In this document: in pieces, positions 1 to 34,281 of the stretch
How the letters are laid out: each line of letters begins with the position of its first letter
How positions within the stretch are numbered: position 1 is the stretch's first letter
Virus record (IMG/VR): IMGVR_UViG_2703718815_000004
Direction: 5' to 3' (one strand)
Length of the DNA stretch: 34,281 bases
Origin: a virus
Taxonomy: Duplodnaviria > Heunggongvirae > Uroviricota > Caudoviricetes
Notes under the pieces: generated by a model
The model's database searches: none
What the model was told of the DNA's origin: nothing
The model's input: only the letters and a program-made list of their open reading frames with translations
Position numbers and translations under genes: made by a program

Positions 1-123
1 CACATCAGCAACTGTGCGCATCACCACTTCTGACGTGTTTACCCGGGATTTCAGAATTATGTGGCATCCGGACATGGGGATGCCTGCGCCATCAATCAGC
101 GCACCTGATATCACTACAGACAT
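1..123 (-). CDS. Start of an ORF that runs off the left edge of the window (N-terminus MSVVISGALIDGAGIP...); unknown phage protein downstream of tfa
   Basis: ATG at 123..121 on the minus strand, open to the window edge; only a weak GAGA upstream. Not in the ORF track because it is truncated. Confidence 0.25.
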   Translation of the reverse strand, partial: MSVVISGALIDGAGIPMSGCHIILKSRVNTSEVVMRTVADV

Positions 124-146
124 AGTTTTTCTCGCAATAAATTAAA

Positions 147-695
147 TCAGGAAGAGGCTTCCGGAGAGACGGGCCATTCAATGGCGTTATATGAGGCTTT
201 ATCAGTGATGGGGCTGAAATCCATCGTCTGCAGCGATTTCGCGTAAATGCGGTACGCTTTCAGTTTTTCCCTGTCTTCGTCGCTGATTAATCCCAGCAGC
301 AGGTCTTTTTCCCATTCGCTGGTCATGATGCTGACCTGTTTTAACAGTGCATCACGCTCATCTTCCGCTTTAAGTTTGTAGTCGAAAACAAATTCATCAT
401 TGCGGTAAAACCAGTAACCCGGTGCGGTAATGCGGCGGTTAGCGGTAATATCCGGCAACTCAATCACGCTTTTATTTTCCGGGCAGATTGATGTGATGTC
501 TTTTCCAACCCAGACCACTTCGCCAGTTTCGACATAAATAACTTTCAGAGTATCTGGCTGAAATTTTTCCTGGGCTTCATGCCATTCCTGACCATCATCG
601 GAGAACAGCCACAATAAAAATTTATGCTGTCGCGCCAGCTGGTATTGCTCAATTGTTTTAGGATTTTGTGCCGTAATATTTTTTAAGTGCATCAT
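147..695 (-). CDS. tfa: Tail fibre assembly protein (Tfa-type chaperone)
   Basis: 182 aa ORF immediately downstream of the tail fibre gene (3-nt gap). C-terminal region (SEWEKDLL...YNAIEWPVSPE) resembles the conserved C-terminus of lambda Tfa-family proteins. Confidence 0.8.
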   Translation of the reverse strand: MMHLKNITAQNPKTIEQYQLARQHKFLLWLFSDDGQEWHEAQEKFQPDTLKVIYVETGEVVWVGKDITSICPENKSVIELPDITANRRITAPGYWFYRNDEFVFDYKLKAEDERDALLKQVSIMTSEWEKDLLLGLISDEDREKLKAYRIYAKSLQTMDFSPITDKASYNAIEWPVSPEASS

Positions 696-697
696 AA

Positions 698-2041
698 TTA
701 CAAACTCGCTACATTCCGCCAGACGCCATTAATTAAAACCTGCACCGGGCGGGCATTCGCCCAGTCCACTTTTTCACCACCATCAACACCACTCAGCAAG
801 TGACCTGATGGTGCATTCCCGCCGCGTCCAATACCAATGGCGCTTCCCAAACGCACATCCTGCACGCCGCCTGTTTTGGTCTGGTAGCGTTCATCGAAAT
901 TGCCATAATCAGTTGGTGTTACCCGCCCTGAAACATTCACTGCCCGGTTACTTTGTAACGCGCCATTCTGAAAACGGAATACGTGCTGACCATTGGCATA
1001 AACATCCAGCAGGCCGTCACCATTCTGTTTCAGGCCGGTATCGTTATCCCCGAAAGCAATTGAGTTTCCGCCCAGCGCGTTCTGAACACCGATACCCAGC
1101 GCACCATTGACCTGAGAACCGCCGCCAACAGACACTTTATGCGACATGGATATTTCACCCGTCCGCAGATTAATAGTGAACGGACGCAGTGGGCCAATAT
1201 CGCCATTCTCGCCCTGACCTTCACTGGTAGGGATAAGGTGCAGGCACTCTTCCGAACGACGAAAAATCAGACCAAAGGCTTCGTTGAAAATCCTCAGCGC
1301 ATTAACACCACGGATTTTCAGTTCCCCGGTCATCAAATCACCAGATTTTTTTACATATCGCAGATCAAAATCTGAATAGATATTGCCAGGGTTTATCACG
1401 CTGAAATAGCTTTTCTCGCTATCAAGAAGACAAATTAAGGGAATGCCTTTAATGATATCGTTCGCTACCAGCTCGGACTTGTTCCCCTTATAAAGCGGGA
1501 ACGTACCAAGAACCTTTCCGCCCAGTGTTAATTGAAGTGTCGCGGCATTGGTATTGTTCTGAACGGGGAAAACGATAATCGGGGTTCGTAGCGTCCAGTC
1601 TGTACCTCCATTAACAAAAAACGTCGCGGGAAGCTCCAGAGTCAGCGCGTTTGCAGTGCCGCCAGCAACTCCCGCAATATAATGACCACTCTGAAGCTGC
1701 GCTATCTGTACGAAATGGTTTTCCGAACCACGCGTGGCAAAGTTAGCCACAACGTCATTAAGGGACCAACCTTTCGCGGTTGTTCCTTCCTGCCCACGAA
1801 TGACTTTCAACACATCACCGCTTACCGATACCAGGTGACAAATCTCAAATGCAGACTCTTTATTATCGGTAAGCGTAATTTTTGCATAGACACGTTGCCC
1901 GTTCGATTTATTTTCAAAATCGGCAGAAAGCAATTTTGCAAATTTGGCCCCTGTACCGGGCATTACCGGAATATCAGTCTGAATCGTGGTGATATCACCA
2001 GCCAGTGCTGAAACAACGTTATTGCCAAATCCAAGAATCAT
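698..2041 (-). CDS. Tail fibre protein
   Basis: 447 aa, Gly/Asn/Thr-rich repetitive beta-type sequence. Sits between a baseplate-type gene and tfa; its start overlaps the upstream stop (ATGA). Confidence 0.75.
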   Translation of the reverse strand: MILGFGNNVVSALAGDITTIQTDIPVMPGTGAKFAKLLSADFENKSNGQRVYAKITLTDNKESAFEICHLVSVSGDVLKVIRGQEGTTAKGWSLNDVVANFATRGSENHFVQIAQLQSGHYIAGVAGGTANALTLELPATFFVNGGTDWTLRTPIIVFPVQNNTNAATLQLTLGGKVLGTFPLYKGNKSELVANDIIKGIPLICLLDSEKSYFSVINPGNIYSDFDLRYVKKSGDLMTGELKIRGVNALRIFNEAFGLIFRRSEECLHLIPTSEGQGENGDIGPLRPFTINLRTGEISMSHKVSVGGGSQVNGALGIGVQNALGGNSIAFGDNDTGLKQNGDGLLDVYANGQHVFRFQNGALQSNRAVNVSGRVTPTDYGNFDERYQTKTGGVQDVRLGSAIGIGRGGNAPSGHLLSGVDGGEKVDWANARPVQVLINGVWRNVASL

Positions 2042-2664
2042 TTTTGAATCACCGTTGTTGCATAGGAATAAATAAAAGGGAGTTTTACATATTTCTGGTC
2101 AATGGCATCTTTCAGAAAATAGCCTATACCATCGCCATACTCTGGTATCTGAATAGAAAAAACGCTGTCCGATACTGTCACACTCACATCAAAAGTGTGC
2201 TGCAACGGCGGGTCTATTCCGTTTTTTCCATGAATGAACCGCGCCACACGTCGCTTTAACCAGTCAATGCAGAAATGCGAACCGTCAGCCTTATAAAAAT
2301 TCCACGTTAATATTCGTTTGAAATAATCATCAGGTACATACGATGCCTGCCCCGGAACGTAATTCCGCATTGCGGCATACGGGATCGTATTGTATTCAAT
2401 GGTATCGTATGCGCCGCGTGCAATAGCCTCCTCGGAAACCTGTAGTAAAGGCCTTTCAACGCCATAAATCCCGAGTGCAATCCAGTCCAGCAATTGCCCG
2501 GTTATTGATTCCGATGTCCAGCATGGCAATGCCAGATTGTTGAGTGAATCGAGGTATTCCTGAGCAATTTCATTGTATGCATCAAAGAACGCAACAACAT
2601 TCGGATCATCTCTGTACTGCACAAATGGATAAGCAGGGAGAATTTTCTCAGTCAGATATTGCAT
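2038..2664 (-). CDS. Baseplate/tail protein (gpI / YmfQ-like position)
   Basis: ORF-track frame 2038..2772; the first ATG with any upstream purine run is at 2664 (the track start is TTG). Stop overlaps the tail fibre start. Call is by synteny (J - I - fibre - Tfa). Confidence 0.5.
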   Translation of the reverse strand: MQYLTEKILPAYPFVQYRDDPNVVAFFDAYNEIAQEYLDSLNNLALPCWTSESITGQLLDWIALGIYGVERPLLQVSEEAIARGAYDTIEYNTIPYAAMRNYVPGQASYVPDDYFKRILTWNFYKADGSHFCIDWLKRRVARFIHGKNGIDPPLQHTFDVSVTVSDSVFSIQIPEYGDGIGYFLKDAIDQKYVKLPFIYSYATTVIQK

Positions 2665-3874
2665 ACTTGTTGACCTGAACCTGTGATGCCACCGTTGAAA
2701 AATAGGAATAGGTATCGCCATAAACCAGGCTTGTGTCTTTCGCCGGAAGAACAATATGGCCGTTAATACCAATGCTCACACTGATTGTTGAGATCAACGT
2801 CGCATCAACCAGCAACCTGACGGAACTGGTAAAAATATCCTGGATACGCAGAAGATTTATCGGGTGTCCGACTTCAATTGAATTGATGTAATCAGCAACG
2901 TTTTGCTGCACAGCCATAGCAATACCCGCCGGATCAACATAATCATCAGACACCGTGTTCCAGGTGATTAGCACCATGACGTTTTGTGATGACGGGATAA
3001 CGAACGGCACCTGATAAACGTCCGGCGAAACGGTTATTGAAACCGTGCGTTTTTCCACTGCCGCACCGGATGGATTGCTTACATCGTTGGTCAGTTTCGA
3101 AATATCCGGTACAGATTTGTAAATCGCATAAGCCACATCATACGGATCACCGCCACCAACAACCGCAACCCATTTCCCCAGCGACGACTGCCGAAAAGAA
3201 ATCAGGTTTTCTCGCACACCGTTTACTGATTTGAGCATCGCTTTAAAGCAATCCGGTGTTCCCTGCACACCAAACATGCCGGACTCCATGACTTCGGCGC
3301 GGTAAGATGCCCACGTTTGCGCCTCCTGACCTGGCATCCCTGCGGTTAGGTTCGTGCATTTTACAGGCTGGTCTTTTGGTACTGATGTAATGACCTGCGT
3401 CACGGTCCCTTCCGGTACAGCCCATGAGCCTGACGTTGTGGCCACACAGTAAACTGGCTCAGTCTGCCCGCTTTCCGGTATCACAGTATCGCGGGAAACC
3501 GCATACTGGTAGTTACCGTCTCCAACCACAAATCCTTTAGGGATACCAAACCCCGGCAACGCCTCAAACACCACGTATACCGCCGTATTTGTACTTAATC
3601 CCTTCTGTGCTCCATAAATGTTTCCGAGTTGCATCAGTAACGGAATATTCGCGCCGTATGGGCTTACGGAGTTAATAAGGTCCACCCGAGCCTGATCTAT
3701 TAATGCCAGCGCCCCGACAGCCGTGCTGGCAAGGTCAGTAATAAGCCCCGCCGGAAGGTTGGCTGTATATCCAGGTACCTTCTCCGCAACTCTGGTGATA
3801 AGATTCGCGAGCAGTTCTTTGGGTGGCGTAGGCTGCGCACCCGCACTGGTCATAGTAATTGGTATTTCTGACAT
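2648..3874 (-). CDS. Baseplate J-like protein (putative)
   Basis: About 408 aa ORF directly upstream of the I-like and tail fibre genes. Size and position match baseplate J of Mu/P2-type tails. ATG at 3874 (track start 3886 is TTG). Confidence 0.5.
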   Translation of the reverse strand: MSEIPITMTSAGAQPTPPKELLANLITRVAEKVPGYTANLPAGLITDLASTAVGALALIDQARVDLINSVSPYGANIPLLMQLGNIYGAQKGLSTNTAVYVVFEALPGFGIPKGFVVGDGNYQYAVSRDTVIPESGQTEPVYCVATTSGSWAVPEGTVTQVITSVPKDQPVKCTNLTAGMPGQEAQTWASYRAEVMESGMFGVQGTPDCFKAMLKSVNGVRENLISFRQSSLGKWVAVVGGGDPYDVAYAIYKSVPDISKLTNDVSNPSGAAVEKRTVSITVSPDVYQVPFVIPSSQNVMVLITWNTVSDDYVDPAGIAMAVQQNVADYINSIEVGHPINLLRIQDIFTSSVRLLVDATLISTISVSIGINGHIVLPAKDTSLVYGDTYSYFSTVASQVQVNKYAISD

Positions 3875-3895
3875 AATTAATCTCAAGAGGATTTT

Positions 3896-4444
3896 ATGAA
3901 ATTTTACTCATTAGGGATTTTGATTAGCTCACTGCTATTTTCTGGTGTTTCTCATGCAATTGATGCCACAGAGAGAATGAATGACATTCAACAGTTCGGT
4001 AAATGGTATTATGCTGAGTTTACCATGCCTACCACTATGGCTTATCGTATTGGTGTTGAATCCAAATTGCCGCAGGATAAATCAACTTTATTTATTGATA
4101 TATCACCATTAACTCAATGTGAGCCCGGTGATGTAACTGTCAATCATTTTATTGGATATAAACAAATGGATTTACCACCGTTCCTTCCTGTAAGTTATAA
4201 AATCAGTGGACAACAAAAGCAGGACTCTATAACAACCCCATCTATCAATGAAGGTTACTTGTTCAGTCCTATTAGCTCATTAAAGATTAGTGATTTGTTA
4301 AAAGCTAAAGGGAAAGGCAGCTTTTCTTTTTGGTACACTCCGCCAGCTGAAAGCAAAGAAAAACCACAAAAACTATTCTTCCCATTAGATGGCCTCCCGG
4401 AAGCATATAAAGCTGCAATCAATTCCTGTAAAGAAAACATGTAA
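3896..4444 (+). CDS. Secreted protein of unknown function (moron)
   Basis: 182 aa with a clear N-terminal signal peptide (MKFYSLGILISSLLFSGVSHA). AAGAGGA Shine-Dalgarno sits 5 nt upstream. AT-rich, and on the opposite strand to the flanking tail genes. Confidence 0.65.
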   Translation: MKFYSLGILISSLLFSGVSHAIDATERMNDIQQFGKWYYAEFTMPTTMAYRIGVESKLPQDKSTLFIDISPLTQCEPGDVTVNHFIGYKQMDLPPFLPVSYKISGQQKQDSITTPSINEGYLFSPISSLKISDLLKAKGKGSFSFWYTPPAESKEKPQKLFFPLDGLPEAYKAAINSCKENM

Positions 4445-4462
4445 AATCAGGCGGTGATATTT

Positions 4463-4927
4463 ATGAAATTGAAATTTTTATCCCTACTTCTTTTTGTGAG
4501 TTTTTCTTCACACTCATCTAACATATCAAGAATAATATGTAAGCCATCTAATAGCAACGGCACCGCAACCTCCGCAATCTGGCCCCAACCTTACCTTTTA
4601 AATGATAAATTATGCTTTGATATTAGAATTGATTCTGGAAATGCATGTGTTGCCGATGGTAAAACAACAACGTGGTTTACTGAATCAGTAATTATAATGC
4701 AAAACAACGAATCATTAGGCCGTGATGATACTTGGTTTAGAGTCAATCGCCCAACAATTAATGACCTACGTATAGCATATACTGTCGAGGCATCTAGGGA
4801 TAAAGTTAATTGGATTCCTCAATCTCACGTAACTATTAATCGGATTTCTGGAGAAGCTATTGATTGGGCGATTTTTGAACACGGCGGAACGTCTTACCAG
4901 TGCCATCTTGAGGGCAAAAAGATATGA
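4463..4927 (+). CDS. Secreted protein of unknown function (moron)
   Basis: ATG at 4463 gives MKLKFLSLLLFVSFSSHS (signal-peptide-like); 4 Cys in the mature part. Lies 19 nt after the previous gene; AT-rich. Confidence 0.6.
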   Translation: MKLKFLSLLLFVSFSSHSSNISRIICKPSNSNGTATSAIWPQPYLLNDKLCFDIRIDSGNACVADGKTTTWFTESVIIMQNNESLGRDDTWFRVNRPTINDLRIAYTVEASRDKVNWIPQSHVTINRISGEAIDWAIFEHGGTSYQCHLEGKKI

Positions 4928-5012
4928 TGCACTATCATTAAATTGACTACGGCATCCAACTCTGGCTACAATCCGAACTGAGGCGTCGAAACCTCTTACA
5001 AGCGGTACGCAA

Positions 5013-5039
5013 CCAACCCCGTCAGTGTTGGATTTTTTA
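5013..5039 (+). terminator. Weak candidate intrinsic terminator after the plus-strand secreted-protein genes
   Basis: 5-bp stem ccaac/gttgg with a 9-nt loop, followed by ATTTTTTAT. Confidence 0.3.
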
Positions 5040-5054
5040 TGCCTATTTTTTCAG

Positions 5055-5077
5055 TGGTTGCATCATGTGCAACCACA
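5055..5077. promoter_or_regulatory. Perfect 9-bp inverted repeat (gtggttgca-N5-tgcaaccac), candidate operator
   Basis: Read directly from the sequence. Lies about 130 nt upstream of the antirepressor gene; no U-tract on either side, so not a terminator. Confidence 0.3.
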
Positions 5078-5206
5078 TCCCCGATCAATGTCGGGAGGGC
5101 GACGAATACAACACCCGAAAGGGGAATAAGTCCGCGGTACTTGTAGCCGTTTCGAACCTCCCGACACCACTTTGGTTCTTCTTCGAAAAAGATACAAGAG
5201 GTTACT

Positions 5207-5764
5207 ATGACCATCCAACTGATTCCCGTTTTCAGCGGAACTACCTCAAACGAAACTGTCCTTCTATGCAATGCACGTGATTTACACGATTTTCTTGAAG
5301 TAGGAAAAGTGTTTGCAGCCTGGATTAACGCTCGCATTGAAGAGTATGGATTCGAAGAAAATAAGGATTTTGTAGTTTTTTCCAATTCTGGAAAAAATAG
5401 CGTAGGCCGCCGCCGCAAGGACTACCACCTCACCCTGGACACCGCCAAAGAGCTGGCTATGGTCGAACGCAACGAAAAAGGCCGCCAGATCCGCCGATAC
5501 TTCATCGAGTGCGAGAAGAAACTACGCGAAGAAACTACCAGCACACAACCCCCTCTGAATGTTGACATCATCATGCGCGTCAGAAACGGATCGGTTACCC
5601 ACATTGAGCACCACAAATCAGGCTCAGTTATAACCACAGAATGGGCAATTCACTTACTACGCAAAAGTGGATGGATTGTCATGCCACGCGATGAACTTCT
5701 TAATACGCCACTGGCCCAACTGATGCCCGAAAATTTGACTCAAACCGGAACCTGCGTCCGGTAA
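5207..5764 (+). CDS. Phage antirepressor (AntA/AntB-type domain)
   Basis: 185 aa. Segments VFAAWINARIEEYGFEENKDFVVF and HLTLDTAKELAMVERNEKGRQIRRYFIECEKKL match the AntA/AntB antirepressor family pattern as I recall it. Confidence 0.7.
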   Translation: MTIQLIPVFSGTTSNETVLLCNARDLHDFLEVGKVFAAWINARIEEYGFEENKDFVVFSNSGKNSVGRRRKDYHLTLDTAKELAMVERNEKGRQIRRYFIECEKKLREETTSTQPPLNVDIIMRVRNGSVTHIEHHKSGSVITTEWAIHLLRKSGWIVMPRDELLNTPLAQLMPENLTQTGTCVR

Positions 5765-6087
5765 CTTGTTCCGTTAAAAAACACAACATCGATGTTATAG
5801 GTGGGGTTCTCTGCCCCATCTACTTTTGAAATTGCCAGCGATGCAAAATACCCGGCATACTGTTGCTGCACCATGTTCACATAGTAGTCCGGGTAAATCT
5901 GCTGCACGATACACTGCTGCGCTGGAATGCCGTAATTCGCGTAAAACGGCGACTCCCCCAACCCCAGCTTTAACGTCTGAATGAGCGTCGTCAGCCAGCC
6001 GTAGGAGAAATCACCGTTGCCGTCAGATTCTACTGCAACCCATTTTTTGTTGCCGTTCGCGTCGGTGACGCGGCCCCATGTTCTCAT
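5740..6087 (-). CDS. Hypothetical protein; possible baseplate wedge (W/gp25-like) by position only
   Basis: 115 aa ORF. Size and position between the spike-like gene and the J-like gene fit a W-type protein; no motif confirmed. Confidence 0.4.
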   Translation of the reverse strand: MRTWGRVTDANGNKKWVAVESDGNGDFSYGWLTTLIQTLKLGLGESPFYANYGIPAQQCIVQQIYPDYYVNMVQQQYAGYFASLAISKVDGAENPTYNIDVVFFNGTSYRTQVPV

Positions 6088-6090
6088 GCG

Positions 6091-6255
6091 TCAACCTTTC
6101 AAGTAAATTAGGGTTCCGGTAACCAGAGCGGTGCAAATGATCCACGCTACTGGAGTCAGAATATGCCGAATACCCCGACATACTGCGATTATTCTCGCAG
6201 CCTTATCAGCCCCTTGTGGGGTTGTCTCAGCCTTAAGAATCAGTTCGCTATCCAT
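6091..6255 (-). CDS. Small membrane protein (54 aa), hypothetical
   Basis: Own translation: MDSELILKAETTPQGADKAARIIAVCRGIRHILTPVAWIICTALVTGTLIYLKG, with a C-terminal hydrophobic helix. Start overlaps the upstream stop (ATGGATAG); ends 4 nt before the next ORF. Below the ORF-track size cutoff. Confidence 0.3.
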   Translation of the reverse strand: MDSELILKAETTPQGADKAARIIAVCRGIRHILTPVAWIICTALVTGTLIYLKG

Positions 6256-6442
6256 TTAGAACCTTTATGATCTCTGCGATTCCCGGAAGAGATTTAGCAA
6301 CAGCAAACCCTCCGATAACTATAAGAACTGCATAAAACATTCTTCTCAGAACCGGACTTCTTTCGAGCAATTTTAGAGCTTCCACAATCCAGTCTCCTCC
6401 GCTAAAATTAATCACGGAAGACCTCCAAACATACGTAATCAT
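6248..6442 (-). CDS. Small membrane protein (64 aa), hypothetical
   Basis: ATG at 6442 (track start 6457 is TTG). Hydrophobic segment MFYAVLIVIGGFAVA. Confidence 0.35.
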   Translation of the reverse strand: MITYVWRSSVINFSGGDWIVEALKLLERSPVLRRMFYAVLIVIGGFAVAKSLPGIAEIIKVLNG

Positions 6443-6472
6443 CCCTTGCTTATTCAAGGTCAGAAACAGAAA

Positions 6473-6510
6473 ACCCCGACTGGGCCAACAGTCGGGGTTT
6501 TCGTTTTATC
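6473..6510. terminator. Intrinsic terminator hairpin (10-bp stem accccgactg/cagtcggggt, 6-nt loop)
   Basis: T-rich on both sides (plus: TTTCGTTTTA; minus: TTTCTGTTTCT), so potentially bidirectional. Confidence 0.5.
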
Positions 6511-6689
6511 TGGTTTAAATCAGGCTTATCAGTTTCCACGCAAGCATAATCACGCAGATACTGGCAACAACATGCCAAAGGATTCGACAGATATCTTTGG
6601 GGGTTACATTAACGATCTCCATCGCAACTCCTAGTATTCTGAGTTTCAATTTACTATTCTTGATCTGCACAAAATCGACACCCGTTTCG

Positions 6690-6730
6690 ATTCATACAAA
6701 AAGCCCCGACTGCTGCAACAGTTCGGGGCT
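6690..6730 (-). terminator. Intrinsic terminator downstream of the baseplate-spike-like gene
   Basis: Stem agccccga(c)tg / cagttcggggct with one bulge, followed on the minus strand by TTTTTGTAT. Near-copy of the hairpin at 6473-6510. Confidence 0.55.
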
Positions 6731-6770
6731 TTCGCTTTATGGATAGAATTTAAAGTGAAATGAACCGGTA

Positions 6771-7484
6771 TTAACCAAGATTTGGTTTCTTCGACGTGAT
6801 CGTACTGCCACCGCTTTGAACGCCAGTCACATCGTGGCTGTGGCCGCTGACGCTCACGCCGTTGATAACTGCATCCATCTCGACATTAAGAGGACCAATC
6901 AGCGAAGCGGTTGTATCCTTCATCTGGGCTTTGTCCTGGACGATCGGTCCGTTGAGGTGAATTTTCCCGTTCAGGAAAATATCTTCAGCCTCGAGGTAAA
7001 CAGCTTTCGACTTTTGCCTGATTTCTTCCGGAGCCACCGTTACCGAGCTACTGCCGTCCTCTGTTTTGAGGATCGCGCCATCCGGACCGTACAAAACGAT
7101 TTTTTGCGGATCTTCGTCGGACCAGTCCTTGTTTGCCAGTGGCACGAAAAACAGGGGAGTGAGCGACATCGAGTATGAAAGCGTTGCCATACCGGTTCCC
7201 AATCCGGACACACCGCGCAGTGATACATCAGCGGCAATTGTTACTCCTCGATCGCCCGGCTGTATCGGGTAACGAATATACGGGAATGTGGCGACAGGGA
7301 TTGTTATCTGCGGAAAGTTGATCCCCTCTGGCAACATATCAAACTGAACGGTCACTATCTGCCCACTGACATCGACAACATGGCAGGGCAATTCGCGTCC
7401 TTTAAGCTCGGCTTGCTGGTTGCCAGAACTGGTCATCATCTCCGACAGCGTTCGGAGAAACGGTAATTTTTGAGCGTTTGACAT
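6771..7484 (-). CDS. Baseplate spike/V-like protein (putative)
   Basis: 237 aa; position after the hub-like gene; C-terminal Gly/Ser/His-rich tip (GVSVSGHSHDVTGVQSGG). Confidence 0.5.
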   Translation of the reverse strand: MSNAQKLPFLRTLSEMMTSSGNQQAELKGRELPCHVVDVSGQIVTVQFDMLPEGINFPQITIPVATFPYIRYPIQPGDRGVTIAADVSLRGVSGLGTGMATLSYSMSLTPLFFVPLANKDWSDEDPQKIVLYGPDGAILKTEDGSSSVTVAPEEIRQKSKAVYLEAEDIFLNGKIHLNGPIVQDKAQMKDTTASLIGPLNVEMDAVINGVSVSGHSHDVTGVQSGGSTITSKKPNLG

Positions 7485-8491
7485 TACACCCTCGCCCAGT
7501 TCTCAGCATATGCCTCAAATACCGTCACCCAGGCATCGCCATCAGCTGTCAGATACGAACCAATGTGTCTGACCGATTTCACAAGAAATTTCCCGGTGAA
7601 CGTGGTCGAATTTTTTGCGATAACGCTGGGTGCCGTTGTATTAGCCATCACAATCGACGCAGCGCCAGAATATAGCCCCTCCGGCAGTTTAACCACATCA
7701 CCACATCTGATATCGCCTCTCATAGGACATTTGAAACTGACGGTAAACGGTGCTATCCATGTCGGCTGCCCGACCAGTTCATGGGCATGAATTGTTTTTG
7801 GCTCACCCCACTTTGCTGACGCGTTATCGTAAATTCGTATTCTGTCGGAAAGAATACTGATGGCGATTCCGCTATACCTTTCATTACGCATCATCGCAAT
7901 AGAGGCGTTTTTTACGACCATAGCCAGAGAACCAATCTCCGTATATTTTCCCGTCCACGGCTCTGGCAAAACCAGGTTGTCGCTGACTGTGCAATCAATC
8001 AATTTATTGGGATATGCTTTTTGCAAAGCGCGGACTAAAACATCGCCTACCCTTTCCCCTGCTTCCCCCTGCCCCTCAATTGAAAAAGGTTTACCGTCAT
8101 CGGTTTTGCGTATGCTTGGATTTATTACCAGGTTCAAAGTCTGGTTCGTACCGATCCAGTTGGCATAGGCCAGATAAATTTCACCATAGATTACCTCCCC
8201 CTGTTGATCCTTATTTGCCAGTGGTAATCCCTGAACAAAGCCTGCTTTCATACGGACCAGACAACCCTGCAAACTCACGCTTTGCTTCAGCATGTCAATT
8301 GGTAATCCATAGATCGTCAGCATCGTACCCGAACAGACTACATCCAAACCAGTTACTTCAAAGTCAAATTCGACATGCAATCCACATCCTGGTGTTTCAC
8401 TGGTATCAAAAGGTCCAATGGGTTTTCCATTGCTATCCACAGGCGGCTTGCCTGTTTTAGGATTAATAATTTCCAGTCGGTAATAACGCAT
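7484..8491 (-). CDS. Tail/baseplate structural protein (hub-like position)
   Basis: 335 aa ORF; translationally coupled to neighbours on both sides; called by synteny. Confidence 0.5.
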   Translation of the reverse strand: MRYYRLEIINPKTGKPPVDSNGKPIGPFDTSETPGCGLHVEFDFEVTGLDVVCSGTMLTIYGLPIDMLKQSVSLQGCLVRMKAGFVQGLPLANKDQQGEVIYGEIYLAYANWIGTNQTLNLVINPSIRKTDDGKPFSIEGQGEAGERVGDVLVRALQKAYPNKLIDCTVSDNLVLPEPWTGKYTEIGSLAMVVKNASIAMMRNERYSGIAISILSDRIRIYDNASAKWGEPKTIHAHELVGQPTWIAPFTVSFKCPMRGDIRCGDVVKLPEGLYSGAASIVMANTTAPSVIAKNSTTFTGKFLVKSVRHIGSYLTADGDAWVTVFEAYAENWARV

Positions 8492-8757
8492 TACGAAACC
8501 TCAAACTGATTCGTACTTTCGCGAAAAACAAGTTTCCCCGGTGAACAAGGCAGCGCCAGATTGATGTCGTAATTGTCAGGTGACGCGATCAACGGCATGT
8601 ACACAATCACGTCGCCAGAACTGTCTTTCAGTTCCAGGTAGTAACGATTTGCATACAGATTAAACGGAACGCGGGCGAATGTTTCATATTCTCCAATTCT
8701 GGCCGTGAACTGAAACGGACCTCGCCCGTCCGGTTTGAAAGGAATTAACGTTGTCAT
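8491..8757 (-). CDS. Small tail protein, hypothetical
   Basis: 88 aa ORF with overlapping stop/start coupling to both flanking tail genes. Confidence 0.5.
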   Translation of the reverse strand: MTTLIPFKPDGRGPFQFTARIGEYETFARVPFNLYANRYYLELKDSSGDVIVYMPLIASPDNYDINLALPCSPGKLVFRESTNQFEVS

Positions 8758-9422
8758 AAGCCAATACCAAACTCCTGCACGACCTGGTTCTTAATACCTG
8801 ACCACGATAGCGGCCCGTCTGACTGCATCCCTTTATCAAATTTATCCAGAACGCTCGCCAGCGTCTTTACTGTTTGTTCGACAGATGACAATGGTTGCTC
8901 AAATTCAATCTGCCAGGTATGCTGCACTTGCTTGTTCTGCTCAGAGAAACCGGATGTATCGATAAACGACCGCATCAGGCAACGCGTATAGATAAACGAC
9001 GGAGTCAGAACGGTGTAACAACCGCCATACTGATTATGCATATCAAGCGCCATTTTCAGCGCCGTGAACGTCATTCCCTTCGTGGTGTAGCCACCGTCCT
9101 CCGTTGATGCCGGACGGATCATCTGCATTACTACCCGATTGGGCTTCCTGACGGTCGCATTCGCTGCCGTTACCTGGTTATAGAAATTCAGGTTACAAAG
9201 ATCCTGCTGGACTAACGTTGTCCCCGCCATCGGGGTAAACGCCGCCATCGAGCGTGTGCGTATCTCGCCATGCAGCAGACCGTTCGTGATGCTTAGCCCT
9301 TCAGTCAAAACAGCAATCGGCATCACCCCGCCAGGAATTTTCGACGCTATGCCATCAACTAAAAGAATGGGCGAAACTTCAAACGCCAGTTTGAAAGCTT
9401 GTCCAAAGTAATTAAGTGACAT
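8754..9422 (-). CDS. Tail protein, hypothetical (immediately downstream of tape measure)
   Basis: 222 aa ORF, 4 nt after the tape-measure gene. Confidence 0.5.
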   Translation of the reverse strand: MSLNYFGQAFKLAFEVSPILLVDGIASKIPGGVMPIAVLTEGLSITNGLLHGEIRTRSMAAFTPMAGTTLVQQDLCNLNFYNQVTAANATVRKPNRVVMQMIRPASTEDGGYTTKGMTFTALKMALDMHNQYGGCYTVLTPSFIYTRCLMRSFIDTSGFSEQNKQVQHTWQIEFEQPLSSVEQTVKTLASVLDKFDKGMQSDGPLSWSGIKNQVVQEFGIGL

Positions 9423-9425
9423 CTT

Positions 9426-11414
9426 TTACCCCGGTATTTGTTGCGTTCCGGCGAGTTGTGCCAGTATGTCGGAACCCGGCGATTGTCGCACCTGAAGCTC
9501 AATTATTGCGCGGGCATTTTTGCCAGCACCCTGAAGGTTATCTCTGGCATTTCTTAGCTGATTCATAATACCAGGGTGTTGATCCAGGGCTCCCTGAATC
9601 TGAGGCAATAATTTAATTAAATATTTTACAGTCTCCATTCTCAAACTTAGATTTCCATCTCTATCAATACGACCTCCGTTATATGCCGTAAGCATTTTTG
9701 CCACATCGCCTTTATAACGCCGATTCAGATCATTTAAAAAGCGGCCAGCCGCAAGAGTGGATTTATTTGGGTCATAAACATCATCACCCACCAGACCATA
9801 CTGTTTTGCGGTGCTATCCCAGAATTGCCACAACCCCTTAGCGAATCTACCTTTTTCATCAGGAGTTCCTCTTGCCAGAGGATTCCACGAAGATTCAACT
9901 TCTGCGATAGCTGACATCATATTTTTAGGAAGTCGATAAGTATTATTGGCTTGCTCTACAAAGTTCTGAATATTTCTCTTTAAATCATTAGGCATACGGT
10001 AATTTTTATATACATCATCCTGTTTATAAAACTCACCCGTATACTGATTTGTCATCGGGTTTGCTCCCGGCAACGCACCACCGAGATATTTATTTCCAAA
10101 TGCCGCAAGAACTGGATCTGCCTGTTCAGCACCAACTCCGGTTCCGGGGAGATATTTATCTTCCCCACCGATCCATTTGATAGCTGACCATATTGCTTTT
10201 GCAATCCGGCTCACCGCCAGAGAAAAATCGTCAAGATCATTTTTAAATTGTTCGCTATTCAGCCACTTACCAAGTTTCTCCAGCCCTTCGCCAGCCTCAG
10301 CGAGAATTTTCTGAAAATTTCCACCATTCAGAAAACCTTCAATATTGGATGTCAGCCCATCAGATGCACCTGTGATTAGTGGGTTATATCTGGCGAGAGC
10401 TGCATACCAGGAATTTGATATTCTGTTTCCATTTACCATCAGGTTACTCACCGTATCCTGATAACCTGACTGCATAGCTGGCGTGAGGTAAGCACCGAGC
10501 AACCTAGTATTTGATGCAAATCTCTCGTTCAGTTGGGGGATCTTGTCCAGATTCGCTTCCACCTGGTTAGTTGTCGCGACATCAACAAATCCAAGCCCTT
10601 GTCCGTTGAGAATCCCCTGAGTAAGTCCTGAACCTTTATATTGCTTAACGAGAGATGCAAGCGCGCTCATAAGTTTGGGCAGATTCTTTGCTGCACCATC
10701 TCGAGGATCAATTCCAAGACTGACCAGACCAGCATAGTTTGGATCATTTGGATTTTTCTGTGCGTTCGCCAGATGCTGAACCAGTTCTTCTGTGCCAGAA
10801 AAATATGGCGAATAGGTGGCACGTGCGGCCTGCATCTGTGCGGTTTCCATACCCAGCCCCTGAGCCACGCTGTATTGCGCTGCAACCTTGCTCGCCATAT
10901 ATCCGTACCCGAAAGCACCGACCGAACCAAGCGCCGCAATTTTGCTCCCCCAGGATACAGTCGTTTTAAACAGCGTTTTCAGTCGTGAATTGGTCGTTTT
11001 AAGCGTTGAATTGATCTGCTTGTAAGTTTTCAGCGTCCCCTGAGCGTTTTTACCCAGACTACTGAGATACTTATCAAACATCGTTTCGCCGCGACCTTTA
11101 TAGTTGCTCACCAGCGAATCAGGTGTTTTTCCGCTACCGACAAAGCGCCCTTTTTCATCCCTTAAACGTCCATCGGTGGGCGCAGCCGGAACTGGCGCAG
11201 GTGAAGATGGTTTCCTGGGAGCCTGATTGGCTTCTCCGCCCGCAGTTGCCTGCTGCGTGCCACCTCCTGGACCTGTATTTGAAGGTATTTTAAGCGGCGT
11301 CCCTGCAGGGCCAATCATCAGCCCATTGCGATACTTTTCAAATATCGCCTCAAGTCGCTTAAGGTGTTCTTCATTAACATCCAGTGTCAGAACCGGCATC
11401 TGATTACCTGACAT
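9426..11414 (-). CDS. Tail tape-measure-like protein with a lytic transglycosylase (SLT) domain
   Basis: 662 aa. Segment AIAEVESSWNPLARGTPDEKGRFAKGLWQFWDSTAKQYG...LNDLNRRYKGDVAKMLTAYNGG matches the SLT catalytic-domain pattern. Follows the frameshifted chaperone pair. Confidence 0.7.
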   Translation of the reverse strand: MSGNQMPVLTLDVNEEHLKRLEAIFEKYRNGLMIGPAGTPLKIPSNTGPGGGTQQATAGGEANQAPRKPSSPAPVPAAPTDGRLRDEKGRFVGSGKTPDSLVSNYKGRGETMFDKYLSSLGKNAQGTLKTYKQINSTLKTTNSRLKTLFKTTVSWGSKIAALGSVGAFGYGYMASKVAAQYSVAQGLGMETAQMQAARATYSPYFSGTEELVQHLANAQKNPNDPNYAGLVSLGIDPRDGAAKNLPKLMSALASLVKQYKGSGLTQGILNGQGLGFVDVATTNQVEANLDKIPQLNERFASNTRLLGAYLTPAMQSGYQDTVSNLMVNGNRISNSWYAALARYNPLITGASDGLTSNIEGFLNGGNFQKILAEAGEGLEKLGKWLNSEQFKNDLDDFSLAVSRIAKAIWSAIKWIGGEDKYLPGTGVGAEQADPVLAAFGNKYLGGALPGANPMTNQYTGEFYKQDDVYKNYRMPNDLKRNIQNFVEQANNTYRLPKNMMSAIAEVESSWNPLARGTPDEKGRFAKGLWQFWDSTAKQYGLVGDDVYDPNKSTLAAGRFLNDLNRRYKGDVAKMLTAYNGGRIDRDGNLSLRMETVKYLIKLLPQIQGALDQHPGIMNQLRNARDNLQGAGKNARAIIELQVRQSPGSDILAQLAGTQQIPG

Positions 11415-11706
11415 TCAATACCCCTCCCGTCGTCGTGCATTTACGCAGCTCACGAAACTGAGCTGCTGTTTTTACATTCAGACCGGAATTTGCCCAGATG
11501 TCGCTGAATCCGTCTCCGGCTGAGTAGTCGAGGATGTCGCTGATAACGTGCTCGCCGTCGCGCCAGAACTGGCGACAGGCTTCAATGTCGGCAATGAAGC
11601 AATCCATTCCGTAAGACTCAAGGATGAAGTGCGACTGTTCCACATTCCACTGACTACCAGCATCATCTGTTCCGTCTGCTCCGGTGTGTTTATCGACGAG
11701 ACGCAT
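11404..11706 (-). CDS. -1 frame extension ORF of the tail assembly chaperone (GT-like product via programmed frameshift)
   Basis: Overlaps 11478-11706 in the -1 frame relative to the chaperone; the overlap begins at the T8 run (plus-strand A8 at 11709-11716). Confidence 0.4.
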   Translation of the reverse strand: MRLVDKHTGADGTDDAGSQWNVEQSHFILESYGMDCFIADIEACRQFWRDGEHVISDILDYSAGDGFSDIWANSGLNVKTAAQFRELRKCTTTGGVLNVR

Positions 11707-12095
11707 GTAAAAAAAACGAGTTCACCTGCCACATCATCAAATTCAACGATGCCGCGCTCCAGCGCCATATCAAGCGGAATCGTGTCGTAGCCTTTCCCTT
11801 CGACTGGGTAAACCAGATTCGCAAGGCGAATGATTTCATTCACGAGCGTATTGCGAACGCCCTTTTCGCCATCCCAGATATTCATATCTGAGGAGATCCG
11901 TTCCAGCATAAGGCAGGCGATACGCGGCCCCGAAACGACGCCAAGACCTTCAGAAAAAATGGCAGAAAAGGTTTTACTCAGGATGAAGAAATGCTCTTTA
12001 AACACCTCTTTGCTGATCGGCGTGGCGTGAATCCAGGCTTTACCTTTCTCGGTCTGGACAGGAATAATCAGGTTTAAATTTCGCGCGATTTTCAT
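11478..12095 (-). CDS. Tail assembly chaperone (G-like), zero-frame product
   Basis: ATG at 12095 (track start is 12107); lies between the tube-like and tape-measure genes. Contains a U UUU UUU slippery run. Confidence 0.55.
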   Translation of the reverse strand: MKIARNLNLIIPVQTEKGKAWIHATPISKEVFKEHFFILSKTFSAIFSEGLGVVSGPRIACLMLERISSDMNIWDGEKGVRNTLVNEIIRLANLVYPVEGKGYDTIPLDMALERGIVEFDDVAGELVFFTCVSSINTPEQTEQMMLVVSGMWNSRTSSLSLTEWIASLPTLKPVASSGATASTLSATSSTTQPETDSATSGQIPV

Positions 12096-12535
12096 ACCAA
12101 ATCCCACATTTCAGAGTTGATGTAATACGTACCGGTAATGGTGATGGCCACACCCGGCTCGCCCCCGGCGAAGGTCATATCCTGCACGTTGGTGATCGCC
12201 GTGTTATAGATATCGAAGTCACCAAACACCGTGCTGTCGCTATACACTTTTGCGTCGCCGATCGTGGCGTTTTTTTCCCATTGCGCCTTGAATTGTTTTC
12301 CCAGCGCCTGGCTACGCAGCAGATGAACACGCGCCTGTAAAATCATGTATGGCTGCGGCGACTGCACGGCTCCCGTCATGGCGGGTAAAAACTCCGTGAT
12401 ATTGCCCTGAAAGGACAATTCGACGCCTTCTTTTGCCAGAAATGAGGCGGACACATTCAGTTCGGAATGAGAGGTGAATTTAACGCTGGCGCGAACCCGG
12501 TTAAGGGTGCCAACGGGGATCATTGGATTAGGCAC
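12092..12535 (-). CDS. Tail tube protein (putative)
   Basis: 147 aa ORF between the sheath-like gene and the chaperone; the order sheath-tube-chaperone-tape measure is the canonical myovirus arrangement. Confidence 0.5.
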   Translation of the reverse strand: MPNPMIPVGTLNRVRASVKFTSHSELNVSASFLAKEGVELSFQGNITEFLPAMTGAVQSPQPYMILQARVHLLRSQALGKQFKAQWEKNATIGDAKVYSDSTVFGDFDIYNTAITNVQDMTFAGGEPGVAITITGTYYINSEMWDLV

Positions 12536-12546
12536 GGTTCAGTCCC

Positions 12547-13884
12547 TCACGAAAGCTGCATTGTCACATTGATGTTAAAAATGATTTCGACAAATCCGCG
12601 CATCGGAGTATAGGAGGCCGAAAGGCCTGCATAACGCCCGATACCGTAATCATTCGGATTAGTGTTGATATACTGGCGGAAAGGCACTGCATCGACGACA
12701 GGCTGGCCGTTGACCAGGCCGTAAGATACGCCCGTATTGAACACCGCCTGTGCGACCTGCTGTAGACGGTCGATCCCGTCCTGGTTGTAGTAAAGCGGGT
12801 TAATTGGGTTATTGCTGCCGTTGATCACCGTGTTGGCGAGCTGCATATCGACGTTAATCTGCACCCAGTCCACGGAATACCAGTACGTCATATCGTTACC
12901 GTCACTGGTAACGCCTTTCACCAGAATCGTGTTGGAAATTCCACCCTCAGCCCCCGTGTCGACGTAGTTAATATTCTGCTTTGTCATCGTGGCCAGAATG
13001 GAATTTTTGCCCTTGTGGGCGTTTACCGCCTGCAGATAGCGAAATGCCATCGGCGGCACCTTGTTGATTTCTGAAGGTGATGCGGAAACATAGTTCCACA
13101 TTACGGCTGCTGCCGCGTTTGTCGCCGGGTACGTATCATCCGCCGTTGCAATAACCGACTTAATACCGGCATAAGGCGAAACGTAATTCGTGTCGTCCGG
13201 CGTTTTCGTCAGCACGAAGAAATACTGCATCGCTTCGTTGGCGGTGTGGAGTTTTGCCAGACTGATAAATTCTGCGTCACCATCCCACGGCTGCGGCACC
13301 AGATACGCATAAAAACGCAGGAGCGGATCTTCCATATAAGCTTTCAGTGCAGCGATTTCCTTACTGACCCCGCCTTTCTGTACTCCCAGCTCCAGCAGGT
13401 AAATCCCGACTGAATTTCCCTGGGCAAAAAACGTGTTTACTGCCGTCACCAGATTTTCACTGCCGACAATGGAAAACTGCCCCAGTGTCACTGGCGAACC
13501 GGAAAGCTGAGAATCAGCAATCGTCCAGGTCAGTGTTTTTTCATCCGTGACGGTAGCAGTATATTCGCCATTCCACGCGTCGGGCGAACACCCGGACACC
13601 ACAATTTTCACCTCAGAACTGTTTTCGCGTCGGATGTTACTCCCTTCCGGAAGCGTCATCGTAACGGTGACGTTTGTCGCAGATTTTCCTGCGGCAGCCG
13701 CCGACAACGCAGCAATCGGATTTTTAACCAGATCGTTAATATCCTGATTGCTGGTGAGTAATACAGGCTTCCCCGGCTCATGAGTCGTGGAGCCAAACGA
13801 GAGAACCGCAGACATCTGCTGCAAATTCGAGGGTATGGCCCCGATGGTCTGGGACACATTCACCGTGACGATATTAAATCCCAT
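12547..13884 (-). CDS. Tail sheath protein (putative)
   Basis: 445 aa ORF in the position preceding the tube gene. Confidence 0.5.
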   Translation of the reverse strand: MGFNIVTVNVSQTIGAIPSNLQQMSAVLSFGSTTHEPGKPVLLTSNQDINDLVKNPIAALSAAAAGKSATNVTVTMTLPEGSNIRRENSSEVKIVVSGCSPDAWNGEYTATVTDEKTLTWTIADSQLSGSPVTLGQFSIVGSENLVTAVNTFFAQGNSVGIYLLELGVQKGGVSKEIAALKAYMEDPLLRFYAYLVPQPWDGDAEFISLAKLHTANEAMQYFFVLTKTPDDTNYVSPYAGIKSVIATADDTYPATNAAAAVMWNYVSASPSEINKVPPMAFRYLQAVNAHKGKNSILATMTKQNINYVDTGAEGGISNTILVKGVTSDGNDMTYWYSVDWVQINVDMQLANTVINGSNNPINPLYYNQDGIDRLQQVAQAVFNTGVSYGLVNGQPVVDAVPFRQYINTNPNDYGIGRYAGLSASYTPMRGFVEIIFNINVTMQLS

Positions 13885-14828
13885 TATTTAACCTCATATT
13901 TACAAATAACTTTTTCAATCAACTGCCGGGATATTTCCCGGGCGGTGCTCTGGTAGTAATTCACGTCAAAATCGACTATCTTTTTCTTCGCCAGAGCGTT
14001 GATTTCAACCTGTCCCGACTTTGCGTCCTGAACCACCGGAATATTGGTTACACCAAACCTTTCCTCCTCCAGCGCCCTGTTCACCACCGAGTCGACAAGA
14101 TCCAGCGCCATTTTGTTGCTGAATCCGTAAAGCGTCAGGCGAACCGAATCCTGGACGAGCTGAAACCGCTCACCGCCGAAAACAACGGGAGCCACCTGCA
14201 AAGGAATACTGTTGCGAACATCCACCGCGATATACGGAGGACGAAGGTTCTGCGGTACCAGGTAAGACGGATACACGGTCGCGGCATCTTTCATTTGCAG
14301 CCAGATCGGGATGCTGTTGGAGATGATCTGCTCGTCGCTGATATCCTCCTCGCAGTCGATAATCTGAGAGCGCATGGTTGGTAAAATCGCCATACCGCGA
14401 TAATGAAAAATACCCGACTGCTGATAACGGCTCTCCATTCGTGAAAAAGCAAACTGGACGCCGCCATACTCACCGAGATAGATCGCATCGGGATTTTCCA
14501 CATTAAAATCATCAACCTGCTGAACAGGCGTGAAAATAATGTTGTTCACATCCTTCGAGACAGACTCGTCCTGAATCGCAATAACCTGACGATGCAGACT
14601 GCCTTTGATTTTCAGACGAGTTGGTGACTCAATATTCAGGCGACACAGTTCATCGCAACTGATGATTTCCGCATTAACCCAATAGACAAAACCATCCAGC
14701 GGCAGAACCTGCCGGACATAGAGCCTGAACGTGATTTCCTGGTCTGACGAGATGGTTTCAACTGCGGATTTAAGAACGGACGAGAGCTGCGAACTGTGCT
14801 GTTCGGCTAATTCCTCAAGACTCGGCAT
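13884..14828 (-). CDS. Virion structural protein, hypothetical (head-tail joining region)
   Basis: 314 aa ORF coupled to its neighbours. Confidence 0.5.
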   Translation of the reverse strand: MPSLEELAEQHSSQLSSVLKSAVETISSDQEITFRLYVRQVLPLDGFVYWVNAEIISCDELCRLNIESPTRLKIKGSLHRQVIAIQDESVSKDVNNIIFTPVQQVDDFNVENPDAIYLGEYGGVQFAFSRMESRYQQSGIFHYRGMAILPTMRSQIIDCEEDISDEQIISNSIPIWLQMKDAATVYPSYLVPQNLRPPYIAVDVRNSIPLQVAPVVFGGERFQLVQDSVRLTLYGFSNKMALDLVDSVVNRALEEERFGVTNIPVVQDAKSGQVEINALAKKKIVDFDVNYYQSTAREISRQLIEKVICKYEVK

Positions 14829-15255
14829 TGTTATCTATCCACGCTATAAAACTGCCCTTAAACAGGCCGCCATCTATGAATGACGGGCGTCGTATCCCGG
14901 TATATTTATCTTTTAACCGGGAATTAACCCCCCTTCGGGCGGCCCAGGTTGGGATCTCATTCCCATTAATTGTCATCCCGGCCATCTCTTCTGCTTCCAG
15001 AAAACGGTGAAAAATACCGCGGGTATCGCCCATCACCTGCATGGCAGGCAATGGGGCTTTGCGTTTCAGGTGGTTAACCAGTTGATAAGCCAGCATCTCG
15101 CCTGCCTCCTGGATAATCTCGTCCTTATGCATTTCCCAGAAGTGCGTAAAAATTTCGTATCGCTCCTCGAGGTCACAGGCCACGTCAAACGTGGTTTTTC
15201 CCGGTTCGTCGCCGTAGTCATACGGCTTGTCGATAACCCCAAAACAAAGTTTCAT
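14815..15255 (-). CDS. Virion morphogenesis protein, hypothetical
   Basis: ATG at 15255 overlaps the upstream stop (ATGA); track start is 15270. Confidence 0.45.
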   Translation of the reverse strand: MKLCFGVIDKPYDYGDEPGKTTFDVACDLEERYEIFTHFWEMHKDEIIQEAGEMLAYQLVNHLKRKAPLPAMQVMGDTRGIFHRFLEAEEMAGMTINGNEIPTWAARRGVNSRLKDKYTGIRRPSFIDGGLFKGSFIAWIDNNAES

Positions 15256-15692
15256 GGCGTGTACCCCCATACCGTACCCATCTGCATCAGCACCGCAACA
15301 ACCTGTCGTCCATACGGATCCTGTAACATCTGCAAATCCAGCAAAGACAGATTACTCAGCGCGTCGCTGATGGTGATCGAACCCGATGTCCCCTGGTCTG
15401 CTGCCGCGCTGACAAGCCCGGTAGCCAGTTTCCCAAGGTTGAGTTTTTTTCTCAGGTCGGCAAACCACGAGCCGGGAGCGAAATTCAGGAGAAATGAGGC
15501 GGCAGCGTTATAAACCGTTCGCACATAGATGATGGGTAAACGCTCCAGCCCCTGATCGTGAGGGATTAGCTCCATCGCAGACTGAAAGCAACATTCCAGC
15601 GTCGGATCATCGTCAGCAATAGCGTGAACCGGTACTTTCATGTCGTCACGAACAAAGCGAATAAACCCCTCCAGTGACGGACGCAGGGTCAT
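15252..15692 (-). CDS. Virion morphogenesis protein, hypothetical
   Basis: 146 aa ORF within the head-tail connector region. Confidence 0.45.
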   Translation of the reverse strand: MTLRPSLEGFIRFVRDDMKVPVHAIADDDPTLECCFQSAMELIPHDQGLERLPIIYVRTVYNAAASFLLNFAPGSWFADLRKKLNLGKLATGLVSAAADQGTSGSITISDALSNLSLLDLQMLQDPYGRQVVAVLMQMGTVWGYTP

Positions 15693-16162
15693 TATTTTTT
15701 AACCTTAATATTTCGCTTTGTGCTGGGCGGATTTTCCTGTTCGGTGTTAACCGCTTCCCCGGTAATTTCCATTTCAATACCACCTGGTTGAGGTTTTTCG
15801 CCACTCTGAATCACTGCCTGATCCACTGCGTTATTCAGCGATACGGCGCTGGCTGCGAGAATTTCTTCTGACAGGGATTCCAGATTTTCCGTTTTCTGCT
15901 CCGCGCAATCCTCAATGCGACCGACGCTCACAGGTTTATCGATGGAATAGCAGATACCGGAAAAATTCTTGTCCACCTTGTCACAACGCTGGAATCCGTA
16001 AGGCTCATGCTGTCGGATGATGTGGTCGATAATATCGGACTGATTTTCGATCATATGCTGACGTCCGGACGGAATTGTCACACCGAACGACTGCGTTTTT
16101 TCGGGGAGTTTGTAGTTGAACGTGTGCGGCTGACGTGAGCAGTTAGCGATGTAGAGCTTCAT
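15692..16162 (-). CDS. Head-associated protein, hypothetical
   Basis: ATG at 16162 (track start 16177 is TTG); immediately after the capsid-gene terminator. Confidence 0.45.
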   Translation of the reverse strand: MKLYIANCSRQPHTFNYKLPEKTQSFGVTIPSGRQHMIENQSDIIDHIIRQHEPYGFQRCDKVDKNFSGICYSIDKPVSVGRIEDCAEQKTENLESLSEEILAASAVSLNNAVDQAVIQSGEKPQPGGIEMEITGEAVNTEQENPPSTKRNIKVKK

Positions 16163-16170
16163 AAATTTTT

Positions 16171-16200
16171 CCCACAAAAAAGGGGAGCATTTAGCTCCCC
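16171..16200 (-). terminator. Intrinsic terminator/attenuator downstream of the major capsid gene
   Basis: Perfect 7-bp stem ggggagc/gctcccc with a 5-nt loop, followed on the minus strand by TTTTTTGTGGG. Confidence 0.5.
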
Positions 16201-16219
16201 GCGTTATCAGGTTGAACGT

Positions 16220-17248
16220 TTATGCGTATTTGGCAGACAACAGGGTGATCCCCTCCGGGCGGAAGTTCCAGCCCGGCGTCGCGCGCATGGTATACAACGT
16301 GGTCAGGCCGCCATCCGGCATAGGGGACGGAATTTCCGTCGGCGCTGCCATATCACAGAACATCACGTTGACGGCCTGCTGGTTAGGTACCAGCGTGGAG
16401 AAAATATTGGTGTTAATGGTGTGACGCGCTTCCGGAACCTCAATCGTCGGGTTCGTAACGATGATCAGGTCATTACCACCAGCGCCTTTACCGATCAGCG
16501 TGTCGTCCTGGCAGAAAATGATGTCGTCGCCTGTCGCCTTATCGGCGACGTCTTTAACCACCGTCCCCACAGTTCCGGTACCACCACCAGGACGCTGGTA
16601 ACTGGTCAGCTCAACAATTCCTGTCCACTCCAGCGCCTTCATGAATCGCTGCGGACTCAGAATGACAGTCGTTAATGGCTGCCCCAGCAGCAACATGCGG
16701 GTTTTCTGGTCAGCAATCAGGCCAAGCATAAATTTAGCCATCTCGCCGGAATCCCAGGTGGTGTAAGAATCATTGCCTTTGCTGTCGTTGCCCAGATTCA
16801 GCGTCACTGCGTTCGGGGAGTTGGTGATCCCCTCGTTATTAGCTGCATTCACGCCATACAGCAGCATATTACGCAACATTTGAGCGTGTCCCTGACGGTT
16901 AGCCAGGCGCAGGCCTTCAATCAGAGAATAGCCCCAGCGATCTGCTGCATCAGTATCGAGATAGCTGTATTGCGAGCGGGAAGAAATTCGGTAAGTCATC
17001 ATCCCGTCATAGCCACCAGAGATACTGGAAGACGGTAACTGGCCCGGCAGAGACTGGCTGACCTGCGCCTGCGAGGTCATGCGCAGATATTTCTGATAGA
17101 CCATCAAATCACTGGAACTGATTTTTACTGCCGGAGCACCGCCAGCCAGGACTTCAAACGCCCCGGAAGCCATGCTCTGTTGCACGATCATTTCCGGCAG
17201 CACCATTGACGGCGACACAATAGTAGTCGCAGGAGTAAATGCGCTCAT
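16220..17248 (-). CDS. Major capsid protein (putative)
   Basis: 342 aa; position after the scaffold-like gene and a 205 aa ORF; followed by a strong terminator, typical of capsid genes. Confidence 0.55.
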   Translation of the reverse strand: MSAFTPATTIVSPSMVLPEMIVQQSMASGAFEVLAGGAPAVKISSSDLMVYQKYLRMTSQAQVSQSLPGQLPSSSISGGYDGMMTYRISSRSQYSYLDTDAADRWGYSLIEGLRLANRQGHAQMLRNMLLYGVNAANNEGITNSPNAVTLNLGNDSKGNDSYTTWDSGEMAKFMLGLIADQKTRMLLLGQPLTTVILSPQRFMKALEWTGIVELTSYQRPGGGTGTVGTVVKDVADKATGDDIIFCQDDTLIGKGAGGNDLIIVTNPTIEVPEARHTINTNIFSTLVPNQQAVNVMFCDMAAPTEIPSPMPDGGLTTLYTMRATPGWNFRPEGITLLSAKYA

Positions 17249-17262
17249 TAATTAATATCCCC

Positions 17263-17880
17263 TTAAATTAAAAACAGGCCGCACGGTTTGCCGATTTCCC
17301 AGACAACGTTACCGCCATCCTCTTTTTTCACCGTCAGGTTTCCGTCAACTGAAACCATCAGCAGCTTAATATCCACTTTCGGATTAGCGCCGGGTGATCC
17401 TGAATAAACATCAACCATGTTTTTCGTCAGATCCCACACAAAACCACTGGCAGCAACGGTGTTATTTCCATCAGCCAGCGCAACAACTTCTGCACTGACA
17501 GGGAGAGGAATGCGGGCACCTGAGCCAACGCGGTAATAGTGAACAAAGCCACCCGCGAGATATAACGGCACCGGATTATCCGGCGTGGTAATGCCATGAA
17601 ATGCCTGATTAAAGACAGTAAAGGCGTTACAGGCGTCCTTCGTGGCTTGTTTAATTACCGCGCCGTTAACGCTGTCTTTCGCGGGAGCAATGCACTCCAT
17701 AACTCCAACGCCACCCCATACCGGTTCAGTGATTTTGCTGTCCAGTCTACCGGAGCAAAGTTGCAGACGAATTGTCGGATCATCCTGCGCATCCCCCTGC
17801 ATCAGCCCACGGGATTCGACGTTAAAAAGGCCACCAAATGCCCCACGGTTTTTAAACGGATGAAAGTTAATATCAGCCAT
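17263..17880 (-). CDS. Head protein, hypothetical (decoration or accessory)
   Basis: 205 aa ORF between the scaffold-like and capsid genes. Confidence 0.45.
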   Translation of the reverse strand: MADINFHPFKNRGAFGGLFNVESRGLMQGDAQDDPTIRLQLCSGRLDSKITEPVWGGVGVMECIAPAKDSVNGAVIKQATKDACNAFTVFNQAFHGITTPDNPVPLYLAGGFVHYYRVGSGARIPLPVSAEVVALADGNNTVAASGFVWDLTKNMVDVYSGSPGANPKVDIKLLMVSVDGNLTVKKEDGGNVVWEIGKPCGLFLI

Positions 17881-19195
17881 TGTTCAGGCTCCCTTGAGTG
17901 TTAATTTTTGCCAGACGACGCCCCGGAATTTTGAAAGCACTCAGCCAGACGTTCGGATCGCCCTGATATTCAGTAATGCGACGTCCAGCTTCATCGTTGC
18001 GGATACGTTTATGCAGTTGCCCCTGCGTACTCATCATTTCTTTTTCGATGGACTGACGGGCGGCACTGAAAATTGCGTCCTCAAGCACAGCCAGCGTTGC
18101 AGAATCCGCAATCGCGCGAATATTGACGTCCTTATGTGCCGGAGAGTGTTTCTGCATAGCGATTAGCGCACGCTTGCGGTAGTCCAGCGCATTTTCACCA
18201 GAAAACGGTGCTGGCGCGTTTTTACCGCAGGCACTGAATGCGGAGTCGGCTTTTGCCTGCGCTTCTGCCAGGGCAGAATCATTGCGTTCTTTTTCTGCCT
18301 CCTCGTCGGCCTTACTCTGTTCTTCTGCTCCGGAATCAGCCTTTGCTTTCTCCTCAGTGTCTTTGGCTGCTGCCTCGTCAGCTTTGGCTTTTTCTTCTGC
18401 CTCCTTTGCCGCAGCTTCATCAGCTTTACGCTGTTCCTCTGCGGCTTCATCGGCTTTGGCCTTTTCTTCGGCCTCTTTTTTCGCCTGTTCTTCGGCATCC
18501 GCCCGCGCTTTGTCCCGCTGTTCCAGTGAGTCCATGCGCGTAACGACACCATCGATTTTCTGATTAATGCCTTTCAGGGCATCGCTCACAACCCCCTGTA
18601 ACAGGGCCTGGAGTTCTTCTTTTTCCATCTCAATTTCACCTGTATTTGTCACTTCAACCCCTGCGGGGATCCGGTCTTTATCCCACACGCCCAGCGAGCC
18701 GTGGTCTTTCGTCACCAGGGCGATGTGATCAACAAGGAAAGGAACGCCCTCGATTAAAAAATTGGTGCCCCCTTCCTGTACTTCCACATTTCCTGATGTG
18801 CTGTTGAACACCACCGACGGACTTGTCGAAACATCCCCCTCAGCGATTTCTTCAACAATGCTCTGGAGGTAAACGCGGCACACCGCCCATACCTCGTCAC
18901 CCCGGATATACGGCAGCATGACACTGCCGACGATCCGCGATTTAAAATCCTCCTCCGTCAGAACTGCGTCGTCAGGATGGTTTGCGATAACTGGAAGGCC
19001 ATTGCATCGCCTTAAAAACTCCTCGTTCAGATAGAGCTTTGGATCACGCCAGACGTGCTCTTTCAGCCCGGCGCGATAGGCAAGCCCGGTTCCGGTTATG
19101 CGCAAATTCACCAGCCACATGTTGGAGAATTTCACCGGAGACGGTACGGTTCCGTCCCTGATGCGTTCTGCCACTTCAAGCTCGGTTAAACTCAC
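17873..19195 (-). CDS. Head scaffold/protease-like protein with an acidic Ala/Glu/Lys coiled-coil repeat
   Basis: 440 aa; central tandem repeats (EEKAKADEAAAK-type), typical of scaffolding proteins. Confidence 0.5.
   Translation of the reverse strand: MSLTELEVAERIRDGTVPSPVKFSNMWLVNLRITGTGLAYRAGLKEHVWRDPKLYLNEEFLRRCNGLPVIANHPDDAVLTEEDFKSRIVGSVMLPYIRGDEVWAVCRVYLQSIVEEIAEGDVSTSPSVVFNSTSGNVEVQEGGTNFLIEGVPFLVDHIALVTKDHGSLGVWDKDRIPAGVEVTNTGEIEMEKEELQALLQGVVSDALKGINQKIDGVVTRMDSLEQRDKARADAEEQAKKEAEEKAKADEAAEEQRKADEAAAKEAEEKAKADEAAAKDTEEKAKADSGAEEQSKADEEAEKERNDSALAEAQAKADSAFSACGKNAPAPFSGENALDYRKRALIAMQKHSPAHKDVNIRAIADSATLAVLEDAIFSAARQSIEKEMMSTQGQLHKRIRNDEAGRRITEYQGDPNVWLSAFKIPGRRLAKINTQGSLNNG
18290..18500. 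repeat. Imperfect tandem repeat of about 33 bp encoding the (A/E/K)-rich coiled-coil region of the scaffold-like gene
   Basis: Repeated gcctc(c/g)t..gc(t/c)tt(g/c)gc(t/c)tttt(c)ttc units visible in the sequence. Generates several spurious overlapping ORFs in other frames. Confidence 0.5.
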
Positions 19196-20009
19196 GTTTG
19201 CCCTTCTCCGTTAAAAATTCGTCGGGTAGTTTCTGAGGGGCGTAGATCGGCAGAGCATCGCAACTGCAATAAACCTCCTCCCCGGCAGCAGTGATTTCGT
19301 CATAAAAACCATATACGGGCTTAATCAGCCCCTGCTCCAGCGCCCACGAATCGCGGAGGAGATAAATTTTCTCGTCGCGCTCTTTGTGGTCCTGTCGGTA
19401 TTTGTAGCCCGGACGCCGCCAGTTAGAATGCCAGCGCAGAGCAATCGCACCACTCTGAACAGCCAGCAGATACTTAACGTTGCTCGCCAGCTTATGTCCC
19501 TGGTCAATTGCCACCCGGCGACTGATAAAATCCATATCCTTCACGGACTTCTGAAAACCGGACTTCACTTCCCGGCGATCAATTTCGCTCACCCCGTCAG
19601 GCGGAATGGACGTAACCCATCCCTGAAAACGCTGTATGGTTTTCTCGATAGCCTGTTCGCGGTTGAGTTTTATCAGGTTGGCACTGGCGAAAATTCGCCT
19701 GTCGAGTTCCTTGCGAAACTCAGGTTTCAGTTTTTCAACAGTGATTTTTTTAGGGCCGTCAGGAGGCTGATCCCGTAATGCCCCGCCGTCGATGACAAGA
19801 CGGCTGTAGATAGCGGTGAGATGTTTTCTGGCTACGGTATCATCAGGGGTTTCTCGCTGAGCGGCTACACGGAGTTTCCGGCACCATTCGAGCAATGATT
19901 TTTCGCTATCCCACCCGTGATTTACGTAGTAGTTAACGGCATCCGTCAGAACCTCATACAGCGTCCTGATCCGTTTCTTCTTCCTCACCGCCCGGCTGGA
20001 AATTGCCAT
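19176..20009 (-). CDS. Minor head / head morphogenesis protein (putative)
   Basis: ORF-track frame 19176..20147; start trimmed to the ATG at 20009 to minimise overlap with the portal gene. Start is uncertain. Confidence 0.4.
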   Translation of the reverse strand: MAISSRAVRKKKRIRTLYEVLTDAVNYYVNHGWDSEKSLLEWCRKLRVAAQRETPDDTVARKHLTAIYSRLVIDGGALRDQPPDGPKKITVEKLKPEFRKELDRRIFASANLIKLNREQAIEKTIQRFQGWVTSIPPDGVSEIDRREVKSGFQKSVKDMDFISRRVAIDQGHKLASNVKYLLAVQSGAIALRWHSNWRRPGYKYRQDHKERDEKIYLLRDSWALEQGLIKPVYGFYDEITAAGEEVYCSCDALPIYAPQKLPDEFLTEKGKREFNRA

Positions 20010-21393
20010 CAGGCGTCTCCTGCTTCGGTGGTTCATAATTCGCCAGCGCGTCCACATCAATGATGAGTGGAGCTTCGCCATAGGTTTGCGTGGCATTAAC
20101 AAGGCTTGCCAGCCATTCAGCGAGGGCGGCGCGGTTTTCAGGATCAACCTGTGGCGACACGGCAGAGAAAAGTGCTATCGCCTGTTGAATCACTTTACTG
20201 TCGCTTTCCCGGCGTTTGTCCGGCGACTCCTCCACCAGCTCCTGCCACGTCGCGGTAAACTCGCGCCGCCACTGGTAAAACGTGGTTTTATAGTCCTCGG
20301 TTATGATGTCCGGGTAATCATTTTTCAGCGACTGATAAAATTCCTCGTTCCAGGCGATGTACTGCACCAGGCGTTCGAAATAATCCATCACAGGTTCAAT
20401 CTGCTGGCGTACACCATCGATATACTGGCTGATGGCTTTCGAGTCCTCCTTACCTTCACCGAATCCGTTACTGAATGCTTCTTCCTTGATAATAATGGCC
20501 GGAACGTCACTCCCGGCGGCAATATCAGCAATGATATTGTCGCGGGCAGTATTCAGCGCCCCGTCGATGTTTTGCAGGTTCAGTGAACTTACGTCTTCGT
20601 CTTTTCCAATACTCAACACGCCTTTATTTTTGGCGGCTTTCACGTTTTCCCTTTTACGCCCCGTGGCAGCAGCCATGATCCCGTCCATTTTCGAACCGTT
20701 CTGCACAACTTTAGCTACCAGTACGCCCGCTTTCTGACTAACGAGATCATTCGCCTCCATCGTGTTGATATAGGATTTCAGGGAATAAAGAACGCGCTGA
20801 AACACACTTCGTCCGGTGAATCCGAACGATGAACTCTGAAACTCCAGATAAATCGGTGTGCCGTTGAAGATTTTCAGTGTGCGTGATGGATGCCAGTCTT
20901 TTCCGCCAATCTTCAGCCTTTTGTTGGCTTCCTGGAAAAACGGGCTGTTGGGGTTCTGGTCAGTCACCATCGAACCGGAAGCGTTCAACGGGTCCCACGC
21001 GTTGATATACACGTCATCTTCTGTCAGTCCGAACGTCGGAAGCGGTTCACGACATGGAACGCTGTCGGTGCCCACGCCGATCGCTGCAGCACCGTAGCAA
21101 CGAGACAGAAAAAACAGATTTTTAATCTTCTCGTTGACCTTCATGCGTTCCCATACCTCCTGAAAACGCCTCACAACCCTCTCGTCAGGGTCTGTCTCCA
21201 CGTTATACTGGCGCGGCTTACACATCGCCATCAGTATGGGTTTTTCGACAAGTTTTCCGCCCAGAGGATGGAATTGCCACAGCTGCTTACACAATTCATA
21301 GCCAATGTCGGTTCCCGGCTGAATTTCTTCAGCCTCAAGAATATGCATCAGTGCTGAACCGAGGCCGCCAGTAATCTCGATCTCTGCCATCAA
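19954..21393 (-). CDS. Portal protein (putative)
   Basis: 479 aa ORF immediately downstream of the terminase large subunit, with an acidic C-terminus; called by synteny. Confidence 0.55.
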   Translation of the reverse strand: MMAEIEITGGLGSALMHILEAEEIQPGTDIGYELCKQLWQFHPLGGKLVEKPILMAMCKPRQYNVETDPDERVVRRFQEVWERMKVNEKIKNLFFLSRCYGAAAIGVGTDSVPCREPLPTFGLTEDDVYINAWDPLNASGSMVTDQNPNSPFFQEANKRLKIGGKDWHPSRTLKIFNGTPIYLEFQSSSFGFTGRSVFQRVLYSLKSYINTMEANDLVSQKAGVLVAKVVQNGSKMDGIMAAATGRKRENVKAAKNKGVLSIGKDEDVSSLNLQNIDGALNTARDNIIADIAAGSDVPAIIIKEEAFSNGFGEGKEDSKAISQYIDGVRQQIEPVMDYFERLVQYIAWNEEFYQSLKNDYPDIITEDYKTTFYQWRREFTATWQELVEESPDKRRESDSKVIQQAIALFSAVSPQVDPENRAALAEWLASLVNATQTYGEAPLIIDVDALANYEPPKQETPDGNFQPGGEEEETDQDAV

Positions 21394-21408
21394 AAATATC
21401 CTGATTTT

Positions 21409-22737
21409 TTACAACGCCGCGTAATTACCGTGCGCGATTATCAATCCATAGGTATAACAATCGAAAAGGTCATCAGCACGTTTATGCGCGTCTTTGTCTG
21501 CCAGGTGGAACCCGGCGATTTGTTTAATGAGGTGGTTTGCGGTGGTACGTTTGAATGAAACGGTCTTGTCGTAAGCCTCCCGGACGATTTTGCACACCCC
21601 CTGATAGTGGTAGCTGGATGCCATCACCGCCCGTTCGTCTTTACCTTTGCTGGTCAGTGCCGATTTAATCGGCGTCATATCCCAGCCTTCGGTTTCCGCC
21701 TTCTGGTTGAGGATTGCCCCCATCGCGGCGTCTTCCATAAAAATTCCCTGGCTGCCCAGACGCGGACGGCATAATTTCGCGAGGCGCTCGAGGTTGTCAT
21801 AAACGCCGGGGATATATTCAGGAAGCAATGACGCTTTAATTTGCGTCACATCCCAGTCAATAATCGTCAGTTTTGGCTCGTCCGAATACGTTGACTCATA
21901 AGCGAAATACACCACGCCAGTACCATCATTTTCGGTCCCGCCTTTCAGCGCCGTATCCATCACTGCGAAAATCATGTCGCAGTACGGCGGCATCTCAATT
22001 GGTTGACCGTCCACCAGCAGCTTATCGACATCGAGTAACGCGTCTTTGGACCAGTCTACGAACTCTGCAAGATATTCCTGCTGCCAGACGCGCGGATCGG
22101 ATTTCTTCTCCGTTTCCTCCAGTTCTTCTTTCGGAATATACGGATTCGATGAAGTTGGCGCATGGTGCATAACAAATCCCAGGGATTCATCGTGGCATAT
22201 CGCGTAGAAAAAATTGCTCTCGTCGATACCGTTTGGTGTGGAAAATACCCACGCACAGCCACGGTAATCGACAAGCGTCGGGCGTATCGCTCGGGGCCAG
22301 ATTTCCTCGAGCATTTCCGGCGATTTAGTGAATGCGGCCTCATCAATCAGCACAGCGTGATATTTACGCCCACGCCCGGCCAGTTTGTTATTGTCCGTTA
22401 CCCAAAAGTCGATGCGCCCCCCATTGCGGAGAATGATGCGCTTTTCATTTTTTGACTGACTGAGGATCAGCGGTTGCAGAACGGCGCTAATTTCATCCCA
22501 GATTTCCTGGTACTGCCGGTATTGCGCGGTAAAAATCCCCACCCTACCCGCGATAAGTTGCCCGGTGGTAGGAACGGCAAATTTCCGCGTAGCGAAACTG
22601 GTAGCGATGTTCACCAGCATCACCGTTTTACCCCAGCGACGACCACAGCATACCGCGTGGAAGCGTTCTTCTATTGCCGCCGTCCATGCAGCTATTTGCC
22701 CCTCATGAGGTTTTGGGAGATAGATTTCAATCGACAT
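21409..22737 (-). CDS. Terminase large subunit
   Basis: 442 aa; N-terminal Walker-A-like CCGRRWGKT and ATPase/nuclease organisation; overlaps the TerS gene end. Confidence 0.8.
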   Translation of the reverse strand: MSIEIYLPKPHEGQIAAWTAAIEERFHAVCCGRRWGKTVMLVNIATSFATRKFAVPTTGQLIAGRVGIFTAQYRQYQEIWDEISAVLQPLILSQSKNEKRIILRNGGRIDFWVTDNNKLAGRGRKYHAVLIDEAAFTKSPEMLEEIWPRAIRPTLVDYRGCAWVFSTPNGIDESNFFYAICHDESLGFVMHHAPTSSNPYIPKEELEETEKKSDPRVWQQEYLAEFVDWSKDALLDVDKLLVDGQPIEMPPYCDMIFAVMDTALKGGTENDGTGVVYFAYESTYSDEPKLTIIDWDVTQIKASLLPEYIPGVYDNLERLAKLCRPRLGSQGIFMEDAAMGAILNQKAETEGWDMTPIKSALTSKGKDERAVMASSYHYQGVCKIVREAYDKTVSFKRTTANHLIKQIAGFHLADKDAHKRADDLFDCYTYGLIIAHGNYAAL

Positions 22738-23818
22738 TATCCACTCCCGGCATCGGCAGAGAGTTGTGGATAATTATTTCGTTATTCTCACCACCCACGC
22801 CTTTTTTGAGGTTTTCAATCTCAGTGCGCAGCTTTTCGTTGCGAAGCCTCAGTCCTTCAAGCTCCAGATCATTGCGACTGTCAGTTGCACCACCAGCAGA
22901 ACTTCCTTTCGTCGCCATTATCAGCTTGATAAGTTCGCGCCGGGCGGCAGCCTTATCCTCCAGCAGGATCTCAACACCAAATTTCCCGAGCTTTGCCCCT
23001 GCATATAATTGCCGCGCCTCCCCATCAAGCAGAGTGGTATCAGCCATATAAAGCTGCCCCGTTCCCTCACCGCAGCACTTCGGGCAGTCCGGATTGGGTA
23101 TGGCGTTATCAACAAAGCCGAGGCCTCCATATTCCGGCTCGGGTTTGCCATCTCTGGAGGCCTGTGCCGCTGCCTTATCGAATTCTGCAATATCACGCCA
23201 CTGGTAGAGATGATTCTCGCCCCAGCAATAACGGCAGTTAACACGGCGAAATTGTGCCAACTGATTGGGGTCGGCCTGGACAATAGCCATCAACTGGCTC
23301 ACCAGTAAATCCAGGTCTGCGGTATAGCGTTTCTGGTACTGATTGCGGAAGTAGCTAATGGCACGATAAACCCTGGCATTTCTAAGCATACGGCTGGCGT
23401 TGCTGTTAGCTGTCGCACCTTGCCCCTCATAACCAGCCAGTCGGTATGCCTCTGTCGGCTTTTTCCCCTGAGCAACCAGCATCGCAAACTTAGCCTGCTG
23501 GTCAGAAATGCCGAATTCATCGGGACAGAATGAAATTTCCTCTGCGTCGCCCTCATTCAGGCACGCATCGGATACTGACTTTTTTATCTGAGATTTTCCG
23601 TTCCGCTTTTGCGCAGTCTGCGCAGATTTTTTCTGCGCACTTTTTTGCGCAGTTTTGCGCATTTCTGTCTGCGCATTTTTCGGAGGTTTTTTGATGTAAC
23701 GACGGGCTGTTGCGTAATTCAGTCCCCTTGCTTCACACCATGCCACCGGAGATATACCGGAGCGGGTGTATTCAGCAATATACTCCTGCTGCAACGCCCC
23801 CCAGTCCGGTCTGCTCAT
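22727..23818 (-). CDS. Terminase small subunit-like DNA-packaging protein (unusually long, with a Cys-rich insertion)
   Basis: N-terminal HTH-like region; central segment DQQAKFAMLVAQGKKPTEAYRLAGYEGQGATANSNASRMLRNARVYRAISYF resembles the small-terminase family pattern; Cys cluster CRYCWGENH...CPKCCGEG. Confidence 0.6.
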   Translation of the reverse strand: MSRPDWGALQQEYIAEYTRSGISPVAWCEARGLNYATARRYIKKPPKNAQTEMRKTAQKSAQKKSAQTAQKRNGKSQIKKSVSDACLNEGDAEEISFCPDEFGISDQQAKFAMLVAQGKKPTEAYRLAGYEGQGATANSNASRMLRNARVYRAISYFRNQYQKRYTADLDLLVSQLMAIVQADPNQLAQFRRVNCRYCWGENHLYQWRDIAEFDKAAAQASRDGKPEPEYGGLGFVDNAIPNPDCPKCCGEGTGQLYMADTTLLDGEARQLYAGAKLGKFGVEILLEDKAAARRELIKLIMATKGSSAGGATDSRNDLELEGLRLRNEKLRTEIENLKKGVGGENNEIIIHNSLPMPGVDNVD

Positions 23819-23821
23819 CAG

Positions 23822-24073
23822 TTAGTCCTGATTTTTATCCACCCTGAGTAGTTCGCGCAGGGCAAAGGCATCCCCTTTTCTGGCAAGCTTAAACAATGCC
23901 GCCCGTAGCTCGGCTTCACCTTTCGCTCTGCCCTTACGGATGGACGCATAAAAATTTGTCATTGCTTCCCGATTTTCTTTCAGTCGGTTCAGATCAACAT
24001 CCAGAACGTCAGCGATTTGTTGTGCAGTCATCCGGCACGCTGCCAGAGACTCGACTTTCGAATACGGAATCAT
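23822..24073 (-). CDS. Small hypothetical protein upstream of the terminase genes
   Basis: 83 aa; GGGGGTG Shine-Dalgarno upstream of the ATG at 24073; overlaps the 3' end of the upstream gene. Confidence 0.4.
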   Translation of the reverse strand: MIPYSKVESLAACRMTAQQIADVLDVDLNRLKENREAMTNFYASIRKGRAKGEAELRAALFKLARKGDAFALRELLRVDKNQD

Positions 24074-24941
24074 TTGTCACCCCCATTGATATGCAGGGTG
24101 TCTTCTTCCTGTATTTTTCGTGAATGATTTTTACTGCAGCGTTGTTCCAGGTGACCTGATGGTGAATGCGTTTATGGCTGGCGCCCATCAGGGATATTTT
24201 TACGCACGACGGCGCATACATGACGGAGTAAAAACTTTTAACGTAGGTTCCGGAATCCAGATACAGTTCGGTCATTCCGCCGCTGTTTTTCTGCGTCTGT
24301 TTCTGCCCTAACTGGACAGCACCAATCGTCATAAACAACTCACCACGGCGACCGAGATTCGTGTACGTATTCACATCCTCGTTAATGCGCCCCATGAATG
24401 AGAACGGTCGATCAACCGAACAGATAAAGCTGTTCATTGCCTTGCGTTTCACCCACGAAGCATGGCCGCCATTGTCACCAAGAAAATCCCCGCCCTGCGA
24501 CATAGCGATGGAAAGAGCAGGTATTGATTCGTAGTACGCCAGCATTTCAGAAAGGATCGCATCCAGTTTCCTTATCGGAAAATAGGCCTGGTCATAGTTG
24601 CGATCCACCCGAAACTGGAACTCGTGATAATCATCATCGAGCTGAATGAAGTATTGACACCCGACCAGTTTTGCCAGGTCGAAACAGGCATTACGGGCGT
24701 AAAAAATTGAGCGGCGGTCACAGAAATTATCGGCTTCGTCAAAACGACTGGCGATATCGGCTTTGGAAAACACCAGCACCTGTTCACCAAATTCAGCTAT
24801 GTATTGATGCCATGTCTTATCTTCATCATCAACAACGATAAAAATTTTCCCGGTATAGCCAGCACGACGCAACGTCCGGTAAGTCAGAACTTTGTCCGGT
24901 CGCCCGTGAGTCAGAATAAAGGCGCAAAAATCATCACGCAT
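24009..24941 (-). CDS. GT-A-fold glycosyltransferase-like protein (hypothetical; two DXD-type motifs)
   Basis: Segments FILTHGRPDKV...KIFIVVDDEDK and YFIQLDDDYHEF resemble Rossmann-like nucleotide-sugar transferase motifs. Start is either 24941 (GGAGGAGGAGGA upstream) or 24962. Motif-level inference only. Confidence 0.45.
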   Translation of the reverse strand: MRDDFCAFILTHGRPDKVLTYRTLRRAGYTGKIFIVVDDEDKTWHQYIAEFGEQVLVFSKADIASRFDEADNFCDRRSIFYARNACFDLAKLVGCQYFIQLDDDYHEFQFRVDRNYDQAYFPIRKLDAILSEMLAYYESIPALSIAMSQGGDFLGDNGGHASWVKRKAMNSFICSVDRPFSFMGRINEDVNTYTNLGRRGELFMTIGAVQLGQKQTQKNSGGMTELYLDSGTYVKSFYSVMYAPSCVKISLMGASHKRIHHQVTWNNAAVKIIHEKYRKKTPCISMGVTNDSVFESRVSGSVPDDCTTNR

Positions 24942-25725
24942 ATTCCTCCTCCTCCCCGCCATGCATGATCTCCACCATACGCTGCGTCATCCGGACAAAT
25001 CCATTTTCGATAGCCTGCTGATAATCAATGATCACCAGCGCCGATTCCTCGAAAAAGCACTGAATTTCAGCGGGGGCGTGAGCGTAATAGTCCGCAATTC
25101 TGCTGAAATTAAACACCGTATGACGTTCTGCCGCACACAGGAGGAATTTCTCAATATCAGGATCAAGGGACGCCGAACGTATCCGGCTGATCAACTCCTG
25201 AGTTTTCGTATCGTCGTACAGTTCACTGATATCTGGTTTATCGCCCGACGGCTCATAAACAGGCGTATCAATTTTCGTCGTGTACGGCTCCTCCTCATTT
25301 CCTGTACCTGGCAAAACATCCGTCAACAATTCATCAATTTCTGTTGAGCTGAATCCTGTCAGGGAGACATCAAAATCAGCATTGATTAGGTCCGACAGCT
25401 CCATCCGCAACAGATCTTCATCCCAGCCAGCATTCATCGGCAGGCGATTATCTGCCAGGCGGTACGCCTTTTTCTGCTCATCCGTCAGGCCAGACAGAAC
25501 AATGACCGGAACAGAATCCATTTTGAGCATTTCAGCCGCCATAACACGACCGTGACCCGCAATAATTTCGCCCTTTTCGTCAATCAGCACCGGATTAGTC
25601 CAGCCGAATTGCTTAATACTTTCTACCAGTTGTACCACCTGCTCAGTACTGTGCGTCCTGGCGTTGTGTGCATACGGAGACAGTTCTTGTAACGGGCGAT
25701 AGACGATCTTCAATTTCTCGCTCAT
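24934..25725 (-). CDS. ParB-like nuclease domain protein (ParB/Srx N-terminal domain)
   Basis: N-terminus KIVYRPLQELSPYAHNARTHSTEQVVQLVESIKQFGWTNPVLIDEKGEIIAGHGRVMAAEML matches the ParB N-terminal domain pattern; GAGG Shine-Dalgarno upstream. Confidence 0.75.
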   Translation of the reverse strand: MSEKLKIVYRPLQELSPYAHNARTHSTEQVVQLVESIKQFGWTNPVLIDEKGEIIAGHGRVMAAEMLKMDSVPVIVLSGLTDEQKKAYRLADNRLPMNAGWDEDLLRMELSDLINADFDVSLTGFSSTEIDELLTDVLPGTGNEEEPYTTKIDTPVYEPSGDKPDISELYDDTKTQELISRIRSASLDPDIEKFLLCAAERHTVFNFSRIADYYAHAPAEIQCFFEESALVIIDYQQAIENGFVRMTQRMVEIMHGGEEEEYA

Positions 25726-25743
25726 ACAGCCTCGCTTTATGAA

Positions 25744-25790
25744 TAAAAAAGCCCGCTATCGACCAGTGCGCTGGGTGCGCGGCGGGTGCC
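25744..25790 (-). terminator. Candidate structured region with U-tract upstream of the ParB-like gene
   Basis: GC-rich nested stems (cccgc...gcggg) followed on the minus strand by CTTTTTTAT; weak call. Confidence 0.3.
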
Positions 25791-25843
25791 GATGACGAGC
25801 TTTGGCATTATCGCAGCCCCTCACAGAAGAGCTGCTGTAATGC

Positions 25844-26023
25844 CTAACCATCCTGATGTTGTTGTGATTTCGCATTAACTAAGTCAATGAAGTCCTGGCA
25901 CATTTCAAGACGATGACCATGATCATCGACAAAGTTATAACGCCGAAATATATCAATAATTTCATTGGGACTTTTCCCCGCAATATGAGGATATTGTTTT
26001 GATTCGTAATTATGTTTCATCAT
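25844..26023 (-). CDS. Small hypothetical protein (59 aa)
   Basis: ATG at 26023 with GGAG 5 nt upstream. Diverges from, and overlaps, the start of the plus-strand KTSC gene. Confidence 0.35.
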   Translation of the reverse strand: MMKHNYESKQYPHIAGKSPNEIIDIFRRYNFVDDHGHRLEMCQDFIDLVNAKSQQHQDG

Positions 26024-26211
26024 CAAATCTCCAGTCAGTTGGGTATGATTCAGCAACTCTCACACTGGAAATAGCCTTTCACAATGGAGGTATCTATCAA
26101 TACTCTGGTGTTCCATCCAGGATCTATCAGGGTCTTATGAATGCCAGTTCAAAAGGCCAGTATTTTCACCAATTCATTAAAAATGTGTATCCATACCGTA
26201 AGGTAGGCTAA
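25999..26211 (+). CDS. KTSC domain protein
   Basis: 70 aa; N-terminus IRNYVSSSNLQSVGYDSATLTLEIAF matches the KTSC domain pattern. Apparent TTG start at 25999 with GAGGA 7 nt upstream. Confidence 0.55.
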   Translation: MIRNYVSSSNLQSVGYDSATLTLEIAFHNGGIYQYSGVPSRIYQGLMNASSKGQYFHQFIKNVYPYRKVG

Positions 26212-26337
26212 CCTTCAGTGGGGGAGAAGAGCATCCCCCACATTCATATATCAACCAGATTAGATAACAGAATTTCATGCCTCCTAGACAATGGCGCCCT
26301 TTCATTTTTCAGCGAAATATTCTGCTCTTACGGGCGA

Positions 26338-26520
26338 TCAGTTCTGCATACACTGCCGAACACTGTCGGCAATTTTGCAGACCTGAGAAGCTGTATCTAA
26401 AAGTTGGCGCGCCTTATCCAGGCTAACGCAGCCCACCAATAAAAAAGGCACCAGTATCGCTACCAGTGCCCATTTCGCCGCCGTTCGCGGCATTCTGTGT
26501 GTCCAGTGTTTTCTGCTCAT
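26338..26520 (-). CDS. Lipoprotein, possible o-spanin (Rz1-like)
   Basis: Lipobox LLVGC after the hydrophobic segment WALVAILVPF. Start is uncertain (26592, 26520 or 26493). Directly follows the endolysin gene. Confidence 0.4.
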   Translation of the reverse strand: MSRKHWTHRMPRTAAKWALVAILVPFLLVGCVSLDKARQLLDTASQVCKIADSVRQCMQN

Positions 26521-26534
26521 AACACATCTGGTTA

Positions 26535-26918
26535 TCAGCGTTTCAACTGAAAGTGAGGTCCGTCTTTCAGTGTTTTCCAGTCCCCGCCCCATTCGATGGC
26601 AGTTCCCAGCTCTGCGGCAGCCTGCTTAAATGCCTGCGCTATTTTCTCGTACAGAGGCCAGTCCCATGACACCTGGCTGCCAACCCAGGCAACAACATCC
26701 ACCGCATCACCGGTCAGGTGGCGGCTGTTCATGGTCTGGCTTTTCCCTTCCGCGACCAGCTGTTTCTGGCGTTCTTTCGTGCGCAGCCCTTCCGTAATAC
26801 CGAAATCAACCTCCGTCAGCTCCAGCGCACGGCGAACGACAGCAACCAGCTGTGGTTTTACGCCCTCCAGATTTTTCTCGCTCCGACGGCTGAATCTGAA
26901 TTTACCCGACATACTCAC
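26535..26918 (-). CDS. Endolysin, peptidase M15 (VanY / L-Ala-D-Glu peptidase type)
   Basis: 127 aa with SRHLTGDAVD...WGGDW...DGPHFQL, the hallmark zinc-binding motifs of M15 phage endolysins. Confidence 0.8.
   Translation of the reverse strand: MSMSGKFRFSRRSEKNLEGVKPQLVAVVRRALELTEVDFGITEGLRTKERQKQLVAEGKSQTMNSRHLTGDAVDVVAWVGSQVSWDWPLYEKIAQAFKQAAAELGTAIEWGGDWKTLKDGPHFQLKR

Positions 26919-34281: not shown

Follow-up and report, generated by a model that had tools for sequence, protein, structure and literature searches.

Three accessory modules within the baseplate genes of a Rac-SA53-type prophage, with an antirepressor cassette that may be under c4-like RNA control

What are three plus-strand genes doing at positions 3896-5764, where they break up the minus-strand baseplate genes of a temperate phage, and how might the last of them, an antirepressor-type gene, be controlled? 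The window analysed here (the whole stretch of 34,281 nucleotides) derives from a prophage of the Escherichia phage Rac-SA53 type, with 99% identity to Rac-SA53, and the features discussed are collected in Table 1. I read the block, with a probability of roughly 0.7, as an accessory island of three modules that a temperate myophage of Rac-SA53 type carries within its baseplate operon, the third module being an Ant cassette under c4-like control. The sequence-only reading had already proposed an opposite-strand accessory block of foreign, AT-rich composition that carries two secreted, cysteine-containing proteins and an AntA-type antirepressor, and this much stands: three plus-strand ORFs lie between two minus-strand ones, GC falls from about 0.47-0.55 in the flanking sequence to 0.35-0.39 over 3900-4950, and the cargo is as described. 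The two secreted proteins, here called P1 and P2 (neither to be confused with phage P1), have the proposed lengths of 182 aa and about 155 aa (154 aa, to be exact), with a gap of 18 nt between their genes and not 19.

Table 1. Features in and around the accessory block, by position in the window
Feature	Position	Strand	Basis or remark
Baseplate J/gp47-type wedge gene, left flank	2648..3886	-	Pfam Baseplate_J, E 5e-8; phrog_6, baseplate wedge subunit
Candidate extended -10 (TGaCATAAT) for P1	3869..3877	+	Weak; overlaps the J start codon
P1 protein gene	3896..4444	+	182 aa, predicted secreted, IalB-like fold in the model; divergent to baseplate J
P2 protein gene	4463..4927	+	154 aa from ATG; 157 aa from alternative GTG 4454
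Sigma-70 promoter-like site TTGACT-18-TACAAT	4943..4972	+	Promoter scan, 10/12 matches
b1 (TCGAA 4986-4990) and a1 (TACAAG 4997-5002)	4986..5002	+	Complement the joiner and the second loop of the RNA
Terminator/attenuator hairpin CCAAC/GTTGG + TTTTTTAT	5013..5040	+	T-run; conserved in related cassettes
Perfect 9-bp inverted repeat GTGGTTGCA N5 TGCAACCAC	5054..5076		Arms 5054-5062/5068-5076, in transcribed leader
sRNA-Xcc1 family RNA (RF02221), 84 nt	5090..5173	+	Rfam, 78.1 bits vs gathering 53, E 6e-14
b2 (TTCGAA 5182-5187) and a2 (TACAAG 5193-5198)	5182..5201	+	Overlap Ant Shine-Dalgarno AAGAGG 5196-5201
AntA/AntB-type antirepressor gene, 185 aa	5207..5764	+	Pfam AntA; PHROG anti-repressor families; 'ant' in Rac-SA53
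Conserved 115-aa gene in gp25/W-type position, right flank	5740..6087	-	Identity positional only

The flanks had been labelled J-like and W-like, and the first label is borne out by Pfam and PHROG, whereas the second follows only from the gene order V-(W)-J-I-fibre. Relatives annotate the left-hand gene as a 408-aa baseplate J, its true start here is probably ATG 3874 (giving 408 aa), and with that start the spacer between J and P1 is 21 nt; a PDB sequence search returned no relative of J. The 115-aa gene on the right, which the 3' end of ant overlaps convergently by 25 nt, belongs to phrog_7986 (function not annotated) and is 75-99% identical in all related loci; Pfam gave no gp25/W match and a single weak match to DUF3888, and nothing was matched in a PDB sequence search.

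Comparison with related prophages, the route suggested by the sequence-only reading, showed that near-identical prophages have different cargo at this site, or no cargo at all; mosaic breakpoints fall at 3882-3900, 4466 and 4974-4979, and homology to Stx phages begins at 4943. The block is thus a mosaic of three independent modules with different histories, namely the P1 protein, the P2 protein and the Ant module. Some related loci have P2 or the Ant module and others lack them, and in two such loci (L012 and L020) both are absent and the 115-aa gene directly follows the P1 gene. Absence where the flanking genes adjoin, as expected of a moron, is seen for P2 and Ant and in part for P1, the gene for which is replaced, not missing, in L003 and L004. 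The composition of P1 is likewise that of a moron, with a GC of 0.36 against 0.50-0.51 for J and W, a contrast repeated in six other loci. Where alternative cargo fills the slot it carries signal peptides in all cases; a 179-aa cargo protein of ETEC4067, considered as a possible relative of P1, turned out to be unrelated. Insertion sequences disrupt P1 or P2 in several genomes, and elsewhere P2 is deleted together with the leader that follows it, so that these parts of the block are dispensable.

The third gene was correctly called as an AntA/AntB-type antirepressor (PF08346 over residues 22-89, E 4e-27, scoring 95 bits where the cut-off is 27), and at the level of this family assignment its product is predicted to act as an antirepressor. 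The gene does not travel alone: the Ant module, 4943-5764, is a self-contained cassette common to Stx phages, the homology to the ant region of which starts exactly at the promoter-like site (4943), and relatives have other good promoters at the equivalent position. Downstream of this site lies the hairpin that the sequence-only reading described as a weak terminator (5013-5039) separating the secreted pair from the antirepressor. The hairpin is real (it extends to 5040), and it is the first terminator-like signal 3' of P2 and may also stop P1-P2 transcripts; yet it is no mere separator and belongs to the Ant cassette, since it sits downstream of the Ant promoter-like site and is kept in Stx cassettes without P1 or P2. 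In a set of 45 distinct cassettes the two sides of the stem change together (CCAAC/GTTGG, CCGCA/GCGG, TTCAC/GTGAA, CCGCG/CGCGG), whereas the loop they enclose, CCCGNNAG, is conserved, and 6-8 T follow. A generic terminator scan reported no terminator on either strand of 3600-6300 and missed this hairpin because its loop is 9 nt long; it was recognised only through the comparison of related cassettes.

By its sequence, the main regulatory element of the locus is one that had been overlooked, an RNA of the sRNA-Xcc1 family that, like c4, is complementary at two sites to the region around the ribosome-binding site of Ant. The match is full length (model positions 1-87), with a closing stem at 5090-5098/5157-5165, a 3' tail ACCAC, an a' loop CTTGTA at 5140-5145 and a b' joiner TTCGAA at 5151-5156, and an inverted-repeat search of the window returned the pairings CTTGTA/TACAAG and TTCGAA/TTCGAA. 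Promoter-like site, RNA and Ant ATG follow each other on one strand, an order that is the same in 8 related loci, and the motif stands 25-41 nt upstream of every intact Ant/Bro-N gene in the slot as well as in Stx phage TL-2011c. The a' loop and b' joiner are complementary to both site pairs and the complementarity covaries across many phages: among 70 elements from viral contigs the second loop changes together with the site immediately 5' of the start codon. Compensatory changes of loop and target can also be read directly from individual cassettes, in the pairs CTTGTA/TACAAG, CTTTTGG/CCAAAAG, TGTTTGT/ACAAACA, TCGTGAA/TTCACGA and CTTTGAAG/CTTCAAAG. The mean duplex energy is -25.1 kcal/mol for cognate pairs and -16.7 for non-cognate ones (p 8e-29, n=70), the upstream site behaves in the same way (-22.3 against -17.4 kcal/mol, p 6e-22), so that the cognate advantage is seen at both upstream and downstream sites, and 80% of cognate pairs, as compared with 13% of non-cognate ones, contain a perfect match of >=6 nt. 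The target site ends a median of 9 nt before the start codon, and a tRNA-like 3' tail, N-CC(A/C), is present in 63 of 92 elements, a further 19 having CCA directly. Judged from sequence, then, the layout is that of a c4-type element, with the RNA in the leader, a' and b' covarying with a2 and b2, and a duplicate a1/b1 upstream.

Could the position of this RNA upstream of Ant be incidental, and the RNA itself be a free-standing, trans-acting sRNA directed at host (virulence) genes? In Xanthomonas campestris sRNA-Xcc1 is a discrete 88-nt RNA with many predicted targets, a trans-acting role has been proposed for Xanthomonas and Xylella, and a homologous RNA is abundant and untranslated in EHEC EDL933. 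Against this, in viral contigs the RNA lies a median of 40 nt from the start codon of a gene that is antirepressor-class in about 53 of 60 cases (KilA-N, AntA, Bro-N, ORF6N, Rha, P22_AR_N), and its variable loop is a far better fit to the pre-start site of the same element than to those of the others; such covariation would not arise with host targets, which speaks against a host-directed RNA. I consider an incidental position improbable, at long odds, and note that a trans-acting role and control of the antirepressor are not exclusive and can both hold.

The perfect 9-bp inverted repeat in the leader had been placed one base further along, at 5055-5077, and offered as the operator of the antirepressor gene. 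The palindrome is indeed perfect, and it folds as a hairpin of -15.3 kcal/mol; the operator role finds no support, as the repeat lies about 80 nt past the promoter, within the leader, and its arms change among relatives with partial compensation. On the operator reading, a protein such as the prophage repressor would bind this repeat at the DNA level and the terminator hairpin would merely insulate the gene from P1-P2 transcription. The perfection of the repeat fits, as does an imperfect GTG...CAC dyad at the same place in related cassettes, one of which (L061) has a different perfect 9-bp palindrome, and changing arms would also be expected of operator specificities. The repeat nevertheless follows the terminator hairpin inside the transcribed leader; the canonical C4 cassette of the same window lacks such a palindrome, the hairpin is conserved in cassettes with neither P1 nor P2 upstream, and the covarying RNA-RNA complementarity already accounts for control at translation. 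DNA-level control through this repeat is therefore unlikely, if somewhat less so than an incidental RNA. A LexA box was also considered for the Ant leader, and no CTGT-N8-ACAG-like site is visible in 4928-5206; by eye there is also no convincing sigma-70 promoter between the repeat and the start of the RNA.

Control by RNA is thus the reading I prefer, and on it the Ant module would be a portable cassette with the build of immI of phage P1, its antirepressor controlled after transcription. A constitutive-looking promoter (4943-4972) would drive the leader, in which the b1/a1 sites and the terminator hairpin would yield a short decoy RNA; the sRNA-Xcc1 RNA comes next, and then b2/a2 over the AntA ribosome-binding site. 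By analogy with c4, which is excised from its precursor by RNase P, the RNA may be excised from a longer transcript, possibly by the same enzyme, pair with b2/a2, block translation of Ant in the lysogen and so set immunity specificity, while the short b1/a1 RNA could titrate the antisense RNA. Excision would fit the tRNA-like 3' tail, the discrete 88-nt species in Xanthomonas and the abundant, untranslated RNA in EDL933, all of them indirect support. The pairing could also act in cis, as an alternative folding of the leader, with no processed RNA involved.

The likeness to the immI region of phages P1 and P7 (c4, icd, ant) extends over a promoter, a1/b1, a structured RNA, a2/b2 over the ribosome-binding site and an antirepressor, and at the level of the RNA itself over the closing stem, the two hairpins, the N-CC 3' tail and the two-part loop/joiner complementarity. 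There are differences too: the RNA falls in Rfam sRNA-Xcc1 and not in C4, an icd-like coupling ORF is missing and a2 directly abuts the Ant Shine-Dalgarno, the antirepressor is AntA-type, and an extra palindromic hairpin lies between terminator and RNA. As the C4 model does not match 5090-5173 (in 3600-6400, at E up to 1, RF01695 of clan CL00128 found nothing and only sRNA-Xcc1 appeared), the kinship to c4 is architectural, with homology not demonstrated. The true C4 of the window sits at 29856-29937 (59.8 bits), within a canonical cassette at 29249-30050 that consists of c4-a1b1/isrK, C4 and an ORF6N gene and is identical in layout to the Ant cassette. A second comparison is with IsrK, orf45 and anrP of Salmonella Gifsy-1, where a short leader RNA that stops at an intrinsic terminator goes together with a read-through mRNA for an antirepressor-type protein, and the short IsrK RNA, which has an activating role there, modulates translation of the long one; the isrK position is occupied here by the b1/a1 sites and the hairpin, although the isrK model fails to match 4979-5040 and there is no orf45-like ORF. 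With sRNA-Xcc1 of X. campestris (RF02221) the match is full length at 78 bits, whereas the Xanthomonas RNA has been described as acting in trans, as being carried by an integron and as connected with regulators of virulence.

Could sRNA-Xcc1 then represent another widespread class of 'immunity' RNAs of c4-like type, the second to be recognised, in the form of a portable leader cassette that gates at least six antirepressor-type families in phages of Proteobacteria, and in which the two-site specificity would diversify freely? I would give this broader proposal about an even chance. In the searchable literature I found no link between sRNA-Xcc1 and c4 or antirepressor control, and a study of APSE goes no further than to note a single copy that precedes an ORF6N gene. 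Should the c4-like reading be true, an RNA family that is annotated as virulence-associated in thousands of genomes gains a concrete, testable mechanism, and one that extends to the genomes of EHEC and its Stx phages, in which antirepressors influence prophage induction and hence toxin release. It would also turn antisense-RNA immunity, known essentially from phages P1 and P7, into a general and modular way to gate antirepressors, and the covarying loop/target pairs into a natural set of orthogonal translational repressors.

What, then, of the two secreted proteins? Their low dN/dS ratios (0.06-0.28 for P1, indicating purifying selection, and 0.14-0.36 for P2, in informative pairs only) argue that both are real genes. 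Their signal peptides were judged by eye from family alignments (n-, h- and c-regions and a small-x-small site): P1 would have MK, LGILISSLLF and SHA followed by I, with an A-x-A-type site kept in homologues, and P2 MKLK, FLSLLLFVSF and SHS followed by S, with a cleavage site that is also conserved, so that both sequences have the n-, h- and c-regions and the conserved cleavage site of predicted Sec substrates; a lipobox is absent from both, and the N-termini of both structure models have pLDDT below 50. These models are of moderate confidence overall (pLDDT 70 and 73, from shallow alignments), and the one for P1, which has conserved cysteines C75 and C178, is predicted to share the fold of the IalB family. 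The likeness to IalB-domain proteins (PDB 3dtd) is one of fold only, at 10-16% sequence identity: a PDB sequence search with P1 did not match 3dtd, and no Pfam match to the IalB family (PF06776/COG5342) appeared at E up to 1 with 12 family members tested. IalB-domain proteins are envelope or periplasmic proteins, chiefly alphaproteobacterial and chromosomal. P2 is a predicted secreted, all-beta orphan with four conserved cysteines (C26, C51, C62 and C147), and a classic mobile moron: islands of Pectobacterium have it, as does a Raoultella prophage of unrelated type, in one locus (L018) it is 96% identical where P1 is only 68%, and an exhaustive profile search gave 36 representatives, none pointing to a known family. 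Searches of Pfam, NCBIfam and PADLOC were without match for either protein, PHROG matches were confined to phrog_31333 and phrog_26680, families without assigned function, PDB searches with family profiles returned nothing meaningful, and across Pfam, NCBIfam, PADLOC and PHROGs neither resembles known exclusion, immunity or defence proteins.

P1 is a different kind of passenger. It adjoins baseplate J in 21 of 21 related loci that carry it, its slot unchanged while J diverges down to 56% and P1 to 49-60%; a profile search found only 17 clusters, close relatives throughout, and a scan of species-representative genomes gave zero loci. P1 is part of this phage lineage, as opposed to a chance insertion. 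Should it then be counted, possibly with P2, as an accessory or assembly protein of the tail or baseplate, and not as a factor expressed in the lysogen? The tie to J in every locus with P1 and the roughly parallel divergence of the two would suit such a role. P1 is however opposite in strand to the late operon, has a conserved and predictably cleavable signal peptide and a GC of 34-37% in a module of roughly 50%, and P2 is also found outside prophages; prophages with J and W 98-99% identical to those here carry unrelated signal-peptide proteins in place of P1, and since this is so even at 98% identity P1 is not structural. I regard a tail role as very improbable, the least probable of the alternatives weighed here. 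How P1 would be transcribed is suggested by a candidate extended -10 that is kept only in the E. coli/Citrobacter clade and not in distant relatives; the promoter scan did not report this site, and no convincing conserved P1 promoter was found.

Small, envelope-directed genes of deviant composition, placed among tail genes and transcribed apart from the late operon, are familiar from morons and tail-module exclusion genes such as lambda bor and lom, HK97 gp15, T5 llp and phi80/N15 cor. P1 and P2 share the small size, the predicted envelope targeting, the deviant composition and the place among tail genes, and may share the separate transcription; they differ from all of the named examples in having no sequence or fold similarity to them, and P1 also in being conserved in its lineage and not sporadic. 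A Sec-exported P1 of predicted IalB-like fold, next to baseplate J throughout the lineage, and a separately mobile, predicted exported P2 of disulfide-type beta structure would both have their site of action in the lysogen's periplasm, where they would most likely exclude superinfecting phages with this type of tail or protect the envelope against them; less centrally, P1 may be a periplasmic exclusion factor that is locked to its lineage and directed at the tail type of its own phage. One could also suppose that P1, P2 or both confer immunity, as orphan proteins, to toxins that act in the periplasm (T6SS effectors, colicins, lysozyme-like enzymes), or are host-interaction or virulence factors, and have nothing to do with exclusion. 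Both are small and predicted to be exported, an LprI-family (lysozyme-inhibitor family) protein occupies the same slot in ETEC1703, an Hcp-Tlde1 module lies nearby in a related Buttiauxella prophage, P2 homologues occur in variable islands, and IalB is named for a role in host-cell invasion. Neither protein, on the other hand, has a cognate toxin neighbour in the window or resembles known immunity families, and the strict link of P1 to a single tail lineage would be left unexplained; this seems to me unlikely, if the least unlikely of the alternatives, and I keep to exclusion or envelope protection. Of lesser weight than the Ant cassette, P1 and P2 mark a hot spot in the baseplate operon that gathers predicted periplasmic proteins, candidates for new superinfection-exclusion or envelope-protection functions. 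A separate observation on the cargo of this phage is a gene for a pertussis-like ADP-ribosyltransferase.

The more valuable result from the three plus-strand genes in this prophage's baseplate region concerns the third, the antirepressor gene Ant, which appears to lie in a c4-like antisense cassette, whereas P1 and P2, the two secreted proteins encoded before it, are rare (of 5426 complete E. coli genomes, 19 have P1 and 10 have P2). The ORF table places the block in a long run of minus-strand genes, ordered SLT-domain tape measure, hub-like genes, Apex-motif spike, 115-aa gene, block, baseplate J, 208-aa gene, tail fibre and fibre assembly protein, and the baseplate operon is truly interrupted. 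Much of the sequence-only reading holds: the three ORFs are present, GC is 0.35-0.39 over 3900-4950 against about 0.47-0.55 on either side, P1 and P2 each begin with a typical cleavable signal peptide and have conserved cysteines, and Pfam identifies the third gene as AntA-type. The J-like left flank of the block is likewise confirmed by Pfam, but the W-like label on the right goes no further than gene order. Since terminator prediction around the block found none on either strand, a late transcript heading for J would have to cross the entire block antisense. J and P1 are divergent and 21 nt apart (3875-3895), and their Shine-Dalgarno regions lie on the two strands of a single short stretch (TCTCAAGAGGA / TCCTCTTGAGA); the translation signals of a late gene and an accessory gene therefore overlap.

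Positions of the block, its flanks, the Ant leader and the canonical C4 cassette
Feature	Position	Strand	Remarks
P1 ORF	3896-4444	+	182 aa; ORF table
P2 ORF	4463-4927	+	154 aa counted from ATG; ORF table
Ant ORF	5207-5764	+	185 aa; Pfam AntA E 4e-27
Left flank ORF (J)	2648-3886	-	Pfam Baseplate_J match
Right flank 115-aa gene (W-like)	5740-6087	-	conserved, no known family
Promoter-like site	4943-4972	+	Ant leader
b1/a1 sites	4986-5002	+	Ant leader
Hairpin with T-run	5013-5040	+	Ant leader
sRNA-Xcc1 RNA	5090-5173	+	Ant leader
b2/a2 sites	5182-5198	+	Ant leader
Shine-Dalgarno sequence	5196-5201	+	Ant leader
Ant start codon	5207	+	Ant leader
Canonical C4 cassette	29249-30050	-	promoter, c4-a1b1/isrK and terminator, C4 RNA, sites over ribosome-binding site, ORF6N gene
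c4-a1b1/isrK	29963-30050	-	canonical cassette
C4	29856-29937	-	canonical cassette
ORF6N-domain gene	29249-29809	-	canonical cassette

At 99% identity, Escherichia phage Rac-SA53 carries the same region, with its genes named rac62, rac61 and ant, and a small set of E. coli prophages is also close to the block. BLAST against related prophages gives sharp breakpoints, with the cargo beginning at 3882-3900, the P1 module running to 4466 and the Ant module starting at 4974-4979 (against some E. coli prophages) or 4943 (against Stx phages); the block is mosaic, with three modules. Although J and W are 98-99% identical between prophages, the slot between them may hold P1, P2 and Ant, P1 with an N-truncated Ant, a 356-aa protein of the LprI family encoded on the opposite strand or an unrelated 179-aa protein, and every alternative cargo protein has a signal peptide. 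Distant relatives (Buttiauxella, Salmonella, Citrobacter, metagenomic contigs) carry P1 alone, P1 with a Bro-N gene, or P1, P2 and Ant with a YafO toxin module; in the Citrobacter locus L018 a YafO-toxin pair occupies the slot at 6366-7356. The truncated Ant is an in-frame deletion fusing the ATG of P2 to about codon 27 of Ant, which recurs in L002, L005, L006, L145-L148 and L150 (window 4466 joined to about 5285-5342) and takes out P2, the entire RNA leader and at least 26 N-terminal Ant residues; its product would be a truncated AntA translated from the P2 ribosome-binding site and freed from RNA control. The L002 record (PP818812.1, 'Actinobacillus phage vB_Apl-pPE4') is 93-97% identical here to E. 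coli prophages, and its Actinobacillus host looks doubtful. The cargo is decaying in some lineages; an IS1 element lies within P1 in one genome and an IS2 within P2 in another (NZ_CP042298.1 (RM9088) and NZ_CM143725.1 (CFIAFB20180540)). Near-identity to Rac-SA53 ends at 6087, and in the interval that separates the 115-aa gene from the spike gene (6088-6770) small ORFs at 6091-6255 and 6248-6457, the latter with a hydrophobic segment, vary among otherwise close prophages, making this a second variable spot of the baseplate operon.

The Ant leader carries an RNA with covarying, two-site complementarity over the ribosome-binding site of the gene that follows, usually an antirepressor gene. An Rfam scan finds a full-length sRNA-Xcc1 (RF02221) with 78.1 bits, where the gathering score is 53, and each intact Ant-type gene in the slot has the motif 25-41 nt upstream of it; the motif also stands before a Bro-N gene in Salmonella and before two successive genes in Stx phage TL-2011c (tandem cassettes at L008 2108-2523 and 2647-3402, the first preceding a truncated 94-aa AntA-like ORF). 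Side by side, the loop of the second hairpin (a') and the stretch immediately preceding the downstream Shine-Dalgarno (a2) change in compensation: CTTGTA with TACAAG in the window, CTTTTGG with CCAAAAG in L018, TGTTTGT with ACAAACA in L003, TCGTGAA with TTCACGA in L004, and CTTTGAAG with CTTCAAAG in the second TL-2011c copy. The 3' joiner TTCGAA (TTCGAG in TL-2011c) is likewise compensated by a second site, TTCGAA (CTCGAA), and both sites have an extra upstream copy, b1/a1. We gathered 98 non-identical instances from viral contigs with a search pattern wholly inside hairpin 1, and RNA/target duplexes averaged -25.1 kcal/mol when cognate and -16.7 when not (p 8e-29, n=70), the difference holding for downstream sites alone (-17.2 against -11.6 kcal/mol) and upstream sites alone (-22.3 against -17.4 kcal/mol). 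Taken by itself, hairpin 2 perfectly matches 6 nt or more of the region before its own start codon in 80% of elements, and of the corresponding region in other elements in 13%; its target ends a median of 9 nt before the start codon, i.e. over the ribosome-binding site. About 53 of 60 non-redundant downstream genes are antirepressor-class (KilA-N 13, AntA 10, Bro-N 10, ORF6N 7, Rha 7, P22_AR_N 6). Most elements carry N-CC(A/C) after the closing stem, a tRNA-like end that C4 has likewise; RNase P matures c4.

Part for part, the Ant module follows the order of the window's canonical C4 cassette, whose C4 RNA scores 59.8 bits; the C4 covariance model, however, does not match the Ant-module RNA, which we therefore term a c4 analogue and not a C4 family member. 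By this analogy the Ant module would be a c4-type antisense cassette built on an RNA family not so interpreted before, and the prophage would bear two antisense-RNA-gated antirepressor-type cassettes of different specificities. In phages P1/P7, c4 pairs with ant mRNA around the ribosome-binding site and sets heteroimmunity, and the IsrK scheme of short and long RNAs is related to that mechanism; here, the RNA would be excised and repress Ant translation in the lysogen, with the short b1/a1 RNA acting as a decoy. The hairpin once described as a weak terminator separating P1-P2 from Ant is a real element, though one of the Ant leader. It recurs in 45 distinct cassettes, where its stem covaries, its CCCGNNAG loop is conserved and 6-8 T are present. 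The perfect 9-bp inverted repeat is also present (5054-5062/5068-5076), one base off its earlier placement. That it is the operator of the antirepressor, as first read, seems unlikely to us. Within the transcribed leader it falls after the terminator hairpin and before the sRNA-Xcc1 RNA, and is predicted to fold as a -15.3 kcal/mol hairpin. Relatives keep a GTG...CAC dyad with arms that change and are partly compensated, one having a different perfect palindrome. It could be an RNA hairpin affecting processing, or a protein-binding site.

Our literature search found no paper tying sRNA-Xcc1 to c4 or to antirepressor control, and an APSE study merely noted one copy upstream of an ORF6N gene. 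In Xanthomonas it is an 88-nt RNA, and in EHEC EDL933 it ranks among the most abundant untranslated RNAs (40,293 reads, ribosome coverage 0.02), comparable to C4. Xylella fastidiosa Temecula1 has five copies at about 385-nt spacing (1,313,466-1,315,082; PMC12189769), and C4, isrK and sRNA-Xcc1 lie next to one another in a second Xylella strain.

At 90% identity, the P1 family forms just 17 clusters in a set of 5.8 billion proteins; every member is 175-183 aa long and comes from Enterobacterales. Because P1 is always beside J (divergent and adjoining in 21/21 related loci carrying P1) and diverges roughly with it (J 56%, P1 49-60%, GC staying 34-37%), it is a long-term resident of this phage lineage and no recent random insert, and purifying selection acts on it (dN/dS 0.06-0.28). 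The 'moron block' of the sequence-only reading is real as an accessory block, but not as a single unit. Since near-identical prophages replace P1, the virion can do without it. P2 is also under purifying selection (dN/dS 0.14-0.36), and its homologues in Pectobacterium genomic islands, Pantoea and an unrelated Raoultella prophage, together with 96% identity in L018 where P1 has 68%, show that it moves independently, as a textbook moron. In Pectobacterium (L009-L011, 5627-6465) a 113-aa DUF6388 gene lies 33 nt before the P2 homologue in three genomic contexts, in what looks like a conserved gene pair.

Structure prediction and Foldseek gave P1 an IalB-like fold but no function: the only clear structural relative of its AlphaFold model (pLDDT 70) is Bartonella IalB (3dtd; E 2e-4, TM-score 0.70), a relation that sequence profiles did not detect, and proteins with an IalB domain belong to the envelope, being periplasmic or associated with the inner membrane, and have no known molecular function. 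P1 and P2 would act in the lysogen periplasm, where their role might most plausibly, if tentatively, be superinfection exclusion or envelope protection, because both are exported, neither is coupled to late transcription, exported proteins always fill the slot (the LprI-family one among them) in a phage whose tape measure has an SLT domain, and P1 is tied to one tail lineage.

Elsewhere in the window, a 241-aa ORF (28123-28848, minus strand) matches Pertussis_S1 / Scabin-like / Enterotoxin_a and is therefore a putative ADP-ribosyltransferase A subunit resembling ArtA or the E. coli pertussis-like toxin. A Q-antiterminator-like gene (DUF1133 and Phage_antitermQ) lies upstream of this ORF, which puts it where Stx sits in Stx phages. 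An adjoining 160-aa ORF has no Pfam match and could be the B subunit; further minus-strand coordinates recorded with this gene are 27630-28112 and 30070-30612. At 24009-25725 (minus strand) genes for a TET-associated glycosyltransferase (TAGT, E 1e-35) and a ParB_N-domain protein overlap, suggesting a module for DNA hypermodification. Among the related prophages, that of Buttiauxella bears an Hcp-Tlde1 module (T6SS effector-type) after its fibre-assembly gene (L012 820-2182). A sok antitoxin RNA at 32209-32384 (minus strand, 113 bits), found also at L016 8828-9001 and L017 6710-6883, indicates a probable hok/sok module in the prophage, and in Salmonella relatives a hok/sok module lies within the tail gene region.

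Follow-up and report, generated by a model that had tools for sequence, protein, structure and literature searches.

A putative programmed −1 frameshift on a conserved U run in a tail-assembly gene of a contractile-tailed E. coli prophage

We propose that a tail-assembly gene carried by the window (the whole 34,281-nt stretch of DNA analyzed here) undergoes a programmed −1 frameshift on a run of U residues and yields two products, G and GT, with both C-terminal modules under selection; from the sequence comparisons described below, we assign this reading a probability of roughly 0.8. The gene, which belongs to a contractile-tailed E. coli prophage, would encode two proteins with a common 129-residue N-terminal core. 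Most ribosomes would read through the run and produce the 205-aa G form. Its residues 130–170 are predicted to finish a compact alpha/beta fold, behind which lies a disordered Ser/Thr-rich tail. In a smaller fraction of ribosomes, the P- and A-site tRNA-Phe on UUU UUU would slip back by one nucleotide and re-pair on U UUU UU. The next codon would then be UAC, leading to a GT form of 230 aa (129 + 101) in which a variable linker of ~20 residues connects the N core to a helical T domain of ~75 residues, and which terminates atop the tape-measure start codon. By analogy with lambda G/GT, we would expect the common N core to coat the tape-measure protein and the T domain to bring in tube and, indirectly, sheath subunits. 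In this explanation, we infer the ribosomal nature of the shift, its efficiency, the chaperone function and the binding partners.

Features of the locus are collected in Table 1. The genes of the region are arranged in the order terminase, portal, capsid, sheath, tube-sized gene, G gene, SLT-domain protein, baseplate hub and wedge, and the ATG of the G gene overlaps the stop codon of the tube-sized gene (ATGA at 12095..12092). The 662-aa product of the downstream gene has a C-terminal SLT lytic transglycosylase domain (PF01464, E 1e-20, residues 486–583) and also matches phrog_7694 and phrog_2013, 'lytic tail protein.' The sheath-tube-chaperone-tape measure order given in the initial annotation is supported by the PHROG match of the sheath, a tube-sized gene and the 662-aa SLT-domain protein; the tube and tape-measure identities are putative and follow from position and size. 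With the same qualification, the gene pair has the architecture of a G/GT locus, being placed between the tube-sized gene and the gene in the tape-measure position. In PHROGs, the G form matches phrog_11810 (E 1e-83) and the T part phrog_14324 (E 6e-60), both of 'unknown function,' and the G form is labeled 'hypothetical protein' in Rac-SA53, pPE4, and RefSeq E. coli.

Table 1. Features of the G/GT locus and its neighbors (positions in the window).
Feature	Position	Strand	Remarks
Downstream gene, tape-measure position, 662 aa	9426..11414	−	ATG 11414..11412 overlaps T-part end
−1 frame segment (T part), 101 codons	11404..11709	−	TAC 11709..11707 to TAA 11406..11404
Zero-frame gene (G form), 205 aa + stop	11478..12095	−	ATG 12095, TGA 11480..11478
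Dual-coding overlap	11481..11708	−	76 zero-frame codons (G residues 130–205) = first 76–77 T-part codons
Ser/Thr-rich G tail, residues 171–205, predicted disordered	11481..11585	−	AF2 pLDDT about 52
Predicted folded C-terminal subdomain of G, residues 130–170	11586..11708	−	AF2 block, pLDDT 94–97 through residue 170
Variable fusion linker, −1 frame, about fusion residues 137–155	11631..11688	−	AF2 pLDDT <50 at 137–150
Slippery heptamer U UUU UUU	11709..11715	−	X XXY YYZ register; inside T8 11709–11716; A (11708) next
TGA closing −1 frame	11722..11724	−	Two codons upstream of T run; reads R (stop) T R F F Y M...
Upstream tube-sized gene, 147 aa by mechanical GTG start	12092..12535	−	Position only; phrog_6566, unknown function
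Tail sheath gene, 445 aa	12547..13884	−	phrog_205 'tail sheath,' E 7e-55

Read in frame with the 205-aa ORF, the minus strand gives ...GGT GAA CTC GTT TTT TTT ACA TGC..., with the T8 run at 11716..11709 corresponding to A8 at 11709–11716 on the plus strand. With GTT, TTT, and TTT as zero-frame codons, U UUU UUU (11715..11709) has the canonical X XXY YYZ register, and the heptamer reported for the chaperone ORF in the initial annotation was thus borne out in both sequence and register. The −1 frame is closed by the TGA at 11724..11722; a productive shift is therefore possible only at the T run. The translation of this frame after the TGA is T R F F Y M R L V D K ... N V R (stop). As the initial annotation had stated, the ORF extends from the slip site to the tape-measure start. 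It has 101 codons up to its TAA, and its end overlaps the gene that starts at ATG 11414. The mechanically called −1 ORF, beginning at ATG 11706, has 100 aa and ends 8–11 nt within the next gene. T7 runs per se are unremarkable in the window (13 vs. 16.9 expected); what exceeds chance at the slip site is position, register and conservation rather than the run itself.

Conservation of the run was assessed among 77 close relatives (68–98% aa identity) and in a distant sample of 31 lineages sharing <60% T-domain identity. T8 is present in 74 of the close relatives, the others having one T7C (U UUU UUC, still slippery) and two T9, and synonymous sites flanking the run are saturated. The run is thus essentially invariant among close relatives and lacks the length polymorphism that the initial annotation would have read as homopolymer noise. 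In the 31 lineages, all Phe codons at the slip site are TTT (59/59 vs. 19.1 expected from local codon usage, log10 P = −31.7) and the preceding codon ends in T in 25 lineages vs. 6.7 expected. These results show nucleotide-level selection on the U run. T8 was found in 53 of 80 distinct junctions, and T8 or an equivalent register in about 96% of >100 distinct loci that derive from isolates, complete genomes, phage isolates and metagenomes and span deep divergence. All lineages share at least U UUU A. Shorter runs occur among the 31 lineages, with five exactly T7, four T6 (GTG/ACC/GCG TTT TTT A), and three only T4 (TAT TTT A); the layout is unchanged. A T9 run with the fusion in frame is present in about 4 of roughly 105 distinct loci (L040/L153, L138, L080/L149). 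The contigs of P0127 (L077, L078) have T7 and proved to be error-ridden assemblies in which many genes are broken. As in a G/GT arrangement, the overlap thus contains a slippery sequence that is correctly registered and that relatives have kept.

RNA structure prediction downstream of the slip site, which the initial annotation had suggested as a check, gave a divided answer. For the window's lineage, no downstream stimulatory RNA was found (MFE z-scores of +0.4 and +2.0), the alifold consensus after the slip reached −2.9 kcal/mol with no covariation, and an Rfam search returned no match at E ≤ 1. In four of the seven T6/T4 lineages, strong hairpins are predicted 5–8 nt downstream (z −2.1 to −4.3). 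Two other candidate elements were discarded: the 22 nt that follow the run are nearly invariant, for which conserved residues in both frames are the better explanation, and the upstream Shine-Dalgarno-like GGTGA is unconserved in distant lineages. As the shift in the window's lineage would take place without downstream RNA structure, like that of lambda, its efficiency is probably low. It also counts against the proposed shift that, in E. coli, ribosomes shift comparatively poorly on U UUU UUU (Atkins et al., 2016, PMC5009743).

Transcriptional slippage, in which the polymerase would stutter on T8 (A8 template) and add one U to some transcripts to give the fusion, is the alternative that best withstands these data, although we consider it unlikely. 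Eight identical bases, one beyond the need of a heptamer and found in most of the 80 junctions, are long enough for some slippage, and the window's lineage is devoid of stimulatory RNA structure. There is also precedent, since IS elements and type III secretion genes use transcriptional slippage (PMC5009743). Moreover, the in-frame T9 variants could make G by deletion slippage; if these loci are real and viable, either register would be tolerated, which fits transcript-level heterogeneity better. However, transcriptional realignment typically involves a homopolymer of 9 or more (7–8 being marginal) conserved irrespective of codon register. Here, the run is T8 in the window and T7, T6, or T4 elsewhere, and its register relative to the zero frame is fixed and never shifted by one, which matters for tRNA re-pairing and not for the polymerase. 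The T7, T6, and T4 lineages retain the same frame layout with runs too short for efficient polymerase slippage, the hairpins in the T4/T6 lineages stand at a spacing typical of ribosomal −1 stimulators, and insertion slippage would also give +2 and −1 transcripts and hence truncated products. The T6/T4 lineages, together with the hairpins in four of the seven, favor ribosomal over transcriptional slippage.

The T part was examined by a scan anchored on the T domain, and hence unbiased with respect to the slip site. In the 80 loci with a detectable N motif, the N domain was +1 relative to the T frame in 76, while the two domains shared one frame in 4. The pN/pS of the T-part frame (0.30–0.34) and its third-codon-position variability are indicative of purifying selection, and the codon-phase variability passes from phase 3 to phase 2 about 110 nt past the slip. 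The alignment of T is variable over its first ~25 columns, and the conserved motifs of the T part read YG..F.AD[IV][DE]..R.[FY]WR[DE]G...L[DE][WY]..G.GF...A..[FY]R. A −1 ORF unconserved in homologues, named in the initial annotation as evidence against a programmed shift, was not what we observed: the ORF is conserved and under purifying selection. No Shine-Dalgarno motif was found 5–14 nt before any candidate −1 ORF start in the 31 lineages, and 8 of them are without any ATG, GTG, or TTG between the junction and the conserved T domain. In distant relatives, G, L, V, A, C, S, or H takes the place of the Met that follows the junction, so that this Met is unconserved; the junction Tyr codon upstream of the ATG is conserved. 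As a separately called gene, the −1 ORF accounts for 15 database clusters vs. 426 for the zero-frame ORF. The −1 ORF thus has no independent start and, as expected of a G/GT pair, the two ORFs overlap, the second lying in the −1 frame and having no credible start of its own.

These observations make it very improbable that a separate 100-aa protein is initiated at ATG 11706 and that the T run is incidental. Such a gene would agree with the ATG placed directly after the run in the window and all enterobacterial relatives, with its being called alone in a few genomes (the 15 clusters; phrog_14324), and with the capacity of a U-rich leader to enhance initiation. It is, however, at odds with the absence of a Shine-Dalgarno motif in all lineages, the replacement of the Met and the eight startless lineages, and it leaves the invariant TTT codons, the preceding T and the conserved junction Tyr codon unexplained.

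The zero frame continues past the slip for 228 nt (76 codons) in the window and for 54–89 codons in relatives. The unusual length of this continuation, pointed out in the initial annotation, was confirmed, and the region proved to be a conserved, selected coding region and not idle read-through. In all 31 lineages, the zero frame runs for at least 54 codons without a stop (summed log10 p −17 to −20). With one sequence alone, the openness test was indecisive (p 0.04–0.5; 4–24% by codon resampling, up to about 50% by permutation), and chance as the source of the openness was ruled out over the 31 lineages plus a codon-choice test, not by the single sequence. In the codon-choice test, NTC was found in 31/31 lineages and NNT in 30/31 vs. 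7.0 expected (log10 P −21.9); T-frame synonymous sites are held at disfavored (rare) codons that yield Ser-Leu in the zero frame. Zero-frame W152, S167, and L168 are at least 90% conserved over 60 proteins at 32–46% identity, and the alignment of the G family ends with SS[IV]P[SHV], a conserved C-terminal [IV]-P-x motif. Motifs of the extension are still shared at identities of about 35%. In the first 18 codons past the slip, pN/pS is 0.55 for frame 0 vs. 0.94 for frame −1, while synonymous diversity of the T frame is 0.23–0.31 in the overlap vs. 0.55 for the zero frame upstream of the slip. The results show purifying selection in both frames, and the continuation, being conserved and selected, makes this a genuine dual-coding overlap.

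One could argue instead that the frameshift is real and the zero frame is open only since T-frame composition rarely makes stops, with no dual coding involved. The single-sequence probabilities given above would allow this; beyond about 110 nt past the slip the phase pattern fits −1-only coding, and the last 35 residues of G are of low complexity and predicted to be disordered. Nevertheless, there is little room for such a view given a frame open in all 31 saturated lineages, the rare codons in 30 of them, the residues and C-terminal [IV]P[SHV] retained at 32–46% identity, the lower pN/pS of frame 0 just past the slip, the reduced T-frame synonymous diversity, and the high-confidence integration of residues 130–170 by AF2 (pLDDT 94–97). 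Least credible of all is that the true gene is a single 230-aa ORF (T9) and that T8 reflects a homopolymer error in sequencing or a mutation that inactivated the gene in a defective prophage: rare database proteins of 226–233 aa are in-frame fusions (P0001, P0139, P0142, P0155, P0158) and run-length changes occur in error-prone assemblies (L076, L077/L078), but several fusion entries change frame elsewhere, as is typical of errors (P0002–P0004), T8 or its equivalent register prevails in nearly all loci, and a zero-frame tail that is never translated would not be conserved and selected.

The AF2 model of G has a pLDDT of 88.8 and a pTM of 0.80, with residues 1–170 folded. Residues 130–170 are predicted to form the end of helix 119–135, a helix (138–152), a strand (155–157) and a further helix (161–167). 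As AF2 puts these residues within the G fold, the slip site would fall inside a helix, and GT would consequently lack the tail of G and the ~40 folded residues before it. In the AF2 model of the fusion, the T domain is predicted to be helical with moderate confidence (pLDDT 68–80), because a shallower alignment (A5) was used.

With a slip inside the G fold ~76 codons before its stop, G and GT would carry alternative C-terminal modules encoded by the same nucleotides. A stronger version of the frameshift model is that the slip is placed deliberately within the fold and that G and GT, rather than being 'G' and 'G plus T,' are isoforms whose C-terminal modules exclude each other. We put this forward tentatively, at somewhat below even odds. 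The G-only module would consist of two helices, a strand, the disordered Ser/Thr tail and the terminal [IV]-P-x, and the GT-only module of the linker and the helical T domain. Both would be contained in the same 55–90 codons in two frames and would co-evolve over hundreds of clusters. The G-only module might have its own function, e.g., association with itself along the tape measure or docking to another tail component, and the incomplete G core of GT may need neighboring G subunits, by which a G:GT stoichiometry would be built into the structure.

The locus belongs to the lambda G/GT arrangement as a previously undescribed variant, its new point being the long zero-frame dual-coding extension. 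As with lambda gpG/gpGT, there are two products with a common N terminus, the gene lies between the tube (major tail) and tape-measure genes, a −1 shift on a slippery heptamer leads into a startless ORF that ends at the tape-measure start, no downstream structure is needed, and the arrangement is conserved though the sequences are not. In lambda and curated sets, the slip is near the G stop, with mean distances of 26 nt for the SEA-PHAGES set and 36 nt for the Xu set (PMC10885494); the present site departs from this closeness, with 228 nt in the window. It also differs from lambda in its heptamer (U UUU UUU vs. G GGA AAG), in a slip within a helix of the G fold, and in the contractile tail of its phage. 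No sequence similarity, and no clearly significant fold similarity, to lambda gpG/gpGT or other characterized tail assembly chaperones was found. G and GT gave no Pfam family at E ≤ 0.1, including no Phage_E or GpE match, and a PDB sequence search gave nothing relevant.

The tail chaperone pair of the myophage P2, gpE and gpE+E', is also made by −1 frameshift; P2 E has about 90 aa with the slip near its end on a T-rich run. P2 is likewise a contractile-tailed temperate enterobacterial phage with the gene between tube and tape-measure genes, a −1 shift on a T-rich run and an extension that overlaps the tape-measure gene start. In our case, however, the core is 129 aa, G continues 76 codons past the slip and the dual-coding overlap is far longer. 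Outside tail genes, the A AAA AAG heptamer of E. coli dnaX has a Shine-Dalgarno-like element upstream of it and a hairpin downstream, and shifts with about 50% efficiency (PMC5009743). The dnaX tau/gamma pair resembles G/GT in a tandem −1 slip on a homopolymeric heptamer in a long ORF and in products with a common N-terminal part and differing C termini. In contrast, the shifted frame of dnaX stops almost immediately and gives the shorter product, the shifted frame here is a 100-residue domain, and stimulators are not seen in the window's lineage. Long same-strand overlap is also known from lambda Rz/Rz1, where the embedded gene has its own start. There, too, the same nucleotides in two frames give two functional products, but the second frame of the present locus would be reached only by recoding, and its products share an N-terminal domain.

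The family comprises at least 640 clusters at 50% identity, with 426 clusters at 90% among close relatives. A scan of genome contigs gave one locus only, and single distant family proteins used as queries against viral contigs retrieved nothing or only themselves. We found no paper on the tail genes of this prophage family; Rac-SA53 is mentioned once in the literature, in an unrelated survey. Wherever they occur, family members are called 'hypothetical protein,' whether in RefSeq prophages of E. coli and Salmonella or in PHROGs 11810 and 14324, and the fusion product is missing from every database record inspected. The family can now be annotated as a putative frameshifted tail assembly chaperone pair and the fusion product added. 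PRFect-type predictors use the closeness of the slip to the zero-frame stop and miss sites beyond about 30–50 nt (PMC10885494); with a slip about 230 nt from the stop, the family provides a clean counter-example for them. Since T8, T7, T6, and T4-plus-hairpin sites all occur among homologues of a single family, slippery strength is here naturally titrated against the stimulator. The locus would be a compact example, provided by nature, of purifying selection acting at once on two protein modules whose overlapping frames are accessed via recoding, useful for studying overlapping-gene evolution and the constraint on codon choice. If G and GT are indeed isoforms with mutually exclusive C-terminal modules, this would be among the longest recoding-dependent dual-coding regions known in bacterial viruses.

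The initial annotation had placed a slippery heptamer in the window's tail assembly chaperone gene, with a -1-frame ORF leading from it to the tape-measure start and a zero frame continuing for about 76 codons beyond it. We confirmed the sequence of the heptamer and its register, the extent of the -1 frame, and 76 further zero-frame codons before the stop. Hereafter, G denotes the 205-aa zero-frame product, T the -1-frame part, and GT the predicted fusion of T to the N core, i.e., the 129 residues common to both products and encoded before the slip site. The tube and tape-measure genes were assigned by position and size. The tight junctions at both ends of the locus suggest translational coupling along the tail operon. 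T7 runs as such are not unusual in the window (13 observed vs. 16.9 expected), so the case depends on position, register and conservation. Two more T8 runs of the window are included in the table.

Features of the frameshift locus and other T8 runs (window positions)
Feature	Position	Strand	Remarks
Tube gene/chaperone candidate junction	12092-12095	minus	ATGA shared by the candidate's ATG and the stop of the preceding 147-aa tube gene
Chaperone candidate, zero-frame ORF	ATG 12095; stop 11480..11478	minus	205 codons
TGA in -1 frame	11724..11722	minus	shuts the -1 frame two codons 5' of the T run
T8 run	11716..11709	minus	slip-site codons 127-130, GTT TTT TTT ACA; plus-strand A8 at 11709-11716
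Heptamer U UUU UUU	11715..11709	minus	canonical X XXY YYZ register
-1 frame	TAC 11709..11707 to TAA 11406..11404	minus	101 codons; opening T R F F Y M R L V D K
22 nt past the T run	11687-11708	minus	ACATGCGTCTCGTCGATAAAC
Tape-measure gene	9426-11414 (ATG 11414)	minus	start overlapped by the end of the -1 frame, whose TAA falls 8-11 nt within the gene
T8 run	33188-33195	minus	inside a 298-aa ORF, 32475..33371 (minus)
T8 run	32564-32571	plus

To follow the locus beyond close relatives, we used an exhaustive HMMER search, which returned 640 clusters at 50% identity. Most matches are 186-200 aa long and align solely to its first 135 residues in the query, and their tails share with the zero-frame tail of the window the motif W-x3-T-x-L-x2-T-E-[FWY]-x2-S-L-P-x-S-T ... 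S-S-[IV]-P-[SHV]-stop. When 60 such proteins (32-46% identity) were aligned, F128 and F129 proved invariant, and conservation reached at least 90% at W152, S167 and L168. In a minority of matches, the T domain is fused in frame behind a VFFY junction. The database fusion proteins P0002-P0004 switch frame elsewhere, as sequencing errors would.

DNA loci free of bias for the slip site were obtained by scanning IMG/VR with a degenerate T-domain motif pattern. In this T-domain-anchored scan, the N-domain motif was +1 to the T frame (T thus being -1) in 76 loci and in the same frame in 4. The 80 distinct junctions comprised GTT TTT TTT (T8, 53), xxT TTT TTT (T7, 9), T7C (1), xxG/xxC TTT TTT A (T6, 7), TAT TTT A (T4, 3), T9 with in-frame fusion (4), T9 with the T8 register kept (1), and two chance pattern matches with no run; the core common to the junctions is U UUU A. 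The G/GT-type arrangement proposed at the outset is supported by the frame relation in the 76 loci and by the conserved T run and layout. Codon choice at the slip site was then evaluated in 31 lineages with <60% T-domain identity, most of them with high GC3 and with TTC as the preferred Phe codon. TTT was used for each of the 59 Phe codons there, vs. 19.1 expected (log10 P -31.7), and the codon just before them ended in T in 25/31 lineages, vs. 6.7 expected. This departure from expectation shows that the U run is a nucleotide signal under selection.

Close relatives were compared in a set of 77 sequences (68-98% aa identity), made up of the window, 72 loci from IMG/VR, three annotated records and one genome from GTDB. 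A T run polymorphic in length would suggest homopolymer noise; instead, T8 was kept in 74/77, with T7C (U UUU UUC, still slippery) in one and T9 in two, one of these being an assembly that contains other frameshifts. Nearly all retain a zero frame of 205 aa. The -1 ORF is likewise conserved. Codon-phase analysis showed that phase 3 is variable 5' of the slip, as expected of frame 0, whereas from ~110 nt past the slip to the tape-measure start the variable phase is 2, which corresponds to third codon positions in the -1 frame; the pattern is mixed in the initial ~100 nt. Summed pairwise pN/pS values in frames 0 and -1, respectively, were 0.55 and 0.94 for the first 18 codons after the slip, 0.98 and 0.30 for codons 36-56, and 0.88 and 0.34 downstream of the zero-frame stop. 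Taken together, these patterns indicate that the -1 ORF is a coding sequence under selection.

The 22 nt past the T run are almost invariant, while flanking synonymous sites of the relatives are saturated. This stretch might act as a sequence-specific stimulatory element; yet, the conserved residues of the two frames (T-C-V-S-S-I-N and Y-M-R-L-V-D-K) suffice to explain its near-invariance.

Out of roughly 105 distinct loci, about 4 have T9 in place of T8: L040 (=L153; IMGVR_UViG_2896595138_000001), L138 (IMGVR_UViG_2917413769_000001), L080 (=L149; IMGVR_UViG_3300004607_000085), and L076 (=L087; IMGVR_UViG_2675903388_000005), the last with other frameshifts also present. In these loci N and T are fused in frame, and the +1 frame still holds the conserved G tail intact; they may be either genuine viable variants or homopolymer errors.

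Given the T-frame protein, the chance of an open zero frame in a single sequence is 4-50%, so that the single-sequence test alone is not decisive. In all 31 lineages the zero frame stayed open for 54 codons or more, the log10 probabilities summing to -17 under codon-usage resampling and to -20 under synonymous permutation. The first codon of the T-frame motif [FILV]-[LIVF]-x-D was NTC in 31/31 lineages (Phe being TTC in 24/24) and the second ended in T in 30/31, vs. 7.0 expected (log10 P -21.9); in high-GC genomes, the rare CTT is among the latter. Ser-Leu in the zero frame requires precisely this choice of codons. T-frame synonymous diversity was 0.23-0.31 in the overlap vs. 0.55 in the zero frame 5' of the slip. 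From these results and from structure models, we concluded that the zero-frame extension is a real coding sequence. The AlphaFold2 model of G (60-sequence alignment; pLDDT 88.8, pTM 0.80) is confident for residues 1-170 and disordered for 171-205; helix 119-135 crosses the slip site and is followed by helix 138-152, strand 155-157 and helix 161-167, encoded past the slip. In the fusion model (pLDDT 78.9) the N core is kept, linker 137-150 is of low confidence and the T domain is helical. Both models, together with the selected zero frame, indicate that the frameshift would exchange C-terminal modules instead of just appending a domain.

RNA folding, put forward in the initial annotation as a check, predicted no structure downstream of the slip site in the window's lineage: fold z-scores were +0.4 and +2.0, the alifold consensus was -2.9 kcal/mol with no covariation, and the Rfam search gave no match. 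No upstream Shine-Dalgarno-like element was conserved. The slip site resembles that of lambda, also without downstream structure, where about 1 GT is made per 30 G, and the shifting activity of U UUU UUU in E. coli is modest (PMC5009743). A shift of low efficiency fits the window's lineage. Among the 31 sampled lineages, four have T6 and three T4 with unchanged layout, and in four of these seven strong hairpins lie 5-8 nt 3' of the slip site (L099, -25.8 kcal/mol, z -4.3; L160, -30 kcal/mol, z -3.0; L196, z -2.9; L197, z -2.1). Weak runs with hairpins are the classical trade-off of ribosomal -1 frameshifting, and the family looks like a natural example of slippery-site strength traded against a stimulator. 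Stuttering of the RNA polymerase at T8 may make a small contribution, as a run of eight could allow some slippage; however, the T6 and T4 lineages with the same layout and hairpins are hard to reconcile with it. For the family, we favor ribosomal over transcriptional slippage by roughly 8:1. When 60 nt downstream were folded, very stable hairpins (z -2.1 to -4.9, down to -30 kcal/mol) were often seen 5-8 nt 3' of degenerate slip sites, TAT TTT A or xxG TTT TTT A (loci L099, L160, L196, L197, L112, L092).

Independent initiation of T was rejected as a general mechanism, since no Shine-Dalgarno motif was found at candidate T-frame start codons in the 31 lineages, 8/31 have no start codon ahead of the conserved T domain, and the window's Met after the junction is not conserved across them. 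A free-standing 97-aa 'T' protein (P0127) in the database is accounted for by two probably homopolymer-error-prone assemblies, L077 and L078 (GCA_030370555.1, GCA_030370565.1), which have T7 at the site and many fragmented tail genes.

The window is an enterobacterial prophage, at this locus 97% identical to Escherichia phage Rac-SA53 and 90% to a phage that was deposited under the name Actinobacillus phage vB_Apl-pPE4; the prophage was found in 93/5426 complete E. coli genomes. The latter phage record (PP818812.1, L002) has 90% nucleotide identity across the tail region and a gene layout identical to the E. coli prophage; given this similarity to enterobacterial prophages, its host label looks odd. 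Two genomes labelled E. coli DH5alpha (NZ_CP026085.1, H15; NZ_CM135829.1, H18) carry the prophage at the identity seen in E. coli W/KO11FL/LY180 assemblies, which may be a strain-label issue.

PHROGs supports sheath (phrog_205), baseplate hub and wedge, portal, terminase and capsid protein genes in the window, and assigns the zero-frame product to phrog_11810 and the -1 ORF to phrog_14324, both of unknown function. The 662-aa protein in the tape-measure position has a C-terminal SLT domain (residues 486-583, PF01464, E 1e-20); public records name it only 'lytic transglycosylase'. For the chaperone candidate, Pfam and PDB sequence searches gave no match, and BFVD Foldseek produced a single significant match, whose protein is uncharacterised; proteins annotated as tail assembly chaperones turned up solely among non-significant matches. 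As the candidate could be assigned to no known chaperone family, we infer chaperone function from synteny and architecture.

In its architecture, the locus has the G/GT arrangement seen in long-tailed phages. What sets it apart is that the slip lies 228 nt from the zero-frame stop, vs. means of 26 nt (SEA-PHAGES) and 36 nt (Xu et al. set) in curated G/GT sets (PMC10885494), and that a dual-coding overlap of 55-90 codons results, with both frames selected. The comparison with related phages, from T8 in 74/77 close relatives to TTT in 59/59 slip-site codons over 31 lineages, supports the reading as a programmed -1 frameshift, and we consider the finding real. In all inspected records, the entry for the 205-aa ORF reads 'hypothetical protein', and no frameshift is annotated. 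While not a new principle, the finding is relevant to recoding, overlapping genes and phage annotation, in a family that is large and unannotated in every resource inspected.

Follow-up and report, generated by a model that had tools for sequence, protein, structure and literature searches.

A predicted GT-A glycosyltransferase and a ParB-like partner appear to form a two-protein cassette at the start of phage packaging operons

The viral DNA analysed here (the window; 34,281 nucleotides, IMG/VR record IMGVR_UViG_2703718815_000004), from an E. coli prophage, carries two overlapping genes between its lysis and packaging functions, and raises the question of what a ParB-like protein and a putative glycosyltransferase do together at this site. 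A sequence-only reading had described a 263-aa ParB/Srx protein whose gene overlaps that of a 310-317 aa protein, lodged in the slot between the lysis and terminase genes. Both ORFs and their overlap were confirmed on the minus strand, at 24934-25725 (263 aa, a homologue of ynaK) and 24009-24962 (317 aa). The slot is also as described, with an M15 peptidase and holins (~26.5-27.6 kb) on one side and an 83-aa TerS-like ORF, TerS and TerL on the other. A literature search on ynaK and ydaY returned only strain-deletion lists and no functional data.

The junction of the two genes (24934-24955, minus strand) reads as a site of translational coupling. The ATG at 24941 overlaps the stop codon of the upstream gene as ATGCGTGA, and is preceded by a strong Shine-Dalgarno sequence with a GGAGG repeat, GGAGGAGGAGGA (24944-24955). 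Homologues of the downstream protein start at MRDDF, which corresponds to M8 of the 317-aa ORF and to this ATG. Because the homologues begin at M8 and the ribosome-binding site precedes the ATG at 24941, the start at ATG 24962 was rejected, and the downstream protein is most likely 310 aa in length (24009-24941, minus strand), with a gene overlap of 8 nt rather than 29.

As judged from sequence profiles and a structural model, the downstream ORF encodes a GT-A glycosyltransferase of the TAGT family. It matches Pfam PF20691 (TAGT) with an E-value of 1.3e-35 and 123.6 bits (cutoff 27.5), over residues 15-229 and profile positions 4-205 of 205, and PHROG 842 with an E-value of 3e-102. In the AF2 model (pTM 0.75), residues 12-160 have pLDDT values mostly above 90. 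When this model was compared with the PDB by Foldseek, the significant matches were nearly all GT-A transferases, with E-values of only ~1e-4 and TM-scores of at most 0.44. The top matches include the peptide and protein glycosyltransferases ThuS/SunS, COLGALT1 and glycogenin, and the nucleoside glycosyltransferase AvpGT with Ara-A is also among the matches. The top BFVD matches were viral TAGT proteins, with E-values down to 3e-26 and TM-scores of 0.74-0.83. A PDB sequence search found nothing at E<=1, and neither an NCBIfam model nor a PADLOC defence-family model matched the protein. Some RefSeq records name the E. coli protein 'GREB1-related protein', while the PHROG label 'beta-glucosyl-HMC-alpha-glucosyltransferase' has no support from anything found here.

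The TAGT/JGT/GREB1 family was reportedly defined computationally by Iyer, Zhang, Burroughs and Aravind in NAR in 2013, and its catalytic signature, R...DDD...ED(Y/F), is present in our protein. R21, D109-D111 (317-aa numbering), D196 and H267/H268 do not vary across 14 distant homologues (alignments A1, A2 and A4), whereas E195 is invariant only in alignment A2, which comprises 49 closer homologues. The invariance of R21, D109-D111 and D196 spans members from Proteobacteria, Firmicutes, Actinobacteria, Bacteroidota and an archaeal virus. The DDD triplet (24630-24638, minus strand) would be the catalytic DXD motif for metal and nucleotide-sugar binding. The sequence-only reading had suggested a nucleotide-sugar transferase fold from two motifs, LDDDY and IVVDDED, and had proposed a fold search as a check. 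Both motifs are present; LDDDY is invariant in the 14 distant homologues, while IVVDDED is conserved only among closer relatives. The fold assignment itself has gained from the Pfam match, the AF2 and Foldseek results and the invariant signature.

The upstream ORF appears, by profile matches and its own model, to encode a ParB-fold protein. It scores 27.9 bits against Pfam ParB_N (PF02195; gathering score 26.3) and matches PHROG 620 with an E-value of 5e-90; phmmer matched it to Spo0J and ParB structures, and Foldseek to PadC, Noc, ParB-CDP, KorB and sulfiredoxin in the PDB. The AF2 model (mean pLDDT 70) predicts a ParB/Srx nucleotide-binding domain (NBD; residues 7-94, 25444-25707), a helical hairpin (residues 103-134), a disordered linker (residues 136-165, 25231-25320, with pLDDT below 50 over residues 136-156) and a helical C-terminal domain (CTD; residues 166-258, 24952-25230), all on the minus strand. 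Alignment to Spo0J (1vz0) and to 55 homologues places the conserved NBD residues at N21-x-R23, S36, G41, G57-H58-G59-R60 and N93, and the NTP-binding residues S36, G41, R60 and N93 are invariant together with N21 and R23. The canonical GERR box reads GHGR, replacing the catalytic Glu and the first Arg, so that NTP hydrolysis by the partner is uncertain. The nearest relatives of the NBD are ParB domains fused to DNA methyltransferases (PHROG 498, 9e-51; PADLOC MTase_II, 4e-38), and the PADLOC match covers only the ParB-like N-terminus of the type II methyltransferase model. The whole protein is strongly acidic, with a pI of 4.45 and a net charge of -26.

A canonical partition ParB was rejected, since the AF2 model of the partner contains no HTH DNA-binding domain, no ParA is annotated in the prophage, no parS-like inverted repeat occurs within 23.7-26.5 kb, and the TIGR00180 score of 35.8 bits falls under the cutoff of 58.45. 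Deposited annotations read 'chromosome (plasmid) partitioning protein' or 'ParB nuclease', and O-antigen or teichoic acid is a frequent target of prophage-encoded glycosyltransferases (TarP); the two genes might accordingly sit side by side by chance, one for a ParB-type protein with a partition, nuclease or packaging-accessory function and the other for a seroconversion or cell-envelope glycosyltransferase. We regard this as extremely unlikely. In addition to the missing ParA, HTH and parS-like repeat, no transmembrane segment is predicted in either protein, and the cassette also occurs in lytic viruses and an archaeal virus, where seroconversion makes no sense. Chance is further countered by the overlapping frames and by the 1:1 linkage and co-variation of the two proteins.

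This linkage was assessed in lineages defined as non-redundant clusters at 80% identity, of which 84 were pooled and the first 37 also counted alone. The partner gene is present in 84/84 lineages, at position -1 to the glycosyltransferase gene in 81, and for 77 of the 79 diverse loci measured, the distance between the two falls between -109 and +7 nt. Viewed from the other side, ORFs bearing the CTD have the glycosyltransferase gene immediately downstream in 175 of 177 copies. The pairwise identities of the glycosyltransferase and the CTD are correlated (Mantel r = 0.82, a value that none of 999 permutations attained). The idea that the pair might not be conserved together, which the sequence-only reading had named as grounds for refutation, fails decisively: in bacterial and archaeal viruses alike, the two co-occur almost exactly 1:1. 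By these counts, the glycosyltransferase and its partner form what appears to be a strict two-protein cassette. The hosts of the phages that carry it include enterobacteria, Lactobacillus, Nocardia, Porphyromonas and Vibrio, to which one haloarchaeal virus is added, and the glycosyltransferase clade comprises 1,496 clusters at 50% identity.

The NBD is missing from 24 of 81 lineages and is encoded separately in some loci, so the CTD, not the NBD, was taken as the universal element. Short partners of ~130 aa had been considered as 'NBD-only' proteins, a reading rejected because the alignment shows them to be CTD-only. The universal partner of the glycosyltransferase, as the alignments indicate, is a Pfam-less C-terminal module of ~110 aa, composed of a Pro/Tyr motif and a helical domain of ~90 aa. 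The motif, Y148-x2-K151-x3-P155-x-Y157-x-P159-x4-P164, lies in the predicted disordered linker, and Y148, P155, Y157 and P164 are conserved in 75, 75, 78 and 76 of the 81 lineages, respectively. The CTD carries the signature FLxxAAxRHxVFNYxxIADYYAH..Q.LME.SALVIIDF.KAIE.GY with R201, A211, Y214 and D234 invariant. It has no family match in Pfam, just weak matches to PF23887, and its profile gave no significant match among PDB sequences, only the spurious coiled-coil FadA. In the database search with the CTD, the best 120 matches were free-standing proteins, 116-192 aa long, in which Pfam recognises no domain. The coupling of a ParB/Srx protein to the glycosyltransferase thus stands as first described, but the ParB/Srx domain is not the coupled element, since the novel CTD is the obligate one.

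Might the cassette be a functionless leftover of a ParB-5mYOX-glycosyltransferase hypermodification cluster that has lost its dioxygenase? The Pfam family name reflects an association with TET, and glycosyltransferase (31%) and ParB (27%) domains are the commonest to co-occur on 5mYOX-containing contigs. In strain STEC383, PGAP labels the identical ParB gene a pseudogene, the E. coli homologues include truncated alleles whose similarity is limited to a portion of the ParB protein, and in 708 of the 1,566 E. coli genomes with any match, less than 80% of the region is covered. Against decay, dN/dS relative to a 95%-identical allele is 0.085 for the glycosyltransferase and 0.12 for the partner, indicating purifying selection, and neither ORF is truncated, each aligning with its homologues over its whole length. 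The pseudogene label is contradicted by an uninterrupted 263-aa ORF whose C-terminal half, by alignment, shows the strongest conservation in the family. Moreover, the TET-less arrangement is seen in 84/84 lineages, among them small phages with complete genomes and a virus of archaea. We therefore consider a decayed remnant very unlikely.

The genes that follow the cassette suggest when it is expressed. The 83-aa ORF (23822-24073, minus strand) is related to part of the terminase small subunits (PHROG 309 TerS, 2.5e-22), and is followed by the terminase small (22727-23818) and large (21409-22737) subunit genes, assigned by Pfam Terminase_2 and Terminase_6N and by PGAP on an identical prophage (21409-23818, minus strand). 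The 83-aa TerS-like ORF is the usual first gene downstream of the glycosyltransferase: among the first 37 lineages, its cluster occupies position +1 in 13, and among all 84, TerS-like proteins of ~123 aa form a cluster that lies at +1 in 22 and near the glycosyltransferase gene in 26. In ~30 of the first 37 lineages, TerS and TerL follow the cassette directly, with TerL proteins of five Pfam families, and in the pooled 84 lineages TerS-like and TerL genes were again its commonest neighbours. In Lactobacillus phage c5, it adjoins the cos site. In two larger phages (L011 and L177), the cassette resides within replication modules, not beside the terminase. The best reading of this gene order is that the cassette would be expressed late, together with the packaging genes.

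We favour, with about as much confidence as doubt, a glycosyltransferase of two subunits, expressed late and probably acting on phage DNA with the help of a cognate ParB-like activator. The two genes would form a self-contained, translationally coupled cassette, made along with the packaging genes. The downstream gene would provide the catalytic subunit, a soluble metal-dependent GT-A enzyme that takes its sugar from a nucleotide-sugar donor. The C-terminal module of the partner would be the obligate part that binds or regulates the glycosyltransferase, and the NBD an optional add-on, probably gating or targeting the enzyme on dsDNA. The most likely substrate would be replicated phage DNA, shortly before or during packaging, and the glycosylated DNA would resist host nucleases or be marked for packaging. 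In this proposal we infer a physical interaction between the two proteins, activation or targeting of the glycosyltransferase by its partner, the DNA substrate and the biological role. The pair could then be a DNA hypermodification or anti-defence module, as the sequence-only reading had suggested.

Several properties point to DNA as the substrate. JGT and the phage GT-A enzymes, the family members with known activity, act on DNA bases. The glycosyltransferase family is basic (median pI 9.1) and is paired with an acidic, HTH-less partner; the NBD has its nearest relatives among ParB domains in fusions with DNA methyltransferases; and the partner resembles ParB176 in architecture and in its N-x-R...S...GxGR residues. 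Other properties count against DNA. The glycosyltransferase of this prophage is near neutral (pI 7.6), and the partner, acidic and without a DNA-binding domain, cannot target DNA alone. Since the NBD is dispensable in many lineages, a ParB clamp mechanism cannot be general, and in ParB176 mutations of the NTP-binding residues had little effect (PMC13229309). A protein target in GREB1, as well as peptide and protein glycosyltransferases among the top fold matches, also weighs against a DNA substrate.

These last points favour protein glycosylation, for which the target might be the partner itself, through the conserved Tyr/Thr-Pro motif of its disordered linker, much as for glycogenin or a glycocin, or a packaging or virion protein such as TerS, the portal or the capsid encoded in the same operon. 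The Y148-x2-K-x3-P-x-Y157-x-P peptide, conserved in ~75 of the 81 lineages, lies in an AF2-disordered segment; a substrate encoded beside its enzyme resembles the gene order of glycocin systems, and ThuS/SunS are the top PDB matches. The cassette also constantly adjoins structural and packaging genes, and glycosylation of virions by GT-A enzymes is known in mycobacteriophages. GREB1, a member of the same family, O-GlcNAcylates a protein (PMC7968844). On the other hand, fold matches with E-values of ~1e-4 and TM-scores no higher than 0.44 simply reflect which GT-A structures the PDB contains, and conservation of the Pro/Tyr peptide would fit a docking motif just as well. The downstream packaging and capsid modules are unrelated between lineages, as the five TerL families show, which leaves no shared protein substrate except the partner, and the ParB NBD and its kinship with the methyltransferase-fused domains point to DNA. 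A protein target is therefore possible but, in our estimate, rather unlikely.

An improbable third kind of target would be a soluble metabolite: a nucleotide immune signal, a nucleotide precursor or a UDP-sugar pool that is drained, in the service of counter-defence or superinfection exclusion, with the NBD sensing or supplying the nucleotide. The ParB fold binds CTP, ATP or GTP depending on context (PMC12704722), AvpGT with Ara-A is among the fold matches, and the cassettes of L011 and L177 sit inside replication modules. Nevertheless, the NBD is dispensable in the 24 lineages, the glycosyltransferase matches no PADLOC defence family, its family is basic as expected of a polyanion binder, and a strictly co-evolving protein partner has no obvious use for an enzyme acting on a soluble metabolite.

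If the substrate is DNA, the acceptor has to be considered. The annotations of the entire prophage and of two complete phage genomes, c5 and phi jlb1, list no TET/JBP (5mYOX) or ThyS gene, no TET/JBP gene lies in the window, and Pfam scans of unannotated proteins found no TET/JBP and no thymidylate-synthase-like hydroxymethylase. Among 150 neighbour-cluster representatives, no TET/JBP recurs in the 25 most frequent Pfam families, a count in which a TET confined to a single lineage would be missed. The absence is one at the level of Pfam or annotation, and a highly divergent hydroxylase encoded elsewhere would escape it; the acceptor might also derive from the host. A literature search on HHTV-2 returned nothing on DNA modification. 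With no hydroxylase alongside the cassette, the acceptor would not be a phage-made 5-hydroxymethylpyrimidine, and the name 'TET-associated' does not, on gene content, fit the cassette clade. A tentative and less probable extension of the DNA reading is a hydroxylase-independent system, in which a JGT-like GT-A enzyme, licensed by the adaptor domain, alone or together with a ParB NTP switch, would place sugars directly on canonical DNA en route to the terminase, on a base, the backbone or the DNA ends. To our knowledge, every characterised DNA glycosyltransferase requires a hydroxylated base, those of phages have been described only in pathways where hydroxylation comes first, and we know of no chemistry for GT-A glycosylation of an unmodified DNA base.

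The T4 alpha- and beta-glucosyltransferases are likewise phage enzymes that glycosylate DNA. They have a GT-B rather than a GT-A fold, act after replication on 5hmC incorporated before it, serve restriction evasion and require no partner protein. In DpdA/DpdB, which insert 7-deazaguanine into DNA, and in DndB, a ParB-fold NTPase is accessory to base or backbone modification of dsDNA; these effectors are unrelated to the glycosyltransferase, and the likeness is one of analogy only. The TAGT/JGT/GREB1 family is closer, with its strong profile match, GT-A fold and R...DDD...ED signature, but its defining TET/JBP neighbour, which makes 5hmC or 5hmU, was not found in the 84 lineages, where the constant neighbour is the ParB-like partner. 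The ParB/DNA methyltransferase fusions (PHROG 498) were surveyed by Kaljevic et al. (PNAS 2025, PMC12704722), who mention DndB but no glycosyltransferases. These fusions, enriched in prophages as the cassette is, have the most similar NBD and join it to a DNA-modifying activity, whereas the effector here is a separate polypeptide, joined through a dedicated adaptor domain.

The closest parallel for the partner is ParB176, which activates the phage thymine dioxygenase 5mYOX176 on dsDNA (O'Toole et al., PNAS 2026, PMC13229309). There too, the enzyme gene lies beside that of a cognate ParB-like protein and the pairs are cognate-specific. By its published description, ParB176 has an NBD, a helix-helix element, a disordered linker of ~50 aa, a CTD and no DNA-binding domain, and it shares the N-x-R, S and GxGR residues with our protein. 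However, the client here is a glycosyltransferase and not an Fe/2OG dioxygenase, and the CTD, compared with that of ParB176 by description only, is the universal element, while the NBD can be absent or separately encoded. A JGT-like GT-A enzyme with the same motif occurs in the phage C5-methyltransferase/TET/GT-A clusters (Burke et al., PNAS 2021, PMC8256090; bioRxiv 10.1101/2023.12.21.572611), which form glycosylated 5hmC after replication, sometimes with sequential glycosyltransferases and tailoring enzymes, and count ParB and terminase among their neighbours. Those clusters supply their own acceptor through a methyltransferase and 5mYOX, unlike the cassette. Large metagenomic surveys left most GT-A genes without a hydroxylase partner unexplained, and the cassette belongs to this majority.

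One large glycosyltransferase clade thus appears as a strict two-protein unit with a so far unannotated adaptor domain at the start of the packaging operon. Were its target DNA, it would be the first DNA glycosylation without a pre-installed hydroxyl handle, with a bearing on restriction and CRISPR evasion, phage engineering and sequencing artefacts. Direct glycosylation would then make a new chemical class of DNA modification in bacterial and archaeal viruses and in a sizeable fraction of E. coli, where the region sits in Rac-like prophages and 858 of 5,426 complete genomes (~16%) carry at least 80% of it. Were the target a protein, the cassette would represent a new, widespread phage protein-glycosylation system. 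In either case the labels 'TET-associated', 'partition protein', 'beta-glucosyl-HMC-alpha-glucosyltransferase' and pseudogene are misleading.

The cassette also varies in its surroundings and composition. No ParB-glycosyltransferase fusion was found among the top 150 family representatives, and the N-terminal extensions of the glycosyltransferases consist of a P-loop kinase-like domain, a SAM-methyltransferase or a second glycosyltransferase. Near the cassette, some lineages encode a second TAGT, GT1, GT2, a SAM-methyltransferase, a sulfotransferase, a P-loop kinase or a radical SAM enzyme, consistent with a glycan-building pathway. At one locus (L166), two cassettes stand in tandem as [CTD-GT][CTD-GT], each glycosyltransferase with its own partner.

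The two genes of the pair lie on the minus strand of a Rac-like lambdoid prophage of E. coli. The upstream partner, a 263-aa protein (24934–25725), matches Pfam ParB_N at 27.9 bits (cutoff 26.3) and PHROG 620 at 5e-90, and the following 317-aa ORF (24009–24962) matches Pfam PF20691, the 'TET-associated glycosyltransferase' family (TAGT), at 1.3e-35 (123.6 bits) and PHROG 842 at 3e-102. Some RefSeq records name the two 'ynaK: ParB/Srx family N-terminal domain-containing protein' and 'GREB1-related protein', respectively. Homologues of the glycosyltransferase (GT) begin at MRDDF, corresponding to the ATG at 24941. Given this start, the preceding GGAGGAGGAGGA and the overlap with the ParB stop codon as ATGCGTGA, the GT product is most likely 310 aa long and translationally coupled to the partner gene. 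The sequence-only reading had described two overlapping ORFs in the slot before the packaging genes, and the ORF, Pfam and PHROG matches bear out that description in full.

The 2.3 kb around the pair are 100% identical to strain STEC383, whose element runs in the order intR/xisR/recET/kilR, ydaS/T, replication genes, Q-like gene, AB5 toxin, lysis genes, the pair, terminase, and head and tail genes. Directly 3' of the GT gene stand an 83-aa TerS-like ORF (23822–24073, minus strand), whose start is overlapped by a non-conserved 25-aa tail of the GT, then TerS (Terminase_2) and TerL (Terminase_6N). The 83-aa ORF matches only positions 145–218 of the 319-position TerS profile PHROG 309, and the full 363-aa TerS (22727–23818, minus strand) is the second of two TerS-related genes in series; in other lineages, the homologue of the small ORF is TerS itself, at 125–165 aa. 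Just upstream of the ParB gene, within 25844–26211, a KTSC-domain gene on the plus strand (PF13619, 4.7e-28) overlaps head to head with a minus-strand 70-aa ORF of unassigned function (PHROG 18255), and neither is kept beside the pair in other lineages. At 26446–26471 on the minus strand, an 84-aa ORF (26338–26592) contains a strong hairpin resembling a terminator (11-bp stem, then TTTTTTATT). It is situated immediately after the M15 peptidase gene and before the ParB-GT-terminase block, and Q-type antitermination would presumably be required for late transcripts to extend through it into the pair. Two other genes of this region deserve comment. Between the Q-like antiterminator region and the holins, an AB5 toxin gene pair (27630–28848, minus strand) occupies a low-GC island (GC 0.357 versus about 0.50) and encodes a 241-aa pertussis/enterotoxin-A-like ADP-ribosyltransferase A subunit (PGAP name 'enterotoxin A family protein') and a 160-aa B subunit ('subtilase family AB5 toxin binding subunit'); it is toxin cargo positioned for late transcription, like that of Stx phages. 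The 479-aa protein just after TerL (19954–21393; 16155–17591 in the STEC383 record) carries the PGAP label 'anti-CBASS protein Acb1 family protein', which looks wrong, since its position and homologues (Phage_portal_3 cluster) indicate a portal protein.

That the pair is a decayed remnant is contradicted by its conservation and by purifying selection on both genes, with dN/dS values of 0.085 for the GT and 0.12 for the partner against a 95%-identical allele. Among 5,426 complete E. coli genomes, 1,566 match the region; at least 80% of it is present in 858, and coverage is below 80% in the other 708. The E. coli ParB homologues include shortened or recombinant alleles that share only the first ~60–76% of the protein and are often fused to unrelated sequence, such as Lom, tail-fibre or terminase fragments, and the junction within the ParB gene looks like a recombination or deletion hotspot of defective Rac-like prophages. 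In STEC383, PGAP calls the ParB gene a pseudogene 'missing C-terminus' (21669–21926 of that record, about 25468–25725 of the window), leaving about 530 nt unannotated. The ORF runs without interruption, and no part of the family is better conserved than its C-terminal half; the call is an annotation artefact, and possibly a shortened reference, such as the K-12 ynaK fragment, gave rise to it.

The GT was aligned with homologues from enterobacteria, Lactobacillus, Nocardia, Vibrio, Porphyromonas and one haloarchaeal virus, 14 members in all, in which R21, D109-D110-D111, D196 and H267-H268 are invariant; E195 is invariant across 49 closer homologues. These residues form the same R...DDD...ED(Y/F) signature that characterises phage GT-A DNA glycosyltransferases and the trypanosome base-J glucosyltransferase (bioRxiv 10.1101/2023.12.21.572611). 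Of the two DXD-type motifs previously proposed, LDDDY contains the D109–D111 that are invariant in all 14 members, and IVVDDED is kept only in closer relatives. The AF2 model (pTM 0.75) has pLDDT mostly above 90 over the first 150 residues. Its significant PDB matches are nearly all GT-A enzymes (ThuS/SunS, COLGALT1, SpsA, glycogenin and GalNAc-T2, E about 1e-4), and viral TAGT proteins match it in BFVD, at E-values down to 3e-26 and TM scores of 0.74–0.83. Together, the signature, the model and the structural matches make the fold assignment secure; the transferase fold, earlier put forward at motif level, is now borne out by the Pfam family as well. No membrane segment was found in the GT. 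The PHROG label 'beta-glucosyl-HMC-alpha-glucosyltransferase' finds no support in any of our results.

Linkage was assessed over 159 viral-contig loci from two scans, queried with the E. coli GT and with a Porphyromonas phage GT 27% identical to it, together with annotated phage records; collapsing the GT at 80% identity left 84 lineages. All 84 have a homologue of the upstream protein, and in 81 it lies immediately 5' of the GT. In the second, more diverse scan, the partner lies within −109 to +7 nt of the GT at 77 of 79 loci, the exceptions being one tandem-GT locus and one contig end. The two genes, which the earlier reading had coupled, are therefore conserved together as a cassette, and these linkage statistics contradict the view that they represent two unrelated neighbouring functions. 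Across the compared loci there is no further conserved gene around the cassette. On the 3' side the cassette is most often followed by a small gene resembling TerS, with TerL and portal after it; about 30 of the initial 37 lineages show this order, and these genes are again the most frequent neighbours when all 84 are pooled. Five Pfam families are represented among the TerL genes (Terminase_6N/6C, Terminase_3/3C, TerL_ATPase/nuclease, GpA and NTR1-type). In Lactobacillus phage c5 the pair begins 90 nt from the annotated cos end. A minority of larger phages instead have the cassette amid replication genes: Vibrio phages of about 191 kb, and polA-carrying contigs of about 70 kb. The GT family comprises 1,496 clusters (50% identity, E<=1e-3). 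The cassette is ancient and common, and can be studied by experiment in E. coli.

By length, the upstream proteins form two classes, of about 110–150 aa and about 240–310 aa, and by alignment the short ones comprise only the C-terminal part, without the ParB nucleotide-binding domain (NBD). The universally conserved region spans residues ~144–250 of the window protein and has two parts. The first is a motif, Y148-x2-K151-x3-P155-x-Y157-x-P159-x4-P164, in a segment predicted by AF2 to be disordered (pLDDT below 50 over 136–156); the second is a helical domain, in which R201, A211, Y214 and D234 are invariant; its signature is FLxxAAxRHxVFNYxxIADYYAH..Q.LME.SALVIIDF.KAIE.GY. When the NBD and the C-terminal domain (CTD) were counted by separate HMMs over all collected loci, a GT came directly after 175 of 177 CTD-bearing ORFs, the other two being calling artefacts or separated by 3 kb, and 42 of the 177 were CTD-only, six of these loci having a stand-alone NBD gene 3–5 kb further on. 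A close enterobacterial relative of the module (locus L179) reads Q, lysis, a 159-aa CTD-only partner, GT, the 83-aa ORF and TerS. The obligate partner of the GT is thus the CTD region and not the ParB domain: the proposed coupling stands for the upstream protein and falls for the ParB/Srx domain as its coupled element. The CTD has no Pfam family, only weak sub-threshold matches to PF23887, and no PDB relative by sequence; in PHROGs it is recognised only as the tail of PHROG 620. The 120 top-ranking database matches to its profile are stand-alone proteins of 116–192 aa with no Pfam annotation. Pairwise identities of the GT and CTD co-vary (Mantel r = 0.82, reached in 0/999 permutations) and at one locus (L166) a tandem of two cassettes has a separate CTD for each, which suggests cognate GT-CTD pairs. 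The partner is acidic (CTD median pI 4.8, net charge −9; window protein pI 4.45, charge −26).

The NBD can be aligned to Spo0J/ParB structures, and the partner model matches PadC, Noc, ParB-CDP, KorB and sulfiredoxin. Residues equivalent to NTP-binding positions are invariant (N21-x-R23, S36, G41, R60 and N93) and the GERR box reads GHGR, so that nucleotide binding appears plausible and hydrolysis doubtful. A partition protein is ruled out: the AF2 model, the prophage annotation and a repeat search near the genes revealed no HTH, no ParA gene and no parS-like repeat. The NBD is closest to ParB domains fused to phage DNA methyltransferases (PHROG 498, 9e-51; PADLOC MTase_II, 4e-38). In overall architecture the window partner is built like ParB176, which is described as lacking a DNA-binding domain and as having an NBD followed by two helices, a disordered linker of ~50 aa and a CTD; ParB176 is the cognate activator required by a phage thymine dioxygenase on double-stranded DNA (PMC13229309). 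A 2025 survey of the ParB fold makes no mention of glycosyltransferases (PMC12704722).

The reading best supported by these results is an enzyme of two subunits. The TAGT would provide catalysis, and the cognate acidic partner would act as an adaptor, binding or licensing the TAGT through its CTD and linear motif; the optional ParB NBD would add an NTP-dependent switch. DNA would be modified late, as genomes pass to the terminase. We infer that the likeliest substrate is DNA, because of the family precedent of the base-J glucosyltransferase and phage 5hmC glycosyltransferases, the basic GT family (median pI 9.1, net +8, with the window's own GT near neutral at pI 7.6), the relatedness of the NBD to those fused to methyltransferases, the ParB176 precedent, and a position adjoining the packaging genes that recalls the late-expressed protective DNA modification by Mu Mom and the gating of P1 pac cleavage by methylation. 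The DNA hypermodification or anti-defence function first suggested from sequence is plausible.

The main rival, ahead of the remnant and unrelated-neighbour explanations, is protein glycosylation. The partner is the only protein common to all cassettes, so that its own conserved Tyr/Thr-Pro motif is the obvious candidate acceptor; peptide glycosyltransferases head the PDB fold list for the GT, and the family member GREB1 is described as a protein O-GlcNAc transferase (PMC7968844). A small-molecule target is possible and ranks lower, being a poor fit with a strictly co-evolving protein partner.

To our knowledge, every characterised DNA glycosyltransferase uses a hydroxylated base, supplied by a TET/JBP-type dioxygenase (5mYOX) or a pre-replicative hydroxymethylase, and we know of no chemistry that puts a sugar on an unmodified base. 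Neither type of gene is present in the annotated prophage, whose unannotated proteins of about 150 aa or more gave no match to TET_JBP or another Pfam enzyme, and the annotations of phages c5 and phi jlb1, with complete genomes of 31.8 and 38 kb, list no hydroxylase. TET/JBP is also absent from the 25 families listed for 150 neighbour-cluster representatives across the 84 lineages, a list that takes in all families matched by at least two of them, and no TET family is recorded for the genes within a 20-kb stretch of L179. The GT is a TAGT member by sequence and fold, yet fails the family's defining context; 'TET-associated' is a misnomer for the cassette clade, which is defined instead by its obligate partner domain, not annotated before. 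Of the phage GT contigs mined in a 2023 preprint, about 65% had no neighbouring 5mYOX or thymidylate-synthase-like hydroxymethylase (ThyS), and these were set aside (bioRxiv 10.1101/2023.12.21.572611).

Some lineages carry additional tailoring enzymes (a second TAGT, GT1/GT2, a neighbouring radical-SAM enzyme, GDP-mannose dehydratase/epimerase) or fused SAM-methyltransferase, sulfotransferase or P-loop kinase-like domains, the pattern of a pathway building and decorating a glycan on some acceptor. In L179, a 658-aa C5-cytosine DNA methylase (PF00145; 3989–5965) lies in the nin-like region of the same prophage as the CTD-only cassette. Two contigs of 26 and 70 kb with a family-A DNA polymerase (L177/L178, 2870–11352) encode a TAGT, a 159-aa CTD and another TAGT right after polA; a few kb upstream they carry two GT2 genes and encode three ~230-aa proteins that lack annotation, and the whole looks like a bigger multi-sugar pathway on the same core.
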